A stretch of 64,000 nt of DNA from Eledone cirrhosa. Taxonomy: Eukaryota. Made by a program: the position numbers and the translations under genes. Shown here in pieces: positions 1 to 64,000 of this stretch (the first letter of the stretch is position 1; every line of letters starts with the position of its first letter). The stretch covers positions 298,654,001 to 298,718,000 of the forward strand of contig OZ024742.1 in assembly GCA_964016885.1 (NCBI GenBank). Reading direction: 5' to 3'. The notes beneath the pieces are model-generated. The model made no database searches, was not told the DNA's origin, and saw nothing but the letters and a program-made list of their open reading frames with translations.

Positions 1-716
<716 letters not shown>

Positions 717-1011
717 TGGCTGCCAACCCGTTTTCGAGTACGGCCACTACTTTATATCCATGTAGGAGAACCCCTACCGTTACGCTGAACGAGTGTGACC
801 TTTTAGTCCAGCCAGCGACTTGAAGACTCTGGTACAAACACTACACTTGTGACAATTATTGACACATAGTTTTGGGCCCATGGTACCATGTAACGAAAAG
901 TGCAGAGAGATCTCCAGATATAAAGCAATGCCTGTGCCGTGAAGCTTTTATAGTTAGCAAAGGCACTGCACAAAGCCAGTGCCACTCTCTTAACCAAGAT
1001 GATATTTACCA

Positions 1012-1014
1012 AAA

Positions 1015-1057
<43 letters not shown>

Positions 1058-1241
1058 AAAATAAATTTCCCCTTCTTTCAGTAAATGAAAATACTCGGCG
1101 TAGCTTAATTCGCCATGGGGCCCGGGGCGCGGCCGGTGTTTTAACAGCCACATAGTACCTTTAAATTACAGAACAAATCGGAACTATTATATAATTAAAT
1201 GTTAAACTGTTGAACTTTGAATTTTCTAACCTCTTTAATAT
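1012..1241 (+). repeat. Left arm of ~230-bp inverted repeat (partner 3022-3247), probably PLE pseudo-LTR/UTR-derived
   Basis: ttggaaaaataaatttcccc...ctctttaata is the reverse complement of 3022-3210 with one mismatch; the match continues across a (TA)n spacer (aaatgaa / ttcattt). Confidence 0.9.
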
Positions 1242-1845
1242 TGAATATTGATTATTAATTTTTTTAACTTCATCCTAGAAGTCTAAACACTGTAACACAC
1301 TGACTCCCAATATATTCACCTCTGCTAAGATGCGGGTCCCTGTGAACATTTTCTCGCGCCACTCCTGGCTTGACTGTGGTCTGACATTAATATCGACCTT
1401 TCTTCCTCTTTCTATCTTCCTTCTTGTAACCATCAACCCTTACTTTTCTACTTCTCTCTTCCCTTCCTTCTCTTCTCCCCTCCTCCTGTCTTCCTCCCGC
1501 AGACTTATCTTCCTTCCCCCTCTTGCTTGCCTATATCTGACCAGTAGTAGTTGCCTTTCTTCTTTTAGCTGACATTCACCCTGGCTTCTCTTCTTCTTTC
1601 TTCCCCCTTCTTCTCTCTCCTTCCTTTCTTTCTTTCTTTTACCTTGTGTCATGAGATCGACGTTAACTTATGCTCCCATCCCTTTCTGTTTTCGTTCATC
1701 TGACCGGTAGTAGCATACTATAAAATTTAGCCACGTCACTCCAGGGCGACCGGCTGAGGTTGAAGGAACAGAATAGCGGTCGCCATCGGGTCTCGATTTT
1801 CAGCCCCATGGATTTTACCTATTACATTCACGTATTATATTTCGA

Positions 1846-1903
1846 ATACCTGATGATATCACCGGATTCATACGGAACCCGGTGATTGAAATGATCATAG
1901 TAT
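1846..1903 (+). ncRNA. Minimal type I hammerhead ribozyme
   Basis: atac-CTGATGA-t atcaccgg..ccggtgat t-GAAA-tgatca-TA-gtat; stem I atac/gtat, palindromic stem III AUGAUCAU. Confidence 0.85.
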
Positions 1904-1949
1904 AATAAACCTTTCAAGGATTTACACAAATCCAGCCTCCTGTCATTTC

Positions 1950-2272
<323 letters not shown>

Positions 2273-2274
2273 TA

Positions 2275-2497
2275 AGGCGTGTGGTTGAGTGGTTAGAGAA
2301 TTCGATTCGCAATCGTAAGGTTGCGAGTTCGATTCTTGGACCAGGCGATGCGTTATGTCCTTGAGCAAGACACTTATTTCACGTTGCTCCTTCTGTCTGG
2401 AGTTGCAACCGATAGATAGTATTAGCAATTGGAAAGACCAACTGAAACATTATTCCCTAGGTCTGATTTGACGAAAGTCGATCGACTAAAAGAAAAG
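2275..2497 (+). mobile_element. tRNA-derived SINE (partial)
   Basis: A-box-like TGGTTGAGTGG, B-box GAGTTCGATTC, then tccttgagcaagacactt; related copies at 39209 and 54935. Confidence 0.75.
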
Positions 2498-3021
<524 letters not shown>

Positions 3022-3205
3022 ATATTAAAGAGGTTAGAAAATTCAAAGTTCAACAGTTTAACATTTAATTATATAATAGTTCCGATTTGTTCTGTAATTT
3101 AAAGGTACTATGTGGCTGTTAAAACACCGGCCGCGCCCCGGGCCCAATGGCGAATTAAGCTACGCCGAGTATTTTCATTTACTGAAAGAAGGGGAAATTT
3201 ATTTT

Positions 3206-3244
<39 letters not shown>

Positions 3245-3247
3245 TTT
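3022..3247 (-). repeat. Right arm of inverted repeat (partner 1012-1241)
   Basis: Near-perfect reverse complement of 1012-1241. Confidence 0.9.
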
Positions 3248-3257
3248 ATATATAACT

Positions 3258-6024
3258 CATGGTGGGGTTTCTCTGTATATCCGTGAAGATGTCACACCAA
3301 TTGTACTGTTGACACATTCAAACTCAGTCTGTGACACACTGATAATACATATGAAGCAACTACAGACGGTAATATGTGTCACATATCGGCCGCCCGATGC
3401 CCCCAGTCATGAGGGTAAATTTGAGGATAGCCTAAGTAGGATAGAAGAGGTCCTTGACAAACTGGACCAGGGTCTCAACATCGTACTGCTGGGAGACTTC
3501 AACCTACCAAAGGTCAAATGGCCTGAGGGCCACCTCCTCCCTGGAATGACGTCAATAGAACAGAGACAGACGGAATCCCTGCTGGCCCTCACACACAGGC
3601 TGTTCATGGAGCAAGCAATACTCCTCCCAACAAGAGGCGAAAATGTCCTGGACCTCTGTTTTACAAACAACGAAGTGCTCATCCACAATGTAAAGGTGAC
3701 ACCAACAATTCTCTCGGATCATAACTTAGTAGAGCTAATGATATGTGGTCCAAGAGAACCAACAGAGACAAAACCACCAAGAAGCTCCGGGACGCTATCC
3801 AACCTTAACTTCTACAAGGCTAACTGGAAAAAGATAAAGAGTGAAATCCGGAAGCAAACATGGAGTGAAAACATCGCCACACAAGACACTAACACACAAT
3901 TTCAACACTTCATGACAACGATACACATCATATGCAAAAAGTGTGTCCCGGAGAAAGAGGCAAACAGACACAAAAATCTTATTCCCAGAGATAGGAAAAT
4001 CCTTATGAGACGTAGAACTAAACTCTCAAACCAGTTGAATAGTCAACAAAACCAAAACAAGAAGGAATCCTATTTGAAACGCGCACTACTTGACACCGAG
4101 ATTGCACTCAAACTTTCACATGAGAATGAGAGGGCAAAGAAAGAGAACAGGGCCATAGAAAACATTAAAACAAACCCTAAGGCCTTCTTTAAATTTGCAA
4201 AAGAAACTGCCTCAGTACACTGAAAGATTTGACCACTCTTCCACACGGACGGTTCATTAACCGAAAATCCCCAAGAGATATGTGAAATACTGAACGAACA
4301 GTACAAAAGTGTCTTCACATGTCCACTGAGGCACATGCAAATAACGAAGCCAGAGGAGTTCTTTGATGCCACAAGAAATGGCAACCATCAACTACATAGA
4401 CATAACGGAGGAGGATGTGGTGTACGCCATTGATGAAATTAGAACAGACTCGGCTGCTGGACCTGATGGATTCCCAGCAGTTCTCCTAAAAATATGTAAG
4501 CGGGCCTTAGCAACTCCACTGAAGATGCTCTTCAGAAGCTCCTTGGCTAGCGGTGTACTACCCAGGGAGCTGAAAGAAGGCACAATATGCCCTATCCATA
4601 AAGGAGGTAGTAGAGCGGAGGCCAAGAACTATAGGCCAGTCTCCCTGACGTCGCATATCAGTAAGGTCATGGAGCGAGTCGTCAGAAAGAAACTAATCAC
4701 TTTCCTCGAAGAAAATGACCGCCTGACTAGCACGCAACATGGCTTCCGCCCAGGAAGAAGCTGCCTTACACAGCTGCTACATCACTACGACTGGGTACTG
4801 AGACAACTACTAGACAGCTCACATGTAGACGTGATATATCTTGACTTTGCGAAGGCCTTTGACAAGGTCGACCACGGAATGATATGTCAAAAACTACACG
4901 GACTCGGCATAACTGGAGAGGTAGGTGAGTGGCTGCATGGCTTCCTAAGGGACAGAAGCCAGGCAGTCGCAGCAAATGGGGCCCTCTCGAGGGAAACACC
5001 GATAACAAGTGGGGTGCCCCAGGGGACAGTCCTGGGACCACTACTGTTTTTGGTGGCTCTCTCGGACATGCCCTCTGTGGTGCATGCAACAACATCCCTC
5101 ACTAGCTATGCTGATGACACTAAGGTGGCGCGGGCAATCAAAAACCCGGCTGACGCTGCCCTCTTACAGCAGGATCTGGATGCCATATACAGATGGGCGG
5201 AAGAAAACAACATGCAGTTTAATGCTGACAAATTCCAAGCCCTACAATACAGGCCTGCAAACACAAACACAAATATAGCGGAACACAGCTGCACAGGACC
5301 AGGAGGGACCGATATCCCCGTGTCAAAATCGATACGAGACTTGGGCATAGACATGAGCGATGATGCATCTTTTTCTTCACACATCATGAAGGTGGCGAGA
5401 ACAGGTAGACGATTCGCTGGCTGGATCTTGAGGACTTTCCTTACAAGAGATCGAGACACCATGTTGACACTGTGGAGGACTTTTGTCCTAAGCCGCCTGG
5501 ACTACTGCTCCCAGCTGTGGTCACCCCATAGTGTCAAACTAACCACGGAGCTTGAAGCAATCCAGCGAAGCTACACCAAGAGGATTGCCAAGATGAGGGA
5601 GACAAGCTACTGGGAGAGGCTGAAGGAACTGAACCTCTACTCCTTGGAGCGAAGACGGGAGAGATACGCAGTGATCTACATGTGGAAAATCCTGGAGGAA
5701 CTAGCACCAAACTTTGGCATTGGGAGCTGGACCAACCGTCGAACAGGACGTCACTGTGTGGTGCCAAAGGTCCCGTCTTCCACATCTAGAATAAGGAGCA
5801 GGTATTGCAATAGCCTGGGATTCAAGGGCCCTCAACTCTTCAACAGGCTGCCGAGGCATCTGCGAGACTTGCATGACGTGGAGGTGGATGTCTTTAAGAA
5901 ACATCTCGACACCTTGTTATCCAGGATCCCGGATGAGCCCACAGCAAGACACGAGGGAAACCTAAGGGCAGCAGCAACAAACTCCCTCCTACACCAGTGG
6001 CCAACCTATACAGGCTGGAGATAA
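3258..6024 (+). pseudogene. LINE ORF2 (APE-RT) disrupted by two TGA stops (~4221, ~4230) and a frameshift near 4365-4390
   Basis: ORFs 3309-4223 and 4363-6024; the first frame reads on through the stops (KI*PL...LNEQYKSVFT) before shifting into the RT frame. Confidence 0.88.
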
Positions 6025-6099
6025 AATGTGTAGCAACAAGGGCGGTGCCCCAGCATGGCCTCAGCCGGATGGCTGAAACAGGTAAAAGAGTAAAAGAGT

Positions 6100-6100
<1 letters not shown>
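3258..6100 (+). mobile_element. 5'-truncated CR1-group LINE (APE endonuclease + RT) inserted in (TA)n
   Basis: APE motifs GGVSLY, YRPP, GDFN, LDL, SDH; RT motifs QHGFR, YLDFAKAFDKV, GVPQGTVLGP, YADD; C-terminal YWERLKELNLYSLERRRER; 3' hairpin and (TAAAAGAG)2 tail. Confidence 0.93.
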
Positions 6101-6154
<54 letters not shown>

Positions 6155-6241
6155 TATATATATATACATATATATACATACATATATATATATACATATA
6201 CGATATTAAATAAATGGAAATTATATTTATAAAACCATATT

Positions 6242-6307
6242 TATTTCATTATATATATTTCAGGGATATCATATTAAAAATATGTTATGCCTTCCTCAGA
6301 CAAAATA
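6242..6307 (-). ncRNA. Hammerhead ribozyme, antisense copy in inverted pLTR
   Basis: Reverse complement of 10927-10992. Confidence 0.8.
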
Positions 6308-6498
6308 CAATATATATCAGTTATATCAGTTATAAATATTTACTCGTTGTAACCCAACAATTTAAATAAAACTTTGCATATATCTTGCTCCAATACTGTT
6401 GAGCGCTTTATATTATAACTGAAAAAATGGAATTCTTTAAGATTTCTTCCTCTTTAAAAGACATACCTCTACCTAGAAACAAAGACTTTATTAAACAA

Positions 6499-7448
6499 CT
6501 AGCAGTAAAGCCCGGCGTTGCTCGGGGTCGCTCAGTAGCTGTGTTAAAGTTACAATGTTAAGTTTCTTTTTTGGCTTAAAAACTGTAGTGTCTACTGTGC
6601 AGACTTGCATGTGGTGTTTTTGATTAATATTCCCTCAACCAACAATATGCCTTATGAAGTTAAGAAAACATAACGATAACCCGAATGTTATAACAAAAGA
6701 GGATGCTGGGGATAGAAACTGCACTGGTTATTTATTAACAAAGATCGAAAATGTAAACACTGCAACGCAGACAAAAACATTAGCGTAACCAAATTATCAG
6801 TTATGTCTGTCTGCACGCCTATATCACCTCTCTGCACGACTGTCTGTCTGCACGCCTATATCACCTCTCTGCACGACAGTCTGTCTGCACGCCTATATCA
6901 CCTCTCTGCACGACTGTCTGTCTGCACGCCTATATCACCTCTCTGCACGACTGTCTGTCTGCACGCGTATATCACCTCTCTGCACGACTGTCTGTCTGCA
7001 CGACTGTCTGTCTGCACGCCTAACGACCAAATATTTGCTTGTTTTACGTAGTCTTTAAATAGACTTGTTTTCAAGTAAAAATATTGTTTTAAAATGCTTT
7101 TAAATGGAAATGAAGCAAAACGGAAGCTTAGTGTTCGAACTGATGAATTTTGCAGGTCAATATTTTGCTGGCTCGACAACTGTTCGTGTATTGTAATTTT
7201 TTACGTAAGACGCTCAATGTAAACAGAACAAAGGGAAATAACTGATAACTTACGCTCAAAAATCGATACATTATATTCGATTTCGTCAGATAGGGTGGGT
7301 CAATTTGAAATTTTTTTTTTCCGATGTCTTCGCTAGGGCTCAATGTACAAGTATAGCAATTTCGGTGCAATTCCGTGAGAGATTCTAAGAGGAGATGTGT
7401 GCCAAAAATCGATAGACAGACAGACAACCACAGTTTTATATATATAGA
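6499..7448 (-). mobile_element. Non-autonomous Helitron (~950 bp)
   Basis: Minus strand starts TCTATATATATAAAA and ends with GC hairpin cccgagcaacgccggg + ctttactgCTAG; no TSD; removal restores the PLE frame. Confidence 0.88.
6805..7021. repeat. ~37-bp minisatellite (ctgtctgtctgcacgcctatatcacctctctgcacga)n inside the Helitron
   Basis: About 5-6 units with partial deletions. Confidence 0.9.
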
Positions 7449-10400
7449 ATAATAGATAAATCTGACTCTTTTATAAGGAGAATCAGGTGGCGGGCATTCC
7501 ACTTTGATAAATCTAATATAAATGAAAATGTCTCGGACTTAGACAAAGTTTTCAAATCTAAAAGAAATCCACCCCCCAACAAACTTTTATTTGACTTTGA
7601 AAACGATATAATTTCTATCATACAAGGAGTCAAATTCAAGAGAAACTTCAAAGGCCAGGAATATCTGAAAGGCATTAAGGATAATATTGAGAGCTTAGAG
7701 AAAACTGAGAAGATCTTGGTGAAATCTGACAAGACCAACAACCTCTATGGAGTGCAAAAAGACATGTATAATGGCCTCATACTGAAAGAACTGAGGAAAA
7801 AGTACAAGGTAGCAGATAAGGCCGAGCTTGAGAAAATGAATGTTGAGGCATCTTGTATAATACATGAGTTGAAAATTGAGAACAGAACACAACCTTTCGT
7901 GCCCAGGAAACCGAAGATCAATATGAAAGATCACAAAAGAAATTTTGAAAATGACCTGCCAGTCAGATTGATTGCACCATCAAAATCGGACCTGGGTAAA
8001 CTAAACAAAAACATTCTAGACAGGGTGATACAGCAAATTAAAAACTTGAATTGTTTACCTAACTTGAGCTTGTGGAAGGGAACTGGAGAGGTTGTTGAGT
8101 GGTTTAAAGAAATTAAATATAACAATAATAATAAGTTTATTCAACTAGATATTGCTAACTATTATTCATCTATTACCCCTAATCTACTAAATAAGGCACT
8201 AAATTACGCATTCAAACATACAGACCTAACTAGCAATGAAATGCACATTATATTATCGGCTAGGAAAACATTGATAGAATTTAATGACCAACTATGGACC
8301 AGAGCAGATAGAGATAACAATTTCGACATTACTGTGGGATCATCCGACTCAGCTCAGGTAACTGACCTTGTGGGCCTATTTTTAATCAATTCGCTGCATA
8401 GGAAAATACCCGGTGCTACCGGAGGTTTACATAGAGATGACATGCTTTTACTTATTGAAAATAATAACTCTGAACTAAATAGAAAAAGAAAACAAATTAC
8501 ACAATTTTTTAATTACTTTAATCTAAAAATAGAAATTGAGAATAACCATAGAATAGTCAATTTCCTAGATGTAACATTAAATCTCAACACATGTCTTCAC
8601 TATCCATTTCACAAGTTGAATGAAAACTTAAACTATGTCAGCTTTAACTCTAACCACCCCAGATCTGTTAAAAATACTATAGTAAACTCTGTTCAAAAAC
8701 GTATCTCTAGAATCTCATCTAATAAAAAGATTTTCGACGAAAAAGCCCAGTATTACAATGAAGCGTTAGCTAGACCAGGATATAGTGATAAAACTATGTA
8801 CATAGATAATAATAGACAAACTAACCAAAATAACAACTATTTTAATTACGGCAACAACTTTAACAACTATAATAGAAAGCATTACAATAATTCCAAAAGC
8901 CAAAAAAGAAATAGAACTAGGAATATAATATGGTTTGCCCCCCCTTTCTCACTAAACATTAAAACCCACATCGCTAAACTATTTTTTAATGCTCTTGATA
9001 ATCGCTTCCCTAGAACACATAGGTATCACTCAATTTTCAATAGACATACTATAAAATTAACCTACTCATCCACCAAAAATTTAGCACAAAATATTAATAG
9101 AATAAATAATAGGAATTTAAAACCTAGCCAAAATACCGATAATAGCATAAATAATATCCAAGTTAACAAATGTAACTGTAGAGATAGATCTAAATGTCCG
9201 TTAAATAACAATTGCTTAGTTAAGAATATAATATACAACTGTAATGTTAAAACGGACTCAAATTCTTTTAACTATGTTGGTTCCACCTCGACAGACTTTA
9301 AACTTCGCTATAATAACCACAAGATTTCTTTCACAGATCCAAGCAAAAAATCTTCAACAGCGCTATCAGGCTTACTCTGGCAACTTAGGCATGATAACGT
9401 TGGATATTCGACGGCTTGGAATATAGTCTCAAGAGGGATTCCTTTTAATTCATCCTCTGAGACATGTGACCTCTGCGCGGAGGAGATATTCTTTATACTA
9501 AAATCTAAAAATTCCCTTAATTTACGGACAAATTTATTCAGTTGCTGCAGAAATAGATTGAACTCAACTTTTAAATATAAATATAAATTTAAAATGTAGT
9601 ATATTTAGTTTGATTTATAATTACTTATGAAACTCGCCGATAAATCTTTCGATTTCTTTTTTATTTTAAACATTCTTCATGAATAATTAAACTACCCTAA
9701 AAGCTGATGCTCCAAATATATCGAATAAATTTTACACTAGATAAACTTGTATATTAAATATTAGAACATCCTAAACTTTTGGAATGTTTTCTGCTAGACA
9801 GGATTTGGTAAATAATTTTTGGTTTTGTTTGCTTTTGATTCTGATGCTTATAACGAACTTGGCAATATATTGTCAATTAACTTTGAAGGGTTGATCTCTG
9901 TGGTTGATTTGCGGGGCATACTATGTTTTATTTTTATTTTTAATATTTTTAATATTTTTATTTTTAATATTTTTTTGATTTTCTGTTTATTTTTTTGTTT
10001 CTGATATTTTTATTGATATATTGATATCTGTTCTCTATTTATGCTTGAACGATAATCATGTAGAGTAAAGACAAGAATAGTATTGTTAAAATTAATGTAG
10101 ACTCTATATATATTTGTGTGTATGTACACATATATGTATACTAGAATTTTTATAGCACAATGAGAATGTTTTCGTGTGAAATAGGAATTTGCAGAGCTCA
10201 TCACGTAAATTCACATGGATGTCTATAGTATCGAATCTGGGATAACCTTCTATTTTATCTCAACTCTGATATAAACCTAGGAATTTTAAACTAGACATAT
10301 GATCATTATTTTTCACACATTATTGATACGTGTCTCATTCATGAATACTGATATTTACATTATAATGCCTGATTTATACGAATTGATATTTTTACATTGA

Positions 10401-10630
10401 TGAAACATAGTGTTTTAAATCTGCCTCGTTTATGTCTGGATATTTTTCTTTTCTCTCTATGTAACGGCTGTTTTCTCTCCTAACCACATATATCTCTCTC
10501 TACATTAATACTAGAGCTAAATAAATAAATAAATAAATAAATAAATATATCATTGATACGTCATTCAACTGGTGCCCAACTACCTATTTTCTTTTTCTCT
10601 ATCTCTATCTATATCTATCTCTCTATATTT

Positions 10631-10664
<34 letters not shown>

Positions 10665-10926
10665 ATCTATCTCCCTCTGTGTTTTTTCCTCTCTCTATAT
10701 ATCTCTCTCTGTTTCTTTACATGAATTTCTTCTCTCTATCTATGTCTCTATATCTATCTCTCTCTATTTAGTTGCATGCATTTCTTCTTTTTCTTCGTTT
10801 TTCATTCTTTCTTTCTTTCTTTTTATAACTGTCCATAATATTTTTCACTACCAAGTCAACTTTTCAAATGCAAGTCGAAGTTGAAAGGTATGTCGAATCT
10901 ATCTAATTATAAGACTGTTTATATTG

Positions 10927-10992
10927 TATTTTGTCTGAGGAAGGCATAACATATTTTTAATATGATATCCCTGAAATATATATAATGAAATA
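10927..10992 (+). ncRNA. Minimal hammerhead ribozyme in 3' pLTR
   Basis: tattttgt-CTGAGGA-agg..catatt/aatatg..cct-GAAA-tatata-TA-atgaaata; stems I and II pair; palindromic stem III. Confidence 0.85.
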
Positions 10993-11119
10993 AATATGGT
11001 TTTATAAATATAATTTCCATTTATTTAATATCGTAAATATACTCCAAATACTTGTTGAGTGCTTTTATATCAGTTATAAATATTTACTCGTTGTAACCCA
11101 ACAATTTAAATAAAACTTT

Positions 11120-12126
<1,007 letters not shown>

Positions 12127-12198
12127 ATAAATAACAAAGAACGCCTATAGCATATGCATATCTTTACTTGCTAACATTGTTTCATCCGCACTATAAGT

Positions 12199-12657
12199 GA
12201 TCATTCTGAGAATAGCATCACCAGAGGTTGTAACTGTAGAAGGGCTTCAGGCTGCCCCCTGAATGGTTTCTGCCTTGTTAGAAACATAGTTTATGCGTGT
12301 GATGTGGTAACTACGGCGTCCACTAAAACCTATATAGGATCAACCTCCACCCCCTTTAAGACCAGGTTTAACTCTCACCAATGCACTTTTAGACATAATA
12401 AACTGAGGAACTCCACCTCCTTGGCAGCGTACGTCCATAATTTAAAAAATGCACGAACACATTACACACTTACTTGGCGGCAGGTTGCTAAATCCCATCC
12501 ATATACTCCTCATAATAGAGTATGTAACCTATGCCTTGCCGAATCCCACTCTATTATATTTGCTAAATGCCCTCTACTAAATAGAAAGTCTGAAATATTT
12601 TCCTCTTGCCCCCACCGAATATTAAGCTCTTTCTTCTACTTTAAACCTGTTAGCTAG
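12199..12657 (+). pseudogene. GIY-YIG endonuclease domain of truncated PLE
   Basis: GCNCRRASGCPLNGFCLVRNIVY...TYIGSTSTPFKTRFNSH...CNLCLAE...LNRKSEIFSSCPH*; no start codon, RT missing. Confidence 0.9.
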
Positions 12658-13903
12658 CACTTCCTTATTTCTCCAGCTGGGCTATCTTGTGTAACTGTCT
12701 CTGATTGTGTGTAACTGTCTCCTATTGTTGGTCTTCTATGTATACGAGTCGGTGAGTGTATACGTATGCCTGCGGGAGGATATTGATCTGGATATTGGGG
12801 TGTACAGGTGAGTGGGTGTGTATGTTAATAAGCACCCCTGTTTGGCACAGCGGATGTAACCCATCCACGCTCGCCTACCCACCATTGGTGCATTGGTGGG
12901 TCTATCCTGACGTATATCTTGTGGATCTGTACCTCTGTATGCGCATGAGTTGTGATGTAATGTATCTATGTAGAGCGTGTACTGTGATATAGGCTGCACT
13001 AATAGAAATTTAGCCTGTAACTGTGGGCGGACCTGTGCCATCCCGCCGTAAGCAGTAGATACGTGGCGCATGTACGTGTTGCCCTCATATTCTGTGGTCT
13101 AAGATCTACAGGCTGACTTCTGGGAGCTCTTGCCCAGGGTTGTAGTCTTTCTAGCACGATCGGCCTTCCGTATATTGACGGTCGTTGTTATGATCCCGAA
13201 AGTAACGTTTTGGCCCCGATAGCCCTCCGTAGTTACTAACGGTCTGTGTACACTTGAATCGGGCAATGGCACGTGCGGACACGATTATCTCCGTAGGAAT
13301 TCAACTTTATTTTACTACATCTCATCGTATGTATTTATTTTGAATGTATTATCCGTGGTGGTGGGTCTTGCCTAATGTGGTATTTCGGTGTTTAATATCA
13401 GCTTTGACCCGGGTGTCCTACGCTCTGTGTGTGTGCGTGTGTGTCTGTGTATACATTTATATGTGTATGGGTGTAGGTGGTTGTATATGTCTGTATATAA
13501 AAAAATATATATATATATATGTATACCGTCTCTGCATATGCATGTGGTGTGTATATGTACATATACGTGCTGAACATATTGATGTGTACAATCTTGTGAT
13601 GTCCCAATGCGGTGACTTCATGGCTCTTGAAGCTATTTTTTTATATATCTTTTGTATTTTTATATATCTTTTGTATGCGCTCCAACTGTGTCTGCTTGCT
13701 TTGGCTAACCCGCCTGCACCTCGCTTGCTACTGCACGTGAATTCTCCTACCTTCCTTCGATGCACCTCTGTTTGACCATTGGACTCCTGCCCGGGTGTGA
13801 ACCGGTTTGTGATTACCCCACCGCTCAACTGTGTGAATGCACACCCGTGACTTTCGAGTGAACTTTTGAGACTGCCCAACCTGGGACGCCTCCATTGCCT
13901 TGC

Positions 13904-14075
13904 AATGGTCAAGTGATACTGGTGACTGTGACACTTAGTGCCTTCGTGGGCCCCTGATATTTTCAAGAAATATATTTTATAAAAAAAAAAATGGTTAAGT
14001 GATACAGATAACTGTGACACTTAGTGCCTTCGTGGGCCCCTGATATATTCAAGAGATATATTCTAAAAAAATATA
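13904..14075. repeat. Tandem duplication of an ~86-bp unit
   Basis: aatggtYaagtgatac..actgtgacacttagtgccttcgtgggcccctgatat.. occurs twice. Confidence 0.88.
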
Positions 14076-14089
14076 TATCTTATCTCAAT

Positions 14090-14165
14090 TTACTTTATTT
14101 CATTTTATTTTATTTTACTTCACTTCATTTTATCTAATTCTATTTATTTACTTATTTAATTTCAT

Positions 14166-14196
<31 letters not shown>

Positions 14197-14209
14197 CTTA
14201 TTTGTTTAC

Positions 14210-14253
<44 letters not shown>

Positions 14254-14460
14254 ATTTAATTTTAATTTTAATTTTATTTATTTATTTAATTTAATTTATT
14301 TATTTATTTATTTATTTAATTACATTTAATTATATCTTATATTATATTATTTTACTTTAGTCTATTTTATTTTATTTTAGTTTACCTTATCTTATCTTAT
14401 TTTATGATTATATTATATTATGTTCTATTTTATATAATTTTAATTTTAATTTTATATTAT
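14090..14460. repeat. (ATTT)n / AT-rich low complexity
   Basis: Direct reading. Confidence 0.85.
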
Positions 14461-14871
14461 TTTATTTCATTCCTTACCCTGTATCACTATTATCTGTATA
14501 TTTTATATTTTATATGTAAGTTTGTTATATATTTCTTTATATTTTCTTATATATATTATAAGTCTGTTTTTCACCTATTTTTTACCTACTCCTACCTAAT
14601 CCTATCTATCTTATCTACTCTTGTCTGTTCTCTTATCCATGTGTATGCTTGTATGTAACTATATGTTGACAGCACCCCGCCCAACTGTGACTGATAGCAC
14701 CCCTTATTTTTCATTGTTTATTTTATTATTTTTATTTTTATTTTTTATTTTTATTTTTATTTTTATTCTTATTTTTACTTTTACTTCCTTAATATCCTTT
14801 ATCTTCTATTATTTTTCATTCTTCAATGTCTTGGATTTGTTATTGCTTGTATGGTATGTAATTAACCTTTA

Positions 14872-14917
14872 TGCTCTGATGAGTCCCACTTATAGTGCGG
14901 ATGAAACAATGTTAGCA
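14872..14917 (+). ncRNA. Minimal hammerhead ribozyme
   Basis: tgct-CTGATGA-gtcc cact tat agtg c ggat-GAAA-caatg-TT-agca; GUU cleavage triplet. Confidence 0.88.
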
Positions 14918-15051
14918 AGTAAAGATATGCATATGCTATAGGCGTTCTTTGTTATTTATTATATCACGGCTCTGTCCTCAGACATCGAGCTAACCTTATA
15001 CTGTCTGCTGGATAGGTGGAGTGTCATACACCCCTGATCCTCTCCCTAGTA

Positions 15052-17440
<2,389 letters not shown>

Positions 17441-18380
17441 TGGCGTGAATGACCGGATAAGCCTTCAGTCAGACCTACTGGCTGTTACCCAATGGGCGGA
17501 AAAGAACATGTTACTGAACGAAGACAAATTCGAACTGATCCACTTTGGAAAAGAGGATGCTCTGAAACTCCCGTACTCCCTTCCCCCCGGTGAAACTGTC
17601 GTGGCATCTAACAACATCAGAGACTTGGGAGTAACCGTGGACAGCAACATAAGCTGGGCCACGCATATAAGCAGCAAAGTTCACATGGCCCGCAGAACGT
17701 GTTCCTGTATCCTCAGAACCTTCCAGTCGAGAGATTCCCACACCATTATCCTTCTCTTCTCCTCTTTTGCCCGACCACACCTTGAATACTGTTGTCCACT
17801 GTGGTCTCCCCACACGAAACAAAGTATCATGTAACTTGAAGCTTCCCAAAGGGCAATCACGAAAAAGATAGATGGCATGTCAGACCATGACTACTGGGGT
17901 CGACTAGAAAAGCTGAAACTTTACTCACTCCAACGTCGCCGTGAGCGTTATATTATCTGCATGATGTGGAAAATGTTTCATCAGCACTGCCCAAATAATG
18001 TTGGCATCACCTTCAAAATACACCCAAGGCTTGGGCCCCGTGTTATCCGTCCCAAACAAAAATCTAAATCGCAACACATAACAACAATACGGCACAATTA
18101 TTTCACCTCAATGGGCCCTGCTCTCTTCAACATCACACCAGGACACGTCAAAACAGAAACTGACCACACAAAATTCAAGAAGTCTTTGGACAAATTACTC
18201 CAAGTAATCCCGGACAAACCACCTACACCCGGATATGTCACCGCAAACATTAATTCTCTTCTCGAATGGGCCATGGTGCCCAAATCCTGAGTTGAAAGAC
18301 TTCGCCAGGTGGTGCTATTAAGTTAGACATGGCCTGGGCCAATACTGGCCAAAACATTTCAAAGTTATTCAAAGTCAAAG

Positions 18381-18386
<6 letters not shown>
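17441..18386 (+). mobile_element. 5'-truncated CR1-group LINE 3' fragment
   Basis: LQSDL..W...[27 protein letters not shown], internal TAA at 17832, YWGRLEKLKLYSLQRRRERY; 3' hairpin and (AAAGT) tail. Confidence 0.9.
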
Positions 18387-18444
<58 letters not shown>

Positions 18445-18502
18445 TCTATTCTAGGGCGGGTAAAATTCCCGAGATCCATGGACGAGTTCTCTCCAGCGGT
18501 CT

Positions 18503-18683
18503 CTATGCAAACACCGAGGGGCTAACACCCTCTGGTGATGTCCGGTCTTCTACTCCAGCAGTCGCAAGCAGTGGGAGGGACAGTCCTGACGATGGCCAGT
18601 TAAGCCTGAAATGCATAGAAGGTTTTCCCCCTTGCTTCTGCTGGACATCACTAGAGGGCGTTAGCCCCCCGGTGTTTGCATAG
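18503..18683 (+). ncRNA. Rod-like hairpin with an apical minimal hammerhead (retrozyme candidate)
   Basis: 41-nt arms 18503-18543 / 18643-18683 (3 differences); inner ccagcag/ctgctgg and gcaag/cttgc; CTGACGA 18586-18592, ggc/gcc stem II, GAAA-tgca-TA 18608-18617. Confidence 0.7.
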
Positions 18684-19444
18684 CTACTGCTTCCTAAAAC
18701 CGTATTTCTTTGGAGATACGAAATATTTATACAAATTGTATCTGTTAGACACGCAGTGACTAACAACAAAATGTTTTAAGTCTGCATGTCTAACAATATA
18801 TGCGTAGCTTGTGAATAAAAGATTCAAGGGGTATCGCTGGCCGTGGCTATTCCTTCCAAACATGTTTTGTAATGTATCGTGTTATTGGCTAATTTCATCG
18901 TCTTATTGGCTAATCAACCAACGAAAGTAATTGTTGCTCAAAAGCGTTTTGGTTGCACGTTTATTTATCGTTTCGCTTTCGAATCTCTCTCCTGTATTTT
19001 GTCGTTTTATCATCAAAATATTTTTCTCGTCATATATGATTTTTAAAATTCATATTAACTATTTTTTTTCAGTTCGTTATAACATGCTTAGAATATTGGT
19101 TGTATCATATTTACTTGTATATATGTCCATATTATTGTTCGTTTTATGTTAGATTATTTTATTATTATTATGTTAGATTATTTTTTTTATTATTATGTTA
19201 GACTATTTGTATGGAATATTTAATTTTTATTAATTCAACTATAACAATTATTATGTAAAATATATTTATTTAATATTGATTGTTTTTTGTAGTTGTTTAT
19301 ATTAAAAGTCTGAAAATATTTTTATACATCTTACAATAATATTTATAAGGTCATTTATAAAACAACAATTATATAATATAATTACATTACAACGATAATT
19401 TATTATTAATATATATCTTGTTTAGCTAGAGTTATTACAAGCGC

Positions 19445-19530
19445 TGCTTGTAATAACTTATTTTATGCTCGTTGCTTGTAATAACTTATTTTATGCTCGT
19501 TGCTTGTAATAACTTATTTTATGCTCGGTG
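19445..19530. repeat. Three tandem ~28-bp units tgcttgtaataacttattttatgctcgt
   Basis: Direct reading. Confidence 0.88.
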
Positions 19531-19930
19531 TGTTTGTAAACAAACATCCCGAATTAAGCCGTACAATGTCTAGCAACCATCGTTGCTCATTTGTTCAACA
19601 CTGACAAAGGAACGCTGGCAACGTATACCTTCCTGCCAGTTGATTGAACGTCTGAAAGTATATACTTTCCTTATGCATAATAACGGCTGAGCAGCCTAAT
19701 TTGCATATCGAATGAGTTAATCGGCCGGGCGCAACGAAAACGATAAACGGAAAAAATGAAACGAAATTTCATTTCTCACTCTTAGTACGGCTGTTACTTA
19801 AATATAAGTATGTATACGTACATACATATATGTATACAGACGTACAGTAGTATGTATATATATATATACATACATACATGCACACATATATATATGTACG
19901 TATTGTTTCTCTGAACTGGTATATATGTAC

Positions 19931-19993
<63 letters not shown>

Positions 19994-20228
19994 CATATAT
20001 ACGGGGTAACAGATTATTGTTGTAGGAAGTCCACTTAGGTGTAGTCCAGTTAGGGTACTCCGAGTAGTGGATGATACCAACGCTTGGCTAAGTTTGACTC
20101 AACAAGGCGTTTCCATAGTAATGCTGCGAGTACGCGGTAATTCCTATGTTGTTAACACTTGGAGTAATGATAAATCAGGAAAGAAGAGTGACACGGTTTG
20201 CTATACAAAAAAGGTTTTTAATCTCATT

Positions 20229-20334
20229 GCTGACAATTGTTTCTCTGAACTGGTAGGTCTAGAGATCGCTACCCGCTTGTTTTCACGTCATTCGATCACC
20301 AATACATAGTTATAACCAATTAATTCATCGGAGC
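20229..20334 (-). ncRNA. Hammerhead motif (CCGAUGA core, long stem II)
   Basis: Minus: gct-CCGATGA-[~80 nt]-GAAA-caattg-TC-agc. Confidence 0.7.
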
Positions 20335-20528
20335 TTGTGAGAATGAAAGTAATATGCAGGCATGGCTACTATATATAGTAGTAATGGCATTCAATTACCT
20401 AGATTGAAGTTGTGATTATTTCAAATAATTTATTGCTAGCATTGTTAGTATTGCTGTTTTTGTTCTGATTGAATGCCATTACTACTATATATAGTAGCCA
20501 TGCCTGTATATTACTTTCATTCTCACAA

Positions 20529-20634
20529 GCTCCGATGAATTGACTGGTTATAACTATGTATTGGTGATCGAATGACGTGAAAACAAGCGGGTAGCGATCC
20601 CTAGACCTACCAGTTCAGAGAAACAATTTTCAGC
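20529..20634 (+). ncRNA. Hammerhead motif (CCGAUGA core, long stem II)
   Basis: gct-CCGATGA-..actggt/accagt..-GAAA-caattt-TC-agc. Confidence 0.65.
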
Positions 20635-20690
20635 AATGAGATTAAAAACCTTTTTTGTATAGCAAACCGTGTCATTCTTCTTTCCTGTTT

Positions 20691-20727
<37 letters not shown>

Positions 20728-20840
20728 TGCAAACAATTGTTCTCGCTATGGTAAACTAACTGTTGTGTAACCACTTCTACCTAACTCGTTCCATGGACTG
20801 AGTACTCTACCACTACGGATATTCCCTTCCAGTGTTCTAC

Positions 20841-20903
<63 letters not shown>

Positions 20904-20970
20904 ATGTATATATAAAATTTAAAGAAAGAAGACTAACATGGTTGGCTGTACAATAAGGGCTTTATTTAAA

Positions 20971-21081
20971 GTACTGACAATTGTTTCGTTGATCAGGTGT
21001 GTCTAGAATTCGCTAAACGCCTGAGGTTGCGTCAATCGATCTCCAATACATTGTTTACCACTTGCCAACACATCAGAGTAC
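20971..21081 (-). ncRNA. Hammerhead motif (CUGAUGU core, long stem II), 3' pLTR
   Basis: Minus: gtact-CTGATGT-gttgg..tcaac-GAAA-caattg-TC-agtac. Confidence 0.7.
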
Positions 21082-21705
21082 ATAGATATGAAAATAATTC
21101 ACTCGAGGCAAGACTTATATAGAGGAGTAGTGTAAAAGAAAACAATAATATCAATAATAGAGCAGCATATAATTAAAACAATAACATCAATAATAACACA
21201 TGTATTGTAGATAGATAGAGAAGTTACAGATGTAAAAAGTGACAAGTAAGATACGAAGAATGGTACATTAACAAATAATAATAATAAGAAGAAGATGAGG
21301 AGATGGAAAAAACAAAGAAATAAAAGAAACCAAATAGTGATATATTGTACTTAGAGTTAGATTTTAGTAGTACTTTAAGAAAGTGTTCTCTGGTTCTAAT
21401 ATGAGAGGCCAGATTTTAGAAGCAGATACATTCGTGTGGGGGGTCCGGTAAAACAAACAGCAATAAAGTAGAGATTAATTGATGTATACCATTTATAGAT
21501 TGACAGGTCATTTGATAAACGTTCGTTGTAGATGTTGGTTGCTCTATCGTAATGAGGTTGGTGGAGAGATGGTGGAATAAGTGTACAGAGATTTATGGTC
21601 CTGTGATCGGTTGGCAGTATGATAGCTAATAGCGGTGTGAAAGTATGTATTCTATATGTTAAAGTCTAGATGGTTCAGTACTAATTTTTGGATTGCTGGT
21701 TCTAA

Positions 21706-23727
21706 TCATGGTGGTTTGAAGTTTGTAAATCTAGTAGCTATTTTATGCTTACAAAAAATGGATCTTTCTATTTTGCTGTTAAGCAGCATCTTATCGTACC
21801 TTATAATATGTAGCAGTTCTAAATTACAGAGCCTGCAGTGGGACATGCCGTTGCTGTAGGCTTTTGCTGCCGATCATTTTGACCGGCAAATCTTGTATTC
21901 TAGGTTTTTGTCCTTAAGTTGGCAGATTTTATTGGCGAGCGTTGTAGAATTCTCCAGTGCACGGTTTTTCATGGAGTGTCTGTGGACGTACCACCTTTGT
22001 TTAAATTTCCCAGCTGTGGAACATATGTAGTGCCAAGTAGAGTTGCCTGAATACACAGTACACAGGTATTCTATGCTCGAATCCAGGCATCTATTCCGTA
22101 GTGGGCACTTATCTGATAGGTGGCAATTACAGTTTGAGGTTTTATTTTGTGCATGTTCTTCATTGCGATTTTGTAAGTTGTAGTGAGTGGGTTGTGATTT
22201 AGGCCTATTAATGTTTTGTTGTGATGTGTCCCGATGTGTTTGTGGTTGTGATGTTGTTCTGTGTTTGTGTTTTCTATTTGGCGCTACGGTTTGCGTTGGT
22301 AGGATAGATTCCTTAGAGATGTTTTTGTGGTTGATCTTACGTATGTGCGATTCTAAGTTGGCTGCTGAAGAGTATGAACATTTTATAGTTTTTCTATCGA
22401 AGATTTTATGGTATCTGTGTAGTGTCGGGAAGTGTTTATCTATTAGTTTAAAGAATGCAGAAGGTAGTTTAGTTTTAATAGAGGAGTTGAAAATCGGATT
22501 GAACCATAGGTACTTTCTCTCTCTAGTTCTTTTATAGTTTTTGGGGTTCCTATTATTAGTGTTCGGTTCGGTTATTTTTGGTGTTCGTTGTCTAATCCTA
22601 CGCTTAGTCCTGTGCTTGTAATTTCTGTATGAGCTAGTACTGTTGGTGTCATTAGGTTTGTTGTTGTTGACATTATCTAGTGTGTATTGCAGCTTCTCCT
22701 TAATCCAGCTTTATGTAAAGCTAAGTTATAATAGTTGTGTGCTATATAAATTCCCACCACGTCTGTTATTTGCGCTGAGTCTTTAGATCCCATTGTGATA
22801 TCGAAGCTATTCTGTCTGTCATTTTGCTCCCAGTAATTATTTTCGAATTTAATGATAGTCCTTCTAGGAGCTAGTATCTATTTAATTTCGTCTGAGGTAA
22901 GGTCCGAATTGTTCTGGGCAAAGGTTAGCGCTTTAGTCAGGGTGACTGGGGAAATGGATGAGTAGTAGTCATTTATGTCGAATTGTATGAAGTTGTATGT
23001 TTCTCTATTGCTTATTTTGCTGAACCAGTCTATTGCTTCGTTAGTGTTTCCCCATAGCTTAATTATAAGTTTGTCCTTAATTTGTGCGAATACTCTATCT
23101 AATTCTGCCGATATCCAACTGGATGGGCATATTAATCTAATTGTGGGGTTTGTTTCAAAATTATTTTTGTGATCCTTAAGGTTGAATGTGGGATTACAAG
23201 GGGTTAGAGGCTCGGTTCTATCGGATATTTTCAGTTTTTTTTACTATGCTTAGTCCTTCCCTATTAATGCTAGTGAGTGCAGATTCAGTTGTTTTTTATT
23301 TTGTATTTTTTGTGCAATTCTCGGCGTTTAAAATTATTGTATGTGTTGAGGCTCATGGTGTATACGTTTGATGTTTTGTCTGCTTTTACTATAATACCGT
23401 TCGTGTTGCGTAGTTTATTTTAGTAGTGCATTGATGTCGTTTTGCAATTTGCTGTGATGTGTCCGTTTTTTTAATTTAGTTCCATTCATCATGTTCATAA
23501 GGTCAAGCTCGAAGGCATCGAGCTGGGGGTTATTTGGTGGGTTTTTACAGGATTTGAATCCGTATTTTCCTTAGTAAATTCTTCCGTGTTATTAGCGAGT
23601 CATTTGTCGTAATGGTATGCCTTCTATCGGATTCGACGGATGAAATCATTGGTACGTTGTATCATGCCGAATGTGTAGTCCTTCCTAGTAGGTATAGGTA
23701 TGTTCTTCAGTGACATGCCTTTTCCAT
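21706..23727 (-). pseudogene. PLE RT-GIY-YIG pseudogene with stops, frameshifts and an internal RT deletion
   Basis: Minus-strand translation: MSLKNIPIP..FIRRIR*KAYHY, KADKT, FDITMGSKDSAQITDVVG, WFNPIFN, CNCHLSDKCPLRNRC, FKQRWYVH, CRLC, CKH..FKPP*. Confidence 0.88.
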
Positions 23728-23995
23728 GTTAGTGTCGTGCGTTAAGGTTGTTGCTCAACCTAGTGGGAGCTGTGTATATGGGATAACAAGTTATCGTTAT
23801 AGGTAATACAGTTAAAGGTTGGGAGTACTCTGCGTCGTGGATAGTTTTAACGTACGGCTTTGTTTGACTCAACAAGATGTTTCCATAGTTATGCAGCGAG
23901 TTCGCGGTAATTTCTATGCAGGTTATGCTTGGAGTAATAAAATTTAAAGAAAGAAGAGTAACATGGTTGGCTGTACAATAAGGGCTTTATTTAAA

Positions 23996-24106
23996 GTACT
24001 GACAATTGTTTCGTTGATCAGGTGAGTCTAGAGTTCGCTAATCGCTTGAGGTTGCGTCACTCGATCACCAATACATTATTTAACTCTGGTCAACACATCA
24101 GAGTAC
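23996..24106 (-). ncRNA. Hammerhead motif (CUGAUGU core, long stem II), 5' pLTR
   Basis: Minus: gtact-CTGATGT-gttgaccag..ctgatcaac-GAAA-caattg-TC-agtac. Confidence 0.72.
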
Positions 24107-24140
24107 GTAGATATGAAAATTATTCACTCGAGGCAAGACT

Positions 24141-24530
24141 GGGGAGATCAGGCGGCTGTTTGAAGAACTGGATATTGAGACAAAGCCCTTCACCAGAGAG
24201 GAGTTTCAGAGAGCCAAGAAGAAGATCAAGGAAGGCAAGGCTCGTGGAGAAGATGGAGTGGCATCAGAGGTCATGAGGAGGTGTGATTTTGATGATATCA
24301 TCCTGGAGTTCTGTAACCAGGCACTGGAGAAAGGAGTTGCCCCGAATCAGTGGAGGATCAGTAACATCGTCCCAGTGCCAAAGAAGGGAGATCTCTCTAA
24401 CACCAACAACTATAGGGGGGTCTCACTGACGTCACTCGTGGAAAAGACCCTCAACAGTATGATTCTTAACAGGATCCAGCCCGAGATGGAGAAGAAGCTC
24501 AGGGACAACCAGAATGGCTTCAGAGTTGGA
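24141..24530 (+). mobile_element. RTE/RTE-X-type LINE RT fragment
   Basis: KARGEDGVASEV..W..SNIVPVPKKGDLSNTNNYRGVSLTS..K..ILNRI..LRDNQNGFR. Confidence 0.85.
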
Positions 24531-25125
24531 ATAATAATATTATTAATCTTTCTAGGATTGCATGGAGGCGTTTTGAGAAGGATGGGAAAGTGCGTTAGAA
24601 TCGAGGATTAATTCGCAGGGGAAAGTTTGTAGTTTGTAGTTTGCATTTGAAATAATTTTTTGCGACCCTGTTCTGTTTCTTTTTTGTTGTTGTTATTCTT
24701 ATATGAGCCCTGCGATTTGCAATTCAACTTTCAGTGCGTCTCTCTCGCTTTCTGCAGGAGTGATGCTTTCTCTTGTCTATTCTCTCCACTGCGTCCACAA
24801 TGCGGCATCTACCCGAGGTACGCTGGTTGGAAACCCAGAACGGATAGATGATGGGACCTGACAGTATTTCATCTACATATACTTATACATGCATACACAA
24901 GACACTACCAAGCGAAATACACAGAATGCACAACACGGTAAGATTTTTTTAATTGCTAAATAAAGGAAATGTTCAAAGGTATTAAGTGAAAGAGACTATG
25001 GGGAGAGATCACATAGCGACAGTAAGAGAACGTATGTGTCACGAAACATCAGAACAGCAGAGGAAAAGTTGAAATGGAGAAAAAGGGGGAGATGTAAAAG
25101 AGAATTAGGTAACAATAGAGCAAAA

Positions 25126-25226
<101 letters not shown>

Positions 25227-26607
25227 TAACATCCTAATGAAACTAATAAAAGGAGTAAGGGAAGCGTATAGACCTTTTAATTTATGCAAGTAATAGTCTG
25301 ATACGTAATTTACGGAATAGGGACGAGTGAAGAATGAACGAGAGCCAAGTCTCATGGCAATGGTATCGAGAAAGGATTCGTGCTTAATCACTGACACTAA
25401 AATAGATATATATTCGGCAGCTAATTTATTGCCTATTACTTCCATTACAAATAGAATTCTTCGTAAATGTCTATCAATGAACCCTTTTGATAATATGCAA
25501 CTATAGTGATGTCGTTTCCCCCTGATAATAATCACTGCTAACTCACAATGCGTCTTAATCACGTTATTGTTGATTACATCTTGATAGGCGAAATATGTTA
25601 TTAATATGTAACAGGAGTGTGTCCTTCATCGGTTTCGACGATGACTGAGTGATCCTGTCGTTCAATCAACTGAAAGTCAGAATCGCAATGTAACGTATAA
25701 GTAGTTAAATATTGCACAGACACGTGTACTCTGAAGGTAATAATCCTCAGGCGAAATCAACGTGGCAATATAAGACAGATTTGAATGTTTGAAATACTGC
25801 TACAATCCATGTGATAGTCTTCCTAACATATTCCATTTACCAAATTTCTCTCACAAGGCTAGGCTCGATTTGATGCTATGCAAATGACTCTTGTCCAAGA
25901 TATCACGCAGGGATCGACGCCATAATTGTGATTGCGAAGCGAACTTTCTTAACTACCCAACAATCCCAGTTTCGACTATATGCAACTTATTAATTAACCG
26001 AAAGATCTTTCGAACTCCTGCAGTCACATATTTTATTGCTTTTAGCTATGTATAATAAAGAATATTTCATATCTCATCACTTGTTTAAATTTATGGTATC
26101 CTCATATAAGACATGCTGAGTAATATGATAATAAATATTAAGTATAAACGTACTTTAAAATTTGAGATATGATTTTGAGATCATATCTAGGGCAGTAAGA
26201 GTAAGTAATATATATGAACAGAATATGATATTTTCAAATATTCCATGTATTTTAAGTATGACTAAATCTGATGGAATTTTACAATACATCTATGAATTAA
26301 CAATTAGAAAATGCTCCCCCATTGAATATGTATCACATGTGGAAGGAGAATAATGATATTAAATTTAGTAGAATTGTTACAGGAGTGATGGTTAATTTTG
26401 ACTGAAGCGTGGCTGAGTAGATAAGTGGTTCATTTCACAATCAAGAGGTTTCAAGTTCAACCCTGCTTCCTTGACTATATTTCATAGCCTATTGAAAGTG
26501 GAAAGGTAGTGTCTTCTACTATAGCTCCAGGTTGACTAAGAGTTTGTGAGTTACAGTTGGTAGCGGGAAAAAAACTGTGTGGGCTCGCCATATATATATA
26601 CAGGATA

Positions 26608-26705
26608 CAGGCTGCCCCCCGCAATGTATACACACTTTGACTACCTGCACAGGCATATTCATTACAATGCTGTTGAAGTATGTATACATATTTTGGGGCA
26701 CCCTA
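26608..26705. mobile_element. Small Tc1/mariner-like MITE
   Basis: TA-flanked imperfect TIRs (caggctgcccc..atgtatac / gtatacat..ggggcaccct); related copy at 52083. Confidence 0.6.
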
Positions 26706-26719
26706 TATATATACACCCC

Positions 26720-26785
<66 letters not shown>

Positions 26786-27139
26786 CTTTGTGTCTGTGTT
26801 TATCTTCCGTAACTAATAGAGATCAATCAAATACGTATTGGGGGTCATCATGATAGACAAAACTTCATGACGTTGGTGCGCCACCATGACAACAGTCTTA
26901 TGTCTGAAACCAAAAAAAGAATAAAATAGTCAAAGAGTCAAATAATCAGTAAGATTAACGTCAATATATCAAAATTCCTTCGCTATCTGTCACAAGTTTT
27001 CCCGATTTTTTAGTGTTTTAACCATCGACAATTCGTAATTACCTGTCTAATATTAGTGATATTTGTGCTGTGTTTAACTGTGTTGTTTCAGGTTGAAGTA
27101 AGACACATGATACTACTACTACTACTACTAATCATTATA

Positions 27140-27597
27140 ATGGTTTCTTATATAGGCACAAGGCCTGCAATTTTGGAGGAGGGGAAAGTCGATTAAATCG
27201 ACCCCAGTTCGTGACTGGTACTTTATTTTATCGACCCCGTAAGGATGAAAGGCAAAGTTAATCTCAGCGGGATTTGAACTCAGATCATAAAGGGCCGTAA
27301 CTATGCTGCAAAGCATGGCGTCCGACCCTCTACCGATACTGCCAATGCACCGCCCTAACCCTCCTAATAATAATGGTTCCTTATATAGGCACAAGGCCAG
27401 CAATTATTTTTTTTGTGGGGGGGAAAGTCGATTAAATCGACTCCAGTACGTTACTGGTACTTTATTTCATCGACCCCGTAAGGATGAAAGGCAAAGTAAA
27501 CCTTGGCGTGATTTGAACTCAGACCATAAAGGGGCGTAACTCTATGCTGCAAAGCATGGTGTCCGACCCTCTACCGATACTGCCATTCCAGCGCCCT
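27140..27597 (-). mobile_element. Two tandem tRNA-derived SINEs
   Basis: Minus: A-box TGGCAGTATCGG, B-box GAGTTCAAATC, core gcctttcatccttacggggtcgat, tail ggccttgtgcc; copies ~27140-27355 and ~27372-27597. Confidence 0.85.
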
Positions 27598-28069
27598 TTA
27601 TTGCCAATTCAATAATAATAAACTATTCTATCGTTTAATCAAAATACTCAAAATTTCAAAATTAATATCTGCAATAACAAATATACACTATTTACATCTT
27701 TTGTATTTAGCATTCCATCTAAAATGGCCTTGTGCGTATTTAAAAGAAATCAATATTCCAGTTTAACTAGGACATATCAATGGGGCTCTGAGATTACTTT
27801 TACAATTACAATTCCACGAATGACTTAGCAGTAGTGTTGGATCTCCATCGAATATGACAATGTGTGTTCCATTTGATTGATCAATGGAACAGCCTATTCA
27901 CTATATTAACGTTGTTCAGCCTTTCACATACATGCACTCTATACACAACTCTCGGGGAGATTCAAGAACACAAAGTACCGCTGGGAATCGAACTCACAAC
28001 CATATGTTTGCGAGACGAATATGCGACTAAACAGTATGATTGCATGTAGCTATTTTCTCGGGAAATAAT

Positions 28070-28285
28070 GATTTCTGATTTAGGCACAAGGCCAGGGAAA
28101 TTGAGGGGAGGGAAATGTCGATTAAATCGACTCCAGTGCATTACTGGAGCTTTATTTTATCGACTCCGTAAGGATGACAGGCAAAGCTAACCTTGGCGGG
28201 ATTTGAAATCAGAACATAACGGGACGTAAGTATGCTGCAAAGCATGGTCTTCGACGCTCTACCGATTCTGCCAATCCACCACCCT
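28070..28285 (-). mobile_element. tRNA-derived SINE with target-site duplication
   Basis: Same family; flanked by ttttctYgggaaataatgatttct on both sides. Confidence 0.85.
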
Positions 28286-29036
28286 TTTCTTGGGAAATAA
28301 TGATTTCTTTTATTGGCCACAAGGGCCGTATTCTCTCGGGGAATAATTAAAGATATTACTTGAACCTCCCTGTGTTATCCTGAAAAAAAAAAATCATCAG
28401 CACTGAAAGCAAATACATCCTTGGTTCCTAAACCCCTGCTGTAGTTGTAGGGATGCCATCGCTCTATATGGCGTGTTTGGAGCTTTTGAACCTCGTGCAG
28501 TTCATCCCTCTCCAAGTATAAAAATGAAGAAGGATTTATTGTGGAAAGAGAGAAGAAAAGGGGTGGGGGAGAAAATCGATTGAGTACTGGAATGATATAG
28601 AATCGTTCTCATCAGAAACTGTTTGAAACTCGTACGATGAACCGTACCTATAATTCAAATGGCCAGCCTTGTCATACAATGTGTTGCGATGAATCAAAAA
28701 GAAAAAAAAAACGTTAAAGGTACACGGTTATCCTCCGCTAGTTGCATGTTAGTTTCATGAGCAAGCTGTTATGTTGACCTAACAATTGTAACATTCATCG
28801 TCAAAAACGACGGAGGTCTATCTCATTCTATAATCTCAACAATAATAATAAAGTTAACACGCATTTAAATAATTTCAACTTAATCTTTACACAGATACTC
28901 TTTCATTCATGTACCTCAACCATTTAGTTACCATATTTCTAACAGAAAACACTGCCTGTGATGTTGAAATAATTTTGAAGATATTAAATTTGGAAGTATT
29001 TTGTAATGTATATTTCTCATTATTAAGTTGGTTTTT

Positions 29037-29445
29037 AGGGTAGTGGATAGGCAGAATTGGTAGAGCATCGGACAATATGCATTGCGGCATAGTTACGTTT
29101 TTTTACGCTCTGAGTTTAAATCCTGCTGAGGTTAGCTTTGCCTTTCATCCTTACGGGGTTGATAAAATAAAGTATCACTAATGTACTGGGTCGATTTAAT
29201 CGACTTTCCCCTCCCCTCAAAATTGTTGGCTTTGTGCCTACATCAGAAATCATTATTAAGTTGGCAGTATCGGTAGAGGGTCGGACGCCATGCTTTGACG
29301 CATAGAGTTACGGCCCTTGCCATTCTTCAGTTCAAATACCGCCGAGGTTAACTTTGCCTTTCATCCTTACGGGGTCGATAAAATAAAGCACAAGTAATAC
29401 ACTGGGTAATTGCTGGCCTTGTGTCAAAAGTAGAAATAATTATTA
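29037..29445 (+). mobile_element. Two tandem SINEs
   Basis: Same family; attattaagttgg recurs before, between and after the copies. Confidence 0.82.
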
Positions 29446-29654
29446 AGTTGGTATTTAGAATATAAATTAAACAAAGATTTTTACATAAAATTACCTATGA
29501 CGGCATATTTATATTTAAATATGAACAATTTAAAACATCGTAGAATAATGAGGAGTTTCAGACGAGTTGGCTGAACCCTCTTGATACCAAAACGCATGAA
29601 GCCACGCTTAGTACTACGATACAAAATTGTTTGCTTTAAAATGCTTTTGTGGAT

Positions 29655-29835
29655 TGGCAGTATCGGTAGAGGGTCGGACGCCATGCTTTGACGCAAAGAG
29701 TTACGTCCCTTTACGATCTGAGTTCAAATCCCGCCGAGGTTAACTTTGCCTTTCATCCTTACGGGGTCGATAAAATAAAGTACCAGTAATGTACTGGGTA
29801 ATTGCTGGCCTTGTGCCAAAAGTAGAAACAATTAT
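29655..29835 (+). mobile_element. tRNA-derived SINE
   Basis: A-box, B-box GAGTTCAAATCC, same core. Confidence 0.85.
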
Positions 29836-30674
29836 TTAAAAACCTTCCATCATATTTTTTTCTATGATCCTTCGTTAAGTTATGTTCCAATCGCCAGCTT
29901 AACACATAGAAAGTTAGTTATAATAGTAAATCTCTCGAAATATGTAATTATTTTCAAAATCATTTGAAACTCATAAGCAGTGGTTTTTCGTTAAAAATAC
30001 TCTAACAAATGAGTTTCATTTTACTACCAGGTAAGTAAATTTGTTCTTAAGTCTAACATTTCTCTTGTGACATTTATTTGCTATTAACACTGTCTAACAC
30101 CCAGATATCATTTGTATGTATATCTACTTATTATATCGATGTAACACGGTTTGGAATGTTGAATGTACACAGATCTTGTTTCGATTTGTGTTCTTTTTAG
30201 TGTGAGTATGTGTGTGTGATTTTCAGTGAGAAACGTTGCTATGGATACAAGATAAAACGAATATAAATTACCTTAATCCGCAGTGGTAATGAATCCTGTT
30301 ACTTTGCAGTAACATTATCTTTCTAAATAATACGTGAATTTCAGGACATTTGGGTAATAAACGTTATTGATTTTCATTGAACAGACCGAATCGTTATTTC
30401 GGGAAACGCTTTTAAGGGTTAAGATCTTGATTATTCTAATAAAAATCTTATAAAAAATTGCAAATCAATTTTCTGTTCTTAGAAACGAGGTTCCTTTAAA
30501 AGTACATTCTTAGTAAGGAAAAATATATAAGTAACTGCATATTATTGCTACTTATGTTACTGAATTGGATCGAAAGAAAAGTGTATCTGGTTGGAAAAAG
30601 TATTGAATCCCAGGTGCATATTTTCTAGACAGAGTAAAATATGAAGAGAATTAACAAAAGCTAACATCCTCTTG

Positions 30675-30825
30675 GGCGGTAAATTGCCAGAGTACGTCGG
30701 ATAGAATACTTTGATATTCGTTCCGGCTATCTGCTCTCTGAATTCATATCACTCTGAGGTCAACTTAGCCTTTCATCCTTTCGAGGTCGGTAAATAAAGT
30801 ACCAGTCTAGTACTAGGGTCGATTC
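30675..30825 (+). mobile_element. Degenerate SINE
   Basis: gcctttcatcctttcgaggtcggtaaataaagtaccag core. Confidence 0.65.
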
Positions 30826-33800
30826 TTCCACTCTCTGGAAGAATTCTGCTGTACTCAGGCCGGGCTCCGCCAGACTTAAAATGCCCAAGAAACGCCGTAT
30901 ATCAATAAGCCACCCCTATGATTCTATTATGAGTTACAGAACCATACATACAACATTCTCTATGTATTTAGTAATCTCAAATTACTCATTTACCCTCAAT
31001 AAAAAGTCCCTCGAATACTATACACTACCACGAGGGGGATATTCAACATCGTTAGAGTGTAGGACAAACATATGTTGCGATATTTTTTTATGACGCTCGG
31101 TGATCTAAGATCAAATCCCGCTGGGGAAAACTTTTCCTTTCATATTTACGAGGTTTAAAAAAATGTATGAATTCAGGGCGGCGGTGATATAGAATTGTCA
31201 GAATATTGGTCAAGGTACATTATAGCATTTCTTCTTGCTCCCAGCATCTGAGCCCAAATCTCACTGTCGTCTTTTTGGGTGGTAAAATTAATCCGTTGCC
31301 AAGTTAAACATAATCACCTGACTCTTGAGTGTCTTTAATGGTGTCCACCCTACTGCAAACATTCGGTTCATATCTCCGGTTTGAGTATACCCCCTTCTAT
31401 TCACCCGACCAGTCTGAGGCCCTGGAAAATGTCATTGCACTACCATTCCCCGATTAACAATATATATAAGCGACATTATGTTGTTCCAATAGTAAAATGT
31501 ATTGACTGGAAAATTCTTTTAATGATTAGGTTGATAAGTTTTAAATTTATAAACATAAAATAGATATTTAATTAGATGAACTGTAAAACGTCTGTGCCTA
31601 TCAGATATAAAATAAACCAATAAAAGAAAAGCTATTCAGAATCAATGGCAAAAATAGGTTACTTTATCTGTACTGTGAAGTAAGATGTTTGGTTTACAAT
31701 AATATGGTTGCAGTTTCGATCCCACTGCATAGACTTTTGTAGAAAACGTCATTTACCATCGCCTCATGTCAATCCACACCCAATGAATGTGTCAGAGGAA
31801 TAATTCAGTAACTCACACATTCATTTAACTAGTAAGTATTTTCACTGGTTGAACAACTAGAACATTCATCTTCGAAACTGACGGCGGGTCATTAACTGCA
31901 TATATATATATTTTTTTGGCTCTTAAACATATTTCTTTCAATACAAAATTCCTAAAATCATCTACAATTTCAAAAATACTTAGATGAGTATTCATTATAA
32001 ATATGAAAAATATGATTTATATGTGAGTTTCGATTCTTTGATCTATGTTGCCTTTCCAACTACAATGCAGAATGCTTAATGATAGGGAGAAAACTGAATG
32101 CGATCATTTATATATGTTCTTATATATTATTACTCATGTTGTTTTTCCTCCACTCAAGAATAGGCCTCATCCAGAAAGCATATTTCAAACGTGGCCGTCC
32201 CCCCTTTTTACGAACACGTTAGACTACATTATCTAATGTGATTATCACAATTTATTTACGAAAGTAGGATATGTTTTAAGGGAGATTTGGCAGCTCCTTC
32301 TAGCATGTTGAACCATCGCATACAGTGTCCTTCATTGGTATGTTAAGATAAATGTGTTTGAGTAGATGGTAGAAAAGGAAGGGCAGCCCTCTGTATTTAA
32401 TTAGATGTTTCTAAATTATCAGTTCAATACGACAAAAGGCGATTTTGAGTAGTTTTGCTTTTTTTTCTTTGAACGTTGAATAAATGCCAAACACGTATCA
32501 GTTCATACAATCAACTACACCCTTATCCAAATTACCATGTACAAAAATCGATTAGAAATCATGTTGTGCTAAGATAATTTAGAGAACTATGAATTATTTC
32601 TTTCTTTGGAATACAAGGGTTCCAAATAACTATGTTAAAATAAACTAGATTTCATACAGCAATAATGCAAACGTTATTGACTTTCCGTAGATGCAGCAAT
32701 AACCCCTGTTGTAAAGACCATACAGCTCTCATCTTTTAAGGGTTGGGGAGTTTTGCGAACAGTTTCGCAGAAATAGAGATAACAAGTTCTTACAGATATT
32801 TTATTCCAGAGAGAAGCTGATCGTCAGATCAGACCAAGGGAGATATGTTTGCATTGGTCTGGTCGCAAAATCTAGCAAATTCTTAACAAGAATTCTCGCC
32901 CAGGATCATTTACCTCGAAGCAATGTTTATTTCTTTCTCAACAGGATAACTTTCTTATCAGAGTAACTGAAAACCGGCAACAACCACGGGTTGAGGACGA
33001 AGTAAACTCAGCTTGTACATATATATTGAGCCAGTAAAGTCCCCTGAGAATGACAGAAAATAAAGGGGGAGGTATCCTCAAACCAGAGATCTGAGCCAAA
33101 CGGTTTCAGTGGAGTAGACTCTATTAAAGGCATCCAAAAGATAGCTCTTGCTCCTAAACTGCTCATTGAATTATTTTAAAGCGATTGCGCCACAATATAA
33201 TTAGTTCAAAACTGAGTTTGAATTAAATACTCAAAGAGCCGGAACACACCACCAAGTATCACATCTGACGTAATAACAATTCCATCTATCCACCTAAGTG
33301 AACTGGTAATTAATTCTATAAAAACCGAAATAAAATAAATTTGACCGTGACTGGATATGAACTCGGTGGGCATATAGCCGAAACACATGCTGCTGTTTAT
33401 TTGGTTCTAAACTTTCAACCTCGCTAATTCACCATCTAGAACTTACTGTTAACTCTTCAGTGTTCCCTAAGATACTAACAAATATAATCTATTCTACTTA
33501 TCCAGGATAGATTAATCCCCTTTATATTATAGGTATGTTTTTTCCGAAACCTAGCTCAGTGAATAATCTTTGGTAGCCCTGATCAGAACTAGATTTCTAT
33601 TTAGGAGAACCCTTAAATAGAAACCAGCTCAACCCTCACGTTGAAAACCAACACAAATGCACAAATGAATATGTGCCATAAATATTCTCGTTGAACTATT
33701 TAGTGCTTTGAGTCTTCACTCTGAATAACGTTCATGGGAAATATATTCCATACTTATTACAACTTGAACTTCATCTGTCTTATTGTTCAAAATGTAAATC

Positions 33801-36720
33801 AATAACGGACTGAATTCAGTGATATAAGAGTGGTATAAGAATTAAATAACTAACATGAATTAATCAACTGAAAATATATTGAAACTTTATATCTCATGAA
33901 ATCATTAACTAATCTCGGATTAAATGTAAATTACCTTTACGATTCTTCTACACATTAGTCAGAGAACCTGTGCCTATTTTCAGAGACTTCGATACACGTC
34001 GTAGAGTTAGGGGGGGCGAAAGGTATACTTAAACAGGAGACATGGCTTGAATGGTTACACATATAGTTATCAAAGGGGGTAAACGAAATATATTGCTAGG
34101 TTTAACATGCTTATGTGTTGAATTATACAAATGCCACTGTCTCTTAAATTGTAACTTGAACCTCTTCAGAAATGTTATTCGAAAAATTGCAATAGCTGAA
34201 AAGATGAAATATTTAACTCCCGTCAAGTGACTCCTACGTTCTCATCTCGTTTCAGAAGTGGTTAATACAGATATTTAGTCTCAATTAGCTGGTAGCGCAG
34301 CGTTGTGAAAAGTGCCGTTCATTTGCTAGTGAGTAAAAAGCATAGTAGAAAATTGCTAATTAATTTGCAACACAAAATAATTCGAACTTGGGCAATAACT
34401 GCCGCCAAGGAAAATAATTCAGTAAAGATGTTAAACCTATTAACCAATGACAAAATGCATAAAATCGGTCCGGTCTTCAATATTATTAATGGTAATACAT
34501 TATTCTTTCCTCATACATATAAATAGTGGACTTAAAATGTAAATGACGCTGAGTTAACGATAGTTTCCCATCGCGAACATCAAATTGAATTTGGATGAGA
34601 AAAATAATCCTCGAGGGAAGGTTTTATTTTCTCGTAAATATAAAAGTAAATTGAATAGAAAATCAAACGAAGAAAGAGTTAGATTGGGTGAAATGTCTTT
34701 AAGTATGTGAGAAAATAAGAATTCGAGTTTATTTTCTTCAACATCTCATAGTTGTTTGCCTTCAATCAATATATGTGAGAAAAATATGAAACTATATTTG
34801 ATCAATGTCATAGGAAACTTATTGATTTTGTATTTATAATTATATTTTCACATGGGCAACGAGCCACACATTTCTAACAGACAAGTACATACGATTACAT
34901 TGGTATCAGAATATAACTATTACGTTTTTTTAGATATCTAAGAAGGGGGAGGGGTATATTAAACGAACGATATACTGCTGTGTACAATAACAGGCATTTT
35001 GTTTGATGATCTGAGGTATCTGCTATTCCAGAACATTAATTTTCAGAATATTAACATTCGCACTGCTAACTAAGATAGAAAAGTGTAGTGTCTCTGACCA
35101 TTTTCAGGGCCCCTAGACTGGTGAGCGGGAAGAAAGGTTCTCTTAAAGAGGCTTGACGTGAATGTTTGAAACAGAGTGCATTCCACTAAAGGCCCTTAGC
35201 TGTACTATATTTAATCCCGATTTTTTAGTGCTTTTTGGGGGGAGGGGGGGGGGGGGGGCAATTATTTGCAAGCATTCTGACTATGTCTTCGATTCACATA
35301 TACCCATTTAACTCCTATCAATTTCAAAGGCTCTGAAAAGGATCATGGGTACTTCCATCATAGGCTAAAGTATAAAAAAAGAGGTGATGGTGTTAAGCTG
35401 GGTGTAGGATTAGTTTCACCTGCCAGTAGGCAGAGTGGCATTTGGACACAATATAAATGGTCATCACTAAATACTGTAAGGCCTCTTGTTCACTATTTGA
35501 ATATTTTAAACTGGTCTACATGAAAGCTGAAGTGAACGTGATAATATGAAGACAAGAACCGGAAAAGATAAAGATGAAACATTGTAAAATCAATTACATA
35601 CATTATAAAGTTATCGAATTGTCATGATAGATTTCTTAGAGCAATGGATATTTGATCTGGATCTCTGTTCTCTAGATTCAAATTGTGCCGCGGTCTACTT
35701 TGCATCTTGTGCTTCCAGGATCAATATAGAAAGCAGCAACGTGGTCTTGGGGTAATCCTCCCACCTATCAAATCCTGAATGTCCCGTAGGACCAATGGAA
35801 GGAGTGTCGAGAGGTTGCCTGTCTGCTCGTGACTACATGAACACATAAAACAACGAAATTATTATTCAACGTGAACCTCTTCTCCATTGGGACTATTTCG
35901 GAACTGTAATACGGAAAGCTAAAGATTAATGATGTATCCTATTAAATGGTCACGAAATAAATGACTTGTTAACTAAAATAAAAAAATATTTTCAAGTATC
36001 ATGATTTTCGACAGGCATGTTTTCTAAAAGCATAAATCGTTATGCAAAATAAATAACAAAGAGCAAAACAAAATACACGAACATTCAAAAAACGAAAACT
36101 TAACTTGAAATGTGAGCTACTTCAGAATTCTAATGCACTTTTGTAAACATTTTAATAGTTCGTTGTCGTTTCATTTTCATTTAATAAGAGCTCTTGTGAA
36201 CATATTCAGAGAAAGATATGCAATGGCTGACGAGTGGAAAAAAAAAAATAAACAGCTCCAGAAAAATTTCCGAGAGAAGGGATCAATACCAACACATACA
36301 CTATTGAATCCTATTAGAAAGATTTCAAATCGTATTTTAAATCGTTTTATTGCCTGATATGATTGAAACATTTTCTTGCAGCTTGCACAGTTTGTCTTTT
36401 ACTACATAACCCATTCGCTTTCCAGAGGTCTTCACGAAAAAAGGAAAAATGATAAGGAAGATATCACTTGAGAAGACAATCGATAAAAAACGAGGCAACA
36501 CTTAGTGTTGCGGTAGTTTGACGTTAAAGAGCAATCAAATTCTGCTCTAGCAAAAAGAGCAAATAAATATATTTAGTAAAATCGACAATTTTTAAAACTT
36601 CAGAACAGTAATACAGACTTTAAAATAAATATAGTAAAACAGCACGAGAGGATAACTCACTTCAGTTACATCCTCCACACGCACATACAAACGTACACAT
36701 ATAGTATGGTTAACAATTAA

Positions 36721-36761
<41 letters not shown>

Positions 36762-36987
36762 AACACAGTCAGACATGTGGAAAATGAAAGAGCACTCAAC
36801 ATATGTCGTTTAGTCATACGTATTTATGAACCATTTGAATCACAGATTCATAACTGGAAGGAACACACCCCGAGGAAAACTTCTAAATGCGGAGACCTAA
36901 TGTATTCAGAAATAAGTATTTGAAAGGCCAGGAATGTTTCTTTCGTTTTTAAGATAAACCTTTATAAGCTATTGTATAGTATCTCTA

Positions 36988-37140
36988 AGGCGGTGAATTG
37001 GCAGAGTCGTTAGAACGTTGGATAGAATGTTTTGCAGTATTCATTTGCTCTCTCTGTGTTCAAATGCCACCGAGCTCAACTTTGTCTTTCATCCTTTTGC
37101 GGTCGATACAAAAGTACAAGTCAGGTACTGGGGTTGATTT
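36988..37140 (+). mobile_element. Degenerate SINE
   Basis: aaggcggtgaattggcagag..gttcaaatgcc..ctttcatcctttt. Confidence 0.7.
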
Positions 37141-38144
37141 TTCCTCTACGTCTCTTTTTCACTTCGATTCCTATTAATGTTTCTTAGTTGTATACTCTGA
37201 ACAACTAACTCTTTTGATCGTATTATATTTTCTAGACTGTGATATAATCATGCAGATTCATGTACGATGGGGTTAGGGGCACTGAAACAACACCAAGTCA
37301 CTCACTCGGGAAATATCGAAGTATGAATATAAAAATACATAATAGCTGTCTGATTGGGTCGTATCCATTGCATAGTAAATAAAATAAAAATATGTATAAC
37401 AGCAATAAAATAATTAATAAAGTGATGTAAAGATTCCAACATAATAATATATTTTTCATTGTATATGTATATATATATATTTATACAATAATATAATGTA
37501 GTCATTTTGTGCACACACGTATATATATATATATATATACACACATAATGTGTGTAAAAATGTGTATATATATATATGCGTCTGTGTGTCTGTGAGTATA
37601 TCATGTGGTTGAGTCGGTGGAATTTTCCTGTCAATCAATATACATAACTATGTAAATCGGACATATTCACTATATTATAATACATTACAAATATCGCACT
37701 GAGAGAGAAATATATTACATGATATAAAATAGTGAGAGAGAGAGGACCAATAAAATTTTGCTGCGGTATTAGCTATTTGAGAACATCAATCTTTGTGGAC
37801 CGGCCATTGTTGCTTTACTGCATATGATCTGATGTCGTATTGTACTTCTTCACAGCAGACTTGGCATCGTATCAAGACAAAAGGAATCATTATTGCTTCA
37901 GGATATTTGGTTTGTTCACTGAAGACACTTTAAGGTATCAGAGTAATTTGAAATACATTTAAAAAACAAGTACAAAATATATTGTTTTCGACTCGAATGT
38001 GTTTAAAGTTAACATGCCATATAAGTTACTTAATATAAAATCTACTTTTATTGGTTTTTCACCCACCACGGTGACCACCTTTTTCCATTCTCTCTCTCTC
38101 TATATATATATAACATTATATATATATATAATATATATATAAAC

Positions 38145-38980
38145 ACTTATTGCGTAGGACGTACCTCGCCCTCAAACCCCATCATGGCCCGGTTTGGTAG
38201 AAAATGGCTTCAACATCCTTCTTTTCCCCACTTGCCGAACAAAATAGGGGAAACCCCAGCATACATAGGTAGATGTACTTCTTTTCATTTTCTCTTTATC
38301 TCTTCGTCTCACTTCCTTCCACTCCCTCTTCTCTTTCTTTTCTGTTTTCCTCTTTCGCCTACCCTGAGGAAGCCCATCGGGCTTTTGTGGCCTCAGTACC
38401 CCCACCCCAGTAAATACTATATAGCATTGGCCGAAAACGCAATACCAGCTAAAAATATAGCAGCTGCTTTAGACTCTAGAGATTTTATTTTTTTTAAAAT
38501 TATTTTTTCATCTCAATTTATTAACAATTTAATTTTATAACGCCCCACTCTGAAATTTCCCCAGAATTCTTTTTCGCCTGCTTTCTAATTTCACACACCT
38601 AATTTCACACACACTCCTTAGAATTTGCTGTATAGAATTCACTTTCAACGCTTGACCGGCTCCATCCACTCCCTCATTGTTCTACAGGCAAGTTCAGCCA
38701 CTCCCACCTACTGCCATGAAAGACTTAATTGTGTTTACAAGAAATTTTGAACAATCCTTTTGACAACTACAATCTTCCTATATAAGGAAGTACCCCTTGA
38801 AAAGTTCGGCTTTTTATTACCACGCTAAAAATTCTAATTTAGTCCAGAAATAGCCGTCGAAACGGCTTGAGCTCTGCCGTCGGGGTTTAACATTTTCCTA
38901 TTACCCACTCTACTACCCTAAGTATTGAGTACTCTGGTGCGTTATGGTCCATCTGGTTCCTTACCACACTTCCTTCGTTA
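38145..38980 (+). mobile_element. ORF-less PLE 3' UTR/pLTR island between (TA)n tracts
   Basis: TA-flanked, pyrimidine-rich, contains a full HHR near its 3' end. Confidence 0.6.
38792..38886 (+). ncRNA. Type I hammerhead ribozyme with U3-A8 core (UUGAAAA)
   Basis: acccc-TTGAAAA-g..cggct/agccg..c-GAAA-cggc[9]gccg-TC-ggggt; all three stems pair; GUC site. Confidence 0.85.
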
Positions 38981-39208
38981 TATATATATATATATAGATA
39001 GATTATAAATATGTTTAAGCCCTATAAGTTTGGATTAAACTTTAATCTGTTATTTTAATAAATATTTGCTCTACGGTTCTTATATATTTGATATATATTT
39101 ATCCTTATCGAGCCCTCTTTGTATTTTTTTGTCTTCAAATTTATTATTATTACTATATATATGTATATATATATATAATATAATAAAACATATATATGTG
39201 CGTGTGTG

Positions 39209-39430
39209 AAGGCGCATGGCTTAGTGGTTAGAGCATTGGCCTTGCAAACGGATGTTGTGAGTTCGATTCTAGGACTAAGACACTTTATTCTCACGTTGCT
39301 CCAGTTTAAAAAGTTGTAGAAATGTGTTGCGACGTCTCTGGCGCGAGGAGGCTGGTATGCTGGTCTTCCACAAGAGGGGAGACCTTTTAGGTGCAAATCC
39401 CATGGTCCTTCGTGACCGAAGAGGATCTTT
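39209..39430 (+). mobile_element. tRNA-derived SINE
   Basis: TGGCTTAGTGG A-box, GAGTTCGATTC B-box; matches the 54935 copy. Confidence 0.75.
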
Positions 39431-39467
39431 AATATATGTTATACATATAATATGTATATATATATAT

Positions 39468-39635
39468 TAGAAAGTGAGGTTTTTTTACAAAATGAAAAAA
39501 AAACGAGGTGTTCTACACGAGTGAAAGTATAAGGAAAAAAAATGAAAACGAAAATGCAACTGGAGTCTTTTTTTAAAAAGATATATATTTATTTGGTTCC
39601 TTTACCGGTTTCGCAGTTCTTCTGCTTTTCCAAAG
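39468..39635 (-). mobile_element. PLE pLTR fragment with degenerate U3-A8 hammerhead (39600-39635); paralog of 61459-61635
   Basis: Same start (TA)n-TTAGAAAGTGAGG; minus: ctt-TGGAAAA-gcag[5]ctgc-GAAA-ccgg-TA-aag. Confidence 0.7.
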
Positions 39636-39757
39636 TAGAATTGAGATGGAGGGTTTTGGGTTTTTCTCACATATATATATATTTATAAATATTATATTAT
39701 TATATATATATAAATGTATGTATGTATATACTATATATATATATATATATATATATA

Positions 39758-39962
39758 TTATGTTATATTTCGTAGGATATGAGTGGTCCACAGGAGCACT
39801 ATTTTCTGAATTTCTTCAATTTGGGGATTTCCTGGGATTTGAGATCGGTAATAATCACTCCCCTTTGCTGTTATTCCTACATCACTTACAATCACGAGTA
39901 TTGTTCTAGTCTGGGATATCGACATTTTGCCAATTTCTATTTGAAGATCTTTGTACCTGCTC
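39758..39962 (-). mobile_element. Dong/R4-type LINE 3' fragment (C-terminus of restriction-like endonuclease region)
   Basis: YKDLQIEIGKM..T..VIV..VG..KG...IPG....EIQKIVLL.T.HILR. Confidence 0.75.
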
Positions 39963-40659
39963 AAGTTTTGGTAGGTCTCGATTGGGAGAGTCTTGGCAAC
40001 GAAGGTTTATGACTATTTGTTTGAAATCCTTCTATTTATATCTTTCTTTCTGTCAGTTTGAACAGAAAAGTTAAATTCTTTGTCAAACACAGGATGTGGT
40101 TTCCATTCTAACAAATTATAAATGCTAATTAGGATCCACAACCTTGAAGTAAAATTTCATAATGAAATATATTACACAAAGAAATATTTGACACAATAAT
40201 TTTCTCTTTGCGCATTTAGTCGAATGACTAAGTGAACCAAGGATTATAGAATAAATGTTTCGAAAGACATTCTCTTAAAGAGATTAAATTGTCATCGCTG
40301 CTAAGATGTAAACATTTTATTTTTTAAAGATTAAGTCTAAAATTTAAATATTTAATCTAAATCCATCAATTTAATTTCTTGAATTACGAGAAATCCGTAA
40401 TTTACAGACTATCATTAAGCACCCAATCATAACAACTGTATCATGTTTATAGACGGTTATGCTGATTCCATAATTTATACTATTGCAACTTTCTATGAGA
40501 GATTGCTTTCATGCGCAAGCGCTTCATAATAACTTACTGCACCAGAGGTTTTATTGCCAGTATTTACTCTTCTCCTCTGATAGTGTAGTTATTTTAACTC
40601 TTTGCTTTCCTTATAATGCACTATTACATAGCCATAACCTTAATACATTCATGTTTGTG

Positions 40660-42385
40660 GAGTATATATACGCAGGAGTGAGGTGGGAGGAGGTAAAGTC
40701 GAGGTAGGAGTGGGATTCAGTAGGTTTGAAGAAAGCGGGGGGGGGGTGAGTGAGCGGTAGGAGGGGTCGATGGCGACAGAGATGGCTAAAAGTGGTGGGA
40801 TGCTATGGAGGTGGTGAAGTGGAGGAAGGGATGGGTGGAGCAGAGGAAAGAGAGAAAGGAGTCGAGCTGTTCCCGAGTGAGAGTCGTGGCACCGATACAG
40901 TCATCAATATAACGACTGTATAGATCGCGGGTGGGACTAATGTATTGGGCAAAGATTTGGGCCTGAACGTGGCCAATGAAAAGGTTGGCGTAGTTGGGGA
41001 CCATTCTTGTGCCCATGGCTACCCCAGTAACTTGCCGGTAAAATTCACCCTAGTAGGAGAAGCAGTTAAGGGTAAGGACCAGCTCGGCGAGGCGGTGGAG
41101 GGGGAGGGGCGAGGGTGAAGGTAATGTTGGAGGCCATGTAGGCCGTCGGCATGGGGGGATGATGGTGCAAATGGATTTTATATATAAGATGAAGAGGAGG
41201 GGAGTTGGGTCGGGTGGAAAGGTGAAGGATTCGAAAAGGCGGAGGGCTTGGTTGGTGTCGTAAATATGGGAGGGGAGGGCGGTGACACGGGGGGCAAGGA
41301 TGGACTCGAGGAAGGCAGAGATTAGTTCAGTAGGGAAGTTGCAGGCGGAGACCATGGGGTGGCTGGGGGTGTCAGGTTTGTGGATTTTGAGGAGGAAATA
41401 GATGGTGGGGTGTGAAAGGGCGTGAGGAGTTAGGTGGGTCTCAGAGATGGATGGGTGGGAGGAGGTAGTGGTTAAAGGGAAGGCGTGAATTAAGTTTGTG
41501 GAGCTTGGTAGAGATGAGGAGAAGAGATCGTGGTTGAGGTTATGGATGAAGAGAATGATGGAGTGGGTGAGGAAGGGGTGACAGGTAGAGCGGAGGTGAA
41601 GGAGAGTTTGGGGGTAGGTTGTGGTCGAGGCTGTGGATAGTAGAGAGGGAGGAGCGGAGTGAGGTTGTGTTGGATTGAGGGTGACGAGAAGGGGGATGTG
41701 TGGAAGTGGAGTCGGAATTCATAGGGGATGAAGTGGAGATGGAGGCAGCGGCTGAGGAATTGGATGTAGTTGGAATGCCGGGTCTTAGCGAAGAGGAGGT
41801 AGAAGAGCTGGAGGGCGGGAGGAGTGGGTTGAAGAAGAGTTTGAGTCGGGTGTGAAGTTGGTGGTGGAAGGATTTCAGTTTAGGCATAGTGGGGACGGGG
41901 AGTCTAAAGGGGGAGACGGTGGTGAAAAAAAACGAAATGAAAACAAATAAAATGGTGGAAAGCAAGGGAAGGAAACAGGCAAATGCAAAAAAGATAATAG
42001 AAAGGGGAAGGAAATCAAACCGAATGGGAACAAAGGCAATTAGGAACATATCGGAAAAAAATTTAGACGGAAGCCAAGAGGGGAGTGACGGTAAATTGTA
42101 GCGATGTTGAGCTGGTGACAAAGATCCTACGGGAGAAGACTTGTGGATCGGTGGTGATCTGTTGTAATCCAATCATAAGTAATATCCAAGACGTTGAGGT
42201 AGGAGTCCGTGAAAGCGTGGTGAAAAGGACAAACAAACAAACGCAGCAGTCAATAGTACATAGTGTTATTAACTTCACGCTTGGTGAGAGTGGTAGAGGT
42301 TACGACATTTCGGACATAAATCCTTCACCAGGAAAGTAGGGAGGAACTCCGAGAAGAAGTGAAGAGGGCAGTAAGGAGGGAAGTT
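40660..42385 (-). mobile_element. Decayed Neptune/Penelope-type PLE (N-terminus to RT)
   Basis: KIHKPDTP.HPMVSACNFPTELISAFLE.IL.P..LPSHIYDT; GVAMGTRMVPNYANLF; RYIDD; frameshifted. Confidence 0.85.
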
Positions 42386-42455
42386 AACATAAAGAACATG
42401 AAAGGACGGTAAAAATAAAAATAAATAAAAACAGAAAAAAAATAGAATCAACGAG

Positions 42456-42486
<31 letters not shown>

Positions 42487-44169
42487 GAGAGAGAGAAGGG
42501 ATAAATAGATTGTCCTCGCCGTAAAACCAAAATGCATTTCAGAATATTTAGAACATCTTTACAACCGTCGTATTTTGTTTTACATTTGTGTTCCGTGAAC
42601 ACGTTTTTGAGTCCATAGCATAACAGGCCGCCCACACTCAGCACATTTATTATAATAGAGATGTTATTGTAGCCAACGTTTCATTGAGTGATATATTGTT
42701 GCTAAAACATAAAGATAAGAATAACTCCATCTAGGATTCTGTGAGAGTGAGAAACCATCAACAAGTTATTCAAATTTACACACATAATTCCCGATTAAGT
42801 AAATATACATAGGAAGTATAAATATGTTACGATCTACTGATCTTGATAGTCAACACGGAGGCAGAATCTGAAATTATATTTGTCAGAGTCAAGTGGGAAT
42901 TTCAGCTTAAATACAGGCTATAAAGTCTTAACTAATAGCTTTTGAGATACATAGCGTGTAAAATGGTTTAGTGATCTTGTCAGCATTATCTTCTACGTGA
43001 TAATAGTACTTTAGGAGGAGCATGCGGCTAATGAAAACCAGATGCACTGCTTCAGTTTAACTGCTACGTTAGGCGACACACATGTATTACCGGGTTTTAA
43101 GTCGTTTCAGTGTAAAGAAAATACCATATTTCATCAATGTCGCCAACACAATTCTGATGCTGTTTCTTCAATAAACTGATACATTACTTGATTACTCACT
43201 TGTGTGAGATGTTTTGGATATAAACTTAGCCAAAAACCATTAAAAAAAATTGTTATAAAGATGACAATTCATATACAACATTCACTTAATTTGATTTCTA
43301 GCTAAAATAACTTCTATTTCTTAATGCACTTATTTCCAATAAATTTCATAAGTAAATGTTTATTCAATAACGATGTGTAACATCGGTTTAAATTATTTCT
43401 GTTATAATTTTCCATATTGACATGTGAACACTCATTTTTTGTTATATATTCTTCATACAGCAAAAAGTTTCGGATTACAAATTCAATAAGTTAAATAGTC
43501 GTCATTAGAAGAAAGCAATTTCAGTCAAGTTGATCTAGACAAAATTATATCGGATGTTTCATGTTTAGATAAATACCGACGGTAAATACATTACTTTAAT
43601 TGCAACGTTGTTACTAATTTAATATACCCTACCTCGTGAGATTAGATATAACAACAAGAAAAATAATAACAAACAAAGATGAAAGACAAGAGGATTATAT
43701 GAGAAGGATGTGCAACAATTAACATATAGTAGATTAATAGGATCCACCAGACACCACTGTGTTATAATGATAGTATATAGCATTATAAAATGATAAAAAA
43801 TAATATTTTCAATACCATATTTTATTGTGATATAAATGTTGACATTTTAATTATGTTAGTAGAGACAATTTAATAGTCTTTTAATTAAAATAAGGTGTTT
43901 ACGAGATTTCAATGTTATTTCATAATGATCAATAGAGAATTGGTTTAAAAAATAAAAAAAACAAGTAAAAGAGTTAAATCATACTCAAGAAAAATCATAT
44001 ATCTATCAAAAGAAAACATATTCCAGAAACCTTATTCGTTATAATAGACTGATAACGAAATATAGAGAAATAATTGAATAAGCCCTTCCTATACTTTCAA
44101 GCATGCCACTGCCTGGAAAGTGTCTGGGTGTGTGTGTGTGTGTATGTGTGTGTGTGTGTGTGTGTGGGG

Positions 44170-44482
44170 GGGGTTTCCAACGGCGTGAGTTCTAGTTTTT
44201 CGAATAACATAACAGCTTGCTCGCGAAATTAGCGCGCATGCGACTGACCAATTACACGCGCATGTTGAGGCAGTTCTCAGGGAGATTTGGTGTGACACTG
44301 TTTGGCAGAGCTGTCTCTTTCAATTACAGATGTAATTAATTTTATCCTGCTGCAGAAATGAAGAAGACTGGCCTGGAAGAACTTTCAATAAATTGTCTTG
44401 TTTAGAGACGCATCCTGCCGGAGGGAATCGTCCTCATAACCTGATAAAAGCGAACCGAACACCACTAAGCCACACGCCTTCA
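44170..44482 (-). mobile_element. Degenerate SINE
   Basis: Minus strand begins aaggcgtgtggcttagtgg; internal ttctcagggagatt..gtgacac segment recurs at ~27950, ~50460 and ~51140. Confidence 0.6.
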
Positions 44483-44859
44483 TTAGAAAATAAATTTGCT
44501 CTCAAGGCACATACATTAACAAGAACGATTTGGGTGTGTATGCCTCAATAAAGTTTTAATACGAATTGAGCAAATGATTTATGTTAATCACCTAGTGAAA
44601 TTTGAAATGTGTACAAATACAATATTTTCTAACATTTTAAGCATGTCAAAAATCAAATTACTATTAAGCATGGCAGCTCCGAAGGTTATCAATGTATAGA
44701 GTTTCAACTTATAAAAAAAAAAAAAAATGTTATTTTATATCGAAAATGTTATAGCAGAAATAAAGGTGCGTAGTATGCTAAATTTTCTAATATGACATTC
44801 TAATATATCAAATCTGAAAAAAGTGTTGACGAAGGTTGGAATAAAAATGGTACTTTTTA

Positions 44860-45070
44860 TAATGGTTTCTGAATTAGGCACAAGACCAACAGATTTTGGG
44901 GAGTGGAAAGTCAATTATGTCGACCCCGTGCATTACTGGCACTTTATTTTATCAACCCCCGTAAGAATGAAAGGCAAAGCTAACCTCGGCGAGATTTGAA
45001 ATCAGTACGTAAAGGGCCGTAACCCTATACCACGAAGCATGTTGTCCGATGCTCTATCGAAAATGCCAAT
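44860..45070 (-). mobile_element. tRNA-derived SINE
   Basis: Same family as 27140. Confidence 0.8.
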
Positions 45071-45622
45071 GTACTATCAATCGGTAATTACATCACGGAA
45101 ACGTGATCTTCACCATTCAAAAGCACACAAGCATGCCAGACTCCCCTCTCCACGCAGTTAATGTTGTTCAAGGGAAAGATAAACAACTATACAACTTGGT
45201 ACCACTTTCTTTGCAGCCTAGTTTTAACAGCTGAATGGACTGGAGCAACTTCGAATAACATTTCTTGCTGAAGACCACAAACATAACGCAACACCATCTG
45301 GTCCGGATATCGAACTCATGATGTTACGATCGTGAGCCTAACATCAGTAATAAATTCATCAACCTCTTGTTTTCGGCTTTACTCTTACTGCGTGGCAACT
45401 TGGGCAAGTGTTTTCTACCATGGACGTGGATTGACCAATACATACATACATTCATACATACATATATACGTACGTACATACATACATACATACATACATG
45501 TGTATGTATGTATGCAAAAAGTGAACAGAAATAACAAAGCGAGCGACACAGTACAATGAAGAAATATATTAGTTTAACGCTTGATATAGTTGGAAAAGAG
45601 TCTCAACGTGTTGGAGACTAGT

Positions 45623-45664
<42 letters not shown>

Positions 45665-47724
45665 GTGTGTGTGTATTTATACAACGTAATATAGTGGTTA
45701 GACAAATCGAGTCCGATATAAAAAGTATCCGACTTGAAAGACATATGTACTTTAGCCGATATGATCGGCTAAAACCACGGTTTAGGTTAGTGTCCCAACA
45801 TGGTCAGAGTTTAATGAATAAAACCAATGAAAGAGTGAAAGTAAAAGAGTAAGAAGTCAGAACACAACAAAGAATGTACTTTCTAATTTATGCTAAATTC
45901 TCATGCCAATCCCCACATACACAATTCTTCCCATTAAACATTTTATCCTAACATCACTAGAACTGCATCTCGCTAAAAATAAATTTCATGTCGCTGTTTC
46001 TTCACAAGGCATTGATATGTGGTTAAGGATTTCGCTTTGCAGCAAAGTGATTCTGGATCAGTCCTGCTGCGTGACATCAAAAGCAGTTGTCATCATTTCA
46101 TTTTATGTCCGCTTTTCCCTGCTTGCAATGGTGGGACGGGAACTGATTCTGGCTTGATTTCTACAGCTGGCATCTATAATAACTTGGATTTAACTAATGT
46201 CTAGAGAGTGGAATGGGGTTGACGAAAACTGCTGTATCCCGCCACGCGCGCGCGCGTGTGTGTGTGTTGATGTCCTCGGAAGCTACGGGTGGGAAACAAA
46301 GACGAAATCTAGAAAATATGTACTATAATTGAAAAACTAAGTACTGGAATCGATATGATCCTCTCAATCAAAGTTCATGACCGAGTCTAAGGTCTAAAAC
46401 AAGTTATCGAAAATTAAAAGAAAATCACGAACTAACAGATGTTCAAAGCAATTATCAACTACTTTGATGTTATGCACAGGAAACCTATAAAGATCATGTA
46501 TGTTATTCCTATTAATTAAAAAAGATACATATGCCACCAAAACGAAAAAATGAAAACGTAAAAACAATATAGGAATGCAAAAGTATGATTTATGTTAATG
46601 ATTCTAAAGCGCAAGTAAGAACGAATTCTAGATGTCTTAAAATTCAAATAGCAATTTGTTTTATTAAGTCACGCTATTACTGTCAATATTTAATTCTCTG
46701 CTATTGTTCGTTCTTTTTGTTTTAGATGTTCGTGTTGGTTTCTCTTATTAACAGGTTCATGTAACTTTATTAAAAATTCCAAAATTTGATACGAAGATAG
46801 TTATTAATTTAATTTGCAAATAATTTATTTTTACATCTTGTCATTCAATTAATATCCCATACTTCCTAAAGTAATCAAATTTATAAGAATTTATAAACAT
46901 CGTAAAAAATTCCAGTATTGTAAAAGAGTTTTCTTGTTTTTTGTAATATACATGAAACTAATTAATATTATAAAAATAAATTTCCAAACTGATTCTAGCA
47001 GATTATAATATAAATTGAAGATATTCGAAACATTATTTTAAGCGACAACTCATACGGCAAATAAATAAATAAATAAATGAATAAATAAAATAGTTATTTC
47101 TTTTAATAATCTTTATACATGCAAAAATCACTTTAAGTCACTCAAATTTATTTCATTCTGTGGGCAGGGAAGAAAGGATTGTATCCATATTTTGAAACGT
47201 TTGTGTAATTGAGAGAAAAGATAGGAAGGAAGAAAATCGATTGTTGACACATTTCCAGAAGGTAAGAATATATATATTAATGTTTAGTTAAGAAGGGAAG
47301 AGCCGTGCACATTAATCATTTCTGGACATCTGAGACGAGTGGAAAAAAGGGAGAAGCTATCCACAAACCTAGAAAACTGATATGAATGCGTGCAAAAGAG
47401 TGAAAACCACTAAAGATACTCAGGGATCAGAAGATTGTGTCAAACCGTGCGCATGGATTAAGTCTACCACCCAAGTAACAGCGAGATTGTGAACACAGAA
47501 CGGAAAGTGCGGAAGTAAACATGACAAGGTACATTGTCCTGCGCTCTTACAATTTCACCAACTAACTGCTTTAGATTGATGCTTTATTTTGGGGATTCCG
47601 AGTGGAGGAAAATGTAAAGTTGACCTTGGCAAAATTTGAACTCTGCGTAATACTCCGAAACAAATATCATAAATCATAAAGTCCACTGCTACAACAACTT
47701 TGCTATAGCTCTTGAGGTAATTGA

Positions 47725-48145
47725 TAATGGCTTCTGATGTAGACACGAGGCCAACAAGGGAGGGTAAGTTGATTAAATTTCCCCCAGGTCATTACTGTAA
47801 GGAGGAGAGGCAAAGTTAACCTCTGCTGGAGTTGAGCTCAGAAGAAAAGGGACGTAACCTTATGCGGTAAAACATGGCCGACGCTCTTATAATTCTGCCA
47901 ATTTACTGCCCTTCTTGAGGTAATTAATGGTTTCTGATTTAGGCACAAAGCCCACATTTTCGGGGGAGGTGGAAGTCGATTATATCGACCCCAATGCATT
48001 ACAGCTACTTTATTTTATTGACCTCGTACGGATGAAAGACGAAGCGAACCTCGGTGGGATTTGAAATCAAAACTTAAAGGTACATATCTCTATGACATGA
48101 AGCATGTTGTTCGATAATCTATCGATTCTGAAAATCCATTGCCCT
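47725..48145 (-). mobile_element. Two tandem degenerate SINEs
   Basis: Same family; tcttSaggtaatt flanks and separates the copies. Confidence 0.75.
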
Positions 48146-50698
48146 TCTTCAGGTAATTAATAATAACAGAAATACCTTAGAGCGACAAACGAAATATACA
48201 TTTATAAAAAGACAAATATAGAACGTTAATATAGAAGACATGGATATTTTTTCCTCCAAATCCAAAACAATAAAGAAATCATTACATCAAATATATAATG
48301 GATCCAGTATTCTATAAATGGATAATACTGCAGCATTCATTAACGTACATTACATTTTCTATGTAATATATTTTAAATTAAATAGGTAACTTGTAGGTTT
48401 GCCAAAATTGGATTTCAAGTTATTTAGAGATCGTAATCACAATTCCATTATGTTAAGTTTTTCTTTTTTTTCGTTTTCTCTTTACGCACACGAGAATCTC
48501 TAATTGTTTCTGAAATTGACTGACCGCTTTGCTTTTTACATTTTCCTTTTTCGTGCTGGGCACCAGTGAGTCCCTTTGTCCTTAGGTGCTGCAGTTTTAC
48601 TCTGCCAAATGAAGACGAGAGGTATCACGTTTTCGGAAGAAGTCACGTAAAGTGGAATGACTGATGCAATGGTTATCGCTGTTTTTCCTCCTCGACAATG
48701 CTTCCGCTATCTCAGACCTGTCATCCTTCCCCCTCCGATGAGGAGATCTCCTACTCACTTTGGGGTGGGTGAGAGATGTTTTCTCTTGTGAAAATGGGTA
48801 TAGCATTCATTATGTAAAATCTCCCCATTTTACCTCATTTCTCGCGGTTTTGGGGGCACTTGTTTTCATGGTACTCCCCGTTTGGGTTGTTAGAGGTTGG
48901 CAGGTCTGCCATCTTGTCTCCGGAGCGCAGCTGAAAGATATCGTCCTGCCGAAGTTGTACTGTTTGTATTCTCCTCATTTCTCTACCCAGGTTTTCTTTT
49001 ATAGACCATTTGGTTTCAACTTTTTCGTTCACCATTATGGGATTGTAAATGCATTTTAAGAATTTGAAAGTAATAAAATATACTGTGGTTTTATGAGATA
49101 CGAATAACAAAAAGAAATGAAAAAAATAAAATTTTTAGTATTGAATATTATTATCAAAATTTTAAAGCATGCTAACATGTTTTTATTGATATTATATTTT
49201 AAATTTTGAAATAGAACAAGATAGAAATAAAATTTGATTGAGTTATCTGAAGAACGAAAACACTCCAATATCATTTTAGCTAACAGTAAAAATGTAAGAA
49301 GATAGTAAAAATAAAAATAAAATGAAGCAAGTAGAGGCGGGGAAAGTTTCTAGTGAGATATTGAAAATACAGAAGAACGCACACCAAGAAGAAAAGAGAG
49401 GGAAATAGACAGAAAGAATAAGAAAGAAAAAATAAAATAAAATTCGTCAGCCTTTAGCCACATTGTTCGATATGAGAAGCGCACCGGAAAAATATTAGCT
49501 TCTAGCCTGTAGTTCTGTAAAATATATCCAGCTCAATATGATGAAATCTGCATCAATATACTAAAGGAAAAGACTTTCGTCATATTTCTCAAATGTAATA
49601 TTTTCTATTTAAAAAGAATAAACAAGTTTAATTTTAAATTCTTTGCCTTAAGTATTACAAGATGCAATTGTTTGCTTTAGGTTTCAAGCTTAGAAAATTA
49701 CATCATCTTTAACGAAACCATTATTCCAATAAATTGTAGTATTATATTGATTGTGTAGTTGTGTATGAGGCTATCAAGTTCATTTGAGAAAGAGAATGTG
49801 ATTATACAGTCATCCTAAGTGAGATTAATTAACCTCAACATGGACTCGAAAGCTGTGCATGGACTCACATTTCCCAGACCTTTCCTATTGTCCGAAAATA
49901 CTGGCCATAAATTCAACATATTGATTTCTGTTTCATAATAAAGATTCTTCAGATTTATAGAAAACGAAATATGATGTTACAGCGCTCATTTCATAATAAA
50001 TATTTAAAGAGGTTTTAGATTTTCTAATACATATTCATGAATTAATTATGTTGCCGCCGAATGTACATTGTGAAAAACAGATTGGCCGTTTCATTTAAGT
50101 CCTGGTTTGTGTCTGATGTAAATATAAAGAGATTAGTGTCATAGAGTTCTTTCCGTTCGATAGGAAACTTTCTCGAGATCGAAATTTAATATTCTCAATC
50201 ATCTCGTCTGGTGTTCTTAAACATATTTATTGGAACATTTTATGAAATTAGACCCTGAACCATTGTCGGGTTTATTAATACATGCTTGCAATTGGGGTCC
50301 TTCACCTGATATCACGATGTTGTAAATATTCAGACAAGGTCTACAGTCGAAGGGTTAATTGCTTGTGGGTTAATTGTTAGAGTGTTGAGCTAAAGTTCAT
50401 ATGGTGGTGTTCCATTCATGGCAGCCCTTGAGCAAGAGTGTGTTGCTACACACTTTGTTACGCTGAATCTCCCTGAGAATTATGTTAAAATTACACGTAC
50501 CTGTCATATATGACGGTGTTTTAACAACAACGATAGGAGGGCAACACGATATCATAATGTACTGCTCTGCAATAGAGAAGCTTCTAATAATTGAAATCTT
50601 CCCCTGTTTCTACCCACAGTTTCACAGGATCGCCCTGAATGTTGTCCTTTCTTCTCTGTTTCCGTTCCTGCCAAGAGGTTGTATATCGATATCAACAT

Positions 50699-50891
50699 AA
50701 ATTATGTAATAACATGTGCTTATGCCGTATTTGACTAAATAGAATTAGTTTGTTGGTATTTATAAAAAAAAAAACCCGTCTGAATGGAAAAAGGATTCTT
50801 TTTTCCATTCAGAAGGTTTTTTTCAAATCCCAACTAACGGACTTATTCTATTTAGTCAAATACGGCATAAGCACATGTTACTACCTAATTT
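50699..50891. mobile_element. ~190-bp near-palindromic foldback/MITE
   Basis: taacatgtgcttatgccgtatttgactaaatagaat is perfectly inverted; inner tctgaatggaaaaag / ttttttccattcaga. Confidence 0.8.
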
Positions 50892-52082
50892 TCAAATTCG
50901 CTAGCCGTTTCTAAACAAAGTCTGCTTTGTGTCTCCCTATTGATATGGACATACTTCGAACCTAGGAGATGGGGGATTTTCTATGCATTTTTCATATATG
51001 CAGTGGAACGAGTCCCCGTATGTTTCGACGATGTGTTTTCCTATTGTTCAGTCAAAAGAACAGGATGCTCATGAAATTAACATATCAGTAGCTGCGCATT
51101 CCATAAACACGGTTACCCAGGACAGAAATCAGCAGATTAAGCGTAACTCGGTGGGTGACACGACTGGCCCTTTGAATTACAGGTAAAGTCCAGCCGATGG
51201 GCTTTCAAACAAATCCGCCTATCCAAGTTCACTCACAAGATATAGGTCGGCCCGAGTGTATCGCTCGAGACACTTGCCCAAGAGACAAGCATAGATACAA
51301 TACGACATAACTTTAATATTTTATGCAATAGTATATGTATTTATCCAGACAATGTGCATTTTCCTTTTTGTTCAGACAGAAAAATATTTGAGTTTAACTG
51401 TTGCAGAGAAACTGAACTGATATTCAGAGAAAAAGCACCTGCGCGTGTTGAAATATAGATGACCGAAACTGCGAATGATTGTGCGTGGTGTAAGTCGTAT
51501 CACTAGGAGTGACGGTAAAGTATTAAAAAAAAATATTAAGTAAATATTTACATTTAGCAAGAATACAATAATTTTGCTATTCGTGCATAATTTGTGGATA
51601 TATTGATGCAGCAGGGCATTCAAATAATAGGAATTATTCTCTGGAAGAATAAGTCAGGTGGCTCCTTTCACATATTAGCGTAACAGCAGCAACAGCCTTT
51701 ATACGTGAGCAATACGTCAATGTGGTTTAAATAATGTTTTTGTTTTTAATATACTAAAAAAAAAAATTCCCCATGATATGTATATATACATATGCTTGCA
51801 TATGTATATATGCATATATCCGCATCTGTGCATACATGTAAATTGATGTATATATGTATATACATGTACAAGAATGTAAGTTGGTATACATATATGCGTG
51901 TATGTATGCACGTACAGAATATGCACAAAATTCTCCGAAAATAAGTAAACAGAATATTGCTTATAAACATATATTTACGTATATGTGTATGTGTATATAT
52001 ATATATATTTATATATTTAGTCTTCACATTTATTATTATTACTAATATATATATATATATATATAATGTATATATATATATA

Positions 52083-52161
52083 TAGGGTGTCCCTTAAAAA
52101 TGTATACATAATTTTATTAGAATGCTGTTGAAGTGTGTATACATGTTTTAGGGACATCATG
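52083..52161. mobile_element. Small Tc1/mariner-like MITE
   Basis: gggtgtccct..aaatgtatac / gtatacat..tagggacatc; shares aatgctgttgaagt with 26608. Confidence 0.6.
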
Positions 52162-52733
52162 TGTATATATGGTGTGCGTATGAGTACATGCTTGTTTTAC
52201 AATGATTTCGTGGTGGTAGTGAACATAATTAGGTTTAAAAGTATTTCCTCGTACAAGCACGACCGTGTATAATTCGCTACTTAAAACCTTCGTTGTTGGT
52301 TACGGCTTATAATGGTTTTCGTTGTTCCTGACTTTCTTTGTATTTCTTCACGTTTCTGTCGAATCATTGCTTTTGTTTGGAATAGTGTTTATTTTCCTAA
52401 AACGATATAAAACCTGATACATAATGTTCTCATACGGATACCAAGGTGAGGTAGCTGCGAGACACAGTGGGGCTCTGTCTATATTTATTATACATAAACA
52501 TACATATTGTATATGAATCCATATACGTCTTTATTCAAGACTCATCCTCCTGAGCAGAACCAACTTACAAATACGCAGTTTTCGAATATGTCTTTAAACG
52601 CTTTTCATCAAATCAAGCACGTGCACACACTCATACACACACGCACACACACACACACACGCACACGCACACGCACACACATACACATACACATACACAT
52701 ATACATACACATACACACACACACTCGTATATA

Positions 52734-52799
<66 letters not shown>

Positions 52800-53163
52800 T
52801 TAGAAACACACAGATACATGCGGACACACACATATATACATGAATGCATCCGCAAATGTTTCTTCTCTCTTCATAATATATATATATATATATATATATG
52901 ATCAAAGGTATATATTGAGTTAGAAACTCAAAGTAGTCTCTTACAATAAAATAGATCGAGGAAAGAGATTTTTCCGAGCCGTATATTATAATTGAATATA
53001 AAAGAAAGATAAACACAGATATATACATATATGTGTTTAAATTGTAAGGGACCAGATTCGCTAAGGTGATAAGAATACTAACTATGGACAATAGGGTTTG
53101 CCTGACTCAATTTAAGAATAAATCAAGAAAATAAATACAAACCGGAATTGTGGTAACTACCAA

Positions 53164-53244
53164 TCACCCAGACAGCGTTTTGCTATGCTGTTTCGCAAAA
53201 TTAAGTGTGAAGCGGAATACCCATTCTTGCTCGTCAGTGGGTGA
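53164..53244 (-). ncRNA. Full type I hammerhead ribozyme (antisense arm)
   Basis: Reverse complement of 53520-53600 with intact core. Confidence 0.9.
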
Positions 53245-53519
53245 AGAATTAGTATCCTGGTCACTTCTAAGTATATTAAAAAACTGATTAGTGTGCGTAT
53301 ATATAATAACTATTTTGAGTTTCTAACTCAATATATACCTTTGATATATTCGGCTCAGTTTATTTGTTGAGCTAATTCAAATGTCGAGTAAACCTGGCTG
53401 CTATTTTTAGTGGTGTGAGTTTGTGAGACACGCTAAGTTCCGATACCATGTGCGTTATTATATATACGCACACTATTCAGTTTTTTAATATACTTAGAAG
53501 TGACCAGGATACTAATTCT

Positions 53520-53600
53520 TCACCCACTGACGAGCAAGAATCGGTATTCCTCTTCACAATTAATTTTGCGAAACAGCATAGCCAAACGCTGTCTGGGTGA
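53520..53600 (+). ncRNA. Full type I hammerhead ribozyme
   Basis: tcaccca-CTGACGA-gcaag..ttttgc-GAAA-cagc[10]gctg-TC-tgggtga; canonical core, G10.1-C11.1, GUC site. Confidence 0.93.
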
Positions 53601-53775
53601 TTGGTAGTTACCACAATTCCGGTTTGTATTTATTTTCTTGATTTATTCTTAAATTGAGTCTGGCAAACCCTATTGTCCATAGTATTCTTTTCACCTTAGC
53701 GAATCTGGTCCCTTACGATTTAAATACATATATGTATATATCTGTGTTTATCTTTCTTTTATATTCAATTATAAT

Positions 53776-53853
<78 letters not shown>

Positions 53854-54934
53854 GCGATGCTTGTTTGTACTACTACAGGTTTGAATCATGGAATCGCATT
53901 AAAAGTTGAACACTCTCGTATATACCTTTCGGTTATATTGCAGTTAATACTGGCATTGACAGTGTTCATCATTCAATGATATTACATGATTCAAACGTGT
54001 AGTAGTATCAACAAGCATCGCAAAATATACGTATCACACAAGGAGAGTGAAATAACGGTTCAACAAACGTGTATTACATGCCACATAAATCGGATAGAAA
54101 CCAGAGAAAATATTACATAATATATATGATATATTATGTAATTTAGTGGGTAGAGAGAATACCTTGACATCTGGTATCGGCATCCTCGTCTGACGGGAAA
54201 TTAAAGACAGTGAGAGACTGAGCGCTTGCTGAGGAAACGAGCTCCACCAAACATTTCTAAGGCCCACTGAAATGCAATGATGGACACACATTCAAAATAT
54301 AAAATGCGGATCGTTCGAGGACGGGAAAACCAACAAGGAAAATAGAGAGACATTTTATCCAACACCTAAATGATTCCCAACTCTGAAAACAGACATGATG
54401 GCCGCGCATATGTCTTTGATCAGAGGAATGCACGCCTAAGGATGATCTGGACTTAAACATGAACTAGAAATCGTTCATATAAAAATGGACCAGCCTTCAA
54501 AAGAATACGAAAAACAACAACAAATCAAACCTCATCAATAACAACCAAATCACAACTGCCAAGCAACGTAACACGAAAATTAGCAATAATCATGTAAGAG
54601 ATGAAGAGAGTATGATGAAGTGTATATTTATGTTGATCTTAAGTGCTGTCAAAATATATGAAATGAATGATTATTTGAAGCTAATCACACAGTGATGTAG
54701 AAAGAATTTCTTTATATGGGCTGTGTTCCGAAATACATTAACTAGGAAAACAGATTTTGTGAAATACCCACTTGAGTAAATCTTAGCGCATATCAACCAA
54801 TCCTTACGAGAGACATATAGAAGCAACTGTAGAGCTTCAAATGACCACAATACCATTGATTCCACTTGCAAATCTACTTTCAGAAACAGAAAGTAGCTTT
54901 CGTTATTTGTTTGTTTGTTTGCATGGATGTATGT

Positions 54935-55270
54935 GAAGGCGCTTGGCGTAGTGGTTTCAGCGTCAAACTTACAATCATGGAATTGTAAGTTCGGTTCTTG
55001 GACCGGGCTTTGCGTTGTGTTCTTGAACAAGACACTTTATTTCACGTTGCTCCAGTTCACCCAGCTGTAGAAATGAGTTTCGACGCCACTGATGCCAAGC
55101 TGCATCGGCCTTAGCCTTTTCCTTGGATAACATCGGTGGAGTGGAGAGGGGAGATTGCTATGCATGGGCGACTGCTGGTCTTCCACAAACAACCATGCGC
55201 AGATTGTGCCTCGGAGGGGAACTTTTTAGGTGCAAATCTCATGGTCATTCTTGACCAAATGGGGTCTTTA
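54935..55270 (+). mobile_element. tRNA-derived SINE followed by (ATGT)n
   Basis: A-box TGGCGTAGTGG, B-box-like AAGTTCGGTTC, caagacactttatttcacgttgctccag. Confidence 0.8.
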
Positions 55271-55614
55271 CAAGCATGTATGTAAGTATGTATGTATGCA
55301 TGTATGTAAGTATGCATGGATGCATGTATGTATGCATGTATGTATTTATTTATGTATGTATGGTTTCATTTTCTAAATTTTAAGTTAATTTTTTACCAGA
55401 CACTCTCCCGGTGGCAAGGCTGTAAAGAAAAGAAAAGCTTCGTCGTCCCCTGTTCAATCGTTCATTCTTTGAATGGTAAGAATATTTTACAGATTTTGAA
55501 GGTTCCAGATATCGGGGCCATCTGTATTCCAGGAGCTGCATTCTTTCTCTTCCAAGTTCAGTGACACTCTGGTCGAGGCGGTTTCGTATTTATCCTGTAG
55601 TTCCAATAATAATG

Positions 55615-55815
55615 TTTTCTTATATAGGCACCAGGCCAGCAATTTTGGGGGCGGGGAAAGTCTAATCGACTTTCCCCAATGCATCGACCCCAGTGCAAGA
55701 CTGGTACTTTATTTTATCGATCCCGTAAGGATGAAAGGCAAAGTTAAACTCGCCGGGATTTGAACTCAGATCATAAAGGGCCGTAACTCTATGCTGCAAA
55801 GCATGGTGTCCGACT
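55615..55815 (-). mobile_element. 5'-truncated SINE with TSD ttccaataataat
   Basis: Same family as 27140. Confidence 0.82.
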
Positions 55816-58250
55816 TGTACTTCCAATAATAATAAGAATGAAACTAAACGTATATCTTGTGTAGTGGATATGCAAACCCCTCATCAATTGTTCATAGGCA
55901 TCTTCCTTCTCTTTTATTTTCCTCACTACATTCTCATCGAGTGGGCAACTGACTTCTACAATGGAACATGTTTTTAATGTGTGGTTTCAAACAACGATAT
56001 TAGGCCGGATGCGTTTAAATTTAGTGGTGGCTTTCATTTTTATGTTCCACTAGTACTCAACATATTCTTCCATATTTGTTATTATTTGGTCTTCCGTAGT
56101 GCATTCAAGATTGTTGTAGTTACATCATGTCTCATCGGAAGTTCGTAACGAGAAGAGATTCATTCACTATTCGCAATAATGTGTGTAAAATCTTCAGTCT
56201 GTTTTTCATTGCCTACTATTTTAGTTAACTATGAGTTTCCACTTTTTTGCAGTATGTAATTGGTGGAAATTTCCTATTCCTGGATTTCATAGAGATATCC
56301 TTGAATGTGGGATGTTATGAACTCATCGGAACTCCATATGAAGCCTTTAGTATGATTTAGCCCTTCTATTGTCTACGTTTGTCATCCCAACCTTCTCTCT
56401 GAACTGATCTATTTTATATATATTCATGTATGTATGTACGTACGAAGAGACGCAGTTTAATGGTTAGAGTGTTCGGCTCGCAATCACAACGGAATGACTT
56501 TGATTTTCGGTGGTGCTTTGTATCCTAAACTAGACACTATTTTATTCTGTCCCAGTTCTTTTTAGCTAGAAAAAAGGAGTTATATTTTTACTTCAAAGGA
56601 CCAGTGTTTTAACAACTGAATTACTTCAAGCCAGAACCGTCGCAGGGCCAACACATGTCTCTCTCTCTCTCTATATATATATTTATATATATATATATAT
56701 ATTTTGGTTTTATTGAGATGAGATGTCTTATCCAGAAACAAACTTCTTTCATCGAAGAGGTAATTATGTCAGTCTGCATGCATGGATCCGTATATTTTGA
56801 ATTGTGTGGATTATGTACTTATTTCCTGCTAAATGTCTGGAACCCCCCCCCCCCCCACATATATATATGTATATTCTTAGAAAATTAATAAAACCTGACA
56901 CGTAACAAATAACTAAACGCAGTCGATTGATACAAACAATACCTTTAAAAATCGGGTAAAACACCCCTATAAATGGAAACAATGGACAGCGTCTATAGGG
57001 ATATTTTACCCAATTCTCTGTTTTCCTTTTCCTTACTCTCTCTCTCTCTCTCTCACACGCACGCACACGCACACAGAAATAAATCGACATTTAGAGGTAT
57101 GGATTCAGCCAGGTTTAAATATGCAGGTATATCAGGAGTTAAGTGCAGGGGAAACGAAATATAAAAGGAATACTCCTTTAGTGCCAACCCAAATTTTTCA
57201 TCTGCGACTATATTCAAATACCAGTACTATTACAGTTTTGAAAATATTAACACGCAAAAATTAACGTGGCTTTTTTTTTATCTTCGCTGTGTTATTTATT
57301 TATGTATATATTGCTTCTTTCATTTCCAAGTGCTTTTTTTTTTAATACGTTTTGTTTTAGCGACCGCAAAACCTGTCAGTGCACTTTCCCAATTATTCAC
57401 AACCCCTTTCAAAGATTTACTATCCCTTCTTACACTATAGTCCACACACTGGTTTTAATCTCGTTTTATTTTTATTCCCTCCATTAGCCTTGTCATCCAC
57501 TCAGTTTCACCAGCCATTTTCTAATATATATGTTTTTTTTATTTTCGTTCTTATTTCTTCCTCCTGTTTTATTTTCCTATCTTATTTCCTTTTCACATAC
57601 GCTGGTTTGTTATTCGATTTCTCATCGTACAGGAATCCTTAATTTCGTTTTATTTATTTGCTTTTTACTACTCTGCTATGTAACATTTTAATACCATTTA
57701 CGAAGCTCTGATCTCAACAACCTCAAATTACTTTTCATTTTCTGAACACCCAGAACTGACACAAAGATAAAAAGGTTATTATTGGCATTCCCAGAACAAA
57801 TTTCAATTTCGCAGACATCGATACTTTGAATCATGTCCAAACTAAAATCAGGCAATATTGTTGGCAGCAATTTGAAGTTGTCTGATTAAAATCACAGATT
57901 TAAGCAGTTTCCAATTGCTTGTCAAATAACACAAAATCTATTTTATTTTTCGTTCGTAACGATGGTTACGAAAGGTGTAGAAATAAATGCACAATTTGTT
58001 TCTTAACATTTGTGTAGGTAGCAAGATTTGCGCCTCGAGTAATCTGCATATCAGACCTTTCCAAGAGGAATAATTTCCGCTTTCAACAGTATATTTATAC
58101 AAATAATTTTCTCAGATTGACGTTTCTCTCGAAAGAGCATTTAGTCATTTAAAATGTCGGTATACATTTTAATTAGGAAACATTCTATACAGGTTTTAGG
58201 AATCAAAATATTGAAGGTAATAAACAAATATCAAGAATCGATTATTATGC

Positions 58251-58363
<113 letters not shown>

Positions 58364-59279
58364 TCTAGTCCTGTAGAAGCCATTTCTCTCTCTATATATA
58401 TATATATTTACAAAGGATACAAAACAAACACGGGAATGCAAAAATACAGTTATATTATATTCACTCAAACATACCTACATACATATATGTATGTATGTTC
58501 GTTGGTTTAGTTCGTAAATGGGAAAGTAAGAGAGCACGTAATACAAGTTGTAGAGTACATTATCTATTTAAATAGAATTTTTTCTCATGCAACTAGAGTT
58601 TGCCGATACAGCTATATTATATTCAAACATGTATATAACGTAAGGGCTGGTGTCATATATACTGGGGTAGCTTAAAGCTTTTGTCGGTAATTATCATTTT
58701 CATTGGTTAGTTTCCAAAATTGTCTTCTGTTGTTCTATGTTACAAATCATTAGCGACTTTGACTATAGCTATTGTTTGGCTTGGCTGCTTCTCAACGTTG
58801 TTATGTTTTCTACTGTTTTCGTAGTTTCATTTGTAACTCATTGTTGTAATATGTTTATGGTCACTGTTACCAATCTATTTGTCGTTTTGTTGTTTTGAAC
58901 TTTTCCAGATTGAGCAGTCATGGTATAGTATCTGTTCTCTATCTGATAATCTGTTTTTCTAACTTCAGTTTGGTATATTTTATATCCAGTTTATCTAGAT
59001 TTGCTGAAGAGGGGTCTATAAAAACAAAAGAAATAAAGAAGAGAAACGCGAGGCAACGGAACAAAACTGCGTCTACATGCTTCTAGTATAATTCTGTTTT
59101 CACAAAGGAAATCTAAAAGAATCAGTTAGAGATGAGTAAATATTTGGGGAAGAAATGAATGTTGTTAACTCAGCTAGACACATAACGTGCTACTTTATAT
59201 CGTCACTGGTGCAATACATCTAGTCTTTTACAGGCTTCAGAGGTTAGACTGCATGTATGAAGGAGCAGATTTAAACTTG

Positions 59280-59805
<526 letters not shown>

Positions 59806-59851
59806 TCAATAAATTACACAATTATCAAAGTTGTGTTCAAATCATTTAATA

Positions 59852-59896
59852 GCTGACAATCGTTTCTTCCAAACTCTCGTTTGGAGTCATCGGGGC
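59852..59896 (-). ncRNA. Degenerate minimal hammerhead (CCGAUGA)
   Basis: Minus: gcc-CCGATGA-c tccaaac GAGA gtttgga a-GAAA-cgattg-TC-agc. Confidence 0.65.
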
Positions 59897-60559
59897 GTTA
59901 TCAATGTTTGCACATATAATTAACCTCCTATTCAACTAAACAATAATATAGATACATATAAATTGATGTTGTGAGCAACAGTTTCGTATTTACAGGGTGG
60001 CATGGATGTGACATATATTTCACGGGAATTGTACAATAATTGTACAAACATTCAAATTTAAAATTAAAATCAAAATTAAATTAAAATCAAAATCAAAATC
60101 AAAAGCACTGAGTGGAATACATGCAACAGTTAAAACAAGGGAACAGTCCAAATATTAAAGAGACATTGGGGAAGCAGTTTTGTGAAAGGAAGAATGCGAT
60201 AACAATTCATATGCAGGCGTGTGGATATTGTGACTGCGTAGTCATATACATGATAGGGAGACAAGCAAGGCTATTATGCACATATAGATGTATAAGTAGA
60301 TGAACAAATACTGCAGTTAAATCAAATATGTTAATGTATTAGAGTCTATGGGGGTTGTTGGATGTTGATGGTGTTCAAAATAATGTGTGTTGAGAAACAT
60401 ACAGTTTTTGCAGACTTTTCCATGACATATGTTGAAATGAAATTTAGTTAGTGTTTATATTGAGTGTTTTAAGTTAGTTAGAGCAATGGATTGTAAATTA
60501 GTCTCAATGAACTCATATTAATAGACTATATTTGATCCAACTATTTTAATTTAATTTTG

Positions 60560-60645
60560 ATATATGTATATAAATACACACACAAACATATATATATATA
60601 CATATATATATAAATATATACACACGTATATATATACATATATAC

Positions 60646-60697
<52 letters not shown>

Positions 60698-60721
60698 GTA
60701 TATATACATATATATGTATAC

Positions 60722-60766
<45 letters not shown>

Positions 60767-60770
60767 CATA

Positions 60771-60818
<48 letters not shown>

Positions 60819-60834
60819 CATATATATGTATATA

Positions 60835-60868
<34 letters not shown>

Positions 60869-60872
60869 CATA

Positions 60873-60932
<60 letters not shown>

Positions 60933-61177
60933 TACATATATATGTATATATATATATAAATATATAATATAAATATACATATATATGTATATATATATAC
61001 ATATATATGTATATATATACATATATATGTATATATATACATATATATGTATGTATATATATATATATGTATATATATACATATATATGTATATATACAT
61101 ATATATGTATATATATATATATATGTATATATATACATATATATGTATATATATATATATATGTATATATATACATA

Positions 61178-61265
<88 letters not shown>

Positions 61266-61398
61266 TATGTATATATATACATATATATATATATATACAT
61301 ATATATGTATATATATACATATATATATATATATACATATATATGTATATATATACATATATATATATATACATATATATATATACGTATATATATAC

Positions 61399-61458
<60 letters not shown>
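60560..61458. repeat. (TA)n tract with mixed CA/TG interruptions
   Basis: Direct reading. Confidence 0.97.
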
Positions 61459-61464
<6 letters not shown>

Positions 61465-61597
61465 GTGAGGTTTTTTTTACAAAATGAAAAATAACCGAGG
61501 TGTCCTAAACGAGTGAAAGTATAAAGAAAAAGAGATGAAATCTCGAAAATGCAACTGAAGTCTTATTTTTTAAAAAAATATATATATTTATTTGGTT

Positions 61598-61635
61598 CCA
61601 TTACCGGTTTCGCAGTTGTTCTGCTTTTCAAGTGG
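61598..61635 (-). ncRNA. Minimal hammerhead with U3-A8 core
   Basis: Minus: ccac-TTGAAAA-gcag aacaa ctgc-GAAA-ccgg-TA-atgg. Confidence 0.75.
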
Positions 61636-61758
61636 CAGTGAGAATTTTCAGTGCCTGGAATCCAGTCCTCGATAGCTGTTCCATTTACCGAATTATTATA
61701 ATTTTTATATGAGTCCCCAGTGTCCGCGCATTGCCTGGAGACTTGGCTGAGAATAGAT

Positions 61759-61838
61759 CTCCCTGATGACGCAATGAAATTCTCAACAGTTCATTACGTA
61801 ACTGTCTTTATCCCATTGCAGAAACTAATTAGTTGGAG
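61759..61838 (+). ncRNA. Hammerhead ribozyme
   Basis: ctcc-CTGATGA-c gcaatg..acagtt/aactgt..cattgc a-GAAA-ctaattag-TT-ggag. Confidence 0.85.
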
Positions 61839-61905
61839 TGAAAATTTAAGCAAGTAACTTAATTTAAAAAAAAAATTTTTTTTTTTTAAATTTTCTTATT
61901 TTACG

Positions 61906-62061
<156 letters not shown>

Positions 62062-62158
62062 ATATAATATATATTATGTATACTCCAGTCCTACAAACTG
62101 TAGAGTGCTTCTTATCCGATATCTGCATTGCTTTATTGTACTACAATAAAACTCACCT

Positions 62159-63588
<1,430 letters not shown>

Positions 63589-63757
63589 TATTAAGGATAC
63601 TATTTATGGTTATGTATATAATAAAACCTTATATAGTTATATATATTTTAAACCCTAAATAGTGGAAGACAGTAATTCAATGGGTCAATATATACATATG
63701 TTTTTATATGTCTCTTGTGTTGAAAAGGAGGTGAAGTATGTTAAAATCACTAAATAG

Positions 63758-63806
63758 TTGCTCCGAAGAAACCAAACCTCGGTTAGGAGGAAACAATTGT
63801 AATCAA
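63758..63806 (+). ncRNA. Degenerate minimal hammerhead (CCGAAGA)
   Basis: ttgct-CCGAAGA-..aacc tc ggtt..-GAAA-caattg-TA-atcaa. Confidence 0.6.
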
Positions 63807-63839
63807 ATAAATGATTTAAACTGAACTTTGATTCATGTA

Positions 63840-63845
<6 letters not shown>

Positions 63846-63880
<35 letters not shown>

Positions 63881-63914
63881 TACATATATATATACATATA
63901 TATATACATATATA

Positions 63915-63946
<32 letters not shown>

Positions 63947-63953
63947 CATATAC

Positions 63954-63984
<31 letters not shown>

Positions 63985-64000
63985 CATATATATACATATA
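63846..64000. repeat. (TA)n tract with CA interruptions
   Basis: Direct reading. Confidence 0.95.

What the first reader, a model, noticed from the sequence alone, without database searches (positions are those of the whole stretch)
18445..18720. Rod-like ~180-nt RNA with an apical hammerhead: retrozyme/viroid-like candidate
Seen: a GC-rich unit directly after (TA)n. Its 41-nt arms (18503-18543 / 18643-18683) differ only by transitions, which give G-U pairs on one strand or the other. The stem continues inward via ccagcag/ctgctgg, gcaag/cttgc and ggga/tccc, and the apex holds CUGACGA-(ggc/gcc)-GAAA-ugca-UA. No PLE ORF is nearby. Established: non-autonomous retrozymes are short HHR-bearing, highly paired units that can form circRNAs. 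Inference: this is a retrozyme monomer or an unusually structured pLTR. Stem I is only 2 bp (uc/ga), so this copy may be inactive or need a dimer.
Basis: partly seen in the sequence, partly recalled or inferred. Interest (0 to 1): 0.75.

Follow-up and report, generated by a model that had tools for sequence, protein, structure and literature searches.

The report
Decayed retrozyme with Penelope-made inverted arm
This is a shortened, damaged copy of a 323-base repeat with a hammerhead-ribozyme motif that occurs hundreds of times in this animal genome; its striking RNA 'rod' is not a family feature but a back-to-front duplicate, likely made when a Penelope-type transposon enzyme pasted it in, and complete copies likely carry their own U6-type promoter.

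Summary
The arms and hammerhead core are real; the 180-nt rod monomer is not. 18542-18741 is positions 87-286 of a 323-nt dispersed and tandem unit (561 exact 34-nt cores, 57 head-to-tail pairs). The family hammerhead is a canonical metazoan type I (6-bp helix I, 4-bp helix II, 1-bp palindromic helix III) with compensatory changes between subfamilies; this copy has two helix I pairs broken. The 5' arm (18503-18543) is an inverted duplicate of the unit's own downstream part, with a junction no other sampled copy shares; 2 of its 3 transitions give A-C mismatches on the hammerhead strand. 18445-18504 is the 3' end of an RTE-like LINE. Family insertions show the Penelope footprint: 64 inverted clusters, 42 with a ~38-nt tail on one end only, mostly in (TA)n. 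Full units carry an octamer box plus TATA like the genome's U6 genes; this copy lacks it. No RNA run was listed, so cleavage, expression and circles are untested. Verdict: new non-LTR retrozyme family, likely Penelope-mobilised; this copy likely dead. The scan noted the same footprint and promoter before, on other DNA of this genome.

The parts
18382..18444 (.). (TA)n microsatellite, the typical flank of this family
   Evidence: 103 of 156 outer 3' ends have (TA)4 within 30 nt against 417 of 3696 background windows
18445..18504 (-). Last 60 nt of an unrelated RTE-like LINE; not part of the ribozyme element; cuts off the inverted arm
   Evidence: 100% matches that go on into an RT-type frame; weak DUF6451 hit, E 0.001, under the cut-off; junction with the arm unique in the genome
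18503..18543 (-). Inverted duplicate of unit positions ~188-228 (the 5' 'arm' of the rod)
18542..18741 (+). 5'-truncated copy of the 323-nt unit, positions 87-286; 10 of 200 letters differ from the family majority; lacks the promoter-like block and the tail
18580..18623 (+). Type I hammerhead: helix I 18580-18585 / 18618-18623 (broken by C>A at 18582 and 18620), core 18586-18592, helix II 18594-18596 / 18604-18606 with U-U at its base, GAAA 18608-18611, palindromic AUGCAU, predicted cut after 18617
18555..18646 (+). Family-conserved stem that extends helix I (ccagcag/ctgctgg, gcaag/cttgc, ggga/tccc)
   Evidence: helices 1 and 2 paired in 93% and 87% of cells, one pair with a both-side change
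18742..19462 (+). Third, unrelated dispersed repeat that bounds the copy on the right
   Evidence: 914 first-look candidates, sharp shared start

Best explanation
18542-18741 is a truncated, mutated copy of a 323-nt non-coding hammerhead repeat with hundreds of dispersed and tandem copies, and 18503-18543 is an inverted duplicate of part of it, likely made during insertion by a Penelope-like (PLE) reverse transcriptase/endonuclease. Inferred cycle: a full unit in tandem is transcribed, likely from an octamer box plus TATA (unit positions 32-42 and 75) that resembles the host's U6 promoters; RNA running through two units is predicted to self-cleave at both hammerheads (as a dimer through the palindromic helix III) to a 323-nt monomer that would circularise and so keep the upstream promoter inside the RNA; a PLE enzyme would nick TA-rich DNA and start reverse transcription at two internal sites ~38 nt apart (positions ~281 and ~319), giving two back-to-back arms with a tail on one end only. 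Shown: copy number, period, covariation, insertion geometry, promoter-like match. Inferred: cleavage, transcription, circle, PLE as the enzyme. This copy lacks the promoter block and has a broken helix I, so it is likely dead; its left arm was cut short where an RTE-like LINE end now stands.
For: 561 exact 34-nt cores, 0 for the reversed control; 57 head-to-tail pairs; period 318-327, 323 in 2 of 5 printed; a run of 12 tandem pieces on C2. Covariation in 55 copies: 91.8% cells paired vs 89.2+-0.3 shuffled, 74 both-side cells vs 30+-8 (0 of 500); 3 of 4 helix II pairs and helix I pair 34-77 switch between subfamilies while core columns stay. 101 of 114 copies that begin at unit position 1-5 are preceded by unit sequence, and none of the other 13 show a shared ORF flank (several are older-subfamily unit ends by eye). 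64 inverted clusters in 99 distinct loci; 42 of 64 have one long and one short end; of 187 outer 3' ends 48 lie at 278-282 and 81 at 317-319. This is the structure described for PLEs (bioRxiv 10.1101/2021.04.23.441226, passages) and explained by two RT start sites (PMC11167929). Pieces of one insertion share 14.8% (inverted) and 9.5% (tandem) of rare variants vs 1.5% between loci. 177 of 262 pieces span the cleavage site and only 3 of 144 5' ends lie near it (5.6 expected), so the template is not a cut linear monomer. Positions 1-70 differ at 1 of 70 between subfamilies vs 42 of 148 at 191-319; the box stands at -76 to -78 with TATA at -30 in 3 independent U6 loci and with one mismatch in the best U6atac hit; box+TATA in 0 of 20000 shuffles. 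Helix I/II pair probabilities 0.04-0.2 in this copy vs 0.88-1.0 in 5 of 9 full copies.
Against: No test of cleavage, expression or circles. Rfam finds no hammerhead family in this copy or in two intact ones. The both-side changes are a few events between 2-3 subfamilies: the count of pairs with a both-side change (7) is no higher than shuffled (6.8; 287 of 500). No autonomous partner was found; the one PLE-like family tested shares no end with the unit. Box-to-TATA spacing is 43 in the unit vs 46-48 in U6/U6atac, the motif pattern was written after seeing the sequences, the plain 20-mer test is only modest (9-40 of 200 shuffles as good, and one U2 upstream scored as well), and most lower-scoring U6 and U6atac hits lack the box. 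The young subfamily has a T6 run at the unit junction that should stop Pol III, so read-through has to be assumed; the old subfamily lacks it. Uncut linear multimers explain the read-through of the cleavage site as well as circles do. Loci were picked as best hits or as dimers, not at random; ends at 319 coincide with the end of my reference. Circular folds of 8 monomers are only moderately stable (z -1.3 to -5.1).
Confidence: 0.82

Rival explanations
1. The ~180-nt rod is itself the functional monomer, a viroid-like or rod-shaped retrozyme RNA.
For: Very stable fold; hammerhead core at the apex.
Against: Other copies carry a different sequence upstream of position 87; this junction is 1 of 63; the arm differences are private and give 2 A-C mismatches on the hammerhead strand; the hammerhead fold is a minor state here; both strands fold equally well, as a DNA inverted repeat would.
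Confidence: 0.02
2. The unit is the pseudo-LTR of an autonomous PLE not yet found, and the copies are stub insertions of its 3' end; no independent retrozyme cycle.
For: PLE footprint; PLE-like frames are very common here (48673 first-look candidates) and lie within the flanks of some loci; Xenopus retrozymes match pLTRs (bioRxiv 10.64898/2026.07.22.740005).
Against: 101 of 114 unit starts follow unit sequence, with no shared ORF flank among the rest; PLE-like fragments near copies differ in distance, strand and part; the hammerhead is canonical, not the minimal PLE type (PMC4209133). Only one PLE family was tested.
Confidence: 0.08
3. The element is a retrozyme, but the arm at this locus arose otherwise: a template switch by the RTE enzyme onto retrozyme RNA, or a later repair event.
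For: The arm abuts the RTE-like end with a 2-nt overlap and the junction is unique; on the minus strand the arm piece and the LINE end read in the same sense.
Against: Inverted pairs with the same divergent polarity are the commonest form of the family (64 clusters) without any LINE; the right end lies at the usual short end.
Confidence: 0.07
4. A MITE whose terminal inverted repeats are the 41-nt arms.
For: Long inverted repeat.
Against: The arms are not terminal: the family goes on beyond 18683 and only one arm is in the unit; copies are tandem and truncated.
Confidence: 0.01

Closest known systems
Metazoan non-LTR retrozymes (coral, mussel, axolotl; PMC7229834, parts 2-3 of 6 and passages; bioRxiv 10.64898/2026.07.22.740005, parts 1-3 of 5)
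   Same: Non-coding ~320-nt unit, GC 40-45%, one type I hammerhead per unit, monomers, dimers and arrays; helix III of 1 bp with a palindromic tetraloop as in HHR_Amex1; a U-U variant at the base of helix II as in HHR_Amex2.
   Different: Mostly dispersed two-armed insertions with a one-sided tail, which the parts of these papers that I read do not describe; a U6-like box plus TATA inside the unit; circles and cleavage not shown here.
Penelope-like element insertions (bioRxiv 10.1101/2021.04.23.441226, passages; PMC11167929, parts 1-2 of 4)
   Same: Partial tandems, inverted 5'-truncated copy, 30-40-bp tail on one end, microsatellite or AT-rich targets.
   Different: No ORF; canonical rather than minimal hammerhead; no partner PLE identified.
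Newt satellite 2 (PMC2220036 passage, citing Coats et al. 1994, which was not held; PMC7229834)
   Same: ~330-nt hammerhead repeat with an snRNA-type promoter; dimer-dependent ribozyme.
   Different: Newt promoter is reported as Pol II; here the match is to U6/U6atac (box plus TATA) and not to the three U2 upstream regions checked; copies are dispersed with PLE-type ends.
Viroids and plant LTR retrozymes
   Same: Hammerhead, high self-pairing.
   Different: Genomic repeat, type I not type III, no LTR structure; the rod is locus-specific.

Membership tests
Type I hammerhead ribozyme (canonical metazoan) | Core CUGANGA, GAAA, UH around three helices; helix I ~6 bp, II ~4 bp, III 1-2 bp with palindromic loop | tested here: met
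   Family. This copy keeps the core but 2 of 6 helix I pairs are broken.
Type I hammerhead ribozyme (canonical metazoan) | Compensatory changes in helices with an unchanged core | tested here: met
   few independent events (2-3 subfamilies); pair count not above shuffles
Type I hammerhead ribozyme (canonical metazoan) | Match to an Rfam hammerhead model | tested here: not met
   no hit at E up to 10, intact copies included; not a defining feature, probably due to the 1-bp helix III (inference)
Type I hammerhead ribozyme (canonical metazoan) | Self-cleavage; loop 1-loop 2 tertiary contact | not testable with these tools
   needs in vitro assay
Non-LTR retrozyme | 150-450-nt non-coding unit with GC under 50% | tested here: met
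   323 nt, GC 0.40-0.45
Non-LTR retrozyme | Tandem units with a hammerhead in consecutive units | tested here: met
   57 pairs, array on C2; the window copy itself is a single truncated unit
Non-LTR retrozyme | No coding part attached | tested here: met
   (101 of 114; no shared ORF flank among 13 others)
Non-LTR retrozyme | Expressed as linear and circular RNA | tested here: inconclusive
   no RNA holder listed
PLE-mobilised insertion | Inverted 5'-truncated copy next to partial tandems | tested here: met
   64 clusters in 99 loci
PLE-mobilised insertion | 30-40-bp tail on one end only | tested here: met
   42 of 64; end peaks at 281 and 317-319; cannot be seen at the window locus, whose left arm is cut
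PLE-mobilised insertion | Shared end or binding site with an autonomous PLE | tested here: inconclusive
   no match in 30 loci of one family; other families not tested
U6-type (type 3) Pol III promoter | Upstream box and TATA as in host U6 genes at like spacing | tested here: inconclusive
   box and TATA present; spacing 43 vs 46-48; absent from the window copy
MITE | Terminal inverted repeats shared by all copies | tested here: not met
Viroid-like rod RNA | Rod fold conserved across the family | tested here: not met
   branched circular folds, 55-65% paired; arm unique to this locus

The most novel reading that the evidence does not exclude
The family is a self-renewing small-RNA gene: an external U6-type Pol III promoter drives a hammerhead RNA, the ribozyme-made 323-nt circle carries that promoter inside it, and a Penelope enzyme copies the circle from two fixed internal start sites into both ends of a TA-repeat break, so each full insertion regains a working promoter. 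A second, unrelated ~493-nt hammerhead family next door has the same box and TATA at spacing 42, which points to a general design and gives direct genomic evidence that PLEs mobilise retrozymes.
Probability: 0.35. Interest if true: 0.65.

Novelty: new member of a known kind. Interest (0 to 1): 0.42.

Why it matters
The rod is a trap: Penelope-type insertion makes long inverted repeats around a hammerhead that look like viroids. The family matters more than the locus. The papers read propose PLEs as the movers of animal retrozymes from co-occurrence and pLTR homology; the one-sided 38-nt tail and two-armed insertions here predict two exact reverse-transcription start sites that can be tested in vitro, and the U6-like block predicts a start site and polymerase. 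The scan has already noted both points for other families in this genome, so this is one more case, not a first.

Tried and rejected
Rfam scans gave only microsatellite noise and no hammerhead. Run search: no RNA holder listed; the four runs are of unrecorded kind, contigs only, one study, so they say nothing on expression. Laid on the window they showed the LINE going on past 18504 and the unit past 18741, and the head-to-tail joint in X1 and X4, which tandem DNA explains; no contig spanned the window's own junction, so its assembly was not independently checked. No tRNA in 4 loci. Pfam and PDB named none of the PLE-like frames; the Atlas gave no result. RTE-retrozyme chimera family: rejected, junction occurs once. 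5' ends piling up at the cleavage site: not seen. Remnants of the unit's tail elsewhere in the window: none. Part (pair probabilities for L006) was invalid because that copy has a mutated core; redone, where L010 could not be scored, L026 scored low, L084 partly and L146 lost helix II. Rows dropped: duplicates of one genomic place, and 2 of 56 loci with a deleted hammerhead plus 4 duplicates before the covariation count. Five paper searches found no description of this family, of PLE tails on retrozymes or of a U6-type promoter in one; supplements were not read and may bear on this. The host was not identified; 'octopus' in searches was a guess.

Full report
Observation. The window lies on contig C3 of a 3.0-Gb animal genome; the host was not identified.

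The stretch is three things, not one. 18445-18504 matches the end of a separate repeat at 100% (878 first-look candidates, 40 scored) whose copies go on into an RT-type reading frame (weak DUF6451 hit), so it is the 3' end of an RTE-like LINE on the minus strand (clade label recalled). 18542-18741 matches a dispersed family at 92-95% (2589 candidates, 40 scored). 18742-19462 is a third repeat. The left arm, 18503-18543, is a reversed copy of the family's positions 188-228; other copies carry a different sequence before position 87. Its junction type occurs in 1 of 63 inversion junctions and its joint with the LINE once in the genome. Each arm difference is a private transition away from the family majority, and on the hammerhead strand two give A-C and one G-U. 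The rod is therefore a DNA inverted repeat of this locus.

The family. A 34-nt core pattern has 561 exact matches and its reversed control none. 57 places hold two cores 311-341 nt apart; the period is 318-327, 323 in two of five printed; one locus has 12 tandem pieces. In the family helix I is 6 bp, helix II 4 bp, and helix III one pair closed by a palindromic tetraloop, the canonical metazoan type I form reported to work as a dimer (PMC4209133 passages; PMC7229834 parts 2-3). An older subfamily about 80% alike switches 3 of 4 helix II pairs and one helix I pair while keeping the core; in 55 copies 91.8% of cells pair against 89.2+-0.3 shuffled, and 74 cells change on both sides against 30+-8, though these are few events and the count of pairs does not exceed the shuffles (2 of 56 loci with a deleted hammerhead left out). 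Rfam does not recognise it. The window copy differs from the majority at 10 of 200 letters; C>A at 18582 and 18620 break helix I, and pair probabilities fall to 0.04-0.2 against 0.88-1.0 in 5 of 9 full copies. Circular folds of 8 real monomers are branched, 55-65% paired, z -1.3 to -5.1.

How it moves. Of the clusters in 99 distinct loci, 64 are back-to-back inverted, 16 tandem only and 26 single; 42 of the 64 have one end near position 319 and the other near 281. Of 187 outer ends, 48 lie at 278-282 and 81 at 317-319; 103 of 156 run into (TA)4 against 11% background. Partial tandems, an inverted truncated copy, a 30-40-bp tail on one end and microsatellite bias are the described PLE structure (bioRxiv 10.1101/2021.04.23.441226, passages), and the tail equals the distance between two internal RT start sites (PMC11167929, parts 1-2). 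Pieces of one insertion share rare variants 6-10 times more often than pieces of different loci, as expected if both arms are copied from one template, though gene conversion could add to this. Insertions read through the cleavage site (177 of 262 pieces; 3 of 144 5' ends near it), so the template is a circle or an uncut multimer; my data do not separate these. 101 of 114 unit starts follow unit sequence and the rest share no ORF flank, so the unit is not plainly a pLTR. A young PLE-like family in the window (7416-9599; 94-98% identical copies) shares no end with the unit; the partner is unknown. The loci were best hits or chosen dimers, not a random sample.

Promoter. Positions 1-70 differ at 1 of 70 between subfamilies, against 42 of 148 at 191-319. 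They hold an octamer-containing box at 32-42, with TATA at 75. Three independent U6 loci of this genome have the box at -76 to -78 and TATA at -30, the best U6atac hit has it with one mismatch, and three U2 upstream regions lack it, as do the 12 lower-scoring U6 and 5 lower U6atac hits examined. Box plus TATA appears in 0 of 20000 shuffles, but the pattern was written after seeing the data, the spacing is 43 against 46-48, and a T6 run at the young subfamily's junction should stop Pol III. Newt satellite 2 is reported to use an snRNA-type Pol II promoter (PMC2220036 passage). The window copy starts at position 87 and lacks the block.

Expression could not be tested: no RNA holder was listed, and the contigs laid only confirm boundaries and the tandem joint.

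Comparison and verdict. It works like, and meets the tested features of, a metazoan non-LTR retrozyme; circles and cleavage are untested. It shows the PLE insertion features without a known partner. It is not a MITE and not a rod-shaped viroid-like RNA. Five paper searches found no description of this family, of PLE tails on retrozymes or of a U6-type promoter in one; supplements were not read. Earlier notes of this scan reached the same footprint and promoter readings for other families in this genome; I reached both before seeing them, and they are not independent support. New member of a known kind; interest 0.42.

Noticed in passing
window 19514-19916 (-); L004, L005: Piece of a second, unrelated ~493-nt tandem family with a type I hammerhead in other copies (not found in the window copy) and the same octamer box plus TATA at spacing 42 (box at 19706).
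   Followed up: partly
window 1838-1910 (+), 14866-14935 (+), 53527 (+) / 53237 (-): Further hammerhead-like motifs; the 1850 one folds with a long helix II (z -3.2) and a palindromic helix III; 53237/53527 form an inverted pair.
   Followed up: partly
window 7416-9599 (+): 727-aa frame with Penelope-like RT and GIY-YIG motifs (label recalled; no Pfam or PDB hit); young family with many 94-98% identical copies and open frames of ~750 aa; a candidate helper to test.
   Followed up: partly
window 12175-12657 (+), 21874-23240 (-): Further broken PLE-like frames, the second about 3 kb from the finding.
   Followed up: no
window 17440-18381 (+); 3186-6024 (+): 3' end of a LINE with a short-repeat tail just left of the (TA)n, 37% identical to the RT frame at 4345-6024.
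   Followed up: partly
window 18742-19462: Dispersed ~720-bp AT-rich repeat with a sharp start after a TAT and a terminal hairpin; class not determined.
   Followed up: partly
L130, L131, L140 and other loci: Older ~335-nt subfamily with G-C at the base of helix II and an AUC site; some copies have a 2-nt longer helix III loop; it lacks the T6 run at the junction.
   Followed up: partly
L199-L201, L214-L216: U2 and U6 genes share a short pyrimidine-rich box about 260-290 nt upstream; U2 and U6 lie in tandem arrays.
   Followed up: no
G000:C6:70.47-70.51 Mb (L125-L127): Repeated block holding retrozyme insertions and PLE-like frames about 1.2 kb apart.
   Followed up: no
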